64,000 nt of DNA, from UHGV virus genome UHGV-0073881; one strand, written 5' to 3'. Under the pieces are notes generated by a model. The model worked only from the letters and a program-made list of their open reading frames with translations. It made no database searches and had not been told where the DNA came from. Shown one piece after another: positions 1 to 64,000 of the stretch. Source of the stretch: a virus. How positions within the stretch are numbered: position 1 is the stretch's first letter; every line of letters begins with the position of its first letter. The translations under genes were made by a program, and so were the position numbers.

Positions 1-133
1 GACTTGAATACATTTTTTCACAAAATGATTACAAAGTACTTGTCAAAGGTAAAGTTTATGATATGATTGTAAATGTGGTGGATGAATCTGGTAACCATTC
101 AACAGCCCTTAAACAGAAAGTAAGGTTTAATTA

Positions 134-466
134 ATGGGAACATTAACTATTGATGGTAAGAATAAAATCCTAGCCACACTAACCCCGACGACAATTGTTT
201 TACACAATGTAGACCCAACGGCAGACCCTACAGCAAACAAGGTTACTCAGCCAGTGGCTATTCTATTTTCAGAACCTAACAACGGGCTAATTGCCTCAGA
301 AGATGCAGTTAATATTACTGTACCAGCTTCTGCTACGGTTTCTCATTATAGCCTGTGGGATGACAATAACAAGTGCATGGCAACGGGTGCTTTAAGTAGT
401 CCTCAATTCTTTGCTGAAGAAGGTATTTATGTTATCTCTTCAGTATCTGTGGATTTAAACAAATAG
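134..466 (+). CDS. hypothetical protein upstream of head protease
   Basis: 110-aa ORF, co-oriented and tightly spaced with the head module; no recognisable motif. Confidence 0.45.
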   Translation: MGTLTIDGKNKILATLTPTTIVLHNVDPTADPTANKVTQPVAILFSEPNNGLIASEDAVNITVPASATVSHYSLWDDNNKCMATGALSSPQFFAEEGIYVISSVSVDLNK

Positions 467-477
467 GGTGAAAAAGA

Positions 478-1815
478 ATGAGTTCGAATATCTTCAGACT
501 TGCTGATAGATTATTCAACCAGCCTTTACTAGCCACAGAATCACTAGCTCACTCAGCAGCGACTTATGTTAATAACCGTCTGTTAGGTGAAGTTCAAGCA
601 GCAGTAAACTTTGACAAACCTAAAGGTGAAGCAAGAAGTCTTTTAAAAGTAAAAGATGACATTGCTATTATCCCTATTATGGGTGGCCTTACACATCGTA
701 TGACCTTTATGGATGCTATGTGTACTGGTGGTCTAAGTTCTTATGAAGGTTTACGCAGAGGCTTCGACGAAGCTTTAGCAGATGAATCTATCAATACTAT
801 CTTGCTGCATATTGATTCAGGTGGTGGTGAAGCGTCAGGTTGTTTTGAGTTGGCACGTCATATCATGGCCTCAAGAGGCAAAAAGAAAATTATTGCTTAT
901 GTAGATGAGTTCGCATGTTCCGCTGCATATGCTCTTGCATCTTCTGCTGACGAAGTTATTGCTTCTCCAGATGCTGATGTTGGTTCAATTGGTGTAATTA
1001 TGGTTCACCAAGAATTAACTAAGGCATTTGAAAAGAATGGCGTAACAATTAACGTTATTAAAGCTGGAGAATTTAAAGGTATGGGTTCCCCATTCCAAAC
1101 TCTCTCAGAAGAAAGTAAAGCAAGACTTCAGAAACGTATTGACGACACCTACTCAACCTTTACAGGTTTTGTTGCAGAATCTCGTAATATCTCTGAAGAA
1201 GCTGTAAAGAATACTGAGGCGAATGTTTATTCTGCTCAGGAAGCTCTTGAACTTGGTTTAATTAATTCAATCATGTCTCAAGATGATTTCTTAAATTACT
1301 TACAAGGTTCTGAAGAAGCTCCTGTAAGTTTAAACGTTAACAATTCAGGTGAAGAAATGACTGAACAAGAAAAGCAAGAACTAGAAGCTTTGCGTCTTCA
1401 GGTTGCTCAAATGAAAGCTAAAGAACAAGAAGCTGCTCTGTCAGATTTAACTGGCAAGATTTCTGCTTCTGCCGAAGCTTTTGGGTTTGATGCAAAAGAA
1501 GCTGCAACAGCTATTTTAGGTGCTGGTCTTGATAACCCTCTGAGTGTTCTGTTTATGAATGCTATGGAAGGTGCTAACCAGAAACTTAATGAAACTATCG
1601 CGTCCCATGCTTCTGCCATGTCTGAGAAGGACACAGAAATCACTAAGCTGAAAGAAACTGCTGGTGCTGTTCTGGAACACTCAAACGCAATGGAAGAACT
1701 TGGCAATGACGGTGAAGCAGAACTTGAAGTTGAAAAACCAGCTTCCGAAGCAAATGCTGAACCTGACCAACGCAAACTGGCTCTCCAGAATGCTTTGAAA
1801 TCTCTTATCAAATAA
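478..1815 (+). CDS. prohead protease (S49/SppA-like) with scaffold-like C-terminal domain
   Basis: RBS GGTGAAAAAGA before ATG; N-terminal half has S49-like motifs (IIPIMGG, IDSGGGEASG); C-terminal third is E/A/K-rich coiled-coil-like, typical of scaffolds; sits directly upstream of decoration and capsid genes. Confidence 0.7.
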   Translation: MSSNIFRLADRLFNQPLLATESLAHSAATYVNNRLLGEVQAAVNFDKPKGEARSLLKVKDDIAIIPIMGGLTHRMTFMDAMCTGGLSSYEGLRRGFDEALADESINTILLHIDSGGGEASGCFELARHIMASRGKKKIIAYVDEFACSAAYALASSADEVIASPDADVGSIGVIMVHQELTKAFEKNGVTINVIKAGEFKGMGSPFQTLSEESKARLQKRIDDTYSTFTGFVAESRNISEEAVKNTEANVYSAQEALELGLINSIMSQDDFLNYLQGSEEAPVSLNVNNSGEEMTEQEKQELEALRLQVAQMKAKEQEAALSDLTGKISASAEAFGFDAKEAATAILGAGLDNPLSVLFMNAMEGANQKLNETIASHASAMSEKDTEITKLKETAGAVLEHSNAMEELGNDGEAELEVEKPASEANAEPDQRKLALQNALKSLIK

Positions 1816-1827
1816 GGAACACAAATA

Positions 1828-2205
1828 ATGGCATATCAAGGTTTTACACACTTGGGTAACAGAGAACCTCTGAATGATATCATCCTATGGGAACAGATTA
1901 CTCCAACTGGTCACTCTCGTAAAGAGTATGCTCCTGTAGCGAGCACAGAATACCGTGTAGGTGAAGTTCTGAAAGCTGACGGCTCTAAAGTAGCTGCTGG
2001 TCAAGAAGCTCAGGCTGATTCTATCTGTATCGTAAACTTCTACGCAGACCTACAACTGTCTTATCATGGTCAGTTGAAAGTTGTTGGTATCTACCGTGAC
2101 GCCGAACTGAAGGACATGCTGACACTTGAAGATGGTGTTGACGCTGCTGCTGTTAAAGCTGCCCTGAAAGCGAAAGGCATTGATTTTGTACCAACTGGCC
2201 TGTAA
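1828..2205 (+). CDS. putative head decoration protein (gpD-like)
   Basis: 125-aa ORF between protease/scaffold and major capsid gene, the usual position and size of a decoration protein in lambda-like head modules. Confidence 0.45.
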   Translation: MAYQGFTHLGNREPLNDIILWEQITPTGHSRKEYAPVASTEYRVGEVLKADGSKVAAGQEAQADSICIVNFYADLQLSYHGQLKVVGIYRDAELKDMLTLEDGVDAAAVKAALKAKGIDFVPTGL

Positions 2206-2236
2206 TTAATTATAAGACATTCTGGAGAATTTTATA

Positions 2237-3346
2237 ATGGCATTAACTAATTCTGAAAAAAGCAGATTTTTCCTTGCTGACCTGACTGGCGAAGTTCAGT
2301 CTATCCCAAATACTTACGGTTATATTTCCGGTTTGGGTCTTTTCCGTTCTGCTCCACAGACTCAGACAACTTTCCTGATGGACTTGACTGATTGGGACAT
2401 TAGCTTGCTTGACGCTGTAGACCGTACCAGCCGTAAGGCTGAAACAAGCTCTCCAGAGAGAGTTAAGCAGATTAGCTTCCCAATGATGTATTTCAAGGAA
2501 GTTGAAAGCATTACTCCTGATGAGATTCAGGGTGTACGTCAGCCAGGCACTGCAAACGAACTGACTACTGAAGCTATCGTTCGTGCTAAGAAGCTGATGA
2601 AGATTCGTACCAAGTTCGATATTACTCGTGAGTTCTTGTTCATGCAAGCTCTGAAGGGTAAAGTAATCGACGCTAACGGTGTTCTGTACGCTGACCTGTA
2701 CAAGCAGTTCGATGTTACTAAGAAGACTATCTACTTCGACCTTGACAACCCTAACTCTGATATCGATGCGCACATTGAAGACCTGCGTATGCACATGGAA
2801 GACGAAGCTAAGACAGGTACTGTAATCAACGGTGAAGAAATTCATATCGTTGTTGACAGAACTTTCTTCAGTAAGCTTATCAAGCATCCGAAGATTCGTG
2901 ATGCGTATCTGGCTCAACAGACTCCTCTGGCATGGCAACAGATTACTGGCTCTCTGAGAACTGGTGGTGCTGATGGTGTTCAGGCTCATATGAACACGTT
3001 CTACTATGGTGGTGTTAAGTTTGTCCAGTACAACGGTAAGTTCAAAGATAAGCGTAACAAGACCCACACTCTGGTGAGCATTGATGGTGTTGCTCAGGAT
3101 GGAACTGTAGGTGTAGGTCACGCATTCCCTAACGTAGCAATGTTGGGTGAAGCTAACAACATCTTTGAAGTGGCTTACGCTCCATGTCCTAAGATGGGTT
3201 ATGCAAATACTCTTGGTCAGGAACTGTACGTATTTGAATACGAAAAAGACCGTGACGAAGGTATTGATTTCGAAGCTCACTCTTACATGCTGCCATACTG
3301 CACACGCCCTCAGTTACTGGTAGACGTTCGTTCTGACGCTGCTTAA
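2237..3346 (+). CDS. major capsid protein (lambda gpE-like)
   Basis: 369-aa ORF after protease and decoration genes; size and position match gpE-type capsid proteins; the antisense ORF 2243..3280 is taken as spurious. Confidence 0.7.
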   Translation: MALTNSEKSRFFLADLTGEVQSIPNTYGYISGLGLFRSAPQTQTTFLMDLTDWDISLLDAVDRTSRKAETSSPERVKQISFPMMYFKEVESITPDEIQGVRQPGTANELTTEAIVRAKKLMKIRTKFDITREFLFMQALKGKVIDANGVLYADLYKQFDVTKKTIYFDLDNPNSDIDAHIEDLRMHMEDEAKTGTVINGEEIHIVVDRTFFSKLIKHPKIRDAYLAQQTPLAWQQITGSLRTGGADGVQAHMNTFYYGGVKFVQYNGKFKDKRNKTHTLVSIDGVAQDGTVGVGHAFPNVAMLGEANNIFEVAYAPCPKMGYANTLGQELYVFEYEKDRDEGIDFEAHSYMLPYCTRPQLLVDVRSDAA

Positions 3347-3366
3347 GACTTGAAAGGAGGGTTATA

Positions 3367-3816
3367 ATGTGTTATACAGGCGACCCCGCCAATAACCCTC
3401 TTGATAGAGTTAGAATTCTCTGCACCGACACTAATAATGATGAAATTCTTATTGAGCAATCGGTGCTAGAGTGGTTCTACCAAGAATCTGGAAAGGATGA
3501 AAAGAAAGCAGCCATCAAAGCTCTTAAATATTTACTCTTTCAAGTAGCCAAGATGGGAGATGAGAAAGTTGGTGGTGTTTATTTACGTAACTCTTCCAGA
3601 TTCAAATCTCTGAAAGCTGTTTATGACGACCTTATTAAAAGCTCTGTTTCAGGACTACCCTATGTAGGTGGTATTAATCAGTGTGATATTAATATGCGTA
3701 GTCAAAATCCTTGCTCTGTCAAGAAATATACTGAATATGGCGATGCTGCAAGATACGAGGGTAGAGATTACTGCAATCGTGTTAATGGCGTATTTGTAAT
3801 TGAGCGAGATGAATAA
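3367..3816 (+). CDS. hypothetical head-tail joining protein
   Basis: 149-aa ORF with RBS AAAGGAGGG; lies between capsid and tail sheath genes. Confidence 0.4.
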   Translation: MCYTGDPANNPLDRVRILCTDTNNDEILIEQSVLEWFYQESGKDEKKAAIKALKYLLFQVAKMGDEKVGGVYLRNSSRFKSLKAVYDDLIKSSVSGLPYVGGINQCDINMRSQNPCSVKKYTEYGDAARYEGRDYCNRVNGVFVIERDE

Positions 3817-4298
3817 TGGTAAAAAGGGTTATTCACCCCGCTAGAGCTAAATTAGTCGGGGCTATGAAGAACTTGCAAACGGCTAATGCTCAAGTTGGGT
3901 ATTTTCAAGAACAAGGTCAACATAGCTCTGGTTTTTCTTATCCTGCTTTAATGTACTTACACGAAGTTATAGGGGTTCCCTCAGCTTCTGGTAAGGTTTA
4001 TCGTAGGCTGTTTGAAATCACTATGATGCTACACAAACAGACCTTGTTAGAGCAGACTAAGAAGAATCTCTATAAGCAACTAAACAGTCTTACTGTAGAC
4101 CCTTCAAATACCTTGGAAGCATTCGCAAAGAGTGCTCAAGGGGCAATTAAAAGAGGTTTTGGTAATACTGCTATCCTTCCTCCTAACGCACCTTCCACAG
4201 TAGCTAAAAAAGGTTTTAACGCTCCACTTGTGGAAACAGGTGACTTAAGAGAAAACCTTGCTTATAAAATTTCTACTAAAAAGGGCATTAAGAAATGA
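3816..4298 (+). CDS. hypothetical head-tail joining protein
   Basis: 160-aa ORF, start overlaps the upstream stop (translational coupling), between capsid and sheath. Confidence 0.4.
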   Translation: MVKRVIHPARAKLVGAMKNLQTANAQVGYFQEQGQHSSGFSYPALMYLHEVIGVPSASGKVYRRLFEITMMLHKQTLLEQTKKNLYKQLNSLTVDPSNTLEAFAKSAQGAIKRGFGNTAILPPNAPSTVAKKGFNAPLVETGDLRENLAYKISTKKGIKK

Positions 4299-4696
4299 GA
4301 CTCTTAAACAGACACAGCTTTGTAGTTAAACGCAAAGTATCTGAAGACGGCTATTACAATAACGATGGTGATTGGATTGCTTCTCAAGATATTGTTGAGG
4401 TAAACTGCAAAGGTAATATTCAACCTTATATTAAGGGTTCTGTAAAGAATGGTACACAGATTGTTTTACCTGAAGGTATCAGACTGACAGATACAAGAAT
4501 CCTTTTCACTGTAGCTGAGTTAAGAACGTCAGATGACGTTGATTGGACTGAGGCTGATATTGTTATGATTAAAGGACACGAATACGAAGTCTTTATGACA
4601 ATGGATTGGTCAGAACAGTTAGCTCACACATCCCATTATGAATATATCATCATTAGAAGGGATAAGATGAATGCAGTTAGAAACAGCAGAACTTGA
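4295..4696 (+). CDS. hypothetical neck or tail completion protein
   Basis: 133-aa ORF, 4-nt overlap with upstream gene. Confidence 0.4.
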   Translation: MRLLNRHSFVVKRKVSEDGYYNNDGDWIASQDIVEVNCKGNIQPYIKGSVKNGTQIVLPEGIRLTDTRILFTVAELRTSDDVDWTEADIVMIKGHEYEVFMTMDWSEQLAHTSHYEYIIIRRDKMNAVRNSRT

Positions 4697-5270
4697 GAAA
4701 GGGATTGTCAGAACTTTGGTTGATGTTATTGGTCACCGTCTAGCACGAGATAAGAATAACAGACCAAACGTTATCAGGGCATACCCATCTGACAACTCAA
4801 ATGATAAAGGTCTAAAACCTGACCAGCCATTTATTACAGTTTACTGTCAAGATGCTACAACGCCTTATGGGTGGGTACTTGATAAATTCGTGGAAGATGA
4901 TGTAGTTTGTTATAGAATTGCTTTTCAGATTCCAGTGTTAATTACTGTGAATGGTAAAGGTGCTCATAGTATTATGCTAGAGCTAAAACAGAGATTAGAG
5001 ATGAGTTCCACAAGGGATTTATTAGCTGAGGAAACAGGAGCATCTGTTCTTGATACCGGAGCTATCCCAAATGATTACACTTATCTTAATACAGACTTTG
5101 AAAATTCTGCACCTCTTGTTGTAACACTCGTAAAAAATTCAGTATTAAAAGATGAACGTGGAAGTATTATTGAACGTGTCATTGTTGATGGTGAGTTAGT
5201 TTATGAGGAAGGACAGGAGCCACCAGAATATACTATCCATCTAGATGTAGACTCCAAAGGGGTAAAATAA
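4671..5270 (+). CDS. hypothetical tail completion protein
   Basis: 199-aa ORF immediately upstream of the sheath gene. Confidence 0.4.
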   Translation: MQLETAELEKGIVRTLVDVIGHRLARDKNNRPNVIRAYPSDNSNDKGLKPDQPFITVYCQDATTPYGWVLDKFVEDDVVCYRIAFQIPVLITVNGKGAHSIMLELKQRLEMSSTRDLLAEETGASVLDTGAIPNDYTYLNTDFENSAPLVVTLVKNSVLKDERGSIIERVIVDGELVYEEGQEPPEYTIHLDVDSKGVK

Positions 5271-6623
5271 ATGTGGAATCCAATTGTTAATGTAGATATT
5301 ACATTGAACACAGCAGGGACTACGAGAGAAGGTTTTGGACTGCCATTATTCTTAGCTTCAACAGATAACTTTGAAGAAAGAATTCGTGGTTATACTTCAC
5401 TAACTGAAGTTGCCGAAGACTTTGATGAAAGTTCTGCTGCATACAAAGCTGCAAAACAGCTATGGAGTCAGACTCCAAAAGTAACTCAACTTTATATTGG
5501 TAGACGTTCTATGCAGTATACCGTTGCTGTTCCTGATGCCGTTGCTGAGAGCACAGAATACTCTCTTACAGTTGCTGTAGGTGGTGGTGTATCTCAGCCA
5601 TTCCAGTACACAGCTAAGGCCGATGATACAGCCCTGATTGTTCTGAATGAATTTAAAACTCAGATTGAAGCAAGCCCTGCTGTTAAAGATGATGTTCAGG
5701 TTAATGTAACAGGTGCTGGTGACTCAGCTACAATGATTATCTCCAAAGCAGGTGATAATGATTTCGTAAAAGTTACCACAACTGGTAAGACTCTTTCAAT
5801 CTCTTCTACGACTGCTGACAGTGCATCAACTGCTCTCTCTGCAATTGAAACGTACTCAACAGATTGGTACTTCATTGCAACAGAAGACAGAACTTCACAG
5901 TTTGTCTTGGCAATGGCATCTGAAATTCAGGCTCGTAAGAAGATTTTCTTCACAGCTAACTCTGATGTGAAAGCTCTACAGGGAACCGACCTAGCTTCTG
6001 CTACAGACGTACCAGCACAGCTTGCTAAATCCAAGTACACTCGTACAGTTTGCTTGTGGCATCACACTGCAAGATACGACTACCCAGAAATGGCTTACAT
6101 TGCTTACGGTGCTCCATATGACGCAGGTTCCATTGCTTGGGGTAACGCTCAGTTGACGGGTGTTGAAACATCTTATCAGCCAGCTAACAAGAGACCTCTG
6201 ACAAGCATTCAGAAATCTGCACTAGATGCACGTAGCTGTAACTTCATTGACCTTGATGGTGGTGTTCCGGTTGTGCGTAGAGGTATCACTTCAGGTGGGG
6301 AATGGATTGATATCGTTCGTGGTGTCGATTGGCTGACTTCTGACTTGAAAACTTCTCTGAGAGACTTGCTAATTAATCAGAAGGGTGGTAAGATTACTTA
6401 TGATGATACTGGTATTACTCGTATTCGTCAAGTCATTGAAACATCTCTTCAGAGAGCGGTTAACAGAAACTTTTTATCATCTTACACCGTTAATGTACCT
6501 AAAGCTTCTCAGGTTTCTTTAGCAGACAAGAAAGCACGTATCCTGAAAGATATTACCTTCCACGGTATTATCGCAGGTGCTATCTTGGATGTTGACCTGA
6601 AAGGTACAGTGGCTTACGAATAA
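5271..6623 (+). CDS. tail sheath protein
   Basis: 450-aa ORF directly followed by a 148-aa tube-sized ORF, a chaperone pair and the tape measure gene, the canonical contractile-tail order. Confidence 0.6.
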   Translation: MWNPIVNVDITLNTAGTTREGFGLPLFLASTDNFEERIRGYTSLTEVAEDFDESSAAYKAAKQLWSQTPKVTQLYIGRRSMQYTVAVPDAVAESTEYSLTVAVGGGVSQPFQYTAKADDTALIVLNEFKTQIEASPAVKDDVQVNVTGAGDSATMIISKAGDNDFVKVTTTGKTLSISSTTADSASTALSAIETYSTDWYFIATEDRTSQFVLAMASEIQARKKIFFTANSDVKALQGTDLASATDVPAQLAKSKYTRTVCLWHHTARYDYPEMAYIAYGAPYDAGSIAWGNAQLTGVETSYQPANKRPLTSIQKSALDARSCNFIDLDGGVPVVRRGITSGGEWIDIVRGVDWLTSDLKTSLRDLLINQKGGKITYDDTGITRIRQVIETSLQRAVNRNFLSSYTVNVPKASQVSLADKKARILKDITFHGIIAGAILDVDLKGTVAYE

Positions 6624-6638
6624 TAGGAGTACTTTGGA

Positions 6639-7085
6639 ATGGCTATGTATCAGCAATATTCCCCTAAAGACGTAGTTTGTAGCTGGAATGGTATTGCCAT
6701 CGAAGGCTTTGCTCCAGACTCTTTCCTACGCCTACAGAGAACATCACCACTTGTTACACCAGTTGTTGGTGCAGGTGGTCAGGTAGCTCTGACAAGAAAC
6801 GCAGATAAGACAGGCACTATTGAGATTGAGCTAATGCAGACCTCTCTATCTAACCAGATTCTTTCTGCGATTCAAGCTAAACAGGACGATATGGAACTTG
6901 AAGAAGATATCTCTTCTAACTTCGTAATCTATGACCCTTCGGGGTCTGTAATGGCAACTGGTATTAATGCTTGGTTGCAAGAACTTCCACAGGTTGAGTT
7001 AGGTCGTGACCAGAACTCTAAGACGTGGATTTTCGGATGCGAACGTTTAGACTATACTTCTACAGTACCAGCGTCAAGCGTTTAA
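6639..7085 (+). CDS. tail tube protein
   Basis: 148-aa ORF between sheath and chaperone genes; followed by a stem-loop terminator. Confidence 0.55.
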   Translation: MAMYQQYSPKDVVCSWNGIAIEGFAPDSFLRLQRTSPLVTPVVGAGGQVALTRNADKTGTIEIELMQTSLSNQILSAIQAKQDDMELEEDISSNFVIYDPSGSVMATGINAWLQELPQVELGRDQNSKTWIFGCERLDYTSTVPASSV

Positions 7086-7098
7086 TAAATCCTAATAA

Positions 7099-7128
7099 GG
7101 GGGAGACTGTAAAAGGTCTTCCCCTTTT
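7099..7128 (+). terminator. rho-independent terminator after tail tube gene
   Basis: GGGGAGAC / GTCTTCCCC stem followed by a T-run. Confidence 0.55.
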
Positions 7129-7163
7129 GTGTTTTTGTACACCAATAATTTTAAGGAATCACA

Positions 7164-7571
7164 ATGAAGACTCAAACCAAACACATTAATGGAAAGAAAG
7201 TAACTATTATTCTTTTAGGTGCAAGAGAAGGTATTAAAATGTCTATGAAGCTCGGTAAAGTAGTTGTACCGACATTTGCACAGATGCTTTCTAGTTTAAC
7301 TGGAAATAAAGAAGCTGAAGAAGCTCCGAAGGTTCCATTTAAAGAACTTGTAGAAGCTTGCTTTGACAGAATTGATGAGTTGGATATTGACTCAATGGCA
7401 GAATTACTATTTCAGGGGGCAACAGTTGATGACTTCCCACTGAAAGTTGACTCTTACTTCCAAGGAAACTACGGAGAATTTATTGACTTCTTAGCATTTG
7501 CTCTGGAGGCTAATTTCGGAAGTTTTTTCGAGGCAAGCATTTTCAAAAGCCTAACTTCTCAGGAAGCTTAA
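7164..7571 (+). CDS. tail assembly chaperone
   Basis: 135-aa acidic ORF immediately upstream of the tape measure gene; slippery heptamer T_TTT_TTC lies near its 3' end. Confidence 0.55.
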   Translation: MKTQTKHINGKKVTIILLGAREGIKMSMKLGKVVVPTFAQMLSSLTGNKEAEEAPKVPFKELVEACFDRIDELDIDSMAELLFQGATVDDFPLKVDSYFQGNYGEFIDFLAFALEANFGSFFEASIFKSLTSQEA

Positions 7572-7579
7572 GATATGCT

Positions 7580-7807
7580 ATGCAGACCCCACTGACTGAT
7601 GGGGCTGTAGAAGCAACTTATGAAGAAGCAGATGAGATGAAATTTGTGCTTGCTATTTACGGTATGGAAGGGTGCAAAGAAACACTTGACCAACTTTTCT
7701 CTATGTCCTTCACTGACCTACTATCATTACGTCAGTATCTGGAAATCCAGAGGTCATACAAAGAGGAAATTGCTTACAACGAACTTAGAAAGGCAGGTAA
7801 AATTTAA
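7580..7807 (+). CDS. tail assembly chaperone, -1 frame extension (probable frameshift product)
   Basis: the -1 frame opens at 7514 just upstream of slippery site 7523-7529 and runs to the tape measure start codon; an ATG at 7580 with AGGAAG upstream could also serve as an independent start. Confidence 0.4.
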   Translation: MQTPLTDGAVEATYEEADEMKFVLAIYGMEGCKETLDQLFSMSFTDLLSLRQYLEIQRSYKEEIAYNELRKAGKI

Positions 7808-10014
7808 TGGCACAATATACAGTTGATAGTTTTATTGTTGAGTTGGGCTTTAGTGAAAAGGTTGTGAAGGGTTTACAAAGAGTTGAAAAGATGGCTATGC
7901 AATCTGCACAACGAATTGAAAGAAACCTGAATAAAGCCTTTGCTGTGAAGCCAAATAAAAACTCTCAAGAAGCTTTAAACAGACTTGTTAAAAACGCTCA
8001 GACTGCTTCGGGCAGAATCAATAAAGCCCTGAACAACTCCCTTAACTTAGACTCCCAAGGTGCAAAGTCTCTGAAGAAATTAGAGACACAAGGTAAGAAG
8101 ACTGCCAAAGAAATTAATAAGGCTCTAAGACAGGCTATGAATGTTGATGGTAAAGTCAAGATTCGTGGTGTTGGTAGAGGCCGTGGTAATTCTAATCCTC
8201 CAATTGGTGGAGGTTCACCAAGAGTTAGACCTGATATTGCTCAGAGACAAATGGAAAGAATGTTTAATAACAATTTCTACTCTGGCCTTACTCGTCGTCT
8301 TGAAACTATTGGTGGACAGGGTAACCAAATGGCTGCTTCTTTCAGAGGCAACTTGCAAGGAATCTATAACAAGTATAAAGGGAGTGGTAAGGTTGGTGAA
8401 TATGAGATGGAAGTTAAAAAACTCATTGACACAACCAAAAGATGGGTAATTGCAGAAAATGCTAGACTTAAGGCAGTCAAAGAATCAGCATGGCTACAGG
8501 ATAGAGCAAACTCTTCACTAAGACAACTAGTAGGTGGTTTTGTTTCTGCATACGCTATGTTAGAATTGGCTCAGAAGACTATTGATGCAGGTGTTAAAAG
8601 ACAATCTGCACAGTTAGCTTCTACGGCAATCTTTGGAGCAGATACACAGCAAGCTAGAATGTTCGCTGCATCGTTCGCTCACCAGATTGGACAGAACTAC
8701 ACAGACACTATGAAGCAGTATTCAAACTTTGCTGCTGGTGCTCAACCAACACTTGGTTTCCAAGGTACTCAAGAGTTCTATAAGAATGCTGCTATGTTTG
8801 CCCGTATTAGAGGGGCATCTGACGAAGACCTGAAAGGTATCATGGTTGCTTTCCAACAGATGGCTTCTAAGGGTAAGATTCAGGCTGAAGAACTTCGTGG
8901 ACAGTTAGGTGACCGTTTAGCTGGTGCTGTACAACTGTTTGCTGACGCGATTGGTAAGACCCCACAGGAACTGGATAAACTGATGAAGGATGGTAAACTT
9001 CTTGCTAAAGACGTTCTTCCTCAAGTTTCTGAGAAGATGAGAGAGTTAGTAGAAGCAGCAGGTGGTATGAATGCCGTGTCTAAGCAGACAGCTACTTCTA
9101 TGGGTCAAGCAAAAGCTATGTGGGACAATACCCTCGTAGCACTGTTTAACAACTCTAGTGAAGGTATTTCACAGTTGTCTAACTCAATTTCAATGTTCTT
9201 ACAAGGTTCCCTTGGTACTGCTGAAGCTTTAGGTACTGGTATTGGATACCTGTTAAAAGGTGCTGGAAACTTACTTGATTTCATTACAGACATTATGTAT
9301 AGAATCTCTGGGCTGTACTACCTATCTATGGGTTATTACAACGAATTAGATGCTAGTCAACAGAAACTTGTAAAAGAAGCTTCTGAGTTCCTTGCAACAG
9401 TTATTGCTATTGGTGCTGCTGTAGCAACGGTCGCTAAAGTGGCGAAGCTTATCACTGGATTCTTTGATACAGCAATTGTACGAAAGATTCTTCAGAGATT
9501 TGGCATTGAGGTGGCTGAGAAAGTTGCACCAAGAGCAGCTCCATTTTTAATGCCACCTCAAGTAAAGGTGGCCTTGGCAACAATTGCACTATCTAGGTCT
9601 TCTGACCCTAATGCTGGAAAGAGATACAATGAGGTCACTCTTCCAAAACCTTTTGAAGATGCTGTATCAAGTGTTACCAACGCTAAACGCCCAATGTTCT
9701 TTGACCAGAATGGACAGTTGCAGTTTGCACAATATACGACTGACACTGATGGTAACATCCAAAGAGTTGATAATGGTATGTCAAATTGGGATATCATTAT
9801 GAACAACTTGTCAGAGTCTTTAAACAACTTTGCAAACAAGTTCAATCAGACCCCTATGATGATGACACCTTCTGGATTACCTATGCAAACTAAGCAGACT
9901 CTTAATGTCACGTTTAACCTTGATGGTAACCAGATTGCTACTAAGATGGTCGATATTACTAACAAGAACCAAGAAGATATTTTGTTAAACTCAGCTTACC
10001 CAGAGGATAATTAA
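7807..10014 (+). CDS. tail tape measure protein
   Basis: 735-aa ORF after the chaperone pair; long helical, A/Q/K-rich sequence with a glycine-rich patch. Confidence 0.75.
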
Positions 10015-10825
10015 TGTTATGGGATAACAACATGCAAATCAAGTACTCTGGAAAGGATGGTATTTATTTCCATCTTAGAGATAATGTAGACGCATTCTTG
10101 ACATTATCTGCAACAGAGCAAATGGAGTATGATTCACCTATGTTGGTGACTACTCAAGCAATGCAAAGTGGTCAGACTATTACTGACAACGTGCAACGTT
10201 CCCCTAAGACAATTTCTATTTCTGGTGTTGTGGTAGTTGGCTACGAAGGTAGCCTTCTACGTACTCGTCAAGGCCAATTAGTAGAAAACTTTATTTCAAC
10301 TGTAGAGACTTGGAGAGACCAGAAGCAAATTATTTCAATCGTCTGTAAAGATGGTATTAAGATTGACGACGCTGTAATTACCCAATTTAAAGCTTCTAAA
10401 GAACACACAATTTCTAATGGTCTTCGTATTCAGATGACCTTCCAAGAAATTAACTTTAAAGCCGTTGTAGGGACTACAGATGTTAGTGCAGCAACTGGTA
10501 AAACATCCACAACTAAAGATGACGGTGTAACTTCTAAAAAGAACACTGGTAATACTACAACATCTCTTGGAAGTGGTAAATTGAATTGTCAATTGCTTTA
10601 TGATATCCAAGCAAGTGGTGTGAGGATTCTTTCTAGTGCAGAGCAAAAAGCACTAGGTAACTGTGGTTTATCTGCAAACACTAATAAAGGTGTAACCACA
10701 TTTAGTGACAAAGCTAATGCTGGAGCAGCTAATGCAATCAGACAAACCTCAGCCAACCAATCAGCAGGTAAAGGGAATGCTTTACAGACTCATTCAGTAA
10801 ATCCTAACAAGAAAGGAAATTATTA

Positions 10826-10826
<1 letters not shown>
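10014..10826 (+). CDS. tail/baseplate protein
   Basis: 270-aa ORF, start overlaps the tape measure stop; first gene of the baseplate block. Confidence 0.4.
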
Positions 10827-12143
<1,317 letters not shown>

Positions 12144-12144
<1 letters not shown>

Positions 12145-12785
12145 TGAAATCCCCTGTAACAAGAATGTCAGGGTACGTTACTGAGTGTTTGGATGAATTT
12201 AAAAAGGAACTCTACACTGGTTTACCAGCTATTATTGTTTCCTATGATGCTAAAACACAATCTGCAACGGTAAGGCCATTATATTCTATTGATGGTCTTC
12301 CAATGCCAGAGATTACAGGTGTTCCAGTTCAGTTCCCTAGTGGTGGTGGAGCATCTTTAACGTTCCCTGTAAAGACAAATGACAGATGCTGGTTAGCATT
12401 CTCTATGCTTCCACTTGATGACTATGTAGTTAATGACAAGAACGTACAGATGGAAACAAATCTAAGAAGAACACATGATATGACTGACTGTGTAGCTTTT
12501 GTAGGTATCTGTACAAGAACTCAGAACTTTAATCCTGACCCAACAGCAGTCAGATTACACTACGGAGATTCAGTATTAAGAATCACTGATGATGGTAATT
12601 TTTGGTTCACTGGTGATGTTCATATTTCTAAGAATCTTTACGTTGAAGAAGATGTAATTGCCAAAGGTGAAGTTCATGGTTCAGATTTTGTCAGTGATAC
12701 TACAGGTGTTAGTTTCAATGAGCATAACCACCATTATTACTGGACTGACGGTGGCGGTGAAGCTGATACAACAGAGGCACAATAA
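12144..12785 (+). CDS. baseplate spike protein (gpV-like)
   Basis: 213-aa ORF upstream of a gpW-sized ORF and a J-like ORF; synteny with P2/Mu baseplates. Confidence 0.45.
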
Positions 12786-13201
12786 TGAAGACAGATTTTG
12801 CAATTAACCTTGGTGGAGACTACGTAGCTAAAATGGGTTCAGACTCTGTTTACGTAGCCCACGGAGACTTAAAAATTATTGGTAACCAAATTAGAATTAT
12901 CCCTGAAGATGATAAAGCTACACAGGTTGCACAAAGATTACATATTAGATGTTTACTAAGGGCTGGAGAAGTATTCTTTAATACGTCTGCTGGATTCCCT
13001 TATTTGCAACTTGCTAAGTTCAAACAGAGAACATCAATTTTTGACAACTATATGAAAGGCTATCTTGTTGAAACGAGAGATGTGACAAACATCTACAATT
13101 ATTCTTCAACAATCGATAGTGCCATGAGAAAAGTTTCAGTTAGCTTTAGTGCAACTACAACTGCTGATACTGTAGAAATTAATGAAGAGGTAAACATTTA
13201 A
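12785..13201 (+). CDS. baseplate wedge protein (gpW/gp25-like)
   Basis: 138-aa ORF between spike-like and J-like ORFs. Confidence 0.45.
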
Positions 13202-14670
13202 TGGCTGGATTAACTACAACTGGTTTGCAGACAAAAAGATATCAAGAAATCTTAGATGATATTAAAGAAAGACTATACAGAGATATTTCACCTAACCTTG
13301 ACGTATCTGAAGATAGCCAGCTTGGACTCTTCTTAGCTTCTGTTTGTAGAGCCTTGGCAGATGCACATGAAATCTTGTCAGAAATCTATGACGGTGGCAC
13401 TATTGACAAAGCTGAGGGATTTAGCCTTGATGATGTAACAGCACTGAATGCTGTATACAGATATGTTGCACAAGCTACGAGAGGTCAGGCTGAGTTTACT
13501 GGTGCATCCGGTTCTCCAGTTCCATCTACAACAAGGCTGAGAAGTACAGCAGGTAATATTTTCTACCCTGTATCAACATTTACGCTAACTCCGTCTTACT
13601 GCGTTGAAGCAAATTTGGAAGTTAACTCTTTACGTACTGACTCAAACTATGTTATTATTATTGATAACGTTGAATACTCATATCAACCAACAAGCTCAGA
13701 TACTGTTACAACACTTTTACAGCACTTAGCAGACTCTATCAATGGTGGTCTCGTTGCTAAAGCGGAAGTTGTTAATGATGGTTCTGTGTTGAAAATCTAT
13801 AAAGACACTGGAGATATTGTTGCCAGAACAAACCCTATGGTTGTAACTGCAACAACCTTCTTGACATTCACAAAGATTACTACAATTAATGATGTAGTGG
13901 CTGAACAGACAGGTGCTTTACCAACTCTGGCAGGAACACTTATTGAGATTGAAACAACTGTAGATGGTCTTGACGGTGTATTTAACAGGTATGACCTAGT
14001 AACTGGACGTGATGAAGAGTCTGATACAGAACTACGTCAGCGTTACCTAGAATCTTTAGCAGTTACTGGTGTGGGTACTTTAGATGCTATCGTTGCTGCT
14101 GTCAAGAGAGTTCAAGGTGTATCTGATGCTTCTGGTGTAGAAAATGACACAGAGACTACTTCTTCTGATGAGTTACCTCCAAAGTCTTTCAAGATTGTCG
14201 TTGTAGGTGGTCAGAACGACAACGTAGCACAGGCTATCTGGGATGCTAAACCTGCTGGTATTAGAGCATACGGCTCTATCTTTGGAACAGCTTATGACTT
14301 AGGTGACTTACCACATAATGTCTACTTTAGCAGACCAATGCCTAAGTATGTTTTTGTCAAGGTAAAATACTCAATGTACGATGAAGAATCTTTGAACATC
14401 CCTGAACAGGATATCCATGACAGAATTGTGCAGGGTATTAACGCTTATGGTAGAACCTTGAAAGTTGGTAATGACGTTATCCCTAACAGAATCTATGGAT
14501 ATGTTTATGACGTTATCCAAGGTATTGAGATTAATGAAATCAAAGTAGCCTTGGCAAATAACCAATCAGTTCCTCCAGCAGATGACCAGTACACAACTGC
14601 AAGAATCACAGTTGATGGTGACCAGTATACCGTATGGGAAAGCAGTCAGTATACCATTACTAAGGAATAA
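13201..14670 (+). CDS. baseplate J-like protein
   Basis: 489-aa ORF in the J position of a P2/Mu-like baseplate operon. Confidence 0.5.
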   Translation: MAGLTTTGLQTKRYQEILDDIKERLYRDISPNLDVSEDSQLGLFLASVCRALADAHEILSEIYDGGTIDKAEGFSLDDVTALNAVYRYVAQATRGQAEFTGASGSPVPSTTRLRSTAGNIFYPVSTFTLTPSYCVEANLEVNSLRTDSNYVIIIDNVEYSYQPTSSDTVTTLLQHLADSINGGLVAKAEVVNDGSVLKIYKDTGDIVARTNPMVVTATTFLTFTKITTINDVVAEQTGALPTLAGTLIEIETTVDGLDGVFNRYDLVTGRDEESDTELRQRYLESLAVTGVGTLDAIVAAVKRVQGVSDASGVENDTETTSSDELPPKSFKIVVVGGQNDNVAQAIWDAKPAGIRAYGSIFGTAYDLGDLPHNVYFSRPMPKYVFVKVKYSMYDEESLNIPEQDIHDRIVQGINAYGRTLKVGNDVIPNRIYGYVYDVIQGIEINEIKVALANNQSVPPADDQYTTARITVDGDQYTVWESSQYTITKE

Positions 14671-14673
14671 TTA

Positions 14674-15531
14674 ATGTTACAAAAAATTGACAACATCTAT
14701 GAAAAGACGTTGGACGAGAGAACTGTAACACAATTCAAAGACAAGTTTATTTACACAAGTCTATTGAAATCTATCACAGATGAGTTACAATTGATTGAGG
14801 ATATTAGTTTTCAGTTATACACTGAACGTAATATTCGTACAGGTGTAGGCCAGCAATTAGATAACATTGGGGCTTTGATTAAAGTCCCTAGACCTATTGG
14901 TGCTACAGATGAAGCTTACAGAGCTATCCTATATATCCAAATCTTTCTAAGACGTTCTGACACAACTCCAACGTTTCTTCAAAGAGCTATTATGACTCTT
15001 TACAATGCTACGTTCAGTCAAATCTTTGAGCATATTACTCCTATGACTGGCGGTATTGTTATAAGAGTTAATACCAGAAACAACGTTGTAGATACAGCAT
15101 ACACACTTTCAAAGATTGCTGCAACAACTATTGGTTCAGCAGTTATCTTGAGAGATGTGACTTTGAATGGTACTGCATGGACACCTGTAGAGGTTGCTGA
15201 CTCAGCTTTAGCAATCACTGATGACAAGAATAGCTGGTTCGTTACAGATAACAACAAAGGTCTTGTAACAAACAACACAGGTGGCTCTCTTGAGGCAAAC
15301 TTACTAGGAAGTTTAGCAGATGCTGGTGTAAAGGATGGCTACATGAGGGTTGATAAAACTGGTGGGAGTACCAGTAAAGACTACTTCAAAGTCTCTAAGA
15401 CAGCAAACGGTAATGACTATTTCATTGCTGGTAAAGAAACAGTCGCAGGTGGTGATTACGGTGTAATGGCTGAGGTTGCACAAATCATCAAAGGCAGAAA
15501 AGATAAATCCCAACAAGAAGGAAGTTCATAA
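14674..15531 (+). CDS. baseplate wedge / tail fibre attachment protein (gpI-like)
   Basis: 285-aa ORF following the J-like gene. Confidence 0.4.
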
Positions 15532-15833
15532 TGGCAGATTTAAATTGGGCTACAGGCTCAGTAGATGCTGATGGTAACCAGCTTAAAGTATTACCACCAC
15601 CAGAAGTTCAAGCAACTGGCCTTTTAAGGGGTGAACCTATGGGCCGTCAGTGGTTTAACTATATCTTAAACTACCTTCTGGTAAAAGTAAACGGGACGGT
15701 AGGTGAAGTCAAATCTTTTGCCACTGAACAACCTGATTTAGTTGAAAGTGGTTGGACGCTTATTAAAACAGAAACAGGTACTGCAACAACATCGACAACA
15801 AACCTATACACATATGAATATGTAGGGAGCTAA
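15531..15833 (+). CDS. hypothetical tail protein
   Basis: 100-aa ORF coupled to neighbours, directly upstream of the fibre genes. Confidence 0.4.
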
Positions 15834-15835
15834 TA

Positions 15836-17044
15836 ATGGCAGTTGGTGAAATTCAAATTAGTGCATTACCTCAAGCCTCTCTACCAATCGGGCTTAGTGA
15901 TATTTTTCACTTGAAGCAGGGTATTGAGGATAAAAGGTGTACACTAGAGCAATTACTTGCTCCACACGCATCTTTAAAGAATAACCCACACGAAGTTACA
16001 AAAAATCAGGTTGGTTTGAGTAGTGTTATTAACGCACTCCAATTAGTTGCTGCTAATAACTTGTCAGATGTTGTTAATGTTCAGGAAGCAAGAGCAAACT
16101 TAGGAATCCTTTCAAGTGACCAAGTTAATGCTCTTATTCAGACTCACATTGATGACAAGAATAACCCTCACAATACTACGAAGGGTCAAGTTGGATTAGG
16201 TAACCTCCAGAACTGGACATACTCCAATTCATACTCTGAAGATGCTGACAAATATGCTACAGCAAGGGCTGTAAACGCACTGTACAGGGCTATTCAGAAT
16301 AGTTACCCGATTGGTTCTATTCACCTGACTGTGAACCCTGCAAACCCCACTACGTACCTTCTTTGTGGGGGTACTTGGGAACTTGTCTCTAAAGGTAGAG
16401 CACTTGTAGGTTATGATACAGATTCCAGACCAGTTGATTCAACATTTGGTAGTCAGAATGTGACATTGAACAGTAACCACTTACCTGCTCACAGCCACTC
16501 AATTTACCTAACTGGTGGTACTCACAAGCATGGTAATAGTGTTTCTGTATCAAGCTTTGACTACGGAACAAGAACTACAAGTGGTTTTGACTATGGCACA
16601 AAGGCTACTAGTGGTTTTGACTATGGAAGCAAATCAACGACTCCATTTGATTATGGAAACAAATCTACGGATTATAGTGGCGACCATACCCATACGATTC
16701 CAGATTTTCCTGCTTATGAATGGAAAAATGCCACCGACAATGGTCGTTACAGAATGGGGATTAACACTAGAGATGGGGTAACAGGCTCATCCGGGAATCA
16801 CGCGCATACAGTCTATATTGGTGCTCATAGCCATTCTGTGTATATCGGTGCTCACAACCACACACTTGATATCGGTGCTCACAACCATACTTTGGCAATT
16901 GGTGCTCACACACATACAGTAACTGTAGACATTGAAGATGCTGACCATACACACTCTGGTACAACTGGTAACACTGGTAGTGGACAAGCTTTTAGTGTGG
17001 AGCAACCTTCCTATGTAGTTTACATCTGGAAGAGAGTAGCTTAA
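15836..17044 (+). CDS. tail fibre protein with His-x-His repeat tip
   Basis: 402 aa; N-terminal repeated KNNPH..TK.QVGL motif; four decapeptide repeats of the form xFDYGxxxTx; C-terminal IGAH-x-H-T repeats (GAHSHSVYIGAHNHTLDIGAHNHTLAIGAHTHT). Confidence 0.65.
   Translation: MAVGEIQISALPQASLPIGLSDIFHLKQGIEDKRCTLEQLLAPHASLKNNPHEVTKNQVGLSSVINALQLVAANNLSDVVNVQEARANLGILSSDQVNALIQTHIDDKNNPHNTTKGQVGLGNLQNWTYSNSYSEDADKYATARAVNALYRAIQNSYPIGSIHLTVNPANPTTYLLCGGTWELVSKGRALVGYDTDSRPVDSTFGSQNVTLNSNHLPAHSHSIYLTGGTHKHGNSVSVSSFDYGTRTTSGFDYGTKATSGFDYGSKSTTPFDYGNKSTDYSGDHTHTIPDFPAYEWKNATDNGRYRMGINTRDGVTGSSGNHAHTVYIGAHSHSVYIGAHNHTLDIGAHNHTLAIGAHTHTVTVDIEDADHTHSGTTGNTGSGQAFSVEQPSYVVYIWKRVA
16550..16925 (+). repeat. 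in-frame tandem repeats in the fibre gene (30-nt FDYG units and 27-nt GAH-x-H units)
   Basis: near-identical nucleotide units repeated about 4 times each, visible directly in the sequence. Confidence 0.7.
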
Positions 17045-17090
17045 TTATTTTTAAGGGGGCTGTAAAGCCCTCTATTAAGAGGATTGATAA

Positions 17091-19439
17091 ATGGCTGAAT
17101 ACAAACTAAGTGAACTAAACAGTATTGATACAGTTCGCTCAGACGACCTATTACATTTGAGAGTTATTAAAAGACCTGAAATGTTAGGTGACGAAGACCG
17201 TAAAATTACTTACGCAAATTTTCTAGCCTCATTTAGACTTGAAAGATTCCTGCAATTATCTGGTGGAACTATGACAGGTAATTTGGGAATTGTGAAGTTA
17301 ACTTACGGTGGAAAAGATTTATTTGACCCTACAAATTCTTCTGAAATTTCTATTGGGGATACTGCAAAGACTTTTAAAGTTAATGCAAATGGTCTTGCTT
17401 TAAAAGTTGCCGATGCAACAAGAACTGCATTTGTTTATCACACTCTGAATAAACCAAGCCCAGCAGATTTGGGTATGAGAACAAATGCTGAAAATGATGC
17501 AAGATATGCTATTAAGAATGCAGATAACACCTTTGCAGCTAGGCAGATTGTTAATATCAACGGTGCTGGTATTACCCTGAAAAGTATCTTCCCAGATGCT
17601 GGAGCATATTTTGAAGCAAGAGACTCTAACAATGCTTTGAGATTTACTGTAGGTAACTTGGATGCAAGTTCAGATGTTACTTTAGTAAATAGCAAGGGTG
17701 CTAAGTTGACTCTTGGGACAAACGCTGTTAGTGTTGATAAGGATTTTGCAATTACTGGTCAAGTATTACCAAGTGATTTGTCTAACTTCGATGCAAGATA
17801 CTACACTCAGAATGCTGCTGACCAGAGATTTGCAAGACTGACTGCAAATAACACCTTCTCAGGTACTAACAATTTCACAAACTATCAGACAATCACTTCT
17901 GATGGGGCTTTGCTGAGATTGAAGCCAGCTACAGCAAATGGTGCAGTGTTTGTTCAAGCTTATGCAGGTTCTGGCTCAGAGTCTTGGTATCTTGGTCAAC
18001 CTGACGGGACTAAGCAGGATGTTAACTTGTTTAACCAGATGACAGGTGCAACTATGAGACTCTCTACAGAGTTCTTCTTCAGTAAAGCACTAAACGTTAC
18101 TGGACAGGTTAAGCCAAGTGACTACAACAACTTTGACTCAAGATACCTGCCAGCTTCTTTAGGTAGCACACTTGCTAGGACTAACTCTGCAAATACTTTT
18201 AATGGTATTCAGACTATCCTATCTGATGAAACTCCGCTTCTACTGAAGAATAATACACTTAATGCACCATTGTATATTTCAGGGATTAATGCAAACAACA
18301 TTAGAAGATGGTATCTTGGTAATGGAGACCGTTACAATCCAGAATCCCTATTTTTGTCTAATGACACAACAGGTGCAGCGATTGTATTAAGTAACACCAT
18401 TAATATGACTAAGACCATTAATGTTACTGGTCAGGTTCAACCAAGTGATTTGTCTAACTTTGATGCAAGATACTTCTTAAAAGGTTATTTCATTGGTCAA
18501 TCAGTTATGACAAGAACGGTCAATGCTCTTGACAAACCAAACACTTTTGACATTAACTACGCAGGGTTTGTGAGAGCAAATGGTATGATTGATGGGTTAG
18601 GCTCTTTAGCTATTCATGTTCCACACTCTGCTGGTTGTGAGCATGGTAGAGGCATTAGTTTTGACTATGGAAGTGTGGGTTCGGGTCTTGGTCTAGGCAC
18701 ATATGCCTATGATGCAAGTGGTAATTACCGTGGTTCAGCAGAAATCTACACAACTGCCAGAAAACCAACAACTGCGGAGTTAGGTGTGTACAGTAAAGCA
18801 GAAACTGACCAGAGAATTGCAACAGCTATCACAAACTCAACAGACCTAAACAAGATTTACCCTGTAGGTATGGTTACACTGTTTGCTTCTAATGTCAACC
18901 CTAACGTAGCCTTTGCAGGAACTACTTGGGCTTACTTGGCAAATGGACAGTTTAGAACTATCCGTATTGCATCGTCAACTGGTGAAGATGTTGGTTCGGT
19001 TGGTGGTTCAGATACTAAGAGTATTGCCGTTGGGCATCTTCCAAACCACACGCACAGTTTCTCAGGTACTGTATCGACATTTGACCACGGAACAATTGGT
19101 ACTTCACTAAACGGTTGGCATGGTCACTCTGTGAGTGGCTCTACTGCTGCTGCTGGTGCTCACAACCACACATCATTTGCACTTGGTTGGCAGAAGGGAT
19201 GGGGTTTCCCAGCCGGTAACCAGAACATGGGTGAGTATGCAAAACCAACGTCAACTAATGGTGAACACGCTCACTCATTCTCCGGCACTGCTGCTGGCGA
19301 TGGTAACCACACTCACACTGTTCCAGTTGGTGCTCACAACCATACTTTCAGTGGTAACACTGGTGGTACGGGTTCTGGTTCAGCATTTGACGTTACTAAC
19401 GCATTCATTAAATTGATGGCATGGGTTAGAACTGCGTAA
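17091..19439 (+). CDS. long tail fibre protein
   Basis: 782 aa; three ~110-aa internal repeats marked by NVTGQV.PSD.(S/N)NFD(A/S)RY; C-terminus carries H-x-H motifs (GAHNHT, GEHAHSF, GNHTHTV) and ends like the 402-aa fibre. Confidence 0.7.
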   Translation: MAEYKLSELNSIDTVRSDDLLHLRVIKRPEMLGDEDRKITYANFLASFRLERFLQLSGGTMTGNLGIVKLTYGGKDLFDPTNSSEISIGDTAKTFKVNANGLALKVADATRTAFVYHTLNKPSPADLGMRTNAENDARYAIKNADNTFAARQIVNINGAGITLKSIFPDAGAYFEARDSNNALRFTVGNLDASSDVTLVNSKGAKLTLGTNAVSVDKDFAITGQVLPSDLSNFDARYYTQNAADQRFARLTANNTFSGTNNFTNYQTITSDGALLRLKPATANGAVFVQAYAGSGSESWYLGQPDGTKQDVNLFNQMTGATMRLSTEFFFSKALNVTGQVKPSDYNNFDSRYLPASLGSTLARTNSANTFNGIQTILSDETPLLLKNNTLNAPLYISGINANNIRRWYLGNGDRYNPESLFLSNDTTGAAIVLSNTINMTKTINVTGQVQPSDLSNFDARYFLKGYFIGQSVMTRTVNALDKPNTFDINYAGFVRANGMIDGLGSLAIHVPHSAGCEHGRGISFDYGSVGSGLGLGTYAYDASGNYRGSAEIYTTARKPTTAELGVYSKAETDQRIATAITNSTDLNKIYPVGMVTLFASNVNPNVAFAGTTWAYLANGQFRTIRIASSTGEDVGSVGGSDTKSIAVGHLPNHTHSFSGTVSTFDHGTIGTSLNGWHGHSVSGSTAAAGAHNHTSFALGWQKGWGFPAGNQNMGEYAKPTSTNGEHAHSFSGTAAGDGNHTHTVPVGAHNHTFSGNTGGTGSGSAFDVTNAFIKLMAWVRTA

Positions 19440-19447
19440 TCAACTTA

Positions 19448-19476
19448 TTGACTAATTGTTAAGATGGTGTTAATAT
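19448..19476 (+). promoter_or_regulatory. sigma70-like promoter candidate (TTGACT-N17-TAATAT)
   Basis: hexamers with 17-nt spacing in the gap between the fibre gene and the ORF at 19526; a 9-bp inverted repeat AAGATGGTG/CACCATCTT overlaps it. Confidence 0.4.
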
Positions 19477-19525
19477 TTCTTAGTAGGTATTCTCACCATC
19501 TTGGCTTAAGAAGTAAGGTGATTAA

Positions 19526-19720
19526 ATGCCAACTATCCTAGCAATCCTCTTAAAAAACCTTGGGGCATTCTTCTGGAAGCTTGCACTTTCTCTTCTAAGT
19601 GAATACATGATTGAAAAAGCATTCTTCAGACTTGCAAGATACCTTGCGAGTAAGACTGATACGCCTATCGACGATGAATTTGTAGATAACTTGGAAAAAG
19701 CTTTTAAAGGTGAGAAATAA
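19526..19720 (+). CDS. small membrane protein (holin-like candidate)
   Basis: 64 aa with one hydrophobic helix and a charged C-terminus; located after the fibre genes. Confidence 0.35.
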   Translation: MPTILAILLKNLGAFFWKLALSLLSEYMIEKAFFRLARYLASKTDTPIDDEFVDNLEKAFKGEK

Positions 19721-20094
19721 TGAAGTGGTTAGAAGATGCTTTCAAGAATAATATCGGTGCAATTGTTGTAGGTATTTTCAGTGTAATTGGGATGTACACT
19801 ACAATGCAGGTCTCTGACGGAAAGCAAGAAGTTTCTATCAACACAAAGTTACAACAGTTGGATAGTTACTCAAAAGGTAACTATTCATCTATTCGTGATT
19901 TGCAGTCTGATATGAGACTTCTTCAGTTAGGTATGGAGAACCAGAAGGTACAGCTAGAGAACGTTAAGGGGGAAAACGCTAAGTTGACCAAAACCCTTGA
20001 TAAATTCTCAGATAGTGTGAACAACTTAGCACAGTCTGTATCAGCTTTACAAGCAATTACCGAACAAAATACACAAAGCACTAAGAAAAAATAA
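19720..20094 (+). CDS. membrane-anchored coiled-coil protein
   Basis: 124 aa; N-terminal TM segment IGAIVVGIFSVIGMY followed by a heptad-like Q/L-rich region; ATGA overlap with upstream ORF. Confidence 0.35.
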   Translation: MKWLEDAFKNNIGAIVVGIFSVIGMYTTMQVSDGKQEVSINTKLQQLDSYSKGNYSSIRDLQSDMRLLQLGMENQKVQLENVKGENAKLTKTLDKFSDSVNNLAQSVSALQAITEQNTQSTKKK

Positions 20095-20100
20095 TGTTAA

Positions 20101-20125
20101 GGCTCCCGTAAAAAGGAGCCTTTTT
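20101..20125. terminator. bidirectional stem-loop terminator between convergent transcription units
   Basis: GGCTCC-loop-GGAGCC followed by TTTTT; lies between the + strand ORF ending at 20094 and the - strand ORF ending at 20131. Confidence 0.6.
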
Positions 20126-20130
20126 CTTAT

Positions 20131-21030
20131 CTACTTACCAACTGACAAGGGAGCTTCAATCTTCCCTGCATGACGGTAATCTTTCAAGCCACCTATGAAG
20201 TCACTTGCAGTTTTATGTTTAATGTCTTCAAGGCATTTCAAGTCTTGAACAATCTCAAATTTAGGTGCTGGAAACTCTTCATTACCTAGCAACTGGAAAA
20301 CCTGAGACATATGGTTTTGATAAATTTGAGTATCCCCAAAAGTGCCTACCAAGTATCTTGGAGTGTACCCTGTCATCTTACACAGAACATGCAAAATAAA
20401 ACCATATGATGCAATATTAAATGGTAAACCTAAGAAGGTGTCACATGACCTTTGATACCATTTCAAATCCATCTCTCCAGTATTCGAAACATAAATCTGG
20501 AAAAGAACATGACAAGGTGCTAATGCCATAGAACCACTTGCAATATCTGCTGCATTCCAAGCATTAACCAGCATGTAACGGTCTGTAGGAGACTTTTTAA
20601 CCTTATCAATAAGAATGTCTAACTGGTCAACTACAACGCCACCATGACCTTCTGAAGCCCTCCACTGGACACCATAGATTCGTCCACCTGCATCTTCCAG
20701 CCAATCCTTCTCAGTCGCATAAGAAGTCTTCAACCAACGCTTGAAGTCATCTGTCCAGATAGTCCAACGTTCTCCGTCATTCTCTCCCCAAGTTCTGTAT
20801 CGAAGAGTTCCAAGGGTGTTTTCACCATTTAAGAACCAAAGTGCTTCCCCAATTACCTGACGCATGAAGGTTTGCTTTGAAGTGATTAATGGGAATCCAG
20901 AACGCATATCAAAGCGAAACTCTGGTGGAGCAAAGGTGGTAACAACTTTACCAGTTCGTGTATCACGCTGCTCACCGACTGTTAAAACATGGTTCAAAAT
21001 ATTCTTGTAACTTACATCTGCTTGTGACAT
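20131..21030 (-). CDS. thyA: thymidylate synthase
   Basis: 299 aa with ThyA hallmarks including the active-site PCH context (ALAPCHVLFQ) and conserved C-terminal region. Confidence 0.9.
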   Translation of the reverse strand: MSQADVSYKNILNHVLTVGEQRDTRTGKVVTTFAPPEFRFDMRSGFPLITSKQTFMRQVIGEALWFLNGENTLGTLRYRTWGENDGERWTIWTDDFKRWLKTSYATEKDWLEDAGGRIYGVQWRASEGHGGVVVDQLDILIDKVKKSPTDRYMLVNAWNAADIASGSMALAPCHVLFQIYVSNTGEMDLKWYQRSCDTFLGLPFNIASYGFILHVLCKMTGYTPRYLVGTFGDTQIYQNHMSQVFQLLGNEEFPAPKFEIVQDLKCLEDIKHKTASDFIGGLKDYRHAGKIEAPLSVGK

Positions 21031-21031
21031 A

Positions 21032-21577
21032 TCAGAAACGTCCTCTTACTTGTGGAACATAAATGTTGAATACAACGCTGTCATCCTTCGATGGTTTTGA
21101 CTGTATTCTAGCAAAAGTTGACTCATCATACAAGTACTCAAAGAAACCCTTGTAAGGAAGCTTCACAGTTGCTTCTTCAGTCACTTCACGAATATATGTT
21201 TGACAAACTGCATCTGCATATGGTAAAGCTTGGATTAGAATGCTTGCCCCGCCAATTATACAAACATCTTGCTCGATACTATTATCAAGATGTTTTAAGA
21301 ATGCCCCAAAAGCGTCTGAATGAACCTTAGCAAACATTACATCTTCTCTACCAAAATCTATACCTTCATACGGTAATGAGTTTGTCAGAACAATATTATC
21401 ACGGTCTGGTAAAGGTTTGCTTCCAAGACTCTTGAAAGTGTCATTACCCATAACTACCAATTGACCTGTGGTAATCTTTTTGAACTCTTGCATGTCTTGC
21501 TTATTACGAGGCCAAGGCATACCAGAAGGACAACCAAACTCCCCGTTAAGACCATTTGCAAAAACTAATTTAATCAT
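21032..21577 (-). CDS. folA: dihydrofolate reductase
   Basis: 181 aa; DHFR-like N-terminus (MPWPRNKQD, VVMGNDTFKSLG, PLPDRDNIVLT); adjacent to the thymidylate synthase gene. Confidence 0.85.
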   Translation of the reverse strand: MIKLVFANGLNGEFGCPSGMPWPRNKQDMQEFKKITTGQLVVMGNDTFKSLGSKPLPDRDNIVLTNSLPYEGIDFGREDVMFAKVHSDAFGAFLKHLDNSIEQDVCIIGGASILIQALPYADAVCQTYIREVTEEATVKLPYKGFFEYLYDESTFARIQSKPSKDDSVVFNIYVPQVRGRF

Positions 21578-21846
21578 TGTGTGAACCCCTTTACAATAAA
21601 CCAGTTAGCAATATTTTTAACAAATTTAACTGGGTGAAATACTAAATGTGGTTGTGGTTCATAACCACCATAAGCCCAGAAAGAGATAATGTTATTACAA
21701 TCCGTGCAACGTGTATACTCTTCGGCTACATTACCTGCGACAATCTCTGTAATCTCACCTTGGAAATTTGTACCTCCACAATGTGGGCATTTTAAAGGTT
21801 CGCCGTCTTGACTGTAACAGTGTTCAAACTTCTCAAACAGTTTCAT
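21574..21846 (-). CDS. hypothetical zinc-ribbon protein
   Basis: 90 aa with CPHCGG ... CTDCN cysteine pairs. Confidence 0.45.
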   Translation of the reverse strand: MKLFEKFEHCYSQDGEPLKCPHCGGTNFQGEITEIVAGNVAEEYTRCTDCNNIISFWAYGGYEPQPHLVFHPVKFVKNIANWFIVKGFTQ

Positions 21847-22364
21847 TTTTTGTTTACCTTAAAAGTTTGCTGGATATCAACTACGAAGTCTAAATCATCA
21901 CACTCACTTGATAGGAAATCTTCAAAGTGTTTTGGTATAAAACTTAGGAAATCCATAGAACCCAAATCACCTACTAAGCGAATGTAATAATCGTTCTCGC
22001 AAGTTGCATTAACTAAATGCCGTCCTATGTATGGCTTCACAATATCTCTTATATCATCTACGAAGATATTCAAAAGAGCTTTGAAGGATTTAGGGTACTG
22101 AGTTCCTCCATACAAGTCAATGCTTGCTTCAGTCTTTACAGAGATTGATTTAGCATCTCTGAACTCAGTTGAGAAAAGATGAGCAGGGAGAATACAAAGT
22201 GAATCTCCAGTATCTTCATCAACCAACTCAATAGTTCCTGCATCATAGTTTGTTTCAATCAGTATTTCACCCTCTTGTATCTTTCTTGCTTCAAGGTGAG
22301 TTGTGATAATACCTCTCAGTATTGATGCTTCAGGGAGAAATAAGTTGATTCCTATTTTCTGCAT
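21843..22364 (-). CDS. hypothetical protein
   Basis: 173-aa ORF in the co-oriented early cluster. Confidence 0.45.
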   Translation of the reverse strand: MQKIGINLFLPEASILRGIITTHLEARKIQEGEILIETNYDAGTIELVDEDTGDSLCILPAHLFSTEFRDAKSISVKTEASIDLYGGTQYPKSFKALLNIFVDDIRDIVKPYIGRHLVNATCENDYYIRLVGDLGSMDFLSFIPKHFEDFLSSECDDLDFVVDIQQTFKVNKK

Positions 22365-22365
22365 A

Positions 22366-22869
22366 TCAAACCTCTACAAATGTTTGCTTCATGTTATCGT
22401 ATGAATAGAATTTTATACACTTTTGAGTATTCCAGTCAACCTTTTCTTTGTAAGAAAGACCTTTTGAGATTCGCTTACCAAGAGTCTGATAGACGATATC
22501 TCGAAGCTTTCTGTACTCAGGTGCATCATCTAAAGCTTTTGCATCTGTAGTTGCCTTGTAACCGTCTATAGAACGTTGATTCCAATCCTGCTGAGTTGGT
22601 GACATTGGCTTGTAAAGCTGTGGCAGATGATTGTAAAGCATGTTACCTTCTTCTAAAGCAAGCTTCAGTTGGTGAAGGTACTCATTCAAACGACCATCCT
22701 CTTCAAGCCACTCATACAGAGACTGTAAAGCCCCTAGATTGTTGTTGTAATGGGCAGCACGTTTTACAGAACCCTTGTCAGTACGATAAGGTGACTTTGG
22801 AAGACTCAGTATCTGACCTTTCAAAACGTTGAATCCAAAGACCAAATCTATTTTCATGGGAAGAGACAT
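22366..22869 (-). CDS. hypothetical protein
   Basis: 167-aa ORF in the co-oriented early cluster. Confidence 0.45.
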   Translation of the reverse strand: MSLPMKIDLVFGFNVLKGQILSLPKSPYRTDKGSVKRAAHYNNNLGALQSLYEWLEEDGRLNEYLHQLKLALEEGNMLYNHLPQLYKPMSPTQQDWNQRSIDGYKATTDAKALDDAPEYRKLRDIVYQTLGKRISKGLSYKEKVDWNTQKCIKFYSYDNMKQTFVEV

Positions 22870-23213
22870 TTGATATCCTCATTTTTAAAAGTGAATGTTG
22901 TGTAGATAGTACCTTCAACATCTAACCAGATAGCAGTGGCATCCACACCATCAAGGTTATTGAAAAGTTCTTTGATGAACGAGTTACGAATATCCTTTGC
23001 ACAGGTTGTCTCAAGTTTAATGTTTGAGATTGCTGAACCAATTGCCATATAGCCTTTGACACGATTCTTCTCAGAATGCTTGATATCACCTTTCTGTAGT
23101 TTAGCAATCATCTCTACAAGAATCTCATGCCCCCATACCTTCTCAGCCTCTGTAGGCTTACTATAAAAACCAATTGCAAAGTTACCTTTAAAGATTGCAT
23201 TTTCACGTTTCAT
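22854..23213 (-). CDS. hypothetical protein
   Basis: 119-aa ORF in the co-oriented early cluster. Confidence 0.45.
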   Translation of the reverse strand: MKRENAIFKGNFAIGFYSKPTEAEKVWGHEILVEMIAKLQKGDIKHSEKNRVKGYMAIGSAISNIKLETTCAKDIRNSFIKELFNNLDGVDATAIWLDVEGTIYTTFTFKNEDIKCLFP

Positions 23214-23214
23214 A

Positions 23215-23514
23215 CTAATCTACCTTACTTAAGTTGAAGTTTAAGCCAAGTTTATCACAAACACTAATCATGTAGTCAAGAGATACTTTCCCACTACCAT
23301 TCAGGATGTTTGAGACTCTGGCTTGAGATATTTCACAAATCTTTGCTACCTGAATCTGTGAAAGGTTGTTTCTTTTCATGTGTATGTTTAACTTTTTAGA
23401 GATGTAAAACTTCATCTCATCAACATCCATTCCTGCTATATAAGCTTCCATTTCGGCCTCTCTATCTGCCTCCCAATCATCTTGAGGTGCATAAGGGTCA
23501 AAGATACTATTCAT
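23215..23514 (-). CDS. helix-turn-helix DNA-binding protein (XRE-like)
   Basis: 99 aa; C-terminal half matches an HTH pattern (LSQIQVAKICEISQARVSNILNG). Confidence 0.55.
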   Translation of the reverse strand: MNSIFDPYAPQDDWEADREAEMEAYIAGMDVDEMKFYISKKLNIHMKRNNLSQIQVAKICEISQARVSNILNGSGKVSLDYMISVCDKLGLNFNLSKVD

Positions 23515-23710
23515 CTTTCTTTCTCCGTTTACGAGAAGTGTCGATTAACGAATCAAGGTTAGTAGCTCTAACTTGTTCACGAGTACCATTGATGTAGTTA
23601 TCAAGGGACTCTACAACAGTGTTGAAGTCTTTAGCCCAAACTCTGTAAATAACTACGCCGTCATCGTCAATAACTTCACCATAGTCTACTCTACAGATAT
23701 TCTTCTTCAT
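23507..23710 (-). CDS. hypothetical protein
   Basis: 67-aa ORF coupled to neighbours. Confidence 0.4.
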   Translation of the reverse strand: MKKNICRVDYGEVIDDDGVVIYRVWAKDFNTVVESLDNYINGTREQVRATNLDSLIDTSRKRRKKDE

Positions 23711-24087
23711 TGTGGAAGACCCATGCAGTGACGGTTAATGATAAAGTGTTCAACACCGTCTAAAGCACCCTGAGAAACGTGCTCTTTCACAACTTCAATT
23801 TCAGTAATCTGCTCAGGGTTAAGAACGTCAATGTTTTCTGTAACCATCATATCAGAAACATCAAGGTAGTACTGCCCCATTGTGTGGTAATTGAAATCAA
23901 TTATCTTGTCAGTTAATTCAGAAACAGTGTCTTGAGAAATCGGCTTTGTCAATTCTCCAGCTTTAGAAACAACCTTTTGAGCAACCTGACAAGCTTCTAC
24001 TCTGACGTTGTTGTAATCAATCTTTGGCATATCTGCATAAGCATTGAAGCTTAGTGCGGCAAAGATACATAGTACAATCTTTTTCAT
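23707..24087 (-). CDS. secreted/periplasmic hypothetical protein
   Basis: 126 aa with N-terminal signal peptide MKKIVLCIFAALSFNAYA (A-x-A cleavage-like site). Confidence 0.5.
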   Translation of the reverse strand: MKKIVLCIFAALSFNAYADMPKIDYNNVRVEACQVAQKVVSKAGELTKPISQDTVSELTDKIIDFNYHTMGQYYLDVSDMMVTENIDVLNPEQITEIEVVKEHVSQGALDGVEHFIINRHCMGLPQ

Positions 24088-24179
24088 AACTTACTCCTAT
24101 ATAATATTTTGTATACCTACGAGTATAAAAATAAGCTATAACACCTGACTTGTCAACAGATTTTATAGCTTATTTGGCA

Positions 24180-24450
24180 GATTTTTTATAAAGCTACTGC
24201 CATCCTTCCATACCTTACCACACAAGACCAAACCATGCCGTACTCCACTTCACAGGACCAAGCATCACTTAAAAATCCTCTTAGAAGACTCTTAAGTGAT
24301 GCAATCGAATTTTAATGTAGCTCCGATTAACTACCCATACCTGACCGAACCTTACCGAGCCTTACCAGACACTACAGAACAGGACCGCACCGCACCTCAT
24401 TAAAAGACCCTCTTTAAAGACCTTTTAATAAGGAGCCTCCGAAGAGGCTA
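24180..24450. repeat. non-coding modular repeat region A
   Basis: no ORF of 60 aa or more; + strand strongly G-poor; shares modules with region B: 11-bp inverted repeat 24262-24302, covarying hairpin 24303-24340, box 24393-24430, short direct repeats CCTTACC and ACCGC; hairpin AGCCTC-CGAA-GAGGCT at 24431-24446. Confidence 0.6.
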
Positions 24451-24460
24451 CCTAGTCAAC

Positions 24461-24901
24461 TTAGAAGGGTTTTCTACGTTGCTTGTTAATATTAGCTTTC
24501 ATAGCAGCTAAGTGGTTTTGCTGTTCAATCAGTCGTGAACGTTCTTGATGGCTAAGTGTCATAGTGTTCACATTCTCAATTGCTTGAGTGGCTTGTTTTA
24601 AAGCACGACCAATCTTACCAGACATTTTACGTTTTGCAATAGTTGCTTGATGTTTTGGCTCAACTACTCGATAACCGACACCCATTGAAGCAACCAGATA
24701 AATCTTCTCTTCTTTAAGAAGCTTCTCAATAAACTTCTCAAGTCGATTTAGGCGTGTAAGTGCGTAAGCCTTCATTTCATCTTCGTACTTAACAATGTCA
24801 CCTTGATAAGTTGGCTTCACAATACCTAAGAAGGTGTCCATCTCAGAATGTGATACGGTGTCACCGTAACTAAACTTTGCTGCTAATGCTTTTGTATTCA
24901 T
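24461..24901 (-). CDS. hypothetical protein (cassette gene 2)
   Basis: 146 aa with basic C-terminus; flanked by the repeat regions. Confidence 0.5.
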   Translation of the reverse strand: MNTKALAAKFSYGDTVSHSEMDTFLGIVKPTYQGDIVKYEDEMKAYALTRLNRLEKFIEKLLKEEKIYLVASMGVGYRVVEPKHQATIAKRKMSGKIGRALKQATQAIENVNTMTLSHQERSRLIEQQNHLAAMKANINKQRRKPF

Positions 24902-24903
24902 AA

Positions 24904-25509
<606 letters not shown>

Positions 25510-25559
25510 TTAGTTGATTGTTAAGTTGTTTGTAAAGAACCCTCAACAGAAGACTCTTT

Positions 25560-25840
25560 AGAAACTTGGTAGATTTTTAACGTGGCTACTACCATCCACC
25601 CATATCATACCAAACCTGACCAAATCTTACCGCACCCAACATCGCCTAACCTTACCACACCTCATTAAAAGACCCTGTTTAAAGACCTTTTAAAAAGGTA
25701 AGTCTCATTTTAATGTAGCTGAGACTAACTACCCATACTAAACCTCACCGCACCTCACCGAGCCGCGCATTACCAAACCAGACCAAACCTTGCCTCACAT
25801 CACTTAAAAATCCTCTTAGAAGACTCTTAAGTGATGCTGG
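25560..25840. repeat. non-coding modular repeat region B
   Basis: G-poor + strand; same modules as region A in a different order: box 25658-25698, covarying hairpin 25701-25740, inverted repeat 25798-25837, direct repeats CCTCACCG and ACCAAACC. Confidence 0.6.
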
Positions 25841-25900
25841 TGAGTACCCGTTGGTTTATGCTGCTTAGTATACTCACCAAATTTTCTAGGTCAACAACTT

Positions 25901-27004
25901 TTATTCATAGTCTCGAATAACTAACCCAACAGGGAACTGTAAAGACCCCTTGCGAGTCATCTTCTGGAACTGAACCGTTAAAGGTTTCCCGATAAACTCT
26001 TCAGGGTGTTCAGCAAGATACTGTTTCTTCTCATGGGTAGTTTTCCATGAAACATCTACAAAGACATTTGGAAGTGTCTCTACAACAAACTTACCATGAC
26101 CCCGCTTATCGGTCTTCACACCAGTAATTTTAAACTCCTCTGTGTGCATCTTCTTATGTTTAATCAGGAAGTATGAACGGTGACCACACTCATAGAAGGA
26201 CTCTGGAGAGATTGAGCGGTACATTGCACCTTCAAACTTAGCTTCAACCCACTTATCATGAGCTTCATCAAACTCTTCCCAAGAATTTACACGACGAGAT
26301 TTAACAGGGACAACTCTACAGCCATCTCTAAAGTCATTCAATGGTGAAGTCTCAATAATACTTCTACGCTCAGGCCATGTCTTAGTGCTGTCACAGATAT
26401 CATACCAGTAAAACTTGAGTAAATGTCGGTCAGGATTGTCTTCATTTTTAATCATGGAGACAATATCTTCTAAGTCCAACCCATGAGCATAGATTTCACC
26501 ATCAAATTCATCAACGTCTTTATGGAGCCTCAACATTGCCATAATGTCAGGTATTAGCTCAGTAGGAATTTTATAAATAGTGTTCTCACGAGAATATGCT
26601 GTAAATACACTGCCAATACTTAAGTGTCTTGAAATCCTACAACGTACACCATCCAGTTTTGGTTGAGCATCAGCAGGAAATTTCAGATACTTTGCATGAC
26701 TAACCTTTGCAGCATCATGAGCAAGCTGTACACCTACCTTCTCAGTATTCTGTGCAGACTCTTTTGTGTAAGCGTAACCTTTACGGTCTACTTGTTTCTT
26801 GTACTTAGCAGAAACTTCAAAGAGAGCTTGCTGTTCAGCATTACGCTCATTCTTTTTACCGATGTTCTTAGGCTCTGCTGTGTACTCTTCAAACATCATC
26901 TTGCCATTTTCTTTACCGTAGGTTGTAACCACCTTATCACCTACAGCAACACACGACCAAACGTTAAAAGAGCCATCTTTATTTTGTTTGTACAGAATTG
27001 TCAT
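25901..27004 (-). CDS. ATP-dependent DNA ligase
   Basis: 367 aa with adenylation motif KxDGxR (PKLDGVRC) and a ligase-like downstream region. Confidence 0.85.
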   Translation of the reverse strand: MTILYKQNKDGSFNVWSCVAVGDKVVTTYGKENGKMMFEEYTAEPKNIGKKNERNAEQQALFEVSAKYKKQVDRKGYAYTKESAQNTEKVGVQLAHDAAKVSHAKYLKFPADAQPKLDGVRCRISRHLSIGSVFTAYSRENTIYKIPTELIPDIMAMLRLHKDVDEFDGEIYAHGLDLEDIVSMIKNEDNPDRHLLKFYWYDICDSTKTWPERRSIIETSPLNDFRDGCRVVPVKSRRVNSWEEFDEAHDKWVEAKFEGAMYRSISPESFYECGHRSYFLIKHKKMHTEEFKITGVKTDKRGHGKFVVETLPNVFVDVSWKTTHEKKQYLAEHPEEFIGKPLTVQFQKMTRKGSLQFPVGLVIRDYE

Positions 27005-27207
27005 TTTCTCTTACCACCAATCTCTACGTCGATAACTTGAGTGTCTCCACAAACATCAAACTTGTGAATGACATTTTCTACAGTGTAAGTCCAACCATCA
27101 ATCCTTACCCACTCACCTTCTCGTGGTACGATAGGGTTACGTTGGGCAACTGTAGTAGTTGAGTGTATAACGTCATATAGGTGAATAAAGTTTACCAGTA
27201 CTTGCAT
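27001..27207 (-). CDS. hypothetical protein
   Basis: track ORF 27001..27258 overlaps the upstream lipoprotein gene by 50 nt; internal Met at 27207 starts right after that stop codon. Confidence 0.4.
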   Translation of the reverse strand: MQVLVNFIHLYDVIHSTTTVAQRNPIVPREGEWVRIDGWTYTVENVIHKFDVCGDTQVIDVEIGGKRK

Positions 27208-27208
27208 C

Positions 27209-27454
27209 TTAATATCCTTCGTCAATAACGGTGATGTGTTGAGTGCTTGACTTACCATACCTGTAAGAAGTTGTTGTCTGTGAATTTGGGCAACGGACTA
27301 CTATTAAGTCATATTTAAATGTTGACCAATTAAGTTTGTATATTGAACAATCTCTCATCTCTGGAGGTAACTCATAGCTACTGTCTTGTTTGTCATAACT
27401 TGGGTTACAGCCAGTTAGAAAAAGCACTCCAAGTGCAATGATTGTTTTCCACAT
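27209..27454 (-). CDS. small lipoprotein
   Basis: 81 aa; signal peptide plus lipobox-like LTGC (MWKTIIALGVLFLTGC); three further Cys. Confidence 0.55.
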   Translation of the reverse strand: MWKTIIALGVLFLTGCNPSYDKQDSSYELPPEMRDCSIYKLNWSTFKYDLIVVRCPNSQTTTSYRYGKSSTQHITVIDEGY

Positions 27455-27675
27455 AGTTGATTTCCTTTTTCACAGTTTTCTTCGTAACCTTCTTGGACGG
27501 TCTTGTAAAGTTCCTTGAAAGTTTCTTCTTTCACTGGCTCTACAGACTTTGTTTTACACAAGTCCAAGTACCATTGATAGTCTAACCCACGACACCATGC
27601 TTCAGACACAAAAGAAATCTGAGGGTTTATGTTTCGGATTATTGCTAAACCAGCTTCTTCTTTACTGCTCATCAA
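27415..27675 (-). CDS. hypothetical protein
   Basis: 86-aa ORF with several cysteines. Confidence 0.4.
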   Translation of the reverse strand: MMSSKEEAGLAIIRNINPQISFVSEAWCRGLDYQWYLDLCKTKSVEPVKEETFKELYKTVQEGYEENCEKGNQLCGKQSLHLECFF

Positions 27676-27801
27676 ACTTAACCTCTCTAAAAGTTCTTAA
27701 GTAATATAGTTTGTAGTAAACTATTTCGCAACTACGAACGTTTGTTTTCAAAAGGTTCCAATCAAAACCTTCACCCATACTTCCCCAGATGCTGTAGAGC
27801 T

Positions 27802-28005
27802 TCACTGTAAAATGCTCCATCCAGTTTTCTGCCAATCACACCCACGATACCATGTAGCCATTGGGTAACCCATTTCACAGACAATCTTCCCATCTTTCAT
27901 TTCGAAGAACTCATCAGATGTGAAATTTTCATTACGTACTTTGTGACCACTCTTCATGGCTTCAATAGCTTCTTCATAAGTCATTTTGATTTCTCCAATA
28001 CTCAA
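27802..28005 (-). CDS. hypothetical small phage protein
   Basis: 67-aa ORF; pattern EAIEAMKSGHKVR resembles a small protein family common in phages (from memory, unverified). Confidence 0.4.
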   Translation of the reverse strand: MSIGEIKMTYEEAIEAMKSGHKVRNENFTSDEFFEMKDGKIVCEMGYPMATWYRGCDWQKTGWSILQ

Positions 28006-28214
28006 AAGTTAATGTCAATGCGTTCACCCTTAAGGACTCCAGTGTGGTCTTTTGCAATCTTACCATCAACAATAAGGATATGTGCAAACCTTAAAGAGTC
28101 ACGATTAAAACCTTTTACGAACTTACTAGGCATCACTACAATAAGCATCTCCTGAATCAACTCTGGAGTATAGCAATTGTCGTGAAGTTGTTGGATAACG
28201 TCTGAAAGTGTCAT
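28002..28214 (-). CDS. hypothetical protein
   Basis: 70-aa ORF coupled to upstream ORF. Confidence 0.4.
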   Translation of the reverse strand: MTLSDVIQQLHDNCYTPELIQEMLIVVMPSKFVKGFNRDSLRFAHILIVDGKIAKDHTGVLKGERIDINF

Positions 28215-28265
28215 AAATCCTCCTATACAAGATATAGTATAAGGTACTCTTCCATGAGCACCTTG

Positions 28266-28778
28266 TCAACTTAGTTTTGCAAACTCTCCGTGGAGTTTCA
28301 TAGCAGCTTCACAGTAAGCTTCATGGGCTTCTTCAGGGGTGTCATACATCCCAAGATGATAATTCTTACCTTGTAAACGAATCATTGCCCTAAACCTTTT
28401 CCCTATCTTCTGTACACCTTTTGGTAAACCTGATATGGACTTTCTAGACCGATTGCAAGAGTTTTGTGAAGCCGTACAAACCCTCAAATTCAAATACCTA
28501 TTATCCCAACCATCACAATTCTTGTGGTCAACCTGTAAGGTTTTATCAGGTAGGTATCCATCCATATACAAGATAACTAAACGATTTGCTTGGTAACTCC
28601 TTCCATCAATCAGCAATTGGACAGACTTGTGACCATCAGTGTTTGTTCTGTAGTTTCCAGCCCTCTTACCTCCAAATCTAGAGTTAAAGTTTGCATTACC
28701 TTCTCTAAATTTCCAAGTAAAGACCCCTGTATCGGGGTCGTACTCTAAAAGCTCCTTTAAACGAATTTCTGTAATCAT
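28266..28778 (-). CDS. HNH homing endonuclease with AP2-like DNA-binding domain
   Basis: HNH motif (VDHKNCDGWDNRYLNLRVCTASQN) plus AP2-like C-terminus (GVQKIGKRFRAMIRLQGKNYHLGMYDTPEEAHEAY); paralogue of the ORF at 38356; start chosen at internal Met aligning with that paralogue (track start 28817 overlaps the polymerase). Confidence 0.65.
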   Translation of the reverse strand: MITEIRLKELLEYDPDTGVFTWKFREGNANFNSRFGGKRAGNYRTNTDGHKSVQLLIDGRSYQANRLVILYMDGYLPDKTLQVDHKNCDGWDNRYLNLRVCTASQNSCNRSRKSISGLPKGVQKIGKRFRAMIRLQGKNYHLGMYDTPEEAHEAYCEAAMKLHGEFAKLS

Positions 28779-28788
28779 TTCAACACCA

Positions 28789-31494
28789 TCAATGTACTTC
28801 CAACCAGCTCTTACCAACCTTACCAGTACCTGTAACCATAGTTTCTTTTCTTAGACCAAGGTTTTTAGAAGCCTGCCCGTACATCCAGTCAGTGATAGCT
28901 TTAACCTCTTGAGTCATACTTTCTGGACATTCCCAACTATTTTCATCGTGATATGCCAGAAGAAGTCTAGCTCCAATAGCTGGCTTACGTCCATTCAGCT
29001 TCATCAACCCTTCATCATAGGCTCTACGACATGCAAGGTTAATTGCTTCATTCTGTACTTGACTTTCTGAACCCATCAAAAGGTAATTTAACAGCTTGTG
29101 TGGAGACTTACACCATAACCAAGCTCCAGCAACCTTTACAAAACCCCCTTTAGAGATTGCAGCAGTCTTACCAAAGACCTCTTCAAGAGCCTTCTTAGTC
29201 GCTTTAAAGTCAGCTTCTAAGTTATCAATCAGTTTCTTAATCTTCGGCAAACGAACGAAGTAAGTCTGTTTAGTCAATGCACCCTCCTGAGTAGTTGCTG
29301 CTTTAATGGTCTTAGCAAACTTCTCATCCCCTGCACCAAACAGCAGTGCATAGATGCCATTCTTAGCTTTCTTACGACCTTTACTGATTTCGTGAAGAAG
29401 ATTTTCATCCTGAGTCATACGACAAGTCAAGATATCCTGCTCATCATTCAAGCTGAAGTAGATACTGTTCAGTGTGTGAGCATCAGTGCCTGAGTAAACT
29501 ACGTACAAGTCGTTTTCAGAGTCATAACGCAGATACTTGTCAACCTCTGGATTCAGGTATTCGTCAAAGTGTTTGCAGTAGTAGCGACCATCTTCTTGAC
29601 GAACAAATTCAATCTCTTCTTTACCTTCGGTTACCGCTTTGGTGAACTCTTTATCACCCATAAAGTTACACAGTAAAACAAGCTGTGCAGAGTTCATATC
29701 CACAGAGACTACGTTGGTTCCCTTCTCACAAATCCAAACTGCCCTCATTGGTTCACCATAAACAGCAGCACCGGAAGGTACGTTTACAATACCATACTGT
29801 GTCATACGTCCAGTGGATGTACCAAACACCATTGCACCAGCACTTAAACGACCATCTGGACGAATCTGATTCAACCAACCTTTCTCATCATCCTTTGAGT
29901 TCTCAATAGTTCTGCGTCGGTGCATCAAAGTATAGTACTTCGCAATCTTCTGCCCAAGTTCACCTTCGATAGTGTCATAAGAAGATTCAGTCAGTTTTGG
30001 TGAAGTACGAATCAAGCAAGGTTCAAGAACATCTGTGTATTTCTTCACAGACCAATTATGCTCGATGTACTGTACCCCTTCATGCTCAACGTAGTTTAAA
30101 CCACAACGTTCAACCATTTCATCCCACTTAGGATGTTTACGAATCATCTTCTTATTATCTTTGAAGCGACAAACCTTAACAGGACGACCATCTGAGTCTT
30201 TCTTGTAGTTCCAATCATCAGGAATCCAACCAACAGATTTCAGATACTCTTTAACTACTGCAACCTGAGTCATGCGTGAAACTTCAAACTCAATCGGTGT
30301 ATATGGTGCATCAATCAAACCCGTGTAACGACTTGACTCAAGTTCAAAGTGATTAACAACATGATTGTTGTAGTACTTGACAATCTTAACAGTTTTAACT
30401 GGCTTCCAATCTTTGCACTTCTTGTCAACCTTCGCATTTAGCTCATTACATACTGCACGAGCATCTTTCATTGCCACGAAACCTTCTTTGTACTCTTCTC
30501 CGGTTACCGTGTTAGTTGGTGTGTAGCAGTTACGTTTCTCTACGCTGAAAATCTTGGTAGTTGGTTTACCAAATGGCTTAATAGGATAACTTTGCATTTC
30601 CCCATTACGAACCTGCTGACGATACTTTGTCTTAGGATACTTGGTAATACGTTTCAAACCATCTGCTTCACCAAAAGTTTCAACATACTCATTCCAAGCT
30701 TTTGCAAATTCTTCACCAGTAACTTTCCCTTTTGTCTTGATAGTTGGTGGTAAGAATGGCTCAACCTCTGAAGCAAGGTCAGCAGTCATCTTATCAAGTT
30801 CTTTAACACAACTCTTCATCATGTTAATGTCAGCTTTCCAACCATTGATAGCTTGCTGGCTCATCCAGAAAGATGTTTCTTTAGCTCGCATGTAGGTTTC
30901 GTAGGTATCCACACCACACTTCTTCAGCTTCACATACTCATTATCAAGAGCACGTTTAGTTTTGGCGTTGATTCGAATATCTTCAACAACACGAGTTAAG
31001 ATTTCAGCGTTCCAAACTCCCCACTCTTCAATCTCAGGCTTACGGACACCAACACGAGCACCCCATGCAGCCAAACCATGAGAACCCTTGTAACCTTTCG
31101 GTGTAGGTCTATCCATCCACTGAACACGAGATTGGATAAGTGAATCTTGGAAGAAATTACTCCAAGGCTTACATTTAGGGTTATCAAAGTTCCACAGGTC
31201 AGGTGCAATGTGGTTGAACACCCACCAGTCATAACCAAGACCGTTGTGAATGCAAAGACGTTTCGCCTTTAAAGCAAACTCAACACCCTCTCTTAAGCCA
31301 CCCTTGATATACTTGGTGTACTTGTGACCAAGAATAGGCTCATCAGTGAATACCCACACAGGTGGTTCATCACTGTCATCTTTGTAATCTGCAAAAGCCA
31401 TTACGTGAGCTTTAGTGAACTCAAGCAGCAATCCGTCAGTTTCTGTATCGCCTACCAGATGCAAATTTTTAAAGTCTACGTTTTCCATTTTCAC
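28789..31494 (-). CDS. DNA polymerase, family A, with 3'-5' exonuclease domain
   Basis: 901 aa; Exo I-like DTETDGL; motif B-like KNGIYALLFGAG; motif C HDE (LAYHDENSWE). Confidence 0.9.
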   Translation of the reverse strand: MKMENVDFKNLHLVGDTETDGLLLEFTKAHVMAFADYKDDSDEPPVWVFTDEPILGHKYTKYIKGGLREGVEFALKAKRLCIHNGLGYDWWVFNHIAPDLWNFDNPKCKPWSNFFQDSLIQSRVQWMDRPTPKGYKGSHGLAAWGARVGVRKPEIEEWGVWNAEILTRVVEDIRINAKTKRALDNEYVKLKKCGVDTYETYMRAKETSFWMSQQAINGWKADINMMKSCVKELDKMTADLASEVEPFLPPTIKTKGKVTGEEFAKAWNEYVETFGEADGLKRITKYPKTKYRQQVRNGEMQSYPIKPFGKPTTKIFSVEKRNCYTPTNTVTGEEYKEGFVAMKDARAVCNELNAKVDKKCKDWKPVKTVKIVKYYNNHVVNHFELESSRYTGLIDAPYTPIEFEVSRMTQVAVVKEYLKSVGWIPDDWNYKKDSDGRPVKVCRFKDNKKMIRKHPKWDEMVERCGLNYVEHEGVQYIEHNWSVKKYTDVLEPCLIRTSPKLTESSYDTIEGELGQKIAKYYTLMHRRRTIENSKDDEKGWLNQIRPDGRLSAGAMVFGTSTGRMTQYGIVNVPSGAAVYGEPMRAVWICEKGTNVVSVDMNSAQLVLLCNFMGDKEFTKAVTEGKEEIEFVRQEDGRYYCKHFDEYLNPEVDKYLRYDSENDLYVVYSGTDAHTLNSIYFSLNDEQDILTCRMTQDENLLHEISKGRKKAKNGIYALLFGAGDEKFAKTIKAATTQEGALTKQTYFVRLPKIKKLIDNLEADFKATKKALEEVFGKTAAISKGGFVKVAGAWLWCKSPHKLLNYLLMGSESQVQNEAINLACRRAYDEGLMKLNGRKPAIGARLLLAYHDENSWECPESMTQEVKAITDWMYGQASKNLGLRKETMVTGTGKVGKSWLEVH

Positions 31495-31744
31495 TCCCTC
31501 TCAAACATATGACTCCATACCTTACTGCAAAACGACACAAAAAGCAAGTTGACAAATAACTTGACAGGGTGTTAGTCTTGTATGCAGTGGGTTTTAACTT
31601 AAAAGACTCCCTTTACAGATTAACTATACAGATTCTTTAAAACCCTTAAAAGATTTTAATAGCTTTTAAAAAGCTTTAAAGTATTACGTATAGAATACGT
31701 AAAGAAAGAGATTAAGACTTAATAGAAACTATAAAGAGGCTGCC
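31495..31744. promoter_or_regulatory. divergent intergenic control region
   Basis: 250-bp AT-rich gap between the - strand polymerase gene and + strand genes; tandem TTGACA hexamers at 31549 and 31561; perfect inverted repeat TACGTAT-aga-ATACGTA at 31686-31702. Confidence 0.4.
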
Positions 31745-32167
31745 ATGCAGAGAATGTTTGTTCACCCTGACGTAGCAAATTTCCTAAAAGCTTTGGAGAA
31801 GTTAGAAGAACTTGACATAGCTGCTCAGAAGGAATATGCTTACCATCATCGTCGAATGGTTGATGTTCAACACGAAATAGAACTTTCAGAAGGTTACGAC
31901 GAAGATTTGAAATGCTCTGTTTTCGAGCATATGAAAGAGATTGCTTCTGATAGGCGTAAAGCAAAAGATACATGTTTTTTGATAGATGCCTTAAAAAAGA
32001 AGTTGCAAAGTGGAACAGACTTGTGTAGTCTAGCAACACTTCTTCAGGATGTTGAGAGTTCTTGGGACAGACATTACTTCCCAAGGTCTGAAAAGACACT
32101 TGACTTCTCTTCACCGGAAGGATTAAAATTATCACGACTTACATTAAACAAAATGAGAGAGAAATAA
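31745..32167 (+). CDS. hypothetical protein
   Basis: 140-aa ORF; + strand chosen over the overlapping antisense ORF 31719..32135 because it is co-oriented and coupled with downstream genes. Confidence 0.45.
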   Translation: MQRMFVHPDVANFLKALEKLEELDIAAQKEYAYHHRRMVDVQHEIELSEGYDEDLKCSVFEHMKEIASDRRKAKDTCFLIDALKKKLQSGTDLCSLATLLQDVESSWDRHYFPRSEKTLDFSSPEGLKLSRLTLNKMREK

Positions 32168-32168
32168 T

Positions 32169-32969
32169 ATGAAAACTGTAAATGAAATGCTGGCAGAAAA
32201 GAACATCAACGAACAATTCCTGTTAACTACTGTGGAAAGCCTTGCTGTAATTTTCCGTAGCAATACGTTCACTCGTGGCTTTATGCCAGAATCACTTCAA
32301 GTTACAGATATTGACAGTGACGAATCTTTCCGCTCAACTGTAGAGTTACTTACCAGCAATCGTAAAATTGCTCTGACCTCTATCGTTGTTGGTGTTGACT
32401 CTCTGGCTAAATTCCTGTTTGAGAACATGCAGAGTGGTGATTACTCTAGCATGGATGAGCAAAGCATTAATATGCTGCTTAATGAGATGACTGAACAGCA
32501 AATGGTCATGGGTATTGTTGGTGGAGTATCAAGTGTCATGGCTATGCTGGAAAAGCGTATGGAAGATAAATCTTCACGCTATGACAAACTTGATTGGGGT
32601 TTCAATGTAATCTCTGAACGTGCTAAAGCGCTGGCTATTGAAACTTACCAGAAACTGGAAGACTTGACTAAACAGGACGCAGATATTAAGCTTGACGACA
32701 TTCAGGTTATGGTTACTGCTCTGACACCTGCAATCATGACTATCATGAATATTCACGCAATTCTTGAAGTTGCAGATTTGCTGAAGTCTCCACCTTCTTT
32801 CATTGAAGAAATCAGTGGTGGTGCAAGTGCATCTGCTTTGCAAGATGTTCTTATGCAGACCAACGTAGCAATTGTACGTGAGAAGATTGCCATTAACTTT
32901 GGCGATGAATTTTTGCAGCAGATTGAAGCAATGGCTGAAAAGAACGGTGAAGATATTACAATTCACTAA
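32169..32969 (+). CDS. hypothetical protein
   Basis: 266-aa ORF followed by a terminator. Confidence 0.5.
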   Translation: MKTVNEMLAEKNINEQFLLTTVESLAVIFRSNTFTRGFMPESLQVTDIDSDESFRSTVELLTSNRKIALTSIVVGVDSLAKFLFENMQSGDYSSMDEQSINMLLNEMTEQQMVMGIVGGVSSVMAMLEKRMEDKSSRYDKLDWGFNVISERAKALAIETYQKLEDLTKQDADIKLDDIQVMVTALTPAIMTIMNIHAILEVADLLKSPPSFIEEISGGASASALQDVLMQTNVAIVREKIAINFGDEFLQQIEAMAEKNGEDITIH

Positions 32970-32985
32970 TTGTTAATACCCAAAT

Positions 32986-33010
32986 AGCCTCCTTAATTGG
33001 GGGCTTTTTA
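32986..33010 (+). terminator. rho-independent terminator
   Basis: AGCCTCC-ttaatt-GGGGGCT stem-loop (one G-U pair) followed by TTTTT. Confidence 0.55.
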
Positions 33011-33027
33011 TTATGGAGAGGTTGAGT

Positions 33028-33768
33028 ATGAAAAGTATTATTGCATTCACTGGTAAGGCTCGTTCTGGAAAAGACACTTCCTGTACTCTGGTAAGAAATG
33101 CCTTGACTGAGAAAGGTTACAAAGTTAAAGTTTTTGCGTTTGCAGATAACCTTAAAAACACTGCTGGAGATATCTTCAACCTGACTTGGGAAGATTTGTA
33201 TGGAGACACAAAAGAAACTCCACAGGTCTTCACACTGACTCATTCAGCATTATCTTCACAGGTTATTTGGGCTTTTTACAGACACATGCAAGATAAGGAT
33301 ATCCACAAGGATTTAAAGCTGTGTGGTGAATTAACCGACAAACTAATCAAAGAATTGAAAAAGGTTGGTAAACCGACATTACTCACCAGACTCGGCTTGC
33401 GTAATGAATATAAAATCTCTTCACGTCAAATCCAACAAGTTTGGGGAAGTGAAGTTGTCCGTAAAATCTTGGGTGAAAGGTTCTGGATTATTGACTTAGC
33501 AGAACGCATGGAGAAGTTCTTTGGTGAATGCCATACAGAAGACCATGAAGGTATTGCACTAATCTGTGATTTAAGATTTGACATTGAGGCTGAGTTTCTT
33601 CAAAGTTATGACAGTAAAATCATTGAGGTGAAGAGGGACAATACTACACAAGTTGCTTCACATCATTCTGAGAAAGGTATTTCAACCTTGTTTGAGCGTG
33701 ACATTATTCAAAACAATGGCACAATGGATGAGCTTGAAAGTAAACTAAAAGCTATCATTGGAATTTAA
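33028..33768 (+). CDS. putative deoxynucleoside monophosphate kinase
   Basis: P-loop AFTGKARSGKDT near the N-terminus; start set at ATG 33028 (GGAGAGG 6 nt upstream) rather than track start 33013, which lies in the terminator T-run. Confidence 0.5.
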   Translation: MKSIIAFTGKARSGKDTSCTLVRNALTEKGYKVKVFAFADNLKNTAGDIFNLTWEDLYGDTKETPQVFTLTHSALSSQVIWAFYRHMQDKDIHKDLKLCGELTDKLIKELKKVGKPTLLTRLGLRNEYKISSRQIQQVWGSEVVRKILGERFWIIDLAERMEKFFGECHTEDHEGIALICDLRFDIEAEFLQSYDSKIIEVKRDNTTQVASHHSEKGISTLFERDIIQNNGTMDELESKLKAIIGI

Positions 33769-33976
33769 AAAGAGAGATATTAAGATGAGAGTAGATAATT
33801 TAAAAGTAATTGACCACCGTTCTGTAGAACTCTCATCTCTTTCTAAGGAAGTAATGATGGAGCGACTTGAAAGGGTCACTTCACGAAGGAAAGAGATTGC
33901 TGAAGAAATTCATGAACTAGACAAGATTGAAAATGGTTTAAAAGCTGAACTGCAACGTAGAGGTGCTAATGTCTAA
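33758..33976 (+). CDS. hypothetical protein
   Basis: 72-aa coiled-coil-like ORF. Confidence 0.4.
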   Translation: MEFKKRDIKMRVDNLKVIDHRSVELSSLSKEVMMERLERVTSRRKEIAEEIHELDKIENGLKAELQRRGANV

Positions 33977-35954
33977 AGGTCGTAAATTGAAAGAGGCTGG
34001 TCAGTTTGTTGGTCACTGTGCATGTCCTAAGTGTGGTTCATCAGATGCAGGGTCTATCTATCATCATGACGATGATTCTTATTCGATGACTTGCTTTAGC
34101 TGTAACAAAGGGTTTCCAGAGTGGGATTTTGATAAGGGTCAGATTGTGAGCACATATTCTACAGGTTCTGATAATAATAGCCGTACTTTCCGTGGTATGG
34201 ATTTAGATGAAGTAAAAGAGAACCTTGAAGCAATGGATTTAAAAGACAGGAAGATTCCTGCAAAGGTTCTTGAACGTCTTGGTATTAAGGTTGACATTGA
34301 TGAAAACGGTGATATTGACGCTCACTTTTACCCAACTTATAAGAAAGATGAAAATGGGAAGCTGAAGCATGTTGGTTATCGTGTTCGCCACAAATACCCT
34401 GAAGACCATCCTAAAGAGCATCTTCGTGGCAAGTTAAAAGACTTCTCAGGTGGTGTAGGAGATATTAAAGGTGAACTGGCTATGTTCGGTTCATGGATTG
34501 CTCCAGAAGGTGGTAACCGTCTTTTCATTTGGGAAGGAGAGATGGAATGTGCTACAGCAATCTATATGACTTCTTTGGCAATCAAAGATAAGTCACGTAG
34601 AAAGAATTACTGTCACGTTTCTGTACCATCTGGTGCAAACATTAAGTCTATCAAAGAAAACTATCAGTACATTACATCGTTTGATGAGATTTACCTGTGC
34701 TTTGATAATGACGAAGCTGGAGCCAAAGTAACTAAAGAAGCTGCTGGTATTCTGCCTATTGAGAAGGTTCGTTTATTCCAGTACCCAGAAGGTGTTAAAG
34801 ACCTTAGCGAGTGGTGGACTAAATTCTTCAAAGACAAAGATACAGTCCTTGAAGGGTTTAAGCAGAGAATTTACAATGCACCTCGTTACTGCCCTGCTGG
34901 TATCAAGAACTTCGCAGATGGTTTTGAGGCTATGAAGAATCGTGGTCAGATTCCACTGATTCCCTTCCCAGATTCCTTCGGAGACCTTAACAGGTTGACT
35001 TATGGAGGTTATGGCTTAGGGGAAATTACAACTCTGGCTGCACCATCTTCAGTTGGTAAATCTGCATACACTCGTGAAATGATTTACACAGCTTGGAAAG
35101 AAACTGACTACAATATCGGTGTAATTCCTGTGGAAGACACCTATGAAGAGTTAATGGAAATGCTCTGTGCAATTCACCTGAGTAAGCAGATTTCAGAAAT
35201 TAATTATGATGAACGGGATTGGGATGAAATCAAAGTTGCACATGCTGAGTTGTCTGCTGGTCGTCGTATCCATATCGTTGACCACCAAGGGGCAATTGAC
35301 CAAGACAACCTTCTAGAGTTTGTTGACTATCTGGTTAACAGTCTAGGTTGCAAGATTATTATTCTTGACCCTATTACGTTGGCACTGTCACGTTCTGATA
35401 CAGATGAAGAAGAAGTTCTGTCTGAGTTACTTCGTCGTTGTAAGCGTTATCAATACGCTCAAGTAAACGTCTGTCACGTTCGTAAGAGTGCAGGTGGTCA
35501 GAAAGCTAACTCTGAAGGTGGAGATATCTCTGAAGAGGATATCAAGGGTTCTGGTGCATACTTCCAGATTTCTATGAACAACATTCTGTTAATGCGTAAC
35601 AAGGTTGACCCAGACCCTGTTAAGAAAAACTTGACTAAAATCAAGTTAACAAAATGTCGTCGTCATGGTAAGTCAACTGGTATTGCTGGTCACACTTGGT
35701 ATAACCCAGATACAGGTCGTCTTATCAAGGCTGCTGGTAGTGGTGTTGATATTGACGGTGCAGCAGAGAATATCCGTCAGCAATTTGGTATCGGTGAACC
35801 GGAAGACCACTATGATGATTCTATGCCACACTATGAAGATGGAGACTTTGACAAAGATACTGGTGAAATCTACACTGAAGAACAACGTCAAAGTTCTACC
35901 ATTCCACCTGTGATTAATGAGGATGATGATGACTGCCCGTTTGAAACTGAATGA
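33963..35954 (+). CDS. DNA primase/helicase (T7 gp4-like)
   Basis: N-terminal zinc ribbon (CPKCGS ... CFSCNKGF); TOPRIM-like acidic motifs (EGEMECA, FDNDEAG); DnaB-type Walker A (APSSVGKSAYT). Confidence 0.85.
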   Translation: MLMSKGRKLKEAGQFVGHCACPKCGSSDAGSIYHHDDDSYSMTCFSCNKGFPEWDFDKGQIVSTYSTGSDNNSRTFRGMDLDEVKENLEAMDLKDRKIPAKVLERLGIKVDIDENGDIDAHFYPTYKKDENGKLKHVGYRVRHKYPEDHPKEHLRGKLKDFSGGVGDIKGELAMFGSWIAPEGGNRLFIWEGEMECATAIYMTSLAIKDKSRRKNYCHVSVPSGANIKSIKENYQYITSFDEIYLCFDNDEAGAKVTKEAAGILPIEKVRLFQYPEGVKDLSEWWTKFFKDKDTVLEGFKQRIYNAPRYCPAGIKNFADGFEAMKNRGQIPLIPFPDSFGDLNRLTYGGYGLGEITTLAAPSSVGKSAYTREMIYTAWKETDYNIGVIPVEDTYEELMEMLCAIHLSKQISEINYDERDWDEIKVAHAELSAGRRIHIVDHQGAIDQDNLLEFVDYLVNSLGCKIIILDPITLALSRSDTDEEEVLSELLRRCKRYQYAQVNVCHVRKSAGGQKANSEGGDISEEDIKGSGAYFQISMNNILLMRNKVDPDPVKKNLTKIKLTKCRRHGKSTGIAGHTWYNPDTGRLIKAAGSGVDIDGAAENIRQQFGIGEPEDHYDDSMPHYEDGDFDKDTGEIYTEEQRQSSTIPPVINEDDDDCPFETE

Positions 35955-36207
35955 GTGTTATCTGAAGGAGGGTTTCACGCCCTTCTATTCAGAAGAGACT
36001 ACTAAAAAATTCGCAAAAGAGTGCTTGACTAAGATTGAACAGTTCGCTAAAGTACTCATCAACAAGGGGCACGATGTTACTTTTGAACATGAAAGCCGTA
36101 AAGATAAAGACTTGTTTGCACTGTCAATTGACAAAGCTGATACAATTTATCTTTTCACCTTGACTTTAAAAACATTTGAATATGAAATATATCGGAGCAC
36201 AAAATGA
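35917..36207 (+). CDS. hypothetical protein
   Basis: 96-aa ORF overlapping the primase-helicase 3' end. Confidence 0.45.
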   Translation: MRMMMTARLKLNECYLKEGFTPFYSEETTKKFAKECLTKIEQFAKVLINKGHDVTFEHESRKDKDLFALSIDKADTIYLFTLTLKTFEYEIYRSTK

Positions 36208-36341
36208 AACACTCTAAAGCATTTGAAGCAGTATTTGGCGATTCCATGAAAGCAACTGCTGGTAAGTCTGCTGCACATTATGAAGCGAAGCGTGTACGTA
36301 CTGGCAAGACTGCTCGCAAAGCTGCTAAGAAAGCTGCTTAA
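36204..36341 (+). CDS. small basic Lys/Ala-rich protein
   Basis: 45 codons, below the ORF-track cutoff; ATGA start/stop overlap with upstream ORF; CGGAG 6 nt upstream; K/A-rich C-terminus. Confidence 0.4.
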   Translation: MKHSKAFEAVFGDSMKATAGKSAAHYEAKRVRTGKTARKAAKKAA

Positions 36342-36347
36342 AAAGAT

Positions 36348-36376
36348 TTGACAAAGGAGTATGAAGTCTGTAACAT
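36348..36376 (+). promoter_or_regulatory. sigma70-like promoter candidate (TTGACA-N17-TAACAT)
   Basis: hexamers upstream of the SSB-like gene; spacer contains a short hairpin. Confidence 0.35.
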
Positions 36377-36428
36377 TGTACTCCTTCGAGTTTGAGTTAA
36401 AAGTTTAATTGAGTAAAGAGGTATTAAA

Positions 36429-37271
36429 ATGTCTAAAGTTGTTAAAATGAAATCTCCGGTAGAAAAGTACAACGGTCAAGAGCGCGAGACAATGCGTTAT
36501 CTGCTGAAAGATGTTTGGTTCTACTACCTGAACACTATTCCACGCCCGGGAAAAGGTAAGTCAGTAGATAAGAAATTCCCAGGCAAAGATTGCAACTACA
36601 GCGTTTCAATTCTTGCAAAGGATGGTAACAAGCTGTTTAAAGAGTTTACCAAGACCAAGAAGAGTCCTGAAGGTTGGGATAAGGTCACCACTGAAGTTGT
36701 TGATGCAGATGACTTTGAAGAAAAATTTGGTTGTGAGCCTCCATTTGAAGCTGACACCTATCACATCTTGAAAGTTAGTCGTGCTGCTGCTTACAAAGAT
36801 GGTGCTGTGTGGACAGCTAAACAGTCTTTCCCTGTAAGTCTGATTGAAGAAATTAACGGGAAGCGTGTTGCAGTTAAGCAGCCTATGAAGAAAATCAAAG
36901 CGCTTAAATCTGATAAGCACGAAGATGATAAGAACTATGACGTAGTTCACCCAGACATTGCAGTTGGTAACGGTTCTTTTGGTAGTGTTATCTTGGCAAC
37001 TCACTTCTACACATTTGAAGGTGCTGTGTTGACGAAACCAATTCAAGAGCAGTTTATCATTGATACTCTGGTTCCGTACACTGGTGGTACAGGTAGCAAC
37101 TCTGATACTGAACTGGATGAAGACGAACTGGCAATGCTTGGTCTGGATGGTGTTGAAGATAATGGTACTATCACTGAAGAAGAACCTACAGAAAATGATG
37201 GTGACGACGACGATGATGACCTTCCAACTCCAGACGACGATGACGACGATGACTTTGATACTGAAGAATAA
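36429..37271 (+). CDS. putative single-stranded DNA-binding protein with acidic C-terminal tail
   Basis: 280 aa; sits between primase-helicase and 5'-3' exonuclease; C-terminus DDDDDDLPTPDDDDDDDFDTEE recalls the acidic, Phe-containing tails of T7 gp2.5-type SSBs. Confidence 0.45.
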   Translation: MSKVVKMKSPVEKYNGQERETMRYLLKDVWFYYLNTIPRPGKGKSVDKKFPGKDCNYSVSILAKDGNKLFKEFTKTKKSPEGWDKVTTEVVDADDFEEKFGCEPPFEADTYHILKVSRAAAYKDGAVWTAKQSFPVSLIEEINGKRVAVKQPMKKIKALKSDKHEDDKNYDVVHPDIAVGNGSFGSVILATHFYTFEGAVLTKPIQEQFIIDTLVPYTGGTGSNSDTELDEDELAMLGLDGVEDNGTITEEEPTENDGDDDDDDLPTPDDDDDDDFDTEE

Positions 37272-37288
37272 TCGTTAAAACTAATACT

Positions 37289-37317
37289 AAGCCCTGTACT
37301 ATGTATGGGGCTTTTTC
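37289..37317 (+). terminator. rho-independent terminator
   Basis: AAGCCC ... GGGGCT stem followed by TTTTT. Confidence 0.5.
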
Positions 37318-37331
37318 GTATGGAGATTAAA

Positions 37332-38378
37332 ATGGAAAAGTATACACTTACAAAACTCCCAGATACTGTGACACACGTCTTTATTGACTCTGATAGCATT
37401 GCCTATAAAGGTGCTTGTGTAGTTGAGAAAGCAAAGTACAAGTATGTGAACAAAATCACTGCTGAAGAGTCTGAAGGGTTTGACAGTGCAAAGCTTGCTA
37501 ATCAATGGTTGTCAGACCAGAGAACTTTGACAGAAGAACTTGGCCTCAGCTTTGATGAAGATGAATGGGAAAGACAAACTTGGAAAGAAGCTAAGAGTGA
37601 AAAAGAAGCTATTATGGCAACTCAACAAGTTCTTCAAGAATGGTTGAAGGTTGTCGGAAAAGAAAGACATTGGGAAGGTTACCTCACAGAGAAAGGTGTT
37701 CACAAACACAAAGACATTAAAGGTCTTGAACATCAATACCAAGGTAACAGGAAAGATGCTGTAACACCAACGCACCTAGTTGCTTGTCGTGAGTATCTTC
37801 TGTCACGACCAGAGTTTAAGCTTTTAAAGGGAGGCTTTGAAGCTGACTCTATTGTAATTGCCAAAGCTGAGAAGATGGGTAAAAAAGCTGCATTGATGAG
37901 TATTGATAAAGACCTTCGTCAAGCTGAAGGCACATACTGCATCGATATGACTTATGAGAAAGCCCCATTAATCTTTATCGCTGATGGTAATGTGGGAGAG
38001 ATTTGGGATTGTCCTATCAAATCTAAACCAAAAGCTAAGAAGACGGTTGGAGTAGGCTTCAAATTCCTCTGCTATCAAGCTGTAGCAGGTGATAATGCCG
38101 ATAACTACTTTGGCCTTAAGGGTGCTGGTAAAGTTGCTGTAATGAACGCTCTGGAAGGTAAAACAACCTATAAAGAGTGTCTTGATGCAATCTATGAACT
38201 GTATGCTAAGAAAGACTCTTACACATACGTATCGTGGGACGGTGAAACAATTACAAGAACACCTCTTGAGTTGATGGAACAACATTTCTTCTTAGCATAC
38301 CAAGAGCGAAACAAATCAGATGACTTCTCATTTGAAAAGTATGGTTGGACTCCAAATGTTGACTCAGCAGACACTTAA
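37332..38378 (+). CDS. 5'-3' exonuclease / flap endonuclease
   Basis: helix-3-turn-helix-like motif AGDNADNYFGLKGAGKVA characteristic of FEN/5'-3' exonucleases; start set at ATG 37332 (GGAG 6 nt upstream) since track start 37305 lies inside the terminator. Confidence 0.7.
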   Translation: MEKYTLTKLPDTVTHVFIDSDSIAYKGACVVEKAKYKYVNKITAEESEGFDSAKLANQWLSDQRTLTEELGLSFDEDEWERQTWKEAKSEKEAIMATQQVLQEWLKVVGKERHWEGYLTEKGVHKHKDIKGLEHQYQGNRKDAVTPTHLVACREYLLSRPEFKLLKGGFEADSIVIAKAEKMGKKAALMSIDKDLRQAEGTYCIDMTYEKAPLIFIADGNVGEIWDCPIKSKPKAKKTVGVGFKFLCYQAVAGDNADNYFGLKGAGKVAVMNALEGKTTYKECLDAIYELYAKKDSYTYVSWDGETITRTPLELMEQHFFLAYQERNKSDDFSFEKYGWTPNVDSADT

Positions 38379-38856
38379 AGAGTATCTTCATTATGACCCC
38401 GAAACAGGGGTCTTTACTTGGTTGAAGAAATCGGCTAATAGGACAGTCATTGGTTCAGTTGCTGGAACACCCCATAAAAGGGGCTATATCAGGATTACCA
38501 TAAAGAGAAAATCATACATGGCTCATGATTTAGCCATTCTTTACACAGAGGGATTCTTACCAGACCGTGTAGACCATCGTAACGGAATTACTAATGACAA
38601 CCGAAGAATGAACTTGAGAGTTTGCACTCAAGCTGAAAATTGTTGGAATAGAAAAATACACTCCAACAATACATCTGGCGTAAAAGGTGTATCATTCAAC
38701 AAAGCTTCACAGAGGTGGAGAGCAAGGATTATGGTTCACGGTGTAACACATTTCCTTGGTCTGTTTGACAATGTTGATGATGCCAAAGAAGCAATTAGAA
38801 AGAAAAGAGAAGAACTTCACAGAGAGTTCACAAATCATGGAGAAGCTTATGAATGA
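38356..38856 (+). CDS. HNH homing endonuclease with AP2-like domain
   Basis: HNH motif (VDHRNGITNDNRRMNLRVCTQAEN) and AP2-like C-terminus; paralogue of the ORF at 28266..28778 (shared YDPETGVFTW); start at internal Met aligning with paralogue, track start is 38320. Confidence 0.65.
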   Translation: MLTQQTLKEYLHYDPETGVFTWLKKSANRTVIGSVAGTPHKRGYIRITIKRKSYMAHDLAILYTEGFLPDRVDHRNGITNDNRRMNLRVCTQAENCWNRKIHSNNTSGVKGVSFNKASQRWRARIMVHGVTHFLGLFDNVDDAKEAIRKKREELHREFTNHGEAYE

Positions 38857-39353
38857 AGATTAAAGGTTTTGGCAATTGCCCTGAATATGGACATTGGATT
38901 TCACTGTGCGGGGAAATTGACCCCGCTAAGTATTTTGGATTTGTTTACTTAGTATACTGTAAAAAGACTGGACAGTATTATTTGGGAAAGAAACAGTTTA
39001 ACAATGTCTCTAAAAAGAAAGTAGCTGGAAAGACCAGACGTAAAGTTGTCACCAAAGAGAGTGACTGGCTGACGTATCAGACTTCTTCGGAGTACATTAA
39101 GAAGGATATTGAAACTTTTGGTAAAAAAGAGTTTGACTTCTACATTGTGCAGCCTTACTATACGCGAGGTGGATTGGTCTACGGAGAAGCCAATTTACAA
39201 CATAAGTTTGACGTCATGACAAAAAGGATTGACTCCAAGCTTCGACTCTTCTACAATGCGAATATTGCAGCTATCAAGTTTCTTACGAAAGAGACTTATG
39301 AAGATGCAGAGAAGAGAATCCATAAAATCATGAAACTTAATGAGAGAGAATAA
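38853..39353 (+). CDS. putative GIY-YIG homing endonuclease
   Basis: N-terminal FVYLVYCKKTGQYYLGKK resembles GIY-(10-11 aa)-YIG; basic C-terminal region. Confidence 0.45.
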   Translation: MKIKGFGNCPEYGHWISLCGEIDPAKYFGFVYLVYCKKTGQYYLGKKQFNNVSKKKVAGKTRRKVVTKESDWLTYQTSSEYIKKDIETFGKKEFDFYIVQPYYTRGGLVYGEANLQHKFDVMTKRIDSKLRLFYNANIAAIKFLTKETYEDAEKRIHKIMKLNERE

Positions 39354-39564
39354 AATGTTTAAATCTATCAAGAATGACCACCAAGCTAAAATTGAAGCTG
39401 GCTTGGACAACCTGAAGACGGTAATTGCAAAGGCTAAAGAAGCCACCGAAACAGAAATGGATGCTCTGGAATCACAGATTCAGCATCTAATCAACAAACG
39501 TGTTGAACTGAAAGCCCGTCTGGATTATATTGTTGCTAAACAGGAACTGTTTCAGGAGGTTTAA
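39340..39564 (+). CDS. hypothetical coiled-coil protein
   Basis: 74-aa ORF. Confidence 0.4.
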   Translation: MRENKMFKSIKNDHQAKIEAGLDNLKTVIAKAKEATETEMDALESQIQHLINKRVELKARLDYIVAKQELFQEV

Positions 39565-40319
39565 TGTTTAATTCCAGAGAATCTGTAGTAAATTGGAATC
39601 TTCGTTGTGGCAAGAATCCAAAGGAACTTTATAGCCCTGAATATTGGGAATCACTGAAAAGTCAGTCTCTGTGTATGTTGGAAGAGGCTAAAGAGTTAGT
39701 TGCAGCAGTTGAGGCAAAAGACCCTGTTGAGACTCTTGATGCTCAAGCTGACTTACAATATGTTCTAGATGGTTTAGTATTCTTGTCACAGCATGACCAC
39801 GACGGAGCTATGAAAGCTGTTTGTGAGAATAACAATCTGAAGTACACCGATGACTACCAAGAAGCTGTGCAACGTATGTTTGATATTGAGAAACGTACTG
39901 GTGATGAATGCTATCTGCGTCTGTCAATCGTTGAAGGTAAAGAATGGTTTGCAGTAGTCCGTAAATCTGATGGTAAGATTATGAAACAATCTAATCTTCC
40001 AAAAGTTCAGTTAGGATGCTATATTGCTGAAGCTGAACGAAAAGAACTCTTGGTAGTAACATCTGAAACGTGTGTTATTTGCCAAGGTTTGGTAGGAAGT
40101 CTGAAGAGTCTTGGTATTAAGGACTTCAATGAAGTTAATCCAATTACCTCAAGAGCCGACAAAGACTTCTGCCGTGAAAATGGATTATGGATTGCAGATA
40201 TTGTTTACTATGACGGTGAGAAGTTCCATGTAACCTCATACCCGAAACTGAACTATGATGCAAATAACCTGAAGAACTGGTTAAAAGGGGTTGGTTATAA
40301 TGGATTCACAGAACATTAA
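39564..40319 (+). CDS. hypothetical protein (possible MazG-like N-terminal region)
   Basis: 251-aa ORF; weak resemblance to nucleotide pyrophosphohydrolase helices (EEAKELVAAVE ... LQYVLDGLVF). Confidence 0.4.
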   Translation: MFNSRESVVNWNLRCGKNPKELYSPEYWESLKSQSLCMLEEAKELVAAVEAKDPVETLDAQADLQYVLDGLVFLSQHDHDGAMKAVCENNNLKYTDDYQEAVQRMFDIEKRTGDECYLRLSIVEGKEWFAVVRKSDGKIMKQSNLPKVQLGCYIAEAERKELLVVTSETCVICQGLVGSLKSLGIKDFNEVNPITSRADKDFCRENGLWIADIVYYDGEKFHVTSYPKLNYDANNLKNWLKGVGYNGFTEH

Positions 40320-40623
40320 TAAAGCAGAGGTGGCTCAAAAGAGCCATTTCTCAAACTACAATCTCTCTATGACGGTGTTTATGAATGATTCACTGCTAGA
40401 GAAATATGGTGAGACTCCAGATACCATTCTGGATAACGAGCAAGTCTTACGGGCAGTTCTTTACAAATATGGTTTAGATATTGATAAAGACTACTCTTAT
40501 GAGATTTGTCAGCACAGAAACACTTTTGGTAAAGTTGTTCTGGCTCCACTATTCATGGGTGTTGAGCGCGTAGATGAACAGTGGACTTACTTAAAACGTA
40601 ACTTGGATAGATACCATGTCTAA
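40291..40623 (+). CDS. hypothetical protein
   Basis: 110-aa ORF. Confidence 0.4.
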   Translation: MVIMDSQNINKAEVAQKSHFSNYNLSMTVFMNDSLLEKYGETPDTILDNEQVLRAVLYKYGLDIDKDYSYEICQHRNTFGKVVLAPLFMGVERVDEQWTYLKRNLDRYHV

Positions 40624-40951
40624 AACTAAAAAGCTGACAGCAGAAGAAATCAAATCGGGTGTTGAACTTGGTGTTGATAAGTTTGATGAGCCATTGCACT
40701 TCGGTGACTTTGTAATGTATACCCAAGACTGCAAAGGACGTAGTGATATTTGCTTTGGTAGAGTTGTCTGTAAAGTTCGTGGTAACTTTGCAATAGCAAG
40801 AATTGATGACAACATCTACGAAAAGCTTGACAGAATTATGGGTGATTACTCCGGATATTGGTATTGCAACGCAATGTCAAAAGGTTCTATCACCAAAGTA
40901 TCTCAGAAGTTTTATGAACTCTGGGAAAATAAAAAGATTTTTAGCATTTAA
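40616..40951 (+). CDS. hypothetical protein
   Basis: 111-aa ORF followed by a strong terminator. Confidence 0.45.
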   Translation: MSKTKKLTAEEIKSGVELGVDKFDEPLHFGDFVMYTQDCKGRSDICFGRVVCKVRGNFAIARIDDNIYEKLDRIMGDYSGYWYCNAMSKGSITKVSQKFYELWENKKIFSI

Positions 40952-40957
40952 TCTCTA

Positions 40958-40983
40958 AGGGGTCTCTTCGGAGACCCTTTTTC
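40958..40983 (+). terminator. rho-independent terminator
   Basis: GGGGTCTC-TTCG-GAGACCC followed by TTTTT. Confidence 0.65.
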
Positions 40984-41001
40984 ACCTGTAGGATTCAAAC
41001 A

Positions 41002-43236
41002 ATGATTAAAACAATTCGCAAATCTAATGGAAAACTTGTACAGTTCGAACCAGAACGTTTGAATAAGTGGGCTTCATGGGCTGATAAACGAGGTATTATC
41101 TGGTCAGAAGTTACAATGGAAGCTATGAAGCGTGTCTATGAAGGGTGTACTACAAAAGAAATGCACCAAGCTATGATTGACGTTTGTATTGATAAGCAAA
41201 GTCAAGAATACTCAGATATGGCTGGACGACTTCTGTTAGGTATCATCTATAAAGAAGCTTTTGGTGGATTCACCAAAGTACCAAACCTTTACGTATTTGT
41301 TAAGAATATGGAAGTTTTAGGTCTCTGGGAAAAGATGGATTACTCACGAGAAGAGTTAGAATATCTTCAGGGATTCATTGTACACTCAAAAGATATCTCA
41401 TATGGTTATGCAGTGCTTAAACAGTTCCGTGACAAGTATGGGATTCGTGACGTTAAAACTGGACAACTCTTTGAGTCACCACAGTTCATGTTCATGGGTA
41501 TGGCTATGAAAGCCTTTGAAAGACAGCCTAAACACCGTCGCTTGGAAGACATTATCAAACTGTATACTTACCTGTCAGATTTGAAAATTAATGCTCCTAC
41601 GCCTTATTTGAACGGTTTAAGGGCTACTAAGTCTGGGTATGCTTCATGCTGCTTGATTAAAGCAAATGATACTGCTGAGTCACTTGGTATTGCTACTAAG
41701 GTTGCTTATGATATGACTACAAAGCAAGCTGGTATTGGTATCCTTATGGAGACTCGTACAATTGGTGATGGTATCAGACAGAACACTATTGAGCATATGG
41801 GGAAACTTCCTTATTATAAGCTTGTACGTGCTGCTGTAGAGGCTAATAAGCAGAAGAGTCGTGGTGGTTCAGCTAACAACTTCTTCACAGCCTTAGACCC
41901 TCAGATTGAAGACTTACTTCGTCTGAAGCACCCTACAACGGTTTCATCAAAACGTATTAACGAGATGGACTACTCGTTTGGTGCAAATGATTATTTCTGG
42001 CAGTGTGTACAGTATGATACAGATTGGTTGCTATTCTCTTATAAGGATGCTCCAAAGCTTTATGATATGTTCTATACAGCGAGTGCAGATGAGTTTGCAA
42101 TGGCAGTTGGTCACGCAGTTCACACAGGTGTTAAACACAAACGTGTTAAGGCTCGTGAAGTAGCTAAACTGTTTATCCAGCAGCGTTATGCTACAGGTCG
42201 TGTGTACCCGTTCTTTACGAACAATGCAAATACCCATACACCGTTCAAAGAACCTTTGAAAATGTCAAACCTGTGTATGGAGATTGTCTTACCAGTTTAC
42301 GGGTTTGAAAAAGAACTTGACCTATACAGTGATATTGCAGCAAAAGAAGATGGTGAAGTGGCTCTTTGCTTCTTGGCTAGTCTTGTAGCAGGGAGAATCA
42401 CAGAAGATGAATACGCTGACGTTGCTTACTATGCTTTGGCAATGGTTGACTCCGTTATTGACCTTATGGATTACCCGTACCCGTCAATGCGTAACCATGT
42501 TCAGAAGCGTCGTTCTGTTGGGATTGGCCTTACAAATGTGGCTCATTACCTTGCAAAAAACTACGTAGGTTATTCTTCAAGGGCTGGTAAAACTAAGCTA
42601 CATGAGCTTGCAGAGATGCACTCATATTACTTGCATGAAGCTTCTTTAAGACTGTCTCAAGAGCGTGGTGTACCTGAGTATATGAAGTATACAAAATACC
42701 CTGAAGGTTGGGTTCCACCGAAGACAGCTAACAAGAAGATTGACAGCAAGCACGATGCAAAGTTACGTTTTGATTGGGATGACTTAGCAGACCGTATCAA
42801 GGCAAATGGTGGTATCAGAAACTCTGTACTGGAAGCGTATATGCCTAATGAGAGTTCTTCATTGGCAACTAATACGACAAATGGCTTGTATCCAATTCGT
42901 GACTTCATCTTAACCAAGAAGTCTGCAACTGGTAACGTACTGTTTATCGTTCCAGATTATGAAGAGTTGAAGTATGTCTATGAAATTGCTTGGGATATTG
43001 ACACCTTTGATATGATTGATTGTTATGCAATTGTTCAAAAATTCACTGGTCAAGCTATCTCTTCAGATTTCTATGTTGACTACTCAAAAGCTAAAAAGGT
43101 ATCATTAGAACAAGCTTTGAAGTACATGATTTATGCCAACTCTGTAGGTATGAAGACAATGTACTATCTGAACAGTCGTATTGGTGTTGGTAAATCAGCA
43201 CTTCAAGATGCTTACTGTGAAGGTTGCGGTGTTTAA
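41002..43236 (+). CDS. nrdA: ribonucleoside-diphosphate reductase large subunit (class I)
   Basis: 744 aa of the expected size with an N-terminal ATP-cone-like region and C-terminal Cys pair (CEGCGV); followed by the small-subunit gene. Confidence 0.9.
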   Translation: MIKTIRKSNGKLVQFEPERLNKWASWADKRGIIWSEVTMEAMKRVYEGCTTKEMHQAMIDVCIDKQSQEYSDMAGRLLLGIIYKEAFGGFTKVPNLYVFVKNMEVLGLWEKMDYSREELEYLQGFIVHSKDISYGYAVLKQFRDKYGIRDVKTGQLFESPQFMFMGMAMKAFERQPKHRRLEDIIKLYTYLSDLKINAPTPYLNGLRATKSGYASCCLIKANDTAESLGIATKVAYDMTTKQAGIGILMETRTIGDGIRQNTIEHMGKLPYYKLVRAAVEANKQKSRGGSANNFFTALDPQIEDLLRLKHPTTVSSKRINEMDYSFGANDYFWQCVQYDTDWLLFSYKDAPKLYDMFYTASADEFAMAVGHAVHTGVKHKRVKAREVAKLFIQQRYATGRVYPFFTNNANTHTPFKEPLKMSNLCMEIVLPVYGFEKELDLYSDIAAKEDGEVALCFLASLVAGRITEDEYADVAYYALAMVDSVIDLMDYPYPSMRNHVQKRRSVGIGLTNVAHYLAKNYVGYSSRAGKTKLHELAEMHSYYLHEASLRLSQERGVPEYMKYTKYPEGWVPPKTANKKIDSKHDAKLRFDWDDLADRIKANGGIRNSVLEAYMPNESSSLATNTTNGLYPIRDFILTKKSATGNVLFIVPDYEELKYVYEIAWDIDTFDMIDCYAIVQKFTGQAISSDFYVDYSKAKKVSLEQALKYMIYANSVGMKTMYYLNSRIGVGKSALQDAYCEGCGV

Positions 43237-43244
43237 CTAAACAG

Positions 43245-43264
43245 GGGGCTGAAAAGCCCCTTTT
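43245..43264 (+). terminator. rho-independent terminator
   Basis: GGGGCT-GAAA-AGCCCC followed by TTTT. Confidence 0.6.
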
Positions 43265-43273
43265 GGAGAAACT

Positions 43274-43549
43274 ATGTTAGAACTCATTCAAGATGCAAAA
43301 AACAGGGAACCAAACTGTGCTTTGTATCTGTATTATACTCCAAGAGAGTCTTTATATTATATTGCAGACTATCACCTGAAAGTTAAAATGCCAGATGGTT
43401 CTTGGAAAGAACATCTTCGTTACATTGATTGCTTTAATCCAAGCAATACTTATGCAAGGTCTCTTGACATGTTTAAAGTTAACCGCTGGCAAGTTTTAAC
43501 AGCGTCAGAAGCCAGAGAATTTTACGAAACAGGAAAATTACCAGAATGA
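43274..43549 (+). CDS. hypothetical protein
   Basis: 91-aa ORF between nrdA and nrdB. Confidence 0.45.
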   Translation: MLELIQDAKNREPNCALYLYYTPRESLYYIADYHLKVKMPDGSWKEHLRYIDCFNPSNTYARSLDMFKVNRWQVLTASEAREFYETGKLPE

Positions 43550-44619
43550 TTAATCCACATCCAATCTTTTTAGGAAGTGAGCGAAAAACTTTTGACTCAC
43601 TTAACAAACACTATCCAAAAATCTTTGAACTGTATAAGCAGCAGAAGGCACAAGACTGGTCTGAAGATGAATTCCCATTTGAGCAGTCACGCTTAGACTT
43701 TGAGAGTGTACCAGAATCTATGTCTGGTGTAATGCTTGAGATTCTTAAGTGGCAATGGGAAGCTGATACACAGGTTGCTAAGAGTTTAGCATTTGCTTTT
43801 GCACCATTCATCTCTGATGATATCTATGCAACGGCAATCATGAAGCAATCTGAAATTGAGAACCTTCACGCATTAACTTATTCAGAGATTGTACGTCAGT
43901 GTATCAAAAACCCTGAGACAATCCTTGATGAGATTAACCAGAATGCTGCTGTACAGGACAGATTGAAGACTGTGAACAGAGCACTGGAAGAACTACTTGA
44001 TGAAGGTATTAATTATCGTCTAAGATATGTTCGTGATTCACTGCTTGAAAAAGACCCTTTACACTTCCACAAAGTGATTCTAAAAGGTCTCTTTGCAGTG
44101 ACTGCATTAGAAGGTATCTCCTTCATGGCATCTTTTGCATGTACCTTTGCACTTGATGCACAAGATAAGTTTCAAGGTATTGCACAAGCAGTACAGAAAA
44201 TCATGCTTGATGAAATCATTCACACGAAGATTGATATTGAAGCATTGAAAGAGACTTTGAAAGATGAAGAATGGCAAGAAGCTTTCCGTCAAATCTTACC
44301 AGAAATCAAAGTAATTCTTGACGAAGTAGTTGAAAGCGAAGAGAAATGGTCATATTATATTTTCTCTGAAGGTCGTGCAGTAGTTGGCCTGAACACAAAA
44401 TTGTTGCATGAATGGGTTTACTACAATGCTGCACCATTGTATGATATGTTCGGTATCCCAAGAGATTTTGTAGCTCCTAAAGAACCACCTTTGAAATACA
44501 TGATTAAGAAGATGGAAATCGACAAAGAGCAGAATGCTAACCAAGAGCAACAAAACGGGGCATACTTACTGAACACAGTAGTTGATGATTTGAATAGTGG
44601 ATATTTAGAGGTTCCTTAA
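43546..44619 (+). CDS. nrdB: ribonucleoside-diphosphate reductase small subunit (class I)
   Basis: 357 aa with ferritin-like four-helix features (EGISFMASFACTFAL, EIIHTKID). Confidence 0.85.
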   Translation: MINPHPIFLGSERKTFDSLNKHYPKIFELYKQQKAQDWSEDEFPFEQSRLDFESVPESMSGVMLEILKWQWEADTQVAKSLAFAFAPFISDDIYATAIMKQSEIENLHALTYSEIVRQCIKNPETILDEINQNAAVQDRLKTVNRALEELLDEGINYRLRYVRDSLLEKDPLHFHKVILKGLFAVTALEGISFMASFACTFALDAQDKFQGIAQAVQKIMLDEIIHTKIDIEALKETLKDEEWQEAFRQILPEIKVILDEVVESEEKWSYYIFSEGRAVVGLNTKLLHEWVYYNAAPLYDMFGIPRDFVAPKEPPLKYMIKKMEIDKEQNANQEQQNGAYLLNTVVDDLNSGYLEVP

Positions 44620-44861
44620 TGACTTACATAATTTATTCTAAAGATGGTTGCCCTCAGTGTGTAACTGCGAAGAACTTTGCTCAGGCTCGTGGTGTAGACC
44701 ACATGGTACGTATGTTAGGCACTGATTATGAGCTTCAAGATTTGATGGATATCGCAAAGATGCCAGTTCGTCAAATGCCTTTCATCATGAAGACGGAAGG
44801 CAATGATTTAACCCCTGTTGGTACTTTACAGAATTTTATGGCTGAGGTGAACAATGCTTGA
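44619..44861 (+). CDS. glutaredoxin-like protein
   Basis: 80 aa with redox motif CPQC near the N-terminus; coupled to nrdB. Confidence 0.7.
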   Translation: MTYIIYSKDGCPQCVTAKNFAQARGVDHMVRMLGTDYELQDLMDIAKMPVRQMPFIMKTEGNDLTPVGTLQNFMAEVNNA

Positions 44862-45054
44862 GAAAATTATCAAAGGTTTTAAAGAAGATGCTGTCATGCT
44901 CCTGATTATCATCTTCGCAATGAATATGTTTATTGACTTCAAACAAGGTTTTATGTTTGGGATAATGCTAGTATGGTTAATCATTGAGATACTAGATATC
45001 CACCTTGGATTGAGTGATAAGGTTGAAAAGATATTTAAAAAGATTTTTAAATAA
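44854..45054 (+). CDS. small membrane protein
   Basis: 66 aa with two hydrophobic segments. Confidence 0.4.
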   Translation: MLEKIIKGFKEDAVMLLIIIFAMNMFIDFKQGFMFGIMLVWLIIEILDIHLGLSDKVEKIFKKIFK

Positions 45055-45064
45055 TTTATAATAA

Positions 45065-45087
45065 GGGTCTCTTCGGAGACCTTTTTT
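45065..45087 (+). terminator. rho-independent terminator
   Basis: GGGTCTC-TTCG-GAGACC followed by TTTTTT; near-identical to the terminator at 40958. Confidence 0.65.
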
Positions 45088-45102
45088 ATATCGGGAGTAG
45101 AA

Positions 45103-47256
45103 ATGAATAAATTACAAGTTATCAAAGAAGATGGTTCACTAGAACAACCAAATGTTGAAAAGATTCTGGAAGCTGTAAAGAAATCAGCTAATAGAGTTGG
45201 CTACAAAGAACTTCCAGTAGAAGTTATCCACCAGCTTGAAACAGCATTTACGAGGCTAATCGTTAAGGCAGCTAATCAGAATGCTATGCTCATCTCTGTA
45301 GATGACATTCACAGTATTGTTGAAGGTGCTTTGGCAGAAGTTAACCACGAGATTTATGAGTCTTACTCAACCTACAGGAACTACCGAAAAGAGGTTGCTA
45401 AGAATTGGGACGAACTATATCAGAAGACCAAAGATACCCTATTCTTAGGTGACCGTGAAAATGCTAACTTTGACAGTAGCTTAATCTCTACAAAAGGTTC
45501 TATCATTCGTGGATACCTGACTAAAGAAATTTTTAAACAGTATCACTTGACACCTGAAGAAATGAATGCTATTGAAGATGGTTTTATCTATATTCATGAT
45601 TTGAGAGATTTGGTATTTGGTGGTATTAACTGTTGCTTGTTTGACATTGGTAAAGTCTTGAAAGATGGCTTTGAAATGTCAGGAATTGAATACTGTGAAC
45701 CAAAGTCTGTACTGTCAGCTTTACAAGTAATTGGTGACGTTGTTCTGTCAGCAACTGCACAGCAATTTGGTGGATTCACCATTGCAGAGATTGACAAAGT
45801 GCTTGTACCATATGCTAAGAAATCTCAGGAATACCACAGAGAGATGGCTATTGCTTATGGTATCCCAAAAGAGAATATGTATCAGTATGTTAAGAATCAG
45901 TTGCAGATTGAATTAACTCAAGGCTTCCAATCCCTTGAAATGAAGCTTAACACTGTTCCTTGTAGTCGTGGTGACTTTGCATTCACTACTTTGACATTCG
46001 GTTTACTAGAGTCTGATATGGATAATGAAGATAACCGACTGCAATACACGATTGCAAAAACTATCTTAGACGTTAGAATGAATGGTCAGGGTAAAGCCAA
46101 GAAACCAGTAGTGTTCCCTAAACTTGTATATCTCCACGATAAAACAAGACACTCTCTGGATATCTGGCAAGGTCAACTGTTTAACAAGGCTGTTGAGTGC
46201 TGTTCAAAAGCTATGTACCCAGACTTCTTAAGTGTGTCTGGTCATGGTGCTGTTGCAGATGCTTTCAAGCGTTCTGGTAAGGTTATCTCTCCAATGGGGT
46301 GCAGGGCGTTCTTATCGCCTTACTATGATGAAGCAGGTGAAGAGTTCTATGTAGGTCGTGCTAACATTGGGGCTGTTTCATTAAACTTACCAATGATTTA
46401 CCAGTACTCAAAAGTTAATGGCCTTGACTTCTGGAAAGAGCTTGATAAGTATCTTGAGATGATTCGTAGCTTCCACAAGAAACGCTATGAAATGGTTGCT
46501 AACATGCCAGCTAGTTCAAACCCTCTTGCATTTACGCAAGGTGGTCTGTACAAGGGAGATAAGAAGCCAACTGACAAGATTGGTTGGGAAACTGTGAAAT
46601 CCTTTACAGCCTCTTTTGGTGTAACTGCACTGGATGAGCTAACAGTTCTCGCTGGAGAAGGAAGATTGCATGAATCTGCAATGTCTGGTAAAGAAGGTAT
46701 TGCAACACAGGTTTTAAGCTATCTGAATAAGCGTCTGGAGCAATTTAAAGAAGAAGACGGCTTCTTGTATGCTCTTTATGGTACACCTGCTGAGAGTCTT
46801 TGTGGGACGCAATTAAAGCAGTTCAGAAATATGTTTGGTGTTATCAAAGGTGTTTCTGATAAAGAGTACTTTACAAACAGCTTCCACATGAACGTTGCGG
46901 CAGATATTACACCATTTGAAAAGCAAGACTTAGAAGAACCTTTCTTCCATGCTTGCAATGGAGGGCATATTCAGTATATTCGTCTTGCTAACCCTGAGAA
47001 CACTAAGGCTATTTGGTCTGCTGTTTCAAGGGGTATGGATAAGGGCTTTTATCAAGGGGTTAACTTCGACTTAGCAATCTGTGAGAATTGTGGTCACCGT
47101 CCTAATGCAGATGTTGAAGAGTGTCCTAAGTGTCATTCACATGATATCTCAGTTATCAACCGTGTCTGTGGTTACCTTGGATGGACTAAGATTAAAGGGA
47201 CCTCAAGAATGAATGATGCAAAAATTGCTGAGATTCGTGACAGAAAATCTATGTAA
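45103..47256 (+). CDS. nrdD: anaerobic ribonucleoside-triphosphate reductase (class III)
   Basis: 717 aa; C-terminal zinc ribbon (CENCGH ... CPKCHSHD) and glycyl-radical motif RVCGYLG. Confidence 0.9.
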   Translation: MNKLQVIKEDGSLEQPNVEKILEAVKKSANRVGYKELPVEVIHQLETAFTRLIVKAANQNAMLISVDDIHSIVEGALAEVNHEIYESYSTYRNYRKEVAKNWDELYQKTKDTLFLGDRENANFDSSLISTKGSIIRGYLTKEIFKQYHLTPEEMNAIEDGFIYIHDLRDLVFGGINCCLFDIGKVLKDGFEMSGIEYCEPKSVLSALQVIGDVVLSATAQQFGGFTIAEIDKVLVPYAKKSQEYHREMAIAYGIPKENMYQYVKNQLQIELTQGFQSLEMKLNTVPCSRGDFAFTTLTFGLLESDMDNEDNRLQYTIAKTILDVRMNGQGKAKKPVVFPKLVYLHDKTRHSLDIWQGQLFNKAVECCSKAMYPDFLSVSGHGAVADAFKRSGKVISPMGCRAFLSPYYDEAGEEFYVGRANIGAVSLNLPMIYQYSKVNGLDFWKELDKYLEMIRSFHKKRYEMVANMPASSNPLAFTQGGLYKGDKKPTDKIGWETVKSFTASFGVTALDELTVLAGEGRLHESAMSGKEGIATQVLSYLNKRLEQFKEEDGFLYALYGTPAESLCGTQLKQFRNMFGVIKGVSDKEYFTNSFHMNVAADITPFEKQDLEEPFFHACNGGHIQYIRLANPENTKAIWSAVSRGMDKGFYQGVNFDLAICENCGHRPNADVEECPKCHSHDISVINRVCGYLGWTKIKGTSRMNDAKIAEIRDRKSM

Positions 47257-47267
47257 GTAGTTGACAA

Positions 47268-47306
47268 GGTAGTGTAGGTCTTGATAGGCTTGCACTACCT
47301 TTTTTA
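47268..47306 (+). terminator. stem-loop terminator candidate
   Basis: GGTAGTG ... CACTACC (7-bp stem, long loop) followed by TTTTTT. Confidence 0.45.
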
Positions 47307-47411
47307 TTGGATGTTAGATATGACAGAGAACATCATTGGTTTATTCATAGGTTCTACCTTACTAGGGTTCTTTCTAGGACTCCTTTATTGTGACTTAAGA
47401 GGAAAGTTAAA

Positions 47412-47810
47412 ATGTTTAAAATCTCAAAAGCATTAATGGAAGTGCTGAAAGAATGCACGTTAGATGATGGAAAGTGTGAGAAAGAGCATCGTCGTGGTTC
47501 AAGCTTTTACATCACTAGTGAACTCACAATCACTCAAGAGCTAATTGACTCAATCAAAGAGGATGAAAACTTAGTAGTACCTGATTGGTTACTTGATAAA
47601 ATCATTATCATAACAGGTACTTGGGACGATGATTGGGGAACTGAGATTGGTGATATCTCATTCTACAGCTACATCCAGAAGATTAATCCTAAGTATGTGG
47701 CCTTGATGACTGCTGCACAAGATAGTAAAATCTTGCAAGACTTCATTTACAAACACTGCCCAGAATATGTTATGTCTTATGAAAAGATTGAAGTGGAGGT
47801 GGTAGAATGA
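47412..47810 (+). CDS. hypothetical protein
   Basis: 132-aa ORF between nrdD and nrdG. Confidence 0.45.
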   Translation: MFKISKALMEVLKECTLDDGKCEKEHRRGSSFYITSELTITQELIDSIKEDENLVVPDWLLDKIIIITGTWDDDWGTEIGDISFYSYIQKINPKYVALMTAAQDSKILQDFIYKHCPEYVMSYEKIEVEVVE

Positions 47811-48292
47811 ATTTTATGGAAATTCGAGGATTTGATACAGCTAATGGCGAAGGTGCTCGTGTGAGTATCTTTGTAGCTGGTTGCAAGCATCACTGTGAAG
47901 GTTGCTTCAATAAAGAATCTTGGAAATTCAATGCAGGTAAAGAGTTTACTAATTTTGATATGGCTGATATCTTAGCTATGTTGAAAGATAATGGTATAGA
48001 AGGTTTGTCAGTGTTAGGTGGAGAGCCTTTAGAAGAACGAAACATTGACACTGTAGCGTATATCTGCAAAACTGTTAAAGAGAATTACCCAGAGAAATCT
48101 ATCTGGCTTTGGACAGGTTTCCAGCTTCATCAAAAAATCCACCATGAAGTGATGAAATATGTTGACGTGGTGATTGATGGTAAGTATGATGCTTCTAAAC
48201 AAACGAACAAACCATATCGTGGTTCAGACAACCAAAACTTGTGGAGAAAAGAATATGGCTGGCAAGGTGACTGTCAATGGAGAGCAGAATAA
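47807..48292 (+). CDS. nrdG: anaerobic ribonucleotide reductase activating protein (radical SAM)
   Basis: 161 aa with CxxxCxxC cluster (CKHHCEGC) near the N-terminus; adjacent to nrdD. Confidence 0.85.
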   Translation: MNFMEIRGFDTANGEGARVSIFVAGCKHHCEGCFNKESWKFNAGKEFTNFDMADILAMLKDNGIEGLSVLGGEPLEERNIDTVAYICKTVKENYPEKSIWLWTGFQLHQKIHHEVMKYVDVVIDGKYDASKQTNKPYRGSDNQNLWRKEYGWQGDCQWRAE

Positions 48293-48533
48293 CTACTCCG
48301 GTAAGTGGACTTATAACATCAACTCACTTGATGAGTGGATGGTAAAGACACATGAGAAGTTTGGAGAGCGTGGGTTAGTAGCTCTAGCAGAGCTTGTTAA
48401 AAGTGTTACTTTCCACGTTGATTCAGAAAGTACATTTAATGATGGACAGATGCTTTTCACTGATGTAACATACGAAAATGTTCAAGTTGTTATCGAAAAA
48501 GAAGAACTAGACCAGTTCTGTATTAAACTTTAA
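48255..48533 (+). CDS. hypothetical protein
   Basis: start set at internal ATG 48255 (GGAG 8 nt upstream); track ORF 48174 overlaps nrdG extensively. Confidence 0.4.
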   Translation: MAGKVTVNGEQNNYSGKWTYNINSLDEWMVKTHEKFGERGLVALAELVKSVTFHVDSESTFNDGQMLFTDVTYENVQVVIEKEELDQFCIKL

Positions 48534-48806
48534 ATGAGAGAGATTAAAATGGGAATTTTTAGTAACATGAAAGCTGGTTTCTTAGCGGCACTGGCAAAAG
48601 CAGCAGCAATTGTTTCTATGACAGGTAAGCAAGTTGGTGTAGATGCTTCAGCAGTTGCACAGGTTCTTGCAAGCCAGATTGAAAACCAACCTTACATCCA
48701 CGTTGGACGTGGTAAAGGCGGTAAGAAACAAGCTCACCGTCAGTCTGGTGCAGCAGCAATTAAACGTGCAGCTAAAAAAGCTCGCAACCGTAAACGTAGC
48801 AAGTAA
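48534..48806 (+). CDS. hypothetical basic protein
   Basis: 90 aa with K/R-rich C-terminus. Confidence 0.4.
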   Translation: MREIKMGIFSNMKAGFLAALAKAAAIVSMTGKQVGVDASAVAQVLASQIENQPYIHVGRGKGGKKQAHRQSGAAAIKRAAKKARNRKRSK

Positions 48807-48818
48807 GGGATAGCCAAC

Positions 48819-49130
48819 ATGGAAAAGGTTTATAACACCCGTAAGATTCAGATTGCAATTTTGTGCCAGTTTATGGCTGATAGATATGATGCACATTATT
48901 GTGGTACAGGTTTTTTAGCTTTTGGTGGTGAGTATATCCCATTTAAGAAAGCTGTAAAGATGTACAACGAATCTTCTGATGAACGTAAAGAGTTAGAGCA
49001 GCTTAAGCTAACTTATGACAAGAAATCTAAGAAGATTATCTGCCTTAACAACTATATCAAACCTACTCATCACGTTCTGGATAATATTGGTGAAGAAGGT
49101 TTCTTCAAAGTGTTGAAAATCTCGCAGTAA
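48819..49130 (+). CDS. hypothetical protein
   Basis: 103-aa ORF followed by a terminator. Confidence 0.4.
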   Translation: MEKVYNTRKIQIAILCQFMADRYDAHYCGTGFLAFGGEYIPFKKAVKMYNESSDERKELEQLKLTYDKKSKKIICLNNYIKPTHHVLDNIGEEGFFKVLKISQ

Positions 49131-49143
49131 TAGTTTATGATTA

Positions 49144-49168
49144 GGGAACTGTAAAAGGTTCCCTTTTT
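49144..49168 (+). terminator. rho-independent terminator
   Basis: GGGAAC-tgtaaaa-GGTTCCC followed by TTTTT. Confidence 0.6.
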
Positions 49169-49182
49169 ATTTTGGAGAAAAC

Positions 49183-49698
49183 ATGTATCTTGCAAACCTT
49201 AAGCGTTCTGCTGCAATGTCTGTTCTACGTCTTGACTTTGATGAGCGTCAAGAATTTATAGACTCCCACAAATATGACCCTTCAAACTCTAATCACATGG
49301 TTCTTTGGAATCGTGGAAGCTTCCGTGACAAATCACTCTTCAGATACTACCCTCACTACACCATAGACAACCTATACGAGTACTGCGTTGTCAAGAACAC
49401 TATTGCAGTACTTAACAAACTATGCAGATACTCTGGCAAGCAAGCTTTTACATTAGGCCACCACAAACCCGTCACAAAGGGTGGTGAACATCATTGCTCT
49501 AACTGGTTTATCCAGACTCAGCTTGATAACCAAAAGCAGGGAGAAACTATTCTGGACACCCCTAAGATGAACTATGAAGAACAAAAGGCTTATCTTAAAA
49601 ATAATATGCCACCAATGCTTGACAAGGAATATGCAGTTCTGGCAATATCTCTCTTGTTGAAGTTTGAGACAGTTTATAGGGCAACTTATCATGGCTAA
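49183..49698 (+). CDS. putative HNH-family endonuclease
   Basis: 171 aa; HNH-like segment GHHKPVTKGGEHHCSNWFIQTQLDN. Confidence 0.4.
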   Translation: MYLANLKRSAAMSVLRLDFDERQEFIDSHKYDPSNSNHMVLWNRGSFRDKSLFRYYPHYTIDNLYEYCVVKNTIAVLNKLCRYSGKQAFTLGHHKPVTKGGEHHCSNWFIQTQLDNQKQGETILDTPKMNYEEQKAYLKNNMPPMLDKEYAVLAISLLLKFETVYRATYHG

Positions 49699-49969
49699 AG
49701 AGAAATGGGAAATCTTACCATTAGTTAGTGACGGTGGAAATGGTTGTGAAATGTATATGATACGTGGTCACGTCCCAGAATCACTGGCTCTTGAAATGGT
49801 AGACCATTATACAGATGGTTCTTACAAAGACTTCGGAGAACCAAATGTTAAACAGCAATGGGTTAAACCTGTACCAGATAGTACAGGAAACTGTAGTGTT
49901 CTTTACCACACTGTAGACCCTGCAAAATGTAAATCTGCAATGGCAGTAACCAACGTAACTTTTGATTGA
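49664..49969 (+). CDS. hypothetical protein
   Basis: 101-aa ORF. Confidence 0.4.
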   Translation: MRQFIGQLIMAKEKWEILPLVSDGGNGCEMYMIRGHVPESLALEMVDHYTDGSYKDFGEPNVKQQWVKPVPDSTGNCSVLYHTVDPAKCKSAMAVTNVTFD

Positions 49970-50861
49970 GAGAAATATTATGAAAACCACTATTCGAGTT
50001 CTGCTAAGTTCTAATGCTAAAGGTAGCATTCAAGAAATCTTTAATATTATCCAATTTCCGTCTGGTGAGATTGGTGGCAACTTCTCTGAAGACTTTGTAG
50101 AATTTGCTGAAAGCTTTGCTGGTAAGATTGAAAATGTCATATTTACTGTGCAGGGTTATGATAAAGATACTTTGTTTGCCTTAGCTTTAGCTAAAGAGGC
50201 AGTTGACAAGCTCATCCCTCAAGGTTCAGCTATGAAGACTGTTCTGTTCGGGTTCTTACCAAATGCCCGTTATGACCGTCACATGTTTAAAGGTGATGCA
50301 GCAGCACTCAAAGTGTTTGCCAATCTGGTGAATGCAATGGAATTTGATGCAGTATGCTCTCTGGATGTTCATAGCAATGTCGCAGAAAACCTGTTTAAGT
50401 GCTTCCATTGCATACCTCAGAAAGAGTTTGCGGCACACTTTGCAAGTGACCCACGTATTGATTACTTGGTAGCACCAGATGCAGGTGCAGCTAAGAAGAC
50501 TGAAGAGGCTGCTAAAGAGGTTGAAAAGCCTTATATTACAATGGCTAAGGTTCGTAATCTGAAAACTGGTGAAATTACCGGTATGCGAATCCTTGACGAT
50601 GTAGACTTAACTGGTAAGACTGTCATGATTCTGGATGATATCTGTGATGGTGGTCGAACCTTCGTAGAGGCTGCAAAGTATCTTCGTGAAGCTGGAGCAG
50701 AACGTGTAGAACTCTGTGTCACTCATGGGATTTTCTCTAAAGGTGTTGAAAATCTTCTTGACAATGGTATCGACCATATCTACACTACAAACTCATTAGG
50801 TGATGCTAAAGACCGTGGTCTGAATAAGCACTCACAAGTAACTGTAGCAAACATTGAATAA
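49962..50861 (+). CDS. prs: ribose-phosphate pyrophosphokinase-like protein (PRPP synthetase family)
   Basis: 299 aa; PRPP-binding-loop-like VMILDDICDGGRTF; immediately upstream of the NAMPT-like gene. Confidence 0.7.
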   Translation: MIERNIMKTTIRVLLSSNAKGSIQEIFNIIQFPSGEIGGNFSEDFVEFAESFAGKIENVIFTVQGYDKDTLFALALAKEAVDKLIPQGSAMKTVLFGFLPNARYDRHMFKGDAAALKVFANLVNAMEFDAVCSLDVHSNVAENLFKCFHCIPQKEFAAHFASDPRIDYLVAPDAGAAKKTEEAAKEVEKPYITMAKVRNLKTGEITGMRILDDVDLTGKTVMILDDICDGGRTFVEAAKYLREAGAERVELCVTHGIFSKGVENLLDNGIDHIYTTNSLGDAKDRGLNKHSQVTVANIE

Positions 50862-50871
50862 AAACTTTAAA

Positions 50872-50893
50872 GGGGCTGCATAGCCCCATTTTG
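50872..50893 (+). terminator. stem-loop terminator candidate
   Basis: GGGGCT-gcat-AGCCCC followed by ATTTTG. Confidence 0.45.
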
Positions 50894-50907
50894 AGAGAGA
50901 TAAGAAG

Positions 50908-52725
50908 ATGACTAAATCAATCTACGCAGTTCCAGCAGGTCTTAATGCAGATGCCTACAAAGCAGGTCACATCTACCAGTATCCAAGTGCTACACAGTAT
51001 TTGATGCTGAACCTTACACCTCGTGGTGATAAGTGGTTTAACAGCCCCTTAGAAGTTGACGGTGTAGTTGCTTTTGGTATCCAACGTTTTGTAAAAGACT
51101 ATCTGGTAGACCATTGGAATGCAACGTTCTTTGAGCGTGACAAGAAAGAAGCTGTTGATGAAATCTTAGAAGTTATGAATGGTGTACTTGGTGCAGATGC
51201 TATTGGTCGTGAGCATTGGGAAGAACTCCACGATTTAGGGTACTTACCCGTTGCTGTATATTCTGTTGAAGAAGGTATTGTAGTACCAATGCGTGTGCCA
51301 ATGATTGTCTTCAAAAATACTGTTGAAGGTTTCCATTGGGTAGCTGGTTATCTGGAAGATGCTTTCTCTGCTGAAATTTGGAAAGCTTGTACCATTGCAA
51401 CTATTGCGCTGCACTACAAACGTATCTGTAAGAATTGGGCTGATGTAACCTGTGATAATGACTTCCACTTACCTTGGCAGTGTCATGATTTTGCAATGCG
51501 TGGTATGTCTGGCTTCACAGATGATGCTTTTAATGCTGTAGGTCACTTGACCAGCTTTAAAGGTACTGACAGCTTCCCTGCTGTGTATACTGCTAAACGT
51601 GCTTATGGTCAGTTTATGACAATCAGTGATATTGGCAACTCTGTACCAGCAACTGAACACTCTGTGATGTGTGCAAACATTTCATGGAATAGTACATCTA
51701 AAGAAGTTAGTGATTGGCATCTTATGCAATCTGATAACCTGCTAGATGCAATGCGTTGGCGTGGCGAGGTAGACACTTTCAAACGTCTGTTAGTTGATGT
51801 TTATCCAACTGGTATTGCAAGTGTTGTTTCAGATACTTATAACTTCTGGCGTACTGTTACACAGATTCTACCAGAATTACGCGAAGTCATCCTGAACCGT
51901 GATGGTAAGTTGGTTATCCGTCCAGACTCTGGAGACCCTGTTCACATTGTAACTGGCTACAAAGCTATTGAGTGGGAAACTGCTAAGTCAATGTTCTATA
52001 AGCATATGAAGAGTCTTGCACCTGATAATACTCATCTGCATGATGCAATCTTAAATTGTGAGATGGGTGATATGGGCTTTGGCTTTGCTGCTTGGTTAGT
52101 CTCAGAAGGCTATGAGATGACAGTTGACAAAGAAGACTTTGACCATGCTGATACAGTTAACCTGATTGCCGCTCAAAAGACTGGACAGTTTACTGTTAAG
52201 CGTATGCTGACAGCAGAGATTGACGGAGCTATCAAAACTCTGTACAACATCTTTGGAGGCCACGTAAACAGCAAAGGTTACAAAGTACTGGATGAGCATA
52301 TTGGCTTAATCTACGGAGATTCTATCACTCTTGAACGTGCTGATGAGATTCTTAAGCGTCTTGCTGAGAAAGGTTTTGCAAGCTCTAACGTAGTGTTTGG
52401 CGTAGGTTCTTACACTTATCAGTATCTGACTCGTGATACCTTTGCATTTGCTGTTAAGGCTACACTTGCTCAAATGGATGGTGAAGAAATTATGCTGGCA
52501 AAAGACCCTAAAACTGACAGTGGTCTGAAGAAGTCTGCATTTGGTGGTGTAGTTCCAATGTGGGACGGTGATAAACTGGAAGCTGTAGACGGCTTAGGTT
52601 TTGCAGAGTTTGAAGGTGTCATTGATAACCCTCAGTGCGCACTGAAGCTTGTCTTCTGTGACTCACAACCATATGGTTACGTTAACCTTCGTGATGTACG
52701 AAAAGTTATTGACAACCAGATTTAA
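50908..52725 (+). CDS. nadV: nicotinamide phosphoribosyltransferase-like protein
   Basis: 605 aa; N-terminal DAYKAGHIYQYP and HDFAMRGMSG match NAMPT signatures; longer than typical NAMPT. Confidence 0.75.
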   Translation: MTKSIYAVPAGLNADAYKAGHIYQYPSATQYLMLNLTPRGDKWFNSPLEVDGVVAFGIQRFVKDYLVDHWNATFFERDKKEAVDEILEVMNGVLGADAIGREHWEELHDLGYLPVAVYSVEEGIVVPMRVPMIVFKNTVEGFHWVAGYLEDAFSAEIWKACTIATIALHYKRICKNWADVTCDNDFHLPWQCHDFAMRGMSGFTDDAFNAVGHLTSFKGTDSFPAVYTAKRAYGQFMTISDIGNSVPATEHSVMCANISWNSTSKEVSDWHLMQSDNLLDAMRWRGEVDTFKRLLVDVYPTGIASVVSDTYNFWRTVTQILPELREVILNRDGKLVIRPDSGDPVHIVTGYKAIEWETAKSMFYKHMKSLAPDNTHLHDAILNCEMGDMGFGFAAWLVSEGYEMTVDKEDFDHADTVNLIAAQKTGQFTVKRMLTAEIDGAIKTLYNIFGGHVNSKGYKVLDEHIGLIYGDSITLERADEILKRLAEKGFASSNVVFGVGSYTYQYLTRDTFAFAVKATLAQMDGEEIMLAKDPKTDSGLKKSAFGGVVPMWDGDKLEAVDGLGFAEFEGVIDNPQCALKLVFCDSQPYGYVNLRDVRKVIDNQI

Positions 52726-52740
52726 GTAAGTATTATAAGA

Positions 52741-52761
52741 GGCTCCTACGGGAGCCTTTTT
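52741..52761 (+). terminator. rho-independent terminator
   Basis: GGCTCC-TACG-GGAGCC followed by TTTTT. Confidence 0.65.
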
Positions 52762-52778
52762 AATTTCTGGAGAATGTT

Positions 52779-53000
52779 ATGAGATTTAATACAGATTTAT
52801 TTTACACAGACAGCACTGGATTCTTTGGTTGGTCTCCAGCAGCAGCTTGGCAGTTATGGTTTTCAGAAGATTACAAAGAGGATAGGCAAGTCTTTGTAAT
52901 GGACTACAAGTTCCCTGTAAAACCAACTAAACGTCAGGTTAGAAAGCTTCGTAGAGAGTTTCGTAAAGTTTGCAAAGGGGTTATTAGCTATGAAAATTAA
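52779..53000 (+). CDS. hypothetical protein
   Basis: 73-aa ORF. Confidence 0.4.
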   Translation: MRFNTDLFYTDSTGFFGWSPAAAWQLWFSEDYKEDRQVFVMDYKFPVKPTKRQVRKLRREFRKVCKGVISYEN

Positions 53001-53325
53001 GCAAATGAATATCAACATTATCTTAGAAGAACGCTGGGAAAACATCAAACGTACTGAAGATGGTCACAAGTTCATTACTAAGATTATGCAGGAAGCACAG
53101 ACTCAACTTGCTTCTGAGATTCATACAACGATTACTTTGAAGGTTTACATCAAAGGTCTGCCACAAAACCATCAAGAAGCACTTGACCTGTTCTGTGAGC
53201 ACTTCTACAATCCGAACAAAAGAATCCTTGAAGATAATTTTGCAGTCTCTTCAAGTATCGTTCATGACAGAAGTTTTATCCTGTTTAAAACTGTAGGGGA
53301 AAAGGTATGCAAGGTTATTGGTTAG
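52990..53325 (+). CDS. hypothetical protein
   Basis: 111-aa ORF. Confidence 0.4.
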   Translation: MKIKQMNINIILEERWENIKRTEDGHKFITKIMQEAQTQLASEIHTTITLKVYIKGLPQNHQEALDLFCEHFYNPNKRILEDNFAVSSSIVHDRSFILFKTVGEKVCKVIG

Positions 53326-53486
53326 AGATTGTCTTATCACTTGGTTGTATAGTTGCAATTGCAGTGCTATTATGCAGGTACTTTGCAGAAACAGAACCAT
53401 GTGAAGAGTGTGAAGGGACTGGTGTAGCAGGTATGGGGCATTGCTGCCCCTACTGCAACGGTTCTGGAAAGAAATTTAAAAAATAA
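53307..53486 (+). CDS. small membrane-anchored zinc-ribbon protein
   Basis: 59 codons, below ORF-track cutoff; RBS-like AGGGGAAAAGG; N-terminal TM helix, then CEECEG ... CCPYCNGSG; preferred over antisense ORF 53370..53597. Confidence 0.35.
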   Translation: MQGYWLEIVLSLGCIVAIAVLLCRYFAETEPCEECEGTGVAGMGHCCPYCNGSGKKFKK

Positions 53487-53487
53487 T

Positions 53488-53517
53488 TTGACATGGCTAT
53501 ACAGTTTTCTGTATAGT
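53488..53517 (+). promoter_or_regulatory. sigma70-like promoter (TTGACA-N18-TATAGT) with overlapping palindrome
   Basis: consensus -35; perfect 8-bp inverted repeat CTATACAG-tttt-CTGTATAG spans the spacer and -10; about 35 nt upstream of rIIA. Confidence 0.5.
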
Positions 53518-53550
53518 CTCTTAACCAAAACAACATAGAGGAATATAGTT

Positions 53551-55926
53551 ATGCGCATGGTAAATGACCACGCAGAAGTAATTAAGAGTTCAACCACGTT
53601 AGAGACTGCTCAAGCATCGATTACCATGACTCCTGAGATGTTTAGTCTTCTGAGTTCTGGTGTATACACACATAAGGAACGTGCTGTAATTCGTGAGCTT
53701 TCCTGTAATGCTGTAGATGCTCATGTAGAGGCTGGTAATTCAGATAAACCATTCAGGGTTCACTTACCAACTCGTTTTGAGCCTTACTTTGAAGTACGAG
53801 ATTTTGGAACTGGTTTAACACACGATAAAGTTATGTCTCTGTATCTCAACTACGGAGAATCAACAAAGAATGATTCCAACGATTATATTGGTGCAATGGG
53901 TATCGGTTCAAAGTCACCATTTGCAATTGCTCAATCATTTACTGTGTCAAGCTATGTAGATGGTGTTGTAAACAAATACTCTGTATATCTGGAAAATGGT
54001 ATTCCAAGGGTTACTAAACTGACAACTAACCCTACTGTTGAACCAAACGGTTTAGCTGTACGTGTGGCAGTTTCTGACCAACGTATCAGTAAGTTTGCAG
54101 ATGAAGCAAGTAACGTGTTCTCTTACTTCAAAGTAAAACCAGAGTGTAACATTGAGTATCGTGATATCCTTGCAGAGATGACTTCAATCTCTCGTGAAGC
54201 AAATGTCTACGATGCTATGAAGTACAAAGAGAACTGGCGTTCAAGCAATAACGTAGTTAACTTTAATGTGGTCATGGGTAATATTGCATACCCTGTTGAT
54301 GTACCAACTTTGTTCGAAGGTAACTATGCAGATGCTGTTCCACAGTTCTTCAGGAATGCAGTAGACCTTGTTAACATCTATATGCCAATCGGTTCAGTAG
54401 CTATTGCTGCATCTCGTGAAGCACTACAGATGAATGAGGCAACTAAGCAGAAGATTATTGATGCTGTTAACCGTATCACAGAGACTATTGTTGCAGATGT
54501 TATCAAGGCTGTTGCTGATAAGCCAACTTTGCTTGATGCTGCACAAGCTTACAGTGACATGTTTAAAGATTCTCGTGAAATCTTCATGCACGTTCAAAAC
54601 AAGCTTGAGTGGAATGGTCAGAACTTAGCAGAACTTGACAGAAAACTTAACAGTATTCGTCGTGGTCAGTTAACTGAAGCAGATGGTTCACCGTCATTTA
54701 TTAAGAATGATGCAGGTGATTTCATGCTTGACAAAGATGGTAATAAGATTCCTAACATTGGGAACCTGTATGAACCAGTAGCTTATTATAAGTTTAGTAG
54801 TCTTGAGAACCGTATTCGTGCAACTTCAGCCACTTATACACAAGACTCTTCAATGTTCAATATCTTCAGTGGTATGAGCAAAGATAAGCTGTATAACTAC
54901 ATGTTTATGATTAATGACCGTCGAAACAAAAACGGTACTGAGAAGACAACTGGTAAGAATCAGATTATCCGTGGAGCTTGCCGTGACCGTGAACTTGAAG
55001 AACCTATGTTCCGTCGCTACAATGGTATAGTTTTCATGTTTAGTTCTGAAGAACAATTGGATGACTTTATCAAGCTTCATATGCTGGATAAGAGCTTGCT
55101 TAATATTGTCACAATGTCTTCTAAAGAGCACCACTATGTTAAGCGTACCGTTGTACGTGGTGTTGTTAAGCTGTATAAAGCATTCATGGACAGTACACCA
55201 CGGATTGCCTATACAGAAGTGAAAGAGAACTTTGATGATATTGAAGAACCACAATATTACATCAAGGCACAAAGTGACACTGTTGTGGGTGATATCTTCA
55301 GTTGTTCCCCAGAGACAGCAGCAAAACTGACTGCTCAACTTATTGGACAACCTGTGTATGTCTTCCGTAAGGCTAACTGGAAGAAAGTACCTGAAGATTG
55401 GATTGAAATCAGTGACCAAGTTTTCAAAGATTTTATTGACAGTAGCCATTGGGTTGATTACAATCGCTACCTCACTCACCAGTACATGAGTGGAAGTAAA
55501 GGCACTAGCATTCTTGACTGTAATGTTATCTCAAGAAACTTCACCTTTAAGGATAAGAAGATTTCTAAAGGCTACGTGTACAGCAAAGACTTTGAGAAGG
55601 TAATGTTCCTTGAAGGGAATGAAGAAGCAATTGAGGATGTATTCGGTCGAATCGCCTACACTGCTGCACCTATTGCTTACATGTTTGAGACAAGTGTTTT
55701 AAATGACATTCGTCGTCACACAAAGAGCGGAAGCAAAATTAACAAGAGTCTGAAGAAAGCTAAGAACCATATGGAGAAGAAACTTGAAGTTTATTTCTCT
55801 AAAAGAAAGTCAAAAAACTTCTTGCTTTCACACCTTGATTGGAATAAAGTAAGCCCTGTTGAAGTGAGTAACTTCTTAGGTCACCAAGTCCGGTCAATCC
55901 CTTCAGATACAACTGCTTGGGACTAA
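53551..55926 (+). CDS. rIIA: rIIA-like protein
   Basis: 791 aa; N-terminus with GHKL-ATPase-like motifs (RAVIRELSCNAVDAH, RDFGTGL, SNDYIGAMGIGSKSPF) matching T4 rIIA as recalled; followed by an rIIB-like gene. Confidence 0.7.
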   Translation: MRMVNDHAEVIKSSTTLETAQASITMTPEMFSLLSSGVYTHKERAVIRELSCNAVDAHVEAGNSDKPFRVHLPTRFEPYFEVRDFGTGLTHDKVMSLYLNYGESTKNDSNDYIGAMGIGSKSPFAIAQSFTVSSYVDGVVNKYSVYLENGIPRVTKLTTNPTVEPNGLAVRVAVSDQRISKFADEASNVFSYFKVKPECNIEYRDILAEMTSISREANVYDAMKYKENWRSSNNVVNFNVVMGNIAYPVDVPTLFEGNYADAVPQFFRNAVDLVNIYMPIGSVAIAASREALQMNEATKQKIIDAVNRITETIVADVIKAVADKPTLLDAAQAYSDMFKDSREIFMHVQNKLEWNGQNLAELDRKLNSIRRGQLTEADGSPSFIKNDAGDFMLDKDGNKIPNIGNLYEPVAYYKFSSLENRIRATSATYTQDSSMFNIFSGMSKDKLYNYMFMINDRRNKNGTEKTTGKNQIIRGACRDRELEEPMFRRYNGIVFMFSSEEQLDDFIKLHMLDKSLLNIVTMSSKEHHYVKRTVVRGVVKLYKAFMDSTPRIAYTEVKENFDDIEEPQYYIKAQSDTVVGDIFSCSPETAAKLTAQLIGQPVYVFRKANWKKVPEDWIEISDQVFKDFIDSSHWVDYNRYLTHQYMSGSKGTSILDCNVISRNFTFKDKKISKGYVYSKDFEKVMFLEGNEEAIEDVFGRIAYTAAPIAYMFETSVLNDIRRHTKSGSKINKSLKKAKNHMEKKLEVYFSKRKSKNFLLSHLDWNKVSPVEVSNFLGHQVRSIPSDTTAWD

Positions 55927-55934
55927 ACAAAAGC

Positions 55935-55963
55935 TTGACTGGGGCTGAAAAGCCCCTTAGAAT
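55935..55963 (+). promoter_or_regulatory. sigma70-like promoter candidate (TTGACT-N17-TAGAAT)
   Basis: hexamers with 17-nt spacer containing hairpin GGGGCT-GAAA-AGCCCC; upstream of rIIB. Confidence 0.45.
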
Positions 55964-56004
55964 ACGAAACACAAACTTTTAAACAACAAAGAGAGATATT
56001 TAAA

Positions 56005-57123
56005 ATGACTACTAAGACTAAAGCACAAATTGATGCAGAAATCTATGCACTGGTTCAGGAAGGTAAACTGACCAAGACTGCAATTGCAATGAAGTACAAC
56101 ACTTCAACTCGTTCTGTAGGTCGTGCTGTTGAGCGTCATGAAGCAGTTCTGGCTGGTAAGAAGGGAGATTCAAAACCTGTTAAAACTCTGAAGGGTCTTG
56201 CAAAGACTGCTAAGAAAGCTAAAAAAGCTTCTGTAGCAAAACCTACCAAAGTTGCTAAAGCAGTTGAAAAGGCTGTTAAAACAGAACCAGTAAACGCACT
56301 GCATGAGGCAATGCAGAGTAATACTCAAATTGAGTACATGATTACTGGAGACTCTGTTATTATGACGTTTGGTGCAGAATCTGAGATTGTTGAATCAACT
56401 CATCCAAACTTCACAGAAATCAAATTGGCAGTTGTAGCAGGTGAGTACAAGAAAGCTTTTGAATTGATGAATATTCGTAAAGCTATCGAAAACTTTACTC
56501 AGGGTGCTATCACAATCAAAGGTGACAATCTGTACTACGGTGCTGTCCAAATGCGTTCTACTCTGGTTGACCGTATTCTGGATATGATGAAGAATGGCGA
56601 TGCAGGATTTACCCGTCTGGTAGCGTTCTTCGAAAAACTGATGGAAAACCCATCAAAAGACTCTGTAGAACAACTGTGGGGCTTCGTATCACATCTGGAC
56701 GTAGAGATTGACGAAGAAGGTTATATCATCGGTTGGAAGAAAGTCACTAGCCGTAATGGTAAGTTGTTTGACTCTCGCACCTGCAAAGTACCTAATGATT
56801 TGGGTAACATTGTAGAGATGCCTCGTTGGATGGTTGATAACAACCGTAACGTAACTTGTTCACAAGGACTGCATGTTGGTGCTTGGGATTATGTAACAAG
56901 CTTCTCAGGTGATACGATTCTGAAAGTACGTGTTCACCCACGAGATGTTGTTTCAGTACCAACTGACTACCAAGATATGAAAATGCGAGCTTCACGCTAT
57001 GAAGTAGCAGCAATTGTAAATGGTCGTCGTGAAGTTGTGAAAGAGTGGGATGGTAAAGAAGCACTCCATGTTGTTGTCGGTACTGCTGGTGAATTGATTT
57101 CTAAGCGCAACCGTGAAATCTAA
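56005..57123 (+). CDS. rIIB: rIIB-like protein
   Basis: 372 aa directly downstream of rIIA; segments GLVDRILDMM and VHPRDVVSVPTDY match rIIB as recalled from T4. Confidence 0.6.
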   Translation: MTTKTKAQIDAEIYALVQEGKLTKTAIAMKYNTSTRSVGRAVERHEAVLAGKKGDSKPVKTLKGLAKTAKKAKKASVAKPTKVAKAVEKAVKTEPVNALHEAMQSNTQIEYMITGDSVIMTFGAESEIVESTHPNFTEIKLAVVAGEYKKAFELMNIRKAIENFTQGAITIKGDNLYYGAVQMRSTLVDRILDMMKNGDAGFTRLVAFFEKLMENPSKDSVEQLWGFVSHLDVEIDEEGYIIGWKKVTSRNGKLFDSRTCKVPNDLGNIVEMPRWMVDNNRNVTCSQGLHVGAWDYVTSFSGDTILKVRVHPRDVVSVPTDYQDMKMRASRYEVAAIVNGRREVVKEWDGKEALHVVVGTAGELISKRNREI

Positions 57124-57140
57124 TCAGTAAATTCTTAAAA

Positions 57141-57164
57141 GGGCTGCTTCGGCAGCCTTTTTTA
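57141..57164 (+). terminator. rho-independent terminator
   Basis: GGGCTGC-TTCG-GCAGCC followed by TTTTTT. Confidence 0.65.
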
Positions 57165-57224
57165 TTTGTGATTTGTGCAGAATAGTGTATAATTACCCCT
57201 ATGTTTAATAAAATAGGAGAACCA

Positions 57225-57773
57225 ATGAAGAAATTCATTTTAGGTTTGTGCTTACTTTTTACAGCACAAGTAGCTGTGGCAACTGACTGCCCTGAGTTAA
57301 CTATCAGCCAGAAAGTAAACATGCTTAAAGCTTACAACTATGGCGAAAACAAAATGGGAAAAGGTTGGGGTGTTACACTTGCAGCTATAGCCTTACAAGA
57401 GTCAGAGTTAGGTCTTAACCTAGAAAATAGAAAGACACATGATTATGGCATCTTCCAGAATCACTTGAAGACTGTTGTAAAGCGTAACAAAGTTAACCCT
57501 AATGTAGCTAGGAAGAAGCTTATCAGAGACTTTCAATATGCTGCACAGGAGACTCACAAAGAGCTTGAATTCTGGACTAAGGTACATGGTACACCAAAAG
57601 GAAAGAAGTCTCTTAAGAAGGTATTAGCCTCTTACAATGCAGGGTATAACTACAGTATTCCAAAAGCTAGACAGTACTCTAAAGATGTGTATAATAACAT
57701 GCAAGTGCTTGCTCAATGTGAGTTTGCAACAAACATTCAAAAGGTAAAACATGAACGTATTAAGTCAATCTGA
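57225..57773 (+). CDS. exported lytic transglycosylase-like protein
   Basis: start at ATG 57225 (AGGAGA 5 nt upstream); signal peptide MKKFILGLCLLFTAQVAVA; SLT-like catalytic context IALQESELG ... DYGIFQ. Confidence 0.4.
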   Translation: MKKFILGLCLLFTAQVAVATDCPELTISQKVNMLKAYNYGENKMGKGWGVTLAAIALQESELGLNLENRKTHDYGIFQNHLKTVVKRNKVNPNVARKKLIRDFQYAAQETHKELEFWTKVHGTPKGKKSLKKVLASYNAGYNYSIPKARQYSKDVYNNMQVLAQCEFATNIQKVKHERIKSI

Positions 57774-58446
57774 TAGCGTCCTGTGTCATGCTTATGATAT
57801 TCAACCACTTGACTTAGGTCTTAGTGCAGCAAGCTGGACAGACTGGATGAAGGAAGATTTTGCAGATACTGCAAGGATTGTTGAGTGTGAATTTGAAGAG
57901 TTCCATTCACCAAAAGCTTTTGTCTGTTGTATAGATGTGACCACTGGAAAGGTCGTATCTGTAAAGCGTGATAGTTTGATACTTGTCGCAAAAGAATTTG
58001 ACATTAAACGTAAGATGGTACTCACTGATATTGACGGTGTGCTAACACGATTTGATAAGTCACTGAATGCAACTTACTTGCAAGATGGTACTAAATCACA
58101 GTACACCAATCTGGTTGATTCTGTTCATGCAGAAGCTACTTATGTGTTTAACATCCTGAGAGCTATCTCAAAGAATGCTGATATTGGTGTATTAACTGCT
58201 CGTGGTGATTCACAAAGAATCCCTACTGAGTTGTTTTTAAACGAACATCTTGACAGCATGTACTCACTATTTATGCGAGGATTTGGATGCAATAAGATGA
58301 GTGCAGAAAGTTTGAAAGTTCGTATGATTCAGTCTTGCATTCTCCCATACTATGACGTAGAATGCTTTATAGAAGATACAGTAAGGAATGTGCAGAAGGT
58401 TAACAGAATCCTTCCACATATTAAAACAATGATTGTTAAACACTAA
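57751..58446 (+). CDS. hypothetical protein with HAD-like motif
   Basis: 231 aa; internal LTDIDGVLT resembles HAD phosphatase motif I (DxDGxL). Confidence 0.35.
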   Translation: MNVLSQSDSVLCHAYDIQPLDLGLSAASWTDWMKEDFADTARIVECEFEEFHSPKAFVCCIDVTTGKVVSVKRDSLILVAKEFDIKRKMVLTDIDGVLTRFDKSLNATYLQDGTKSQYTNLVDSVHAEATYVFNILRAISKNADIGVLTARGDSQRIPTELFLNEHLDSMYSLFMRGFGCNKMSAESLKVRMIQSCILPYYDVECFIEDTVRNVQKVNRILPHIKTMIVKH

Positions 58447-58458
58447 GAGAGAGAAATC

Positions 58459-58923
58459 ATGCAAAACATTATCACTGTAGCAATTGATGCAACTGGTAAC
58501 AAATCACAGGTTGTACGTAACATCATCAAGGAAAACTTTGATGGTAAAATATTTCGTGCAGTAAACGTCAAAGCTGACGGAGAAATCCGTGAATATCGTG
58601 CAATGCTTAACGTTACTAAGCATGTCAAAGGTGTTGGTTCAACCACGGCACATAAAGAAAACCTGATGACTATCTATGATATGGGTATGGCTTCAGAGTT
58701 GGGTGCTGAAGGTATTGTAAAGTCTGGTGCTCCGTACCGTTCTTTCAATCTGGAAACTGCTCTTATGCTTTCCTTTACAAGTGGTGCTAAGACTACCACG
58801 TATCTCTTTACCGATGCTGCAACGGTATCGGCTATCAAGGATAGTACTATCAAGGCTGGCGTTTCTGCTGCTGCAAAAGCGTCAACGATGGCTGCAAATG
58901 TCCTTGCTAAAGTCCTCGGTTAA
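58459..58923 (+). CDS. hypothetical protein
   Basis: 154-aa ORF followed by a terminator. Confidence 0.45.
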   Translation: MQNIITVAIDATGNKSQVVRNIIKENFDGKIFRAVNVKADGEIREYRAMLNVTKHVKGVGSTTAHKENLMTIYDMGMASELGAEGIVKSGAPYRSFNLETALMLSFTSGAKTTTYLFTDAATVSAIKDSTIKAGVSAAAKASTMAANVLAKVLG

Positions 58924-58935
58924 GGTTACTATATA

Positions 58936-58956
58936 GGCTCCTTCGGGAGCCTTTTT
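58936..58956 (+). terminator. rho-independent terminator
   Basis: GGCTCC-TTCG-GGAGCC followed by TTTTT. Confidence 0.65.
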
Positions 58957-58974
58957 AAATTTCAAGGAGTACTA

Positions 58975-59859
58975 ATGAAGCCAATGTTCAAATATCTTGG
59001 TGGTAAAACAAGAATACTAAGAGAGTATGAGCGTTTAAATGTTTTTCCAAGCCACTGTAAAAACTTCTATGATTTGTTTTCAGGTGGAGGTTCAGTCGCT
59101 ATTTGGGCTTATAACAGATACCCAGAAGCAAAAATATTTATTAATGAGATAAACAAACACATTATAGGTCTTTACACAACTTTCAGAAATGACTATGAAA
59201 ACTTCATGGAAGAATTTGAGTGCTTGTCAAAGAGGTACTTAGCATTACCTATGCAGGAAGAATATGCTGTGAAAGGTCAGCGACATAAACGTTTACGCTA
59301 TAAAATGTATTACAGTGTAAGGGAGGAACTCCTTTCACTTGGTGAAACAGGTATATATGACTATAGGTACTATGCAAGACAATTTTTCCTTCAAAAACTA
59401 AGTTTTGGTGGTGTATGGCAGACCACTAAAGAAATGAAAGGTCACTACGCAACACCTTGTGGGTATTTGCTGGAAGAAGAGATTTTCTTTACAAAAACTA
59501 AAGAGTCACTATCCGAGTTCTACAGTTTTATCACCGATAAAAGGGTGATACTAAGTAGTGAGCCTTATGATATGGTTGACATAAAACATGGAGAAGGTAC
59601 AGTTATTTACTGTGACCCCCCATATATCAACACCAACCAGAAATATGGTGCAAAGTTTGACATTGAAATGTCTGTAAAACTATGTGAAAATATGATTTCT
59701 TGGGGAGAGTTAGGTTCTAAAGTTTTGATGTCAAACTCTCAGTGGGATGGATGGACAAACTTAATCCCTGAAAATTTTAACTTGACAGAGGTTAGCCATT
59801 CATACACAATACATGCACAGAGAAGCAAGGGTGTTAGCGAAGTAATTATTCATAACTAA
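58975..59859 (+). CDS. dam: DNA N6-adenine methyltransferase (Dam family)
   Basis: 294 aa; SAM-binding FxGxG (FYDLFSGGGS) and catalytic DPPY (VIYCDPPYI). Confidence 0.8.
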   Translation: MKPMFKYLGGKTRILREYERLNVFPSHCKNFYDLFSGGGSVAIWAYNRYPEAKIFINEINKHIIGLYTTFRNDYENFMEEFECLSKRYLALPMQEEYAVKGQRHKRLRYKMYYSVREELLSLGETGIYDYRYYARQFFLQKLSFGGVWQTTKEMKGHYATPCGYLLEEEIFFTKTKESLSEFYSFITDKRVILSSEPYDMVDIKHGEGTVIYCDPPYINTNQKYGAKFDIEMSVKLCENMISWGELGSKVLMSNSQWDGWTNLIPENFNLTEVSHSYTIHAQRSKGVSEVIIHN

Positions 59860-59870
59860 GGTATCAAACC

Positions 59871-60683
59871 ATGACAAACAGTGTAAATGTAGCTCTAAAC
59901 GGTAAGATTGTTAAAATGCAGACTAAGATTATCAGCGTAGAAGACTTTATTAATGAGAAACGCTACAAGGAAAATCCACGTCAACGAAATACATTAAAAC
60001 GACTTAAGAGCAAACACCTTAATGGTGATGTATCACCAGACCAAACAGTTGTCCATATTGCTAAATTCGGTAGTTCACTGTTTATTATTGACGGCCACTC
60101 ACGCAGAGAGGCATGGAAAGTTGGGAACCTTACACGACCAGAAGGATTGATTGCAGTTATATACCATGTAAACTCTATACTAGATGTTACAGATTTGTAC
60201 ACTCACTTTGACTCTGAGTTAGCAAGAGAGAAACCTTCAGAAGTCTATTACGGAAACATGAAGATGATTTCCTTCAATCCAAAGTCAGAGTTGATGAAAG
60301 CATCTTGGGCTACTGCTATTAAGTATGTTGCTGCATACTATGGGGTGCAACAGGTTTCTAACACTGAAACAGTCAATCACCTTGATGACTTTAAAAATGA
60401 GATGGAGCAAATTGACTCTCTTGAAGTACAGCTCAAAGGTGTAGTAAACGCAAAACGTAAGTATTCCTCTGGTATTCGTGCAGCAATGCTAATTACATTA
60501 CGGCTATATGGTGATGCTGCATTCTCCTTCTGGGAGGACTATAATGACTACTGCGAAGGTATGTCTAACAAATATGTTACAGAGGCATACCAACTAGCAT
60601 TGCAAGCTGGTCGTGGAGCACAGGCTGACAAGCTATTGATGAATCAAGTAATTTCACTTGTCAACTACTTCAGCCAAGAGTAG
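59871..60683 (+). CDS. ParB-like nuclease-domain protein
   Basis: 270 aa; segment FIIDGHSRREAWKVG matches the ParB/Srx N-terminal box (hydrophobic-x-DG-x-x-RR-x-A); directly downstream of dam. Confidence 0.45.
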   Translation: MTNSVNVALNGKIVKMQTKIISVEDFINEKRYKENPRQRNTLKRLKSKHLNGDVSPDQTVVHIAKFGSSLFIIDGHSRREAWKVGNLTRPEGLIAVIYHVNSILDVTDLYTHFDSELAREKPSEVYYGNMKMISFNPKSELMKASWATAIKYVAAYYGVQQVSNTETVNHLDDFKNEMEQIDSLEVQLKGVVNAKRKYSSGIRAAMLITLRLYGDAAFSFWEDYNDYCEGMSNKYVTEAYQLALQAGRGAQADKLLMNQVISLVNYFSQE

Positions 60684-60689
60684 TACACA

Positions 60690-60710
60690 GGCTCCAGAAG
60701 GAGCCTTTTT
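60690..60710 (+). terminator. rho-independent terminator
   Basis: GGCTCC-AGAA-GGAGCC followed by TTTTT. Confidence 0.65.
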
Positions 60711-60852
60711 CGTTTATGTAAGGGGTACATTATGATTAAAGTTATCAAGATAATACCATCATTGGTAATGCTCATAGTAGGGGTAGGTATTATACTTATG
60801 CTTTGCCCTGCTTTTTGGCCTTTTATCTTATAATAGTCTAGGAGATTGACAA

Positions 60853-61200
60853 ATGACATTCAAAGAATTTTGTCAAGCAGCTTTTGTAATCATGTTTTTG
60901 TTAGGTGTAGGTGCTTGGGGTGGCTATACTTACAAGACTAGCCAAGTTAACGAGAAAGAGTTGACTAATCAGAAGCTTGTTAGTGTTGCTAAGGATGCTT
61001 ACCAAGAAGGTTTAGCAAATCTTAGCGCTAATTACAAAAATGATTTGAAAGATGTGCTTGCTAAAAACAAACACACAAAAGAGGTATTGACCTATGAAAA
61101 AACTAAGACAGAGTTTTATAATATTTGTGCTACTGAGCCTTATGTCAGGGTGTTCAACCTACAAAGTGAACAATACCTTCAAAAACTCCCAAGTAAGTGA
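60853..61200 (+). CDS. i-spanin-like protein (inner-membrane anchored)
   Basis: 115 aa; N-terminal TM helix AAFVIMFLLGVGAWGG, then charged coiled-coil-like periplasmic domain; its 3' end contains the start of an out-of-frame lipoprotein ORF. Confidence 0.45.
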   Translation: MTFKEFCQAAFVIMFLLGVGAWGGYTYKTSQVNEKELTNQKLVSVAKDAYQEGLANLSANYKNDLKDVLAKNKHTKEVLTYEKTKTEFYNICATEPYVRVFNLQSEQYLQKLPSK

Positions 61201-61363
61201 GAGTGACAAGTACACTCAGGAAGAGACTAGGTACACTGTCAAGGGTACTAAAGGTGAAGACCTTGCTAGTGCTATGGAGTTTTACCGTGATGGATTCTAT
61301 GAATGTACTATCAAGGCAAACAATTTGATTGATATGATTTTGTTAGGGAATAAGCAGCAATGA
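61094..61363 (+). CDS. o-spanin-like lipoprotein
   Basis: 89 aa; signal peptide with lipobox-like LMSGC; start embedded in the upstream gene in another frame with GAGG 9 nt upstream (Rz/Rz1-type overlap). Confidence 0.45.
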   Translation: MKKLRQSFIIFVLLSLMSGCSTYKVNNTFKNSQVSESDKYTQEETRYTVKGTKGEDLASAMEFYRDGFYECTIKANNLIDMILLGNKQQ

Positions 61364-61629
61364 CAGAAAAGAGTGAAACGTTTTATGTAGAAGGTTACTT
61401 ACTTCTTCCAAGACCAAGTAACACTTATATGAGAATTGATTTTTTACCAACTATCATGGATGATGTAATGTGTCACCTGTTTATTCAGGGTATCACAGCA
61501 CAGCTTAAACATGTTGGAAGAGAGTGTAAGATTCGTGTTGACAACCATCCAGAAATCAACGAGAATCACTACATCTTCTTCGGTGAAGATTCTAAAGAAA
61601 TCTACGCAACGTTAAAGACTAGGAAATAA
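61360..61629 (+). CDS. hypothetical protein
   Basis: 89-aa ORF. Confidence 0.4.
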   Translation: MTEKSETFYVEGYLLLPRPSNTYMRIDFLPTIMDDVMCHLFIQGITAQLKHVGRECKIRVDNHPEINENHYIFFGEDSKEIYATLKTRK

Positions 61630-61784
61630 CATGGATAAGCAAAAGCTGCTTGAACTAATTAAAGAGTATGGTGATACTCGCTACAATGTAGCTGGAGAAA
61701 GCTGTCAAGGTTCAATCGATGGTTTAACTTTCTGGGAAGAATCTTCAGAAGCAATCTTACAACAAATTAGAGAGGTTGTAACAA

Positions 61785-62189
61785 ATGGGTGATTGTGCAG
61801 ATGATGCAGACCGTTGGGCTGAGTTGCAAGGGTTAAGACAGGAATTTAGAGAACTACTCAGGGGTTCTTCACAAGCCTATAAAGAGTACAATCAAGAAGA
61901 CTTCCCTAGCAAGCCTTTGTACCTGATTCACCAAAATAATCTCATGAATGTTGGGTACAGCATGGAACAAAGGATGAAGATTTGTGTAATAAGATACTTC
62001 ATTAATGAATCTGCAAAAGTTGGTGATGAAATCATTTGTCCATGCTGCAATTTGAAGTTTAAGAAGAAAACATATCAGCAAAAGTTTTGTGGAGTTAAAA
62101 AGAAAGGTCATTCAAACTGTAAAGATTTCTTTTTCAACTTTACAAACCCAAAACGTTATGAAAGGGTGAAGTTTTTTGTGAGAGGATGA
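61785..62189 (+). CDS. hypothetical zinc-ribbon protein
   Basis: 134 aa; C-terminal CPCCN ... FCG...HSNC. Confidence 0.45.
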   Translation: MGDCADDADRWAELQGLRQEFRELLRGSSQAYKEYNQEDFPSKPLYLIHQNNLMNVGYSMEQRMKICVIRYFINESAKVGDEIICPCCNLKFKKKTYQQKFCGVKKKGHSNCKDFFFNFTNPKRYERVKFFVRG

Positions 62190-62519
62190 TTGATTATGGT
62201 AATTGATGGTAAAACATTTGTAGCTGTCTTCTCAGATAATGAGAAAGATATTGGTGTAGCCCAAGTTACATATGGTAATGGAGAGTTTTTGTATGGTGTG
62301 GTTGCTTTAGTAGGCACAAGAGGTGATACAAAGACCTTCCAAGATTGTGTACATAAGCTTGAAGAATCTGTGAGTAATCATTGGTGTCTTGTGTTTATGA
62401 ACGCTGATGATGTTAAAGAACGATATGCTAAAATTGGCATTGACATTGTTGGTATTGAACATGTAGAGTTGTACCAACTAACTGAAAAGGTGATGTATGA
62501 AAGCAATACTAGTTCGTAG
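62190..62519 (+). CDS. hypothetical protein
   Basis: 109-aa ORF. Confidence 0.4.
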   Translation: MIMVIDGKTFVAVFSDNEKDIGVAQVTYGNGEFLYGVVALVGTRGDTKTFQDCVHKLEESVSNHWCLVFMNADDVKERYAKIGIDIVGIEHVELYQLTEKVMYESNTSS

Positions 62520-62736
62520 TAAAGAAACTCGTGAAGTTTTAGGTGGTGCAATCATTATCCATAAGGATAGGGTTATTCCATTTATGAATCCACTATTACA
62601 TCGTGATTTTAAGAGTGGTAACTTTAAACATTACTTAGATTCAAATTATATATCACAACACACTCTAGAGGTTTATAAAAGGGCTTGGGCTTCTGATGGT
62701 AGAATTTTCTTCCAAGAGGTAGTTTCAAATGGCTGA
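62497..62736 (+). CDS. hypothetical protein
   Basis: 79-aa ORF. Confidence 0.4.
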   Translation: MKAILVRSKETREVLGGAIIIHKDRVIPFMNPLLHRDFKSGNFKHYLDSNYISQHTLEVYKRAWASDGRIFFQEVVSNG

Positions 62737-62929
62737 TTTCTGCAAGAAGTGTGCAATAGAACACTTTGGTGTTGATACAGGAGACTTGAAAGGTCTCTTC
62801 ACCAAAGAAGAATTTGAAGCTGGTTCAGCTATGCCAGTTATCTGTGAAGGTTGTGGTGCATTATACGTAGACCATGAAGGTAACCGTGTAAAACCATCCG
62901 AAGACATGCAACGTTGGGAGCATTATTAA
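62729..62929 (+). CDS. hypothetical zinc-binding protein
   Basis: 66 aa with CKKC ... CEGC cysteine pairs. Confidence 0.4.
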   Translation: MADFCKKCAIEHFGVDTGDLKGLFTKEEFEAGSAMPVICEGCGALYVDHEGNRVKPSEDMQRWEHY

Positions 62930-62930
62930 T

Positions 62931-63722
62931 ATGGGTATTGTAAAAATTATCAAAGGGGATATCTTTGAAGCTTTTGACAATCAGAAGTTTGATATTATTG
63001 GTCACGGTTGCAACTGCATGAATCTTATGGGTGCAGGGATTGCAGCAACAATTGCAAAACGTTACCCAAAAGCTTATGAGACTGACCAAGAAGTCTACAA
63101 CCTGTTTGGTAAAGACCACAAACCAGTAGCTTTAATGCTTGGAAATCTTAGTGTAGCGCGTTTTAAGCAGGGTCGTATTGCTAACCTATACACTCAGTTA
63201 GTTACTGGTAAAGATGCCCGTTACAATGCTTTAGAGGCTGCTTTAGAGCGACTAAACAACTACTGCAAAGTCAATCAGCTTAAGAAGGTTGGCTTACCAA
63301 TGATAGGTGCAGGGATTGGTGGTCTTGATGGTATGGCTGTGCTATCTATCATTAACCAGACCATGAAGGATGTTGATGTTTACATGTACATCTATGAAGA
63401 TAAGATGTTCAAGGAACTGACTAATCCTAAGTCTGGTTGGGAGAATCACAGTGAACCACAATTCTTCGATGGTGTTGCAAAGGTTGAAGAAGATGTAGTT
63501 ACCCTGTGGGTGAAGCGTAAAGGGAAGGTACATAAAAGTAACCCTCCGGTTGAGAAGTATTCTCTAAGTAACGCTCTAGTTACCCACCCGTTGGCAGGGC
63601 ATTGTATGAGAGGTGTAACATTTGGTGATGATGCTAATGTGTATATCCTTGCAAGCAACGACAAAGATGCTGAGGAAGCACTTTCCTGTGAAGTGATTAA
63701 GTTTGTAGAAGCACGTAACTAG
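62931..63722 (+). CDS. macro-domain-like protein (ADP-ribose binding/processing)
   Basis: 263 aa; N-terminal KGDIFEA ... FDIIGHGCNCMNLMGAGIAATIAKRYP and later VGLPMIGAGIGGLD resemble the two glycine-rich loops of macro domains. Confidence 0.45.
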   Translation: MGIVKIIKGDIFEAFDNQKFDIIGHGCNCMNLMGAGIAATIAKRYPKAYETDQEVYNLFGKDHKPVALMLGNLSVARFKQGRIANLYTQLVTGKDARYNALEAALERLNNYCKVNQLKKVGLPMIGAGIGGLDGMAVLSIINQTMKDVDVYMYIYEDKMFKELTNPKSGWENHSEPQFFDGVAKVEEDVVTLWVKRKGKVHKSNPPVEKYSLSNALVTHPLAGHCMRGVTFGDDANVYILASNDKDAEEALSCEVIKFVEARN

Positions 63723-63754
63723 ATAGCTCTGTAGTAATACTCACAATAGCTTTA

Positions 63755-63799
63755 AGCCTTTCTTACTCAAGCATTCAGCAAGGTAAGGAGGGCTTTTTC
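63755..63799 (+). terminator. stem-loop terminator candidate
   Basis: AGCCTTTCTTAC ... GTAAGGAGGGCT (12-bp stem with two G-U pairs, 16-nt loop) followed by TTTTT. Confidence 0.45.
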
Positions 63800-64000
63800 A
63801 TTTCAAAAACGTGCAGGTGTAGTGCTATAGAGAAATCTGTACAGCAATTTCTGAACTCCAAAGAGAAAAATCATTTTAGAATTGTGCAGGTCAACTCCAA
63901 AGAGCTTTTTCATTTTCAATCTGTGCAGATGCAGTTGGACTCCAAAGGGAAAATTCATTTTCAATTTGTGCAGGTAGGTAGCTATAGGAAGCCAGCCCCA
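63793..64000. repeat. array of imperfect direct repeats (unit ~40-45 bp)
   Basis: four copies of TCATTTT(C/A)(A/G)A-N3-4-GTGCAG(G/A)T at 63811, 63884, 63923 and 63968, interleaved with three copies of ACTCCAAAG(A/G)G; non-coding; runs to the window edge. Confidence 0.55.

What the first reader, a model, noticed from the sequence alone, without database searches (positions are those of the whole stretch)
23707..24087. Secreted early protein of unknown function
A 126-aa ORF with a clear Sec signal peptide, at the end of the - strand early cluster and adjacent to repeat region A. Exported early phage proteins often modify the envelope or interfere with envelope-associated defences.
Basis: inference. 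Interest (0 to 1): 0.35.

Follow-up and report, generated by a model that had tools for sequence, protein, structure and literature searches.

The report
Exported phage helical-bundle protein, function untested
This is a real gene of a Felix O1-like phage for a small protein that is almost certainly exported to the bacterial periplasm. Its job is unknown, but a distant copy kept by a parasitic "satellite" remnant in E. coli hints at a role in phage-versus-phage competition at the cell envelope.

Summary
The 126-aa ORF (24087..23707, minus strand) is real. It belongs to PHROG 4332, is syntenic in 259 phage records, and is under purifying selection (dN/dS 0.2-0.44).

**Export signal.** The N-terminus is a textbook Sec/SPase I signal peptide (MKK, an 11-residue hydrophobic core, AYA|D). 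This pattern and exactly two mature cysteines are kept in all 14 homologues examined, down to 22% identity.

**Fold.** AlphaFold2 gives a confident three-helix bundle. It has no specific match in PDB or BFVD.

**Published data on orthologues.**
- Felix O1 ORF87 is transcribed, peaks at 25 min (middle class, not early), and is absent from the virion proteome.
- SUSP1 gp037 is dispensable in a CRISPRi-ART screen.

**Position.** The gene is not at the end of the cluster. It opens a promoter-led sub-operon just downstream of a VIPR locus; the "repeat region A" is the vrRNA array. It is not part of VIPR.

**New observation.** A distant homologue sits in a decayed Ounavirinae-parasitising satellite between lafU and dinB in 22 E. 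coli genomes.

**Best guess.** It is a Spackle-like periplasmic binding protein acting in superinfection exclusion or inter-phage conflict. This function is inferred, not shown. The finding is ordinary to moderately interesting.

The parts
23707..24087 (-). Complete CDS, 126 codons plus TGA. Orthologue of Felix O1 ORF87 (NP_944938) and SUSP1 AVU07_agp037. Member of PHROG 4332.
24034..24087 (-). Predicted Sec signal peptide, codons 1-18: MKKIVLCIFAALSFNAYA. Predicted SPase I cut is between A18 and D19.
   Evidence: The pattern is conserved in 14 divergent homologues. AF2 pLDDT is below 50 for residues 1-16.
23710..24033 (-). Mature domain, 108 aa, pI 4.6. Predicted three-helix bundle with helices at residues 25-42, 52-83 and 91-118. 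Conserved GELxKP loop, D60, D64, Y67, Y73, D87, G111, F115, R119.
23989..23991 (-). Codon of Cys33, invariant. Proposed partner of Cys121 in a periplasmic disulfide.
23725..23727 (-). Codon of Cys121, invariant.
24094..24098 (-). Shine-Dalgarno AGGAG, 6 nt before the ATG.
24151..24156 (-). -35-like hexamer TTGACA. Invariant in 8 phages, including ones with no vrRNA array.
24122..24133 (-). -10 candidates. TATTTT has a 17-nt spacer in this phage. TATACT is invariant and sits 16 nt from TTGACA in Michonne and ESh22.
23707..23710 (-). ATGA overlap. The stop codon of this gene overlaps the start of the next gene (67 aa, PHROG 4473), which is followed by a Cro/C1-type HTH regulator. This suggests translational coupling within one operon.

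Best explanation
**What the sequence shows or supports**
- The gene encodes a precursor that the Sec system exports.
- Signal peptidase I is predicted to cut it after A-Y-A18. This releases a 108-aa acidic periplasmic protein (pI 4.6).
- The mature protein is predicted to fold into a three-helix bundle. Its two invariant cysteines (C33, C121) probably form a DsbA-made disulfide.
- The gene is transcribed from its own conserved sigma-70-type promoter.
- It is the first gene of a sub-operon: exported protein, a 67-aa protein, a Cro/C1 HTH regulator, and so on down to DHFR and ThyA. The sub-operon lies inside the DNA-metabolism block, immediately downstream of the phage's VIPR locus. The gene is not part of VIPR.

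**Inferred mechanism**
- The protein is a non-enzymatic periplasmic binding protein.
- It acts in competition between phages, most likely by superinfection exclusion at the envelope or DNA-entry step.
- This is the way T4 Spackle works, but Spackle's target is not expected here because no tail lysozyme is evident in this phage.
- The distant homologue retained in satellite-derived islets of E. coli would do the same job for the resident element.

**Confidence by tier**
- Real expressed gene: about 0.95.
- Exported and cleaved: about 0.85.
- Disulfide-stapled helical bundle: about 0.7.
- Exclusion or inter-phage conflict function: about 0.3.
For: **Gene reality and conservation:**

**Signal-peptide pattern and two invariant cysteines, in all 14 homologues down to 22% identity:**

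**AF2 model:** pLDDT 88.7, pTM 0.77, three helices, N-terminal 16 residues unstructured.

**Promoter:** TTGACA and TATACT are invariant across 8 phages, including ones without VIPR.

**Expression:** the Felix O1 orthologue is transcribed and is not among the virion proteins (PMC3185647).

**Dispensability:** the SUSP1 orthologue has CRISPRi-ART fitness -0.76 and is classed 'Not Fit'. It is not needed for growth on a lab strain, as expected of a conflict gene (PMC11879866 supplementary file 16).

**Fast divergence:** the protein is 24-65% identical between phages where the 67-aa, HTH and 119-aa neighbours are 43-93%.

**Satellite homologue:**
- hhalign gives 98% probability over the full length with both cysteines aligned. 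HMMER gives E=3.8e-7 against 1.84 billion representatives.
- It lies in a decayed copy of the satellite that the VIPR preprint says parasitises SUSP1-type phages. It is present in 22 of 5426 complete E. coli genomes, between lafU and dinB.

**Closest analogue:** T4 Spackle is an early, signal-peptide-bearing, 75-aa helical bundle with one disulfide joining an N-proximal and a C-proximal cysteine (PMC7677548).
Against: - No experiment shows export, cleavage, the disulfide or any phenotype.
- There is no sequence or fold similarity to Spackle, RI or any characterised exclusion protein.
- Pfam found no lysozyme or other peptidoglycan-hydrolase domain in ten tail and baseplate proteins of the window. 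The Bas63 cryo-EM paper mentions no lysozyme. A Spackle-type target is therefore missing.
- The CRISPRi-ART screen has false negatives; even DNA ligase scored 'Not Fit'.
- The satellite homologue is basic (pI 8.5-8.8) while the phage proteins are acidic (pI 4.4-5.5). The two may bind different partners.
- The homologue was seen only in reduced satellite remnants, not in an intact satellite.
- A conserved gene in 259 lytic phages could equally serve a housekeeping envelope role that is invisible on lab strains.
Confidence: 0.35

Rival explanations
1. It is a counter-defence or host-modulating factor. The exported protein binds a host periplasmic or envelope component, for example an envelope-associated defence effector, a stress-sensor or an LPS/peptidoglycan-processing enzyme. 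This keeps the infected cell permissive.
For: - The evidence for periplasmic localisation is the same as for the best explanation.
- It diverges fast, as expected for host-interaction proteins.
- It is dispensable on a defence-poor lab strain.
- Periplasmic anti-entry defences do exist, for example the HXS system (PMC13128918, listed).
Against: - There is no match to any PADLOC model or known anti-defence family.
- Nothing identifies a host target.
- A resident satellite remnant has little reason to keep an inhibitor of its own host's defences, yet it retains a homologue.
Confidence: 0.25
2. It is a lysis-timing factor: a periplasmic antiholin (like T4 RI) or an inhibitor of the phage's own endolysin or spanins. 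It would delay lysis until assembly is complete.
For: - It is a small exported helical protein made before late genes, like T4 RI (my own knowledge of RI; Felix O1 timing).
- Ounavirinae carry rIIA and rIIB (PMC3185647; PMC11879866).
- The holin of Felix O1 is unidentified.
Against: - The hydrophobic segment is short (11 residues), strongly hydrophobic and followed by AxA. It is not a roughly 20-residue weakly hydrophobic SAR domain.
- No sequence or fold match to any PDB chain was found.
- The spanin pair lies elsewhere, at 60853-61363.
- The gene sits in the DNA-metabolism block.
- This role would not explain a copy kept in a non-lytic satellite remnant.
Confidence: 0.12
3. It is not released into the periplasm. 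The N-terminal hydrophobic stretch is an uncleaved membrane anchor, or the protein stays cytoplasmic.
For: - No SignalP run or experiment is available.
- My rule-based detector has a high background.
- Cys7 lies in the h-region of this allele.
Against: - An 11-residue core is too short for a stable transmembrane helix.
- The small-x-small site is conserved in all 14 homologues although the residues themselves differ.
- Cys7 is not conserved and is not in a lipobox, because the -1 residue is Leu.
- AF2 does not pack residues 1-16 into the fold.
- Exactly two invariant cysteines fit an oxidising compartment.
Confidence: 0.1
4. It is an all-alpha MazG/PRA-PH-like pyrophosphohydrolase or a metal-binding protein, using the conserved E45, D60, D64 and D87.
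For: - A weak Pfam PF01503 hit (E=0.0078, 17 bits), seen in 5 of 11 family members at E<=0.1.
- Foldseek lists a MazG-like chain, 2yf3, at E=5.
Against: - The hit is below the gathering threshold (21.3 bits).
- A profile search of PDB sequences finds no MazG or HisE chain even at E<=10.
- The protein has three helices, not four.
- There is no NTP pool in the periplasm.
Confidence: 0.03

Closest known systems
T4 Spackle (gp61.3), a periplasmic superinfection-exclusion protein
   Same: - Encoded by a virulent myophage and made before late genes.
- Has a cleavable signal peptide.
- Small mature protein: 75 aa for Spackle, 108 aa here.
- Compact alpha-helical bundle.
- A single disulfide between an N-proximal and a C-proximal cysteine (C29-C81 in Spackle; C33 and C121 here).
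- Not essential in the lab (PMC7677548).
   Different: - Spackle inhibits the gp5 tail lysozyme. No tail lysozyme or peptidoglycan-hydrolase domain was found in this phage's tail and baseplate proteins.
T4 RI antiholin
   Same: A small helical periplasmic protein of a virulent phage, with an N-terminal export signal (my own knowledge of RI).
   Different: - RI uses a signal-anchor-release domain and binds the holin T. Here the signal is a short classical one with AxA, and no holin partner is known.
- No similarity was detected in the PDB searches.
Exported exclusion lipoproteins of lytic and temperate phages (T5 Llp, Cor)
   Same: They are exported, act at the envelope, are dispensable in the lab, and protect the infected or lysogenic cell from related phages. 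The T5 Llp paper PMC9586334 was listed; the rest is my own knowledge.
   Different: These are lipoproteins that block an outer-membrane receptor. This protein has no lipobox, and Felix O1-type phages use LPS as receptor (PMC3185647).
PHROG 4332 (Felix O1 ORF87 / SUSP1 gp037 family)
   Same: Direct membership: a full-length HMM match at E=3.5e-50, at the same position in every relative inspected.
   Different: The family has no assigned function. This allele is a divergent branch: 31-33% identical to the Felix O1 type, 44-49% to the Suspvirus and Mooglevirus types, 95% to pEC-M719-6WT.1.

Membership tests
Sec/SPase I-exported proteins (classical signal peptide) | Positively charged n-region with no acidic residue | tested here: met
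   MKK gives net +2. All 14 homologues also have +2.
Sec/SPase I-exported proteins (classical signal peptide) | Uncharged hydrophobic h-region of about 7-15 residues, shorter than a transmembrane helix | tested here: met
   IVLCIFAALSF is 11 residues with mean Kyte-Doolittle 2.9. Homologues have 11-17 residues.
Sec/SPase I-exported proteins (classical signal peptide) | Small neutral residues at -3 and -1, with no Pro at +1 | tested here: met
   A-Y-A|D here. Homologues have AAA|M, ASA|M, AVA|M and SFG|K by the rule, and VNA|T in the Felix O1 type by eye.
Sec/SPase I-exported proteins (classical signal peptide) | Demonstrated cleavage and periplasmic location | not testable with these tools
   No SignalP and no experiment. 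This needs fractionation, MS or PhoA fusions.
PHROG 4332 | Full-length match to the family HMM | tested here: met
   E=3.5e-50, residues 1-124 against profile positions 1-126 of 126.
T4 Spackle family | Sequence or fold homology to Spackle | tested here: not met
   [not shown]
T4 Spackle family | A virion tail lysozyme to inhibit | tested here: inconclusive
   Ten tail and baseplate proteins have no lysozyme or hydrolase Pfam domain, but three of them have no Pfam hit at all. The Bas63 cryo-EM paper does not mention lysozyme.
T4 Spackle family | Signal peptide plus a small helical bundle with one disulfide | tested here: met
   The disulfide is inferred from two invariant cysteines.
T4 RI-type antiholin | N-terminal SAR domain (about 20 weakly hydrophobic residues, not cleaved by SPase I) | tested here: not met
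   The core is 11 residues, strongly hydrophobic, and followed by a conserved AxA.
i-spanin (Rz-like) | N-terminal transmembrane anchor, extended coiled-coil periplasmic domain, and a cognate o-spanin lipoprotein gene embedded, overlapping or adjacent | tested here: not met
   The predicted fold is a compact three-helix bundle. The next gene has no lipobox. A separate Rz-like gene (PHROG 1152) overlapped by a lipobox ORF lies at 60853-61363.
Bacterial or phage lipoprotein (Llp/Cor type) | Lipobox [LVI][ASTVI][GAS]C at the end of the signal peptide | tested here: not met
   The only N-terminal Cys (C7) is preceded by Leu and is not conserved.
MazG / PRA-PH all-alpha NTP pyrophosphohydrolases (PF01503) | Score above the Pfam gathering threshold | tested here: not met
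   17.0 bits against a threshold of 21.3. The best E-value among 11 family members is 0.0078.
VIPR system (vipr, vap, vrRNA) | Co-occurrence with vipr/vap genes | tested here: not met
   Orthologues are present in phages with no vipr/vap genes: Michonne, EcSzw_1, ESh22, Felix O1, pEC-M719 and the L007 metagenomic phage. The preprint describes only vipr, vap and vrRNAs.

The most novel reading that the evidence does not exclude
PHROG 4332 proteins are a new family of periplasmic 'gatekeepers'. They would block genome entry of Felix O1-type myophages, for example by binding the incoming tape-measure or hub proteins as these cross the periplasm. The phage would use its copy to exclude competitors. 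The Ounavirinae-parasitising satellite would carry a diverged basic version. E. coli lineages such as NC101 would have domesticated that version, in a satellite remnant between lafU and dinB, as a small anti-Ounavirinae defence gene. Together with the adjacent VIPR locus, this stretch of the phage genome would then be an inter-phage warfare island.
Probability: 0.18. Interest if true: 0.6.

Novelty: new variant of a known kind. Interest (0 to 1): 0.4.

Why it matters
Felix O1-type phages are widely used for Salmonella and E. coli typing, biocontrol and therapy, yet most of their non-structural genes have no known function.

This gene is one of very few in the window whose product should leave the cytoplasm. 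It is conserved in about 260 sequenced phages, evolves fast and is dispensable in the lab. That is the profile of a conflict gene.

If it is an exclusion or entry-blocking factor, three things follow:
- It would be a second, unrelated solution to the problem T4 solves with Spackle.
- It would affect how phage cocktails of related Ounavirinae interfere with each other.
- Its homologue in E. coli satellite remnants would be a previously unlisted resistance determinant against this phage group.

If it is only a housekeeping periplasmic protein, the finding is ordinary.

Tried and rejected
- **Family libraries.** Pfam, NCBIfam and PADLOC gave nothing above threshold. The sub-threshold PRA-PH/MazG hit was followed up across family members and against PDB, then rejected.
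- **Exhaustive profile search.** Against 1.84 billion representatives there were ten hits at E<=0.001. Three are known subtypes and three are the remote relatives P0031, P0033 and P0036. Of the remaining four, three long repetitive proteins (P0030, P0032, P0034) and P0035 were dismissed as compositional.
- **Collection scans.** Scans of genome contigs with P0033 and with alignment A2, and of viral contigs with P0033, found nothing. Alignment A3 was too divergent to make search patterns. tblastn of P0033 against plasmids found nothing.
- **Spanin hypothesis.** Rejected, because a separate Rz-like gene overlapped by a lipobox ORF is present at 60853-61363.
- **Lipoprotein hypothesis.** Rejected, because there is no lipobox.
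- **'Part of VIPR' hypothesis.** Rejected, because orthologues occur in phages without vipr/vap genes.
- **Positive selection.** Not found: dN/dS is below 1 in all pairs, although higher than in most neighbouring genes.
- **Rule-based signal-peptide scan.** Too unspecific on its own: 7 hits observed against 3.9 in shuffles.
- **Yersinia phage P778.** Looked at for synteny but uninformative.
- **Erwinia, Hafnia and Yersinia Ounavirinae.** They show no detectable homologue. Only 259 records have this gene, against 301 with the neighbouring 119-aa gene.

Full report
**What the window is.** The window comes from a Felix O1-like myophage of the subfamily Ounavirinae. Over 23000-24342 its closest record is Escherichia phage pEC-M719-6WT.1, at 97.7% nucleotide identity. 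From about 24070 leftward in window coordinates only that phage and the Mooglevirus-type Shigella phages ESh21/ESh22 (79.6%) match at megablast level. From 24070 rightward, some 230 Felixounavirus and Suspvirus records match at about 90%. There is therefore a mosaic breakpoint at the 5' end of the gene in question. The ORF map has three blocks:
- a plus-strand structural block, 1-20094;
- a minus-strand block from thyA (20131) through DHFR, the target, DNA ligase and DNA polymerase (to about 31500);
- plus-strand genes beyond that.

**Observation check.** The ORF at 24087..23707 (minus strand, 126 aa) exists, starts with ATG, and has AGGAG 6 nt upstream. Several results show it is a real gene:
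- It matches PHROG 4332 (unknown function) over its full length at E=3.5e-50.
- tblastn finds full-length matches in 259 phage records. In every relative inspected the match lies between the DNA ligase side and a 63-70 aa gene followed by a Cro/C1-type HTH regulator.
- Nei-Gojobori dN/dS is 0.21-0.44 in five pairwise comparisons, so selection is purifying although more relaxed than in most neighbours.

**Signal peptide.** The N-terminus reads MKK-IVLCIFAALSF-NAYA|D. It has a +2 n-region, an 11-residue uncharged core with mean hydropathy 2.9, and small residues at -3 and -1. My home-made rule is not specific on its own: it hits 7 of 171 window ORFs against 3.9 in shuffled controls. The persuasive evidence is comparative. 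All 14 non-identical homologues, down to 22% identity, keep the +2 n-region, an 11-17 residue core and a small-x-small site, while the residues themselves change. Each also has exactly two cysteines in the mature part, at aligned positions C33 and C121. Cys7 in the h-region is not conserved and is not in a lipobox.

- The gene is not at the end of the minus-strand cluster. It lies in its middle.
- 'Early' is not supported. The Felix O1 orthologue is ORF87 (NP_944938, 127 aa, pI 4.8). It was RT-PCR positive and maximally expressed at 25 min, the 'middle' class, together with ligase, polymerase and thyA. It is not among the virion proteins found by mass spectrometry (PMC3185647).

**Structure and family.** AlphaFold2 on an 18-sequence alignment gives mean pLDDT 88.7 and pTM 0.77. 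Residues 1-16 are below 50. The rest forms three long helices, 25-42, 52-83 and 91-118. Conserved positions outside the core are the GELxKP loop between helices 1 and 2, D60/D64/Y67 on one face of helix 2, Y73, D87, G111/F115/R119 on helix 3, and the two cysteines. The mature protein is acidic, pI 4.6. No characterised relative was found:
- Nothing in Pfam above threshold, and nothing in NCBIfam or PADLOC.
- Nothing in PDB by profile search.
- Only its own family in BFVD.
- A sub-threshold PRA-PH/MazG hit did not stand up.

An exhaustive HMMER profile search of 1.84 billion representatives found only the three known subtypes plus two remote full-length relatives. The family is small.

**Genomic setting and expression.** The gene is preceded by a 373-bp intergenic region. 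An alignment of the upstream regions of eight phages shows TTGACA (24156-24151) and TATACT (24127-24122) invariant in all of them. This includes Michonne, ESh22 and a remote metagenomic phage that lack the repeats. In Michonne and ESh22 the spacing is a canonical 16 nt. In this window TTGACA-17-TATTTT is the better-spaced pair. The promoter scanner on its own finds no more sites than shuffles do, so here too conservation is the evidence. The stop codon overlaps the start of the next gene (ATGA), which suggests translational coupling. The gene therefore opens a sub-operon: exported protein, a 67-aa protein, the HTH regulator, and so on to DHFR and ThyA.

**The 'repeat region A' next to the gene is a VIPR array.**
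- The two genes just upstream, 24904..25506 and 24461..24901, are 97% and 99% identical to SUSP1 agp039 and agp038. These are the two protein-coding genes lying between the repeat-bearing intergenic regions of SUSP1, which fits the two-gene VIPR locus of the preprint.
- The only four YNNGG-repeat tracts in the whole window flank these two genes on the minus strand.
- This matches the Viral Interference Programmable Repeat system described in bioRxiv 10.64898/2026.04.26.720920.

The target gene is not part of that system. Orthologues occur in phages without vipr/vap genes.

**Evidence bearing on function.**
1. In the transcriptome-wide CRISPRi-ART screen of SUSP1, the orthologue AVU07_agp037 scored -0.76 and was classed 'Not Fit'. 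It is dispensable on the lab strain (PMC11879866 supplementary file 16). The screen has false negatives, since ligase was also 'Not Fit'.
2. The protein diverges faster than three of its four downstream neighbours: 24-65% identity against 43-93% for the 67-aa, HTH and 119-aa genes across the same phage pairs.
3. One of the two remote relatives (P0031, hhalign 98.7%) is the syntenic gene of a distant Ounavirinae-like metagenomic phage.
4. The other (P0033, hhalign 98%, full length, both cysteines aligned) is not in a phage. It sits between a 316-aa HTH protein gene and a resolvase gene, in an element inserted in a gut-metagenome chromosome.

**The element carrying P0033 is a satellite remnant.** Related DNA occurs in 211 complete E. 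coli genomes. In strain GB089 the element also carries a Dit-like baseplate hub 69% identical to the window's hub and a tape-measure protein 32% identical. This matches the satellite that the VIPR preprint reports as the main natural target of SUSP1-clade vrRNAs and as a likely parasite of these phages. The P0033-type gene itself is present in 22 of 5426 complete E. coli genomes. In the two inspected, NC101 and O125ac strain C 236-04A, the setting is the same: a reduced remnant of about 5.4 kb between lafU and dinB. The remnant keeps a baseplate pseudogene stub, the HTH gene, the exported-protein gene, a resolvase and a large recombinase. The islet version keeps the signal-peptide pattern and the two cysteines but is basic, pI 8.5-8.8.

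**Most likely mechanism.** Shown or strongly supported by sequence: this is a real, transcribed, non-virion gene whose product carries a classical cleavable signal peptide and a helical-bundle mature domain with two invariant cysteines.

Inferred: the protein is exported by Sec, cut after A18, and oxidised by DsbA to a C33-C121 disulfide. It then acts as a non-enzymatic periplasmic binding protein. The combination of periplasmic location, lab dispensability, rapid divergence, subfamily-wide conservation and a homologue kept by a resident satellite remnant is best explained by a role in competition between phages at the envelope, that is, superinfection exclusion or blocking of entry.

The closest known analogue is T4 Spackle. 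It is an early, signal-peptide-bearing, 75-aa helical bundle with a C29-C81 disulfide that inhibits the gp5 tail lysozyme (PMC7677548). The resemblance is one of architecture and lifestyle only. There is no detectable homology. No tail lysozyme is evident in this phage or mentioned for Bas63, so the target would have to be something else, perhaps the tape-measure or hub proteins that cross the periplasm. I put export at about 0.85 and the exclusion function at about 0.3.

**Rivals.**
- A counter-defence or host-envelope modulator (0.25). This is compatible with everything except the retention of a homologue by a resident element.
- A lysis-timing factor such as an antiholin (0.12). It is weakened by the non-SAR signal, the separate spanin pair at 60853-61363 and the genomic position.
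- An unexported or membrane-anchored protein (0.1).
- A MazG-like enzyme or metal-binding protein (0.03).

**Novelty and verdict.** The gene belongs to an already catalogued but uncharacterised phage family, so the ORF itself is not new. What is new here:
- the comparative case for export;
- the confident three-helix-bundle model with no structural relative;
- the corrected timing and operon position;
- the link to a homologue in satellite-derived islets of E. coli;
- the recognition that the neighbouring repeats are a VIPR array.

If the exclusion hypothesis holds, this is a new, unrelated family doing a known kind of job, that is, a new variant of a known kind. Interest is moderate (0.4). 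The hypothesis is cheap to test with a plasmid-expression and phage-challenge experiment.

Noticed in passing
window 24088-25900, minus strand: A complete SUSP1-clade VIPR locus. The genes at 24904..25506 (true start probably at M6) and 24461..24901 are 97% and 99% identical to SUSP1 agp039 and agp038. The only four YNNGG (GGY/NN) repeat tracts in the window flank them: 25733-25797 and 25610-25664 upstream, 24335-24369 and 24208-24242 downstream. It matches the vrRNAs of bioRxiv 10.64898/2026.04.26.720920.
   Followed up: yes
L014 (Felix O1) 2633-2914; L001 (pEC-M719-6WT.1) 5089-5543: Felix O1 and pEC-M719-6WT.1 have a GGY/NN-type repeat tract and the conserved tail upstream of the orthologue, but no vipr/vap genes between it and the ligase gene. 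These look like orphan vrRNA-like sequences.
   Followed up: partly
window 24125-24205, minus strand: The conserved sequence after the last repeat tract holds two hairpins (GGCAG...CUGCC, and AAAUAAGCUAUAA...UUAUAGCUUAUUU followed by a U-run). The TTGACA -35 element lies in the loop of the second hairpin. The putative vrRNA 3' tail or terminator and the promoter of the exported-protein operon therefore appear to overlap. The palindrome could alternatively be an operator for the downstream HTH regulator.
   Followed up: partly
L016 (E. coli NC101) 8513-13922; L018 7513-12922; L010-L012: A satellite remnant of about 5.4 kb lies between lafU and dinB in 22 of 5426 complete E. coli genomes. It carries a basic (pI about 8.5) distant homologue of the exported protein (WP_001350217 / WP_225567618), a baseplate pseudogene stub, an HTH gene, a resolvase and a large recombinase. 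In strain GB089 the fuller satellite (hub 69% and tape measure 32% identical to the window's proteins) has noncoding DNA in that slot instead.
   Followed up: partly
window 60853-61363, plus strand: A probable overlapping spanin pair. ORF 60853..61200 (115 aa) matches the Rz-like spanin PHROG 1152 at E=1.4e-35. The overlapping ORF 61094..61363 (89 aa) starts MKKLRQSFIIFVLLSLMSG|C, which has a lipobox and makes it an o-spanin candidate. PHROG 4180 lists it as unknown function.
   Followed up: partly
window 27209-27454, minus strand: A second exported-looking product in the same minus-strand block. It is an 81-aa ORF starting MWKTIIALGVLFLTG|C, with a lipobox (PHROG 902, unknown function), just upstream of the ligase gene. 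It is a candidate lipoprotein.
   Followed up: no
window about 24070: A mosaic breakpoint at the 5' end of the target gene. Rightward of about 24070, some 230 Felixounavirus and Suspvirus records match at about 90% nucleotide identity. Leftward, only pEC-M719-6WT.1 (97.7%) and ESh21/22 (79.6%) match. This suggests module exchange with a junction at the promoter, RBS and first codons.
   Followed up: partly
window 23507-23710, minus strand: The translationally coupled downstream 67-aa protein (PHROG 4473) is much better conserved than the target (43-90% identity). It ends in an invariant basic tail, VRAT..DSLIDTSRKRRKKDE, which suggests nucleic-acid binding. It is followed by a Cro/C1-type HTH regulator.
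   Followed up: no

What the first reader, a model, noticed from the sequence alone, without database searches (positions are those of the whole stretch)
24262..24302. 11-bp perfect inverted repeat with an 19-nt spacer, duplicated in both flanking regions
GCATCACTTAA-N19-TTAAGTGATGC occurs at 24262-24302 and, with a 10-bp stem, at 25798-25837; the spacer (AAATCCTCTTAGAAGACTC) is identical in both. It could be a dimeric protein operator, an RNase III-type processing hairpin, or a T-run-less terminator. The copy at 25798 lies about 60 nt downstream of the ligase stop on the transcribed strand.
Basis: seen in the sequence. Interest (0 to 1): 0.5.

Follow-up and report, generated by a model that had tools for sequence, protein, structure and literature searches.

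The report
Hairpin punctuating phage VIPR guide-RNA array
The flagged inverted repeat is a 19-base-pair RNA hairpin that sits immediately in front of every guide RNA of a recently published phage RNA-guided DNA-silencing system (VIPR), and it most likely marks where a long precursor RNA is cut into individual guides.

Summary
In detail: 24262-24302 is an exact match and 25797-25837 has one mismatch, with none expected by chance. The "19-nt spacer" is not a spacer. On the transcribed minus strand it pairs through G-U, giving a 19-bp stem with a 3-nt loop (-24.5 kcal/mol, against -13.3 on the plus strand).

The window is a Felix O1-like phage. The two copies flank a two-gene operon. Its first protein aligns end to end with the solved SUSP1 Vipr protein (PDB 36pp, E=4e-127). 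Its second is 99% identical to SUSP1 vap1.

Both intergenic regions consist of iterated units of hairpin, 11-13 NNGGY pentamers and a pseudoknot tail. These are the vrRNAs of the VIPR system described in two 2026 bioRxiv preprints.

Neither preprint mentions this hairpin or how type II vrRNAs mature. In 21 related loci, 91 hairpins alternate strictly with 91 vrRNAs. Pairing is kept by compensatory changes.

I found one strong sigma70-like promoter and no terminator. The units abut within 0-2 nt.

Best reading: an inter-guide processing hairpin, probably cut by host RNase III. This is inferred, not shown. The two copies also bound a presence/absence polymorphism, because Felix O1 lacks everything between them.

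The system is already known. The hairpin's role is an untested detail.

The parts
25867..25894 (-). Sigma70-like promoter TTGACC-N16-TATACT just after the ligase stop. The predicted start is near 25860, about 23 nt upstream of H1'.
   Evidence: 10 of 12 matches, joint best hit on the minus strand. The same promoter is present in SUSP1 (L013) and in Felix O1.
25797..25837 (-). It directly abuts vrRNA A.
   Evidence: (-23.1 kcal/mol), (60.2 bits).
25701..25796 (-). vrRNA A: 13 NNGGY pentamers (25732-25796) plus a hairpin/pseudoknot tail (25701-25734; GGGTAGTT-AGTCTCA-GCTACATTAAAA-TGAGACT).
   Evidence: (periodicity). The tail stem covaries with tail C (AGTCTCA/TGAGACT against AATCGGA/TTCGATT).
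25659..25699 (-). H2': a diverged copy of the hairpin, 17-18 bp with G-U pairs, directly in front of vrRNA B.
   Evidence: -13.8 kcal/mol on minus, -8.2 on plus; 63.5 bits.
25568..25658 (-). vrRNA B: 12 pentamers (25599-25658) plus a tail (25568-25601; GGTAG...CTACC hairpin).
25528..25565 (-). H3: a third hairpin type (16 bp, 4-nt loop) between the last upstream vrRNA and the vipr ribosome-binding site.
   Evidence: (-12.1 kcal/mol; 43.3 bits). Present in all 21 loci.
24904..25491 (-). vipr, encoding a 195-aa RAMP-fold protein that binds the GGY motifs. The ORF list gives a GTG start at 25506. The solved SUSP1 protein starts at the ATG at 25491.
24461..24901 (-). vap1, the vipr-accessory gene (146 aa).
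   Evidence: 144 of 146 residues identical to the SUSP1 gene downstream of vipr. (phrog_5926). (the paper reports that vap1 enhances protection).
24434..24449 (-). Small GC-rich UUCG-tetraloop hairpin between the vap stop and H2. It could protect the 3' end of the vipr-vap mRNA if the RNA is cut at H2 (inference).
   Evidence: (-9.1 kcal/mol). Conserved in SUSP1.
24395..24433 (-). H2: a diverged copy of the hairpin (18 bp, 3-nt loop) directly in front of vrRNA C.
   Evidence: -16.3 kcal/mol on minus, -7.3 on plus; 62.2 bits.
24303..24394 (-). vrRNA C: 12 pentamers (24334-24394) plus a pseudoknot tail (24303-24336).
24262..24302 (-). It lies 0 nt after tail C and 0 nt before vrRNA D.
   Evidence: -24.5 kcal/mol, z -9.3; 57.9 bits.
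24176..24261 (-). vrRNA D: 11 pentamers (24207-24261) plus a tail (24176-24209; GGCAG...CTGCC). It is nearly the same as the last SUSP1 vrRNA, with two NN changes.
24129..24175 (-). H4: a distal 18-bp hairpin closing the array. Its loop carries the -35 hexamer of the promoter of the next gene (24156-24128).
   Evidence: (I1), (-17.2 kcal/mol).

Best explanation
The inverted repeat is an RNA element, not a DNA site. It is the inter-guide hairpin of a type II (SUSP1-clade) VIPR locus.

The proposed pathway is as follows. One promoter downstream of the ligase gene drives a long minus-strand transcript. Its order is H1', vrRNA A, H2', vrRNA B, H3, vipr, vap1, H2, vrRNA C, H1, vrRNA D, H4.

Each vrRNA consists of 11-13 NNGGY pentamers and a 3' pseudoknot tail. 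Published work on SUSP1 shows that Vipr protomers coat the tract and the NN dinucleotides read double-stranded DNA.

The 16-20-bp hairpins bracket every vrRNA and take up essentially all the sequence between neighbouring units. I propose that they are the cleavage signals that release the roughly 100-nt mature guides and the vipr-vap mRNA from the precursor. The most likely enzyme is the host double-strand-specific RNase III.

Shown here: the RNA-strand helix, its conservation and covariation, the strict hairpin/vrRNA alternation, and membership of the VIPR family.

Inferred: transcription as a single precursor, exclusion of the hairpin from the mature guide, and the identity of the nuclease.

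A DNA-level side effect follows from the near-identical H1 copies in direct orientation. They also act as recombination joints for gain, loss or shuffling of guide cassettes.
For: Family membership:
- The Vipr profile and the single sequence both hit PDB 36pp 'SUSP1 Vipr protein'.
- The predicted fold is RAMP/Cas7-like.
- vap1 is 99% identical to the SUSP1 gene.
- The four pentamer-phased tracts are unique in the window and lie on the gene strand only.
- All relatives, including distant ones, carry such tracts.
- The papers define VIPR by exactly these features.

RNA helix:
- Minus-strand folds are far more stable than plus-strand folds for H1, H1', H2 and H2'.
- On 41 unique hairpins, 90.4% of cells are paired, against 69% or less when partners are slid.
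- 7 of 19 pairs show changes on both sides, and no shuffle of 500 reached the observed covariation score.
- G-U pairs are conserved at three positions.
- The hairpins persist in MFE and centroid folds of the predicted precursors.

Punctuation:
- In all 21 SUSP1-clade loci the order is (H-tail)n, H3, vipr-vap, (H-tail)n.
- 91 hairpins were counted against 90 tails matched by pattern, with one L012 tail variant missed.
- Gaps between a tail and the next hairpin are 0-2 nt, so no single-stranded linker is left for other endonucleases.
- A 21-nt loop insertion is tolerated as long as the lower stem is kept.

Need for processing:
- Only one strong sigma70-like promoter lies upstream of the array, there is none between vrRNAs, and no terminator-like sites were found.
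- SUSP1 has the same hairpins, yet its vrRNAs are reported as about 100 nt or less, made of 12 repeats and a tail of about 40 nt. That leaves no room for a 41-nt hairpin.
- Mature ribonucleoprotein formed in E. coli from a construct carrying only vrRNA1 and vipr. Any additional factors must therefore come from the host.

Analogy within the family:
- Other VIPR types carry hammerhead ribozymes between adjacent vrRNAs.
- A Rhodococcus prophage array carries tRNA-like minihelices in the same position.

RNase III:
- The enzyme accommodates about 22 bp of dsRNA and makes staggered double cuts in stem-loops (PMC6212723).

Recombination:
- The Felix O1 spacer equals the window's IGR2 up to H1' joined to IGR1 from H1 onward.
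Against: - No transcript ends or cleavage data are available to me. The preprints do not mention the hairpin, precursors or RNase III.
- The '~100 nt' figure is approximate, and I could not see the coverage plots.
- The stem is 19 bp (16-21 in relatives), slightly below the ~22-bp footprint. I did not score it against RNase III sequence preferences.
- Phage-specific promoters that the sigma70 consensus scan cannot see could give each vrRNA its own start.
- Most of the covariation is between the paralogous types H1, H2 and H3, so it reflects few independent events. The sequences are closely related.
- The apical 10 bp are conserved in sequence across types. That could instead indicate a sequence-specific binding protein.
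- Distant VIPR loci such as L026 have tracts with no long hairpin, so a hairpin of this kind is not a general requirement of the system.
Confidence: 0.55

Rival explanations
1. The hairpin is a structural boundary or insulator that RNase III does not cut. It forms quickly during transcription and keeps each G/U-rich tract and pseudoknot folding on its own. It also sets the 5' limit of the Vipr filament, for which density resolves in an apparent 3'-to-5' direction from the pseudoknot. Ends are then made by non-specific trimming of whatever Vipr and the pseudoknot do not protect.
For: The hairpin abuts the first repeat with 0 nt between them. In H2 the last five bases (GAGGU) form an in-phase GGY unit. 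The cryo-EM paper describes protomers resolving in a 3'-to-5' direction from the pseudoknot. Distant VIPR loci manage without a long hairpin. The sequence of the apical half is conserved.
Against: Trimming alone does not need a helix of conserved length on both sides of every guide and in front of the vipr mRNA. A perfect 19-bp dsRNA would be expected to be an RNase III substrate in E. coli in any case (general knowledge). Other VIPR types place true cleavage elements, hammerhead ribozymes, in this position.
Confidence: 0.25
2. The element matters mainly at the DNA level, as a repeat that mediates homologous recombination. This would allow cassette gain, loss and exchange of guides between co-infecting phages. 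The RNA hairpin would be incidental.
For: Nearly identical copies in direct orientation flank vipr-vap. Felix O1 has exactly the H1'/H1 deletion product. Array layouts vary among close relatives: 2+2, 2+3, 1+3, 3+2 and 2+1. 130 of 260 related phage records have no Vipr hit.
Against: A recombination repeat does not have to be a palindrome. Compensatory changes and conserved G-U pairs show selection on pairing in one strand. H3 and H4 are hairpins with different sequences in the same kind of position.
Confidence: 0.1
3. It is an intrinsic (T-run-less) terminator or attenuator that ends each vrRNA or the ligase transcript. Annotators of phage ASO1B labelled this hairpin a terminator.
For: ASO1B annotates the homologous hairpin as a rho-independent terminator predicted by TransTermHP. 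It is a stable stem about 60 nt after the ligase stop.
Against: There is no U-run after any copy, and the scan found no terminator-like sites in 24050-25950. H1' lies downstream of the promoter, not upstream of it. vipr and vap would be cut off from the only strong promoter by three successive hairpins. The stem is AU/GU-rich.
Confidence: 0.05
4. It is a palindromic DNA operator for a dimeric regulator, for example Vap1 or the HTH protein encoded at 23215-23514.
For: The outer 11 bp of H1 are a perfect DNA palindrome. An HTH regulator gene lies nearby. vap genes are predicted to be DNA-binding.
Against: H2, H2' and H3 are poor DNA palindromes, with 4-5 G-T positions. The paralogues keep pairing, not sequence. 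No copy overlaps a -35 or -10 element. The plus-strand model scores are 17-26 bits against 58-64 on the minus strand.
Confidence: 0.05

Closest known systems
Type II VIPR system of Escherichia phage SUSP1 (bioRxiv 10.64898/2026.04.26.720920 and 10.64898/2026.04.26.720927; PDB 36pp)
   Same: Vipr is about 97% identical and vap1 99% identical. The promoter, the GGY/NN pentamer tracts and the pseudoknot tails are the same. The H1, H2 and H3 hairpins occupy the same positions.
   Different: The layout is 2 upstream plus 2 downstream vrRNAs here, against 1 plus 3 in SUSP1. Most NN guide codes differ. The hairpin itself is not described in either preprint.
Hammerhead-ribozyme-interspersed vrRNA arrays (VIPR types I and V, same preprint, fig. 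S19)
   Same: A structured RNA element sits between adjacent vrRNAs at the position where the precursor has to be cut.
   Different: Those elements cleave themselves. The hairpin here has no ribozyme features and no Rfam match, so it would need a protein nuclease.
RNase III processing sites of polycistronic phage and bacterial transcripts (T7 early-region R sites, rRNA operon stems; the tracrRNA:repeat duplex in type II CRISPR)
   Same: Helices of about 20 bp between functional RNA units of one transcript. In CRISPR type II the host RNase III matures guide RNAs. This rests on general knowledge.
   Different: Cleavage is not demonstrated here. The helix is an uninterrupted intramolecular hairpin with a 3-nt loop, not an internal-loop substrate like T7 R1.1 and not an intermolecular duplex like tracrRNA:repeat.
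CRISPR repeats and Cas6-type pre-crRNA processing
   Same: A conserved, structured 'repeat' (tail plus hairpin) alternates with variable guide segments. The repeat copies also mediate deletion of cassettes.
   Different: There is no Cas6, Cas1 or Cas2. The guide is a phased pentamer tract rather than a contiguous spacer. The element lies in a lytic phage.

Membership tests
VIPR system (Vipr + vrRNA) | A Vipr protein: a minimal RAMP fold with an RRM core, a glycine-rich loop and a thumb. | tested here: met
VIPR system (Vipr + vrRNA) | vrRNAs made of 9-16 tandem YNNGG repeats, with conserved GGY and variable NN, flanking vipr. | tested here: met
   Four tracts of 11-13 pentamers lie on the gene strand only. 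Each has 9-11 in-phase GT per 65 nt, against 7 or fewer elsewhere in 64 kb. NN positions vary among relatives while GGY is kept.
VIPR system (Vipr + vrRNA) | A conserved structured 3' tail (hairpin plus pseudoknot in the SUSP1 clade). | tested here: inconclusive
   Tail hairpins are present after every tract, and the A and C tails differ by fully compensatory stem changes. The pseudoknot pairing was seen by eye only and was not tested statistically.
VIPR system (Vipr + vrRNA) | A vipr-accessory gene (vap) next to vipr. | tested here: met
   The 146-aa ORF is 144/146 identical to the SUSP1 gene downstream of vipr. The same gene order is found in distant loci.
VIPR system (Vipr + vrRNA) | vrRNAs are expressed, bind Vipr and direct DNA binding by the 1-nt-skip rule. 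| not testable with these tools
   This was shown for SUSP1 in the preprints. For this window I found no target by exact gapped-code search.
RNase III substrate | An uninterrupted dsRNA helix of about two turns (about 20-22 bp) on a transcribed strand. | tested here: met
   19 bp in H1 and H1', 16-21 bp in relatives, on the gene strand. The helix is kept by covariation. Transcription is inferred from the promoter and from the SUSP1 sRNA-seq.
RNase III substrate | rnc-dependent staggered cleavage leaving 2-nt 3' overhangs. | not testable with these tools
   No end-mapping data are available. The preprints do not address it.
RNase III substrate | Base-pair preferences and absence of antideterminants in the proximal and distal boxes. 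| not tested
   The scoring table of PMC6212723 was not applied, because the cleavage site needed to anchor it is unknown.
Intrinsic terminator | A GC-rich stem followed by a U-run. | tested here: not met
   No terminator-like sites in 24050-25950. The stems are AU/GU-rich and are followed by GGY repeats.
Operator of a dimeric DNA-binding protein | A sequence-conserved DNA palindrome placed at a promoter. | tested here: not met
   Only H1 is a good DNA palindrome. H2 and H3 pair through G-U. No copy overlaps a promoter hexamer.

The most novel reading that the evidence does not exclude
The hairpin is the missing biogenesis signal of type II VIPR systems. Host RNase III, or conceivably Vipr itself, would cut it to set the ends of the guides, as RNase III matures crRNAs in type II CRISPR. 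The same repeat would serve as the recombination joint through which phages swap, gain and lose guide cassettes. Together these would make tail plus hairpin a functional equivalent of a CRISPR repeat in a system proposed to predate CRISPR.
Probability: 0.4. Interest if true: 0.55.

Novelty: new member of a known kind. Interest (0 to 1): 0.38.

Why it matters
VIPR was described only in 2026 as a new, minimal way of RNA-guided DNA recognition and as a possible ancestor of CRISPR effectors. The preprints show how the guide is read but, as far as their text can be searched, not how type II guides are cut out of their arrays.

If the hairpin is the processing signal, it fills that gap. It would also tell engineers what to place between guides in multiplexed vrRNA arrays. 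It would add a parallel with RNase III-dependent crRNA maturation.

The deletion seen in Felix O1 gives a simple mechanism for the patchy distribution of VIPR among closely related phages.

If the hairpin has no such role, the finding is an ordinary conserved stem-loop inside an already published system.

Tried and rejected
Hypotheses held before the system was identified:
- I considered a TRAP-like ring protein binding (GGU-N2)n, an R-loop replication origin (G-rich non-template strand next to replication genes) and two-tier G-quadruplex arrays.
- All three were dropped once the adjacent protein matched the solved Vipr structure and the preprints explained the pentamers.

Leads that turned out to be something else:
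- I guessed that the KhF3 annotation 'possible binding site of StbAB' referred to the hairpin. It lies elsewhere and is unrelated.
- The ops-like GGCAGTAGC is simply one arm of the tail hairpin.

Database screens:
- Rfam (gathering threshold on the window; E<=0.1 on 7 distant loci) found nothing.
- ARAGORN found nothing relevant in the window.

Target search with the published 1-nt-skip rule:
- No self-target in the window beats shuffled codes.
- There are no exact matches for the four guides in viral contigs, and none for two guides in genome contigs.
- Natural targets reported for this clade lie in E. coli satellite prophages and often match imperfectly. These tools cannot search for that.
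- blastn of IGR1 against all complete E. coli genomes found no copy of the module.

A tally error:
- A first hairpin/tail tally was inflated by a loose pattern that matched coding sequence. It was redone.

Full report
**Observation.** The pattern GCATCACTTAA-N19-TTAAGTGATGC is present at 24262-24302 with no mismatch and at 25797-25837 with one. No match occurred in any of 100 dinucleotide-preserving shuffles. The inner 19 nt are identical in both copies.

Genes in this part of the window run on the minus strand. They are a 126-aa ORF at 23707-24087, a 146-aa ORF at 24461-24901, a 200-aa ORF at 24904-25506 and an ATP-dependent DNA ligase at 25901-27004. The two copies therefore lie in the two intergenic regions that flank a two-gene operon. 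The upstream copy starts 63 nt after the ligase stop.

**The 'spacer' is stem.** Folded as RNA, the minus strand of H1 gives an uninterrupted 19-bp helix with a 3-nt loop at -24.5 kcal/mol (z = -9.3). The plus strand gives only the outer 11 bp, at -13.3 kcal/mol. The difference comes from G-U pairs that become A-C mismatches on the other strand.

The diverged copies at 24395-24433 and 25659-25699 are 65% identical to H1 and behave the same way. A further hairpin (H3, 25528-25565) precedes the 200-aa gene.

**Surroundings.** Both intergenic regions have the same modular build. On the minus strand each hairpin is followed directly by about 60 nt with a strict 5-nt period (NNGGY). These four blocks have 9-11 in-phase GT per 65 nt. 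The best elsewhere in 64 kb is 7 on the minus strand and 6 on the plus strand.

Each block is followed by a small stem-loop with a conserved loop. Its stem differs between the two regions by fully compensatory changes (AGTCTCA/TGAGACT against AATCGGA/TTCGATT).

**Relatives.** The window is a Felix O1-like phage, genus Felixounavirus. I fetched 23 loci encoding relatives of the 200-aa protein. All close relatives carry 3-5 phased blocks, always on the gene strand.

Distant loci carry them too. These include a GC-rich phage contig, a Rhodococcus prophage and a Salmonella-associated contig, where the protein is only 36-47% identical. They show long GGNNN arrays next to the same two-gene cassette, with lineage-specific structured elements between the arrays.

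Two 2026 bioRxiv preprints describe the system (10.64898/2026.04.26.720920 and 10.64898/2026.04.26.720927):
- VIPR stands for Viral Interference Programmable Repeat.
- It consists of vipr, an accessory gene vap, and vrRNAs made of 9-16 YNNGG repeats followed by a conserved 3' tail. In the SUSP1 clade the tail holds a hairpin and a pseudoknot.
- Vipr protomers bind one repeat each, sequester the GGY motif and present the NN dinucleotides.
- The NN dinucleotides pair with double-stranded DNA while skipping every third base, and this silences competing phages and satellites.

Eight of the nine RNA-contact residues named there are identical in the window protein. The 146-aa ORF is 99% identical to the SUSP1 gene downstream of vipr (vap1). 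Locus L013 has the length of the SUSP1 genome and the published layout of one upstream and three downstream vrRNAs. The window therefore holds a member of the published SUSP1 VIPR clade, with a 2+2 layout and largely different NN codes.

**Where the hairpin fits.** Text searches of both preprints find no mention of this hairpin, of precursors, of maturation or of RNase III for type II systems. The only 'hairpin' they mention is in the tail. Yet SUSP1 itself has the same 41-nt hairpins in front of each of its four tracts.

Across the window and 20 related loci the order is invariably (hairpin-vrRNA)n, H3, vipr-vap, (hairpin-vrRNA)n. There are 91 hairpins. A pattern search matched 90 tails and missed one variant tail.

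Apparent exceptions still have the hairpin. One group carries a 21-nt insertion in the loop but keeps the lower stem. Others have one or two mismatches. The gap between a tail and the next hairpin is 0-2 nt, and the hairpin abuts the first repeat.

A covariance model of the hairpin gave these results:
- In the 64-kb window, five hits on the minus strand only and nothing else.
- In the 20 related loci, 107 gene-strand hits.
- In the distant VIPR loci, no hits.

The high scores are partly by construction, because these sequences trained the model. The informative results are the absence of hits elsewhere and the strand asymmetry.

**Covariation.** On 41 unique hairpins, 90.4% of cells form standard pairs. 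Sliding the 3' partners by 1-3 columns gives 69% or less. Seven of 19 pairs show changes on both sides (81 cells). None of 500 shuffles reaches the observed score. Three positions are conserved as G-U or U-G.

There is a caveat. Most double changes separate the paralogous types H1, H2 and H3, so the number of independent events is small, and the sequences are closely related.

**Why a processing signal.**
- The sigma70 scan finds only two strong minus-strand promoters. One is at 25894-25867, upstream of H1', and the other is at 24156-24128, for the next gene. There are none between vrRNAs and no terminator-like sites.
- The locus therefore looks like one transcription unit in which four vrRNAs and one mRNA have to be separated.
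- The hairpins are stable in MFE and centroid folds of the predicted precursors. They occupy all the sequence between units.
- SUSP1 vrRNAs are reported as about 100 nt or less, made of 12 repeats plus a tail of about 40 nt. That excludes the 41-nt hairpin.
- Mature ribonucleoprotein forms in E. coli from a construct with only vrRNA1 and vipr. Any nuclease other than Vipr must therefore come from the host.
- A perfect 19-bp RNA helix is the kind of substrate that E. coli RNase III accommodates and cuts on both strands (PMC6212723).
- Other VIPR types place hammerhead ribozymes between vrRNAs.
- In a Rhodococcus prophage the same position holds tRNA-like minihelices, and ARAGORN calls two of them as odd tRNAs.
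- A small GC-rich UUCG hairpin lies between the vap stop and H2. It would be well placed to protect the mRNA 3' end after such a cut. This last point is inference.

None of this shows cleavage. I put RNase III-type processing at about 0.55. A non-cleaved boundary or insulator role is at about 0.25.

**DNA-level consequence.** Felix O1 itself lacks vipr and vap. Its 282-nt spacer between the ligase and the next gene aligns with the window's IGR2 up to H1', and with IGR1 from H1 onward. The crossover falls inside the hairpin. The model finds a single, slightly decayed copy there at 44 bits.

This is consistent with recombination between them. It also fits the variable layouts among relatives, and the fact that only 130 of 260 related records have a Vipr hit.

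**Other readings.** A terminator fails for lack of a U-run and because of the position of the hairpins relative to the promoter and to vipr. One published annotation (phage ASO1B) did label this hairpin a terminator. An operator fails on strand asymmetry and on conservation of pairing rather than sequence.

**Targets.** I applied the published 1-nt-skip rule to the four guide codes. I found no self-target and no exact match in the viral or genome collections. E. coli chromosomes hold no copy of the module. This does not bear on the hairpin.

**Verdict.** The element is an RNA hairpin belonging to an already published system. Its specific role is not described in the literature I could search. 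That role is probably guide-array punctuation and processing, with a side role as a recombination joint. It can be tested directly.

Noticed in passing
L031 7700-7900 (Salmonella phage Felix O1, NC_005282 57700-57900, minus strand): Felix O1 lacks vipr and vap but keeps the promoter, one slightly decayed H1 hairpin, one 11-unit pentamer tract and the D-type tail. This is an orphan vrRNA with no Vipr gene in the 70 kb I examined.
   Followed up: partly
L027 5103-5673 (Rhodococcus globerulus JBBCXC010000002.1): Five tandem (GGCNN)n tracts are each followed by a tRNA-like acceptor/T-arm minihelix (GGTTCGATTCC T-loop). ARAGORN calls two of them as tRNAs with nonsense anticodons. The element sits next to what appears by eye to be the 3' end of a tRNA gene (about 3390-3440; ARAGORN did not call it), as expected for an integrated element. 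This suggests array processing by tRNA-maturation enzymes.
   Followed up: partly
L026 2376-3820: In a distant, GC-richer phage contig the pentamer tracts (12-19 units) fill the space between the stop codons and the next ribosome-binding sites of the vipr and vap homologues. They have no long hairpins and almost no tail.
   Followed up: no
L029 5096-5799 (Salmonella-associated contig): Six tracts are each followed by GAATAG and a 12-16-bp hairpin whose sequence differs from unit to unit. The variable stems in a constant position look like covariation.
   Followed up: no
L012 3703-3769; L014, L016 and L017 3698-3763: A 21-nt insertion (TTAAATTATATTCGA[A/T]AGAGTATCTCATA) replaces the apex of an H1 hairpin and forms its own mini-stem. 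The lower stem is intact.
   Followed up: partly
window 16799-16920 and 19143-19345: In-frame 27-nt tandem repeats (GGTGCTCACAACCAYAC), found in the whole-window repeat scan. From memory, they resemble the His-x-His repeats of tail-fibre genes. The genes at these coordinates were not checked.
   Followed up: no
window 52740-52766, 57141-57167, 58935-58961, 60689-60715; also 43245-43262 and 55941-55958: Recurrent GC-rich hairpins followed by T-runs (AGGCTCCTTCGGGAGCCTTTTT; GGGGCTGAAAAGCCCCTT) look like intrinsic terminators on the plus strand. They contrast with the AU/GU-rich VIPR hairpins.
   Followed up: no
window 28713-28757 and 38377-38421: A 45-nt inverted repeat (80% complementary) lies 9.6 kb apart. 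One arm is inside a 183-aa ORF (28266-28817), which lies next to the DNA polymerase region, where related phages carry HNH homing endonucleases. The arms may belong to paralogous endonuclease genes on opposite strands.
   Followed up: no
L003 1668-1712 (phage ASO1B) and L002 1575-1611 (phage Andreotti): Public annotations label the H1 hairpin a rho-independent terminator and a GGY/NN tract a plain repeat_region. In KhF1, KhF2 and KhF3 the vipr gene is not annotated at all.
   Followed up: yes

Follow-up and report, generated by a model that had tools for sequence, protein, structure and literature searches.

A conserved lipoprotein of the PHROG 902/DUF4884 family in the replication block of a Felix O1-like phage and its possible role in the host envelope

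Background

The locus described here raises the question of what a small lipoprotein, encoded among the replication genes of a virulent phage, may do for that phage in the infected cell. The gene lies within a 64-kb stretch of DNA (hereafter the window, meaning the whole stretch analyzed), which is that of a Felix O1-like virulent myophage of the Ounavirinae. Phages of this type serve in the biocontrol of Salmonella and E. coli and as components of phage cocktails. The original prediction considered the open reading frame (ORF) to be an early lipoprotein gene and a candidate for superinfection exclusion or receptor masking, by analogy with Llp of phage T5. The part of this proposal that has held is a genuine small lipoprotein gene in the replication block; the part that has not is the masking of the phage's own receptor.

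Results and discussion

Sequence features of the lipoprotein precursor

The lipoprotein ORF occupies positions 27209..27454 on the minus strand and is complete, with 81 codons followed by a TAA stop. Its 81-residue product reads MWKTIIALGVLFLTGC continued by NPSYDKQDSSYELPPEMRDCSIYKLNWSTFKYDLIVVRCPNSQTTTSYRYGKSSTQHITVIDEGY. A ribosome-binding site, AAGGA (27463..27467, minus strand), can be read from the sequence 8 nt before the ATG. The predicted signal peptide comprises residues 1-15 (MWKTIIALGVLFLTG; 27410..27454, minus strand), in which a basic residue, K3, precedes a hydrophobic core of 10 residues that includes TIIALGVLF, and an equivalent N-terminus is found in every member of the family. 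This is followed by the lipobox L-T-G-C (residues 13-16; 27407..27418, minus strand), the cysteine of which, Cys16, is predicted to be lipidated and to become residue 1 of the mature protein. The precursor thus displays the features of a bacterial-type lipoprotein, i.e., a basic n-region, an h-region and a lipobox of the form [LVI][ASTVI][GAS]C, all within the first ~25 residues. The original prediction had placed here an ORF of 81 aa, with an LTGC lipobox after a signal peptide, and had proposed lipoprotein prediction as a check; both the ORF and the pattern (K3, hydrophobic core, L-T-G-C16) are confirmed from the sequence. It had also counted three cysteines in addition to that of the lipobox, where there are two (Cys36 and Cys55), giving three in all (16, 36 and 55).

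When all six frames of the 64-kb window were searched for ORFs of at least 40 aa with a signal peptide and a lipobox, only two matches were obtained, namely the lipoprotein ORF and an o-spanin candidate at 61094..61363. The residue following the lipidated cysteine (position +2) is Asn, and the mature protein therefore carries no Asp+2 retention signal. In E. coli, Asp at +2 directs retention in the inner membrane, and by this rule the lipoprotein of the window should be sorted to the outer membrane.

Genomic setting and timing of expression

The 3 kb around the lipoprotein ORF match 259 phage records, the best of which is Shigella phage Henu11 (Mooglevirus), with 92% nucleotide identity. The gene is part of a block transcribed from one strand, in which the order is DNA polymerase (28789..31494), HNH/AP2 endonuclease, three small ORFs, the lipoprotein ORF, a 68-aa ORF (27001..27207) and ATP-dependent ligase (25901..27004). 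A location between ligase and polymerase, as originally described, is thus correct. The ATG of the 68-aa ORF lies one base past the stop of the lipoprotein ORF, the start of which overlaps the end of the upstream 85-aa ORF by 40 nt, so that the genes in this region are tightly packed. In relatives, the polymerase-ligase block extends to dihydrofolate reductase (DHFR) and thymidylate synthase. The tail fibers (15836..19439) are encoded on the opposite strand, ~8 kb away. Of the lysis-type genes, a putative holin homolog (19720..20094) is the closest, at a distance of ~7 kb, and a spanin pair is found at 60853..61363, consisting of an i-spanin (60853..61200; phrog_1152, "Rz-like spanin", E 1e-35) and the overlapping lipoprotein ORF noted above as an o-spanin candidate (61094..61363). 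The remoteness from lysis genes, also part of the earlier description, is therefore upheld.

The Felix O1 homolog is ORF91 (85 aa; 59421..59678), which falls in the transcription unit designated "genes 96-80" (PMC3185647). Expression in Felix O1 was followed by RT-PCR for the neighbors of ORF91, among which ORF89, 90, 93 and 96 were maximal at 25 min ("middle") and ORF95 at 5 min; the timing thus refers to these five flanking ORFs and not to ORF91 itself (PMC3185647). The designation "early gene" is accordingly supported as far as the replication block and the early to middle expression of the flanking Felix O1 ORFs are concerned, whereas early expression of the gene itself is something we infer, and "early-to-middle replication block" would be the safer label. 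A scan of positions 23500..32500 for promoters and terminators revealed no excess over the shuffled expectation. The two neighboring ORFs (85 and 68 aa) contain no transmembrane segment, and no conserved partner gene adjoins the family members in six distant phages. With no neighbor conserved across distant carriers, the lipoprotein probably works by itself or on a partner from the host.

Family membership and distribution

At the profile level, the ORF is a member of PHROG 902: residues 1-76 match phrog_902, the function of which is unannotated, with an E-value of 5.2e-16 (60 bits). A profile built from its relatives recovers it with an E-value of 3e-32, as the sole match in the window. Membership of Pfam DUF4884 is probable, judging from the precomputed tag PF16225 (DUF4884), named without a "weak" mark, which accompanies all 13, 124 and 374 homologs in the databases; hmmscan against a local copy of Pfam-A (E<=10) reported PF16225 neither for the query nor for ten relatives. 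Scans of the query and its relatives with Pfam, NCBIfam and PADLOC gave nothing significant. Matches below threshold in these scans were to Zn_ribbon_InsA and, over the signal peptide, to TrbK_RP4. Literature searches yielded no study of what DUF4884, PHROG 902 or any of their members does, and the lipoprotein ORF is a further member of a family that is catalogued and functionally blank.

Relatives were detected by tblastn in 590 phage records. These include ~230 Ounavirinae, a group in which most phages carry the gene (Felix O1, with ORF91, among them), and 295 Vibrio phages of ~114 kb, of which the one examined, D332, has a T5-like genome organization. Other carriers are Certrevirus and Vequintavirinae-like phages (PBES 02, 4MG), jumbo phages (Asteriusvirus G17, Eneladusvirus), Acinetobacter phage ME3 and Aeromonas phage PAc. 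In D332, a second, Llp-like lipoprotein beside a receptor-binding protein was also looked for, and none was seen in the right half of the genome. A common core motif unites the family members from phages of Escherichia, Salmonella, Citrobacter, Vibrio, Aeromonas, Acinetobacter, Erwinia and Cronobacter. When 1.84 billion representative proteins were searched with a profile, 1,328 clusters (50% identity) were recovered at E<=1e-3, and 758 at E<=1e-10. Some GenBank records, e.g., that of bumzen, omit the ORF or annotate another frame in its place.

Outside phages, the family is scarce. E. coli genomes gave no match at the DNA level, a plasmid search yielded two partial matches (both in Acinetobacter plasmids), and a scan of 185,579 bacterial species (one genome each), based on the single exact motif VVRCPNSxT[TS], disclosed one locus, an island in Hylemonella gracilis. 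None of these matches gave an informative cellular context for the family. Judged from these searches, the PHROG 902/DUF4884 family appears to be almost exclusive to phages and scarcely present in bacterial genomes and plasmids.

Conserved anatomy and structural model

The strict lipobox pattern is present in 235 of 248 members, the remainder being F/M/Y-G-C variants or ORFs that are miscalled or fused at the N-terminus, and 210 of the 235 possess exactly two further cysteines. In an alignment of 140 sequences, Cys16, Cys36 and Cys55 are invariant (140/140), and P30, L33, D35, V52, V53, R54, P56, N57, S58, G67 and K68 are nearly so. The family motif, (V/I)V(R/Y)CPN(S/A)xTxT...GK together with two cysteines after the lipobox, is present in the query, where its signature V-V-R-C-P-N-S (residues 52-58) is encoded at 27281..27301 (minus strand). 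Variability is greatest in two segments, the tether that follows the lipobox (residues 17-28) and the loop of residues 40-51 (27302..27337, minus strand). Within the folded domain the latter varies most, and it differs between Ounavirinae alleles; most of its alignment columns have an entropy of 3.0-3.7 bits (with 2.1 at residue 41 and 1.7 at residue 50), compared to less than 1 bit for the core motif. Position +2 varies as well, with D in 60, E in 55, S in 27, N in 26 and T in 24 of the 235 members. Many relatives may thus remain in the inner membrane, and an outer-membrane location is no property of the family.

The mature part of 66 residues (27212..27409, minus strand) was modeled by AlphaFold2 from 140 sequences with a pLDDT of 70.7 and a pTM of 0.50; a model of the full precursor from 68 sequences was poor (pLDDT 61). 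The former comprises a short N-terminal segment, corresponding to a tether of ~20 residues, and then a four-stranded antiparallel beta-meander. In this model, Cys36 (codon 27347..27349, minus strand) is situated just before strand 1 and Cys55 (codon 27290..27292, minus strand) just after strand 2, an arrangement suited to a disulfide that would staple the first hairpin, and a Cys36-Cys55 bond is therefore predicted. The variable loop of residues 40-51 would connect strands 1 and 2, whereas the conserved G67-K68 pair (27251..27256, minus strand; G in 131/138 sequences, K in 138/140) would form the turn between strands 3 and 4.

Comparison of the precursor model with the PDB by Foldseek gave nothing at E<1, and a fold search of BFVD recovered only other phage "lipoproteins", so that no fold match of a specific kind was found. 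Sequence searches of the PDB, with the single protein or with a 68-sequence profile, returned matches only at the level of the signal peptide or of chance.

Selection and allele history

The lipoprotein gene is under purifying selection, with a dN/dS of 0.12-0.29. It is nevertheless far more divergent than its surroundings: compared with five other Ounavirinae, identity of the lipoprotein is 60-64%, versus 89-94% for the polymerase and 88-92% for the ligase, and the adjacent 68-aa ORF is ~84% identical in four of the five (53% in Michonne). The allele shared by the window and Henu11 is a divergent one, with 60-74% identity to those of other Ounavirinae and a C-terminal extension of 3 residues where the relatives stop. 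Its dS is saturated, at 1.3-2.2, compared to ~0.6 for the ligase. Saturated dS together with low dN/dS points to an old, exchanged allele rather than to a burst of positive selection. The segment from a 70-aa ORF to the 68-aa ORF is 96-100% identical to that of Henu11, compared to 89% for the ligase, which is ordinary mosaicism of phages.

The rarity of the lipobox pattern in the window, the conservation in hundreds of phages and the low dN/dS together place the lipoprotein ORF beyond chance, and we are highly confident that 27209..27454 is a genuine lipoprotein gene of the PHROG 902/DUF4884 family.

A proposed role in the envelope of the infected cell

As a tentative candidate function, we propose that the lipoprotein acts from the periplasmic side to remodel the envelope of the infected cell or to close it. 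By the standard lipoprotein pathway, the precursor would be exported by Sec, receive its lipid at Cys16 and be processed by signal peptidase II. The flexible tether of ~20 residues would then hold the beta-meander of ~45 residues, stapled by the Cys36-Cys55 disulfide, in the periplasm. There the invariant RCPNS/GK face may bind an envelope component that is conserved in gamma- and betaproteobacterial hosts, as its conservation suggests, and the variable hairpin loop may either tune this binding or be free. The envelope of the infected cell would thereby be altered to the advantage of the phage, and phages arriving later would be excluded at the step of periplasm crossing or genome entry. Exclusion at this step is our leading guess, being the most plausible benefit. 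The model from which this picture is drawn is moderately confident only (pLDDT 71), which weighs against it.

The conserved core across many hosts, the uncoupling from the tail fibers described below and the lack of a conserved neighbor together suggest a conserved host target rather than the phage's own receptor. A component of the incoming phage would fit such a core poorly, since the myo- and sipho-type carriers vary in their tail-tip, tape-measure and lysozyme proteins; a host target fits it better. Neither Sp nor Imm of T4, which exclude at the cell-wall and genome-entry step, is known to be a lipoprotein. They provide the functional model that we favor, by analogy: they are products of a virulent myophage, are made before the late stage and, as we propose for the lipoprotein, exert their effect in the envelope once adsorption has taken place, whatever the receptor. 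The likeness goes no further than analogy. The lipoprotein ORF has no sequence match to any solved structure. Imm of T4 binds the tape-measure protein (bioRxiv 10.64898/2026.03.06.709160).

A more general reading, which we consider somewhat doubtful, is that DUF4884/PHROG 902 constitutes a pan-phage periplasmic effector, in which a disulfide-stapled scaffold carried by unrelated virulent phages of Proteobacteria would target one common envelope machine. Named carriers in this reading are the Ounavirinae, Vequintavirinae-like phages, T5-like vibriophages and jumbo phages; T4-like and ICP1-like phages, for which the matches are at the level of the fold only, are possible carriers. Candidate machines include LptDE, Bam, Tol-Pal and the cell-wall machinery. 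That a phage lipoprotein of 6 kDa can bind a conserved envelope machine is evident from the structure of Rtp45 with LptDE.

The interest of the family lies in its size (590 phage records and ~1,300 clusters), its strongly conserved core and its confinement to phages of Gram-negative bacteria. If the lipoprotein binds a conserved envelope machine, a receptor-independent form of exclusion or takeover would join Llp, Cor, Rtp45, Sp and Imm, and a vulnerable periplasmic site on an essential complex could be revealed. If the pan-phage reading is true, this would be a hitherto undescribed way of excluding superinfecting phages, or of taking over the envelope, independently of the receptor. A broad exclusion factor would also shape the mutual interference of phages within a cocktail.

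Alternative explanations

The main rival to envelope exclusion is a periplasmic counter-defense or enzyme-inhibitor role, in which the lipoprotein would serve host takeover rather than exclude other phages; we regard this as unlikely, though less so than the other rivals. Its targets could be a periplasmic enzyme (a lysozyme-like hydrolase, a protease or a nuclease), a sensor of envelope stress or the portion of a membrane-bound defense system that lies in the periplasm. Such a role would agree with the restriction of the family to virulent phages and its very conserved surface motif, and the variable residue at +2 would suit a target accessible from the inner as well as from the outer membrane. 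In addition, the mosaic block shared with Henu11 (97-100% identity) contains an ORF with a sub-threshold match to Tad2-like (anti-Thoeris) proteins. On the other hand, no PADLOC model was matched (the PADLOC library covers defense rather than anti-defense proteins), the PDB sequence and fold searches showed no likeness to known lysozyme or protease inhibitors, and no defense system with a known periplasmic step sensitive to a lipoprotein is implicated.

Receptor masking of the Llp type, as originally suggested, is improbable. According to this explanation, the lipoprotein would bind the phage's own receptor from the periplasm and so stop the adsorption of superinfecting phages and of progeny. 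There is a resemblance to T5 Llp (precursor 77 aa), which is likewise a small lipoprotein, made by a virulent phage ahead of its late gene products, with a mature part of ~60 residues that probably contains one disulfide and faces the periplasm (PMC9586334). Rtp45 (~6 kDa), of the Cor type, is similarly a small lipoprotein with a disulfide (Cys30-Cys38), which grips an essential and conserved outer-membrane machine, LptDE, from the periplasm (PMC12685063). A probable single disulfide as in both of these proteins, the location outside the late genes and the predicted outer-membrane anchoring by Asn+2 would all be in keeping with masking.

The resemblance does not extend further, and homology, location, fiber uncoupling, the nature of the receptor and host breadth all disfavor masking. 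Alignment by hhalign with T5 Llp and with Rtp45 covers the signal peptide only, and no sequence match in the PDB was obtained. The exclusion lipoproteins known so far adjoin the gene for the receptor-binding protein (PMC9586334, PMC12685063): llp is head-to-head with oad and rtp45 lies beside the receptor-binding locus (rtp44-43), unlike the lipoprotein gene described here.

Alleles of the lipoprotein are, moreover, uncoupled from those of the tail fibers. Between the window and Henu11, the lipoproteins are 96% identical, compared to 56% for the long fiber (48% over the C-terminal 300 aa) and 70% for the short fiber (51% over the C-terminal 200 aa). The long fiber of the window is closest to that of Michonne (74%), the lipoprotein of which is 63% identical. 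Bumzen and VpaE1 share 97% identity in the lipoprotein and 73% and 79% in the fibers. Over the whole phage collection, the fiber tip is matched best by that of Citrobacter phage HP1 (90%), in which the lipoprotein does not exceed 80% identity; an identity above 80% to the lipoprotein of the window is found in Henu11 only. Sequence comparison over these 6-7 genomes shows the lipoprotein to be inherited independently of the tail-fiber genes.

As for the receptor, Felix O1 and its relatives have been reported to bind LPS rather than a protein receptor (PMC8594841), whereas Llp acts allosterically on a TonB-dependent protein receptor, blocking FhuA. With LPS as the reported receptor and a protein on the periplasmic side, masking is not obviously possible, and complete modification of the LPS glycan within a lytic cycle has been judged futile (PMC11990801). 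Finally, phages whose hosts are unrelated (Vibrio, Acinetobacter, Aeromonas, Erwinia and enterics) have one conserved core in common, although a single receptor common to all of them is impossible.

A lysis function, either as an o-spanin or as a regulator of lysis timing, is highly improbable. Rz1-type o-spanins resemble it in being small phage lipoproteins that contain conserved cysteines, and they are sorted to the outer membrane. Their genes, however, are embedded in, overlap or adjoin that of the i-spanin, whereas the lipoprotein ORF is neither adjoined by nor embedded in an i-spanin gene, its 85-aa and 68-aa neighbors being devoid of transmembrane segments. The window already possesses a spanin pair (60853..61200 and 61094..61363), and the lipoprotein ORF resides in the replication unit, ~7 kb from the holin homolog. 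The T5-like Vibrio phage D332 likewise has an annotated Rz-like spanin pair in addition to a family member in its replication region. Identity as an o-spanin was rejected in view of the spanin pair elsewhere and the lack of an adjacent i-spanin.

That the ORF is miscalled, or a dispensable filler of no significant role and hence merely another small accessory gene, as the family's lack of a known function and the omission or other-frame annotation in records such as bumzen might suggest, is scarcely credible in light of the purifying selection, the lipobox and cysteines that are invariant over ~1,300 clusters, the ribosome-binding site and the presence of the gene in most Ounavirinae, including Felix O1 as ORF91.

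Mosaic composition of the small-gene region

The lipoprotein gene lies among small genes of the same strand between the ligase and DNA polymerase genes, and the similarity of this region to the best nucleotide match of the surrounding 3 kb, Shigella phage Henu11 (Mooglevirus), is uneven. From a 70-aa ORF through the 68-aa ORF directly downstream of the lipoprotein (approximately 27001..28214), the encoded proteins, including the lipoprotein itself, are 96-100% identical to those of Henu11, whereas outside this cassette identity falls to 89% for the flanking ligase and to 56-70% for the tail fibres. This contrast marks the cassette as a mosaic block and indicates that it was exchanged recently.

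The same two phages share the end of the lipoprotein (27209..27220, minus strand), as both alleles terminate in ...VIDEGY. In most Felixounavirus alleles the stop codon comes three codons sooner (...VIE*), and the sequence beyond it still encodes these residues (GF/GY). The stop/sense difference has therefore made or removed a short C-terminal tail.

The Henu11 record (L001, 1307..1564) labels the 68-aa neighbour an "ATP-binding sugar transporter", for which this analysis provides no support. In phage bumzen (L010, 4501..4743), the lipoprotein ORF was left unannotated, and bumzen_45, an ORF in another frame, spans the site. Both public records thus have problems of annotation, at the 68-aa neighbour and at the lipoprotein locus, respectively.

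Neighbouring genes

Two genes upstream of the lipoprotein, a 67-aa ORF (27802..28005, minus strand) is a candidate Tad2-like protein. Its match to the Pfam family PF11195 (Tad2-like, Thoeris anti-defence 2) is sub-threshold, scoring 22.2 bits where the cutoff is 25 (E 2e-4), and a PDB sequence search returned no Tad2 match; the ORF also matches phrog_3474. Counterparts occur in Henu11 (100% identity) and in Michonne (85%), and none was seen in the four Felixounavirus genomes compared.

The last 29 nt of the polymerase gene, at its 3' end, are shared with a gene for an HNH/AP2-type homing endonuclease (28266..28817, minus strand). Endonucleases encoded at this position in relatives have just 42-48% identity to its product, and VpaE1 has no such gene there. 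Additional endonucleases interrupt the polymerase gene of several relatives.

The gene block that holds the lipoprotein also contains a 126-aa ORF (23707..24087, minus strand; phrog_4332, unknown function) whose signal peptide (MKKIVLCIFAALSFNAYA/D) is of the signal-peptidase-I type. It is much less conserved than the genes beside it, at 31-49% identity to relatives where the two adjoining ORFs reach 96-99%, and is, besides the lipoprotein, a second fast-diverging exported protein.

Related and additional features

In the jumbo phages G17 (L006, 3617..3892) and ME3 (L007, 3357..4083), the member of the lipoprotein's family (PHROG 902) is followed by more small lipoprotein or membrane-anchored ORFs with a similar C..Y...(V/Y)xCP(N/G) pattern, which may represent diverged paralogues arranged in small arrays.

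On the plus strand, a 115-aa i-spanin (60853..61200; phrog_1152, "Rz-like spanin", E 1e-35) is overlapped by the ORF of an 89-aa lipoprotein (61094..61363; MKKLRQSFIIFVLLSLMSGC/S...), its probable o-spanin partner. The holin homologue (19720..20094) is located far from this pair (60853..61363). A 294-aa ORF (58975..59859, plus strand) encodes a putative Dam-like N6-adenine DNA methyltransferase, as judged by eye from its translation, which contains KYLGGK near the N-terminus and DPPY, motifs like those of such enzymes.
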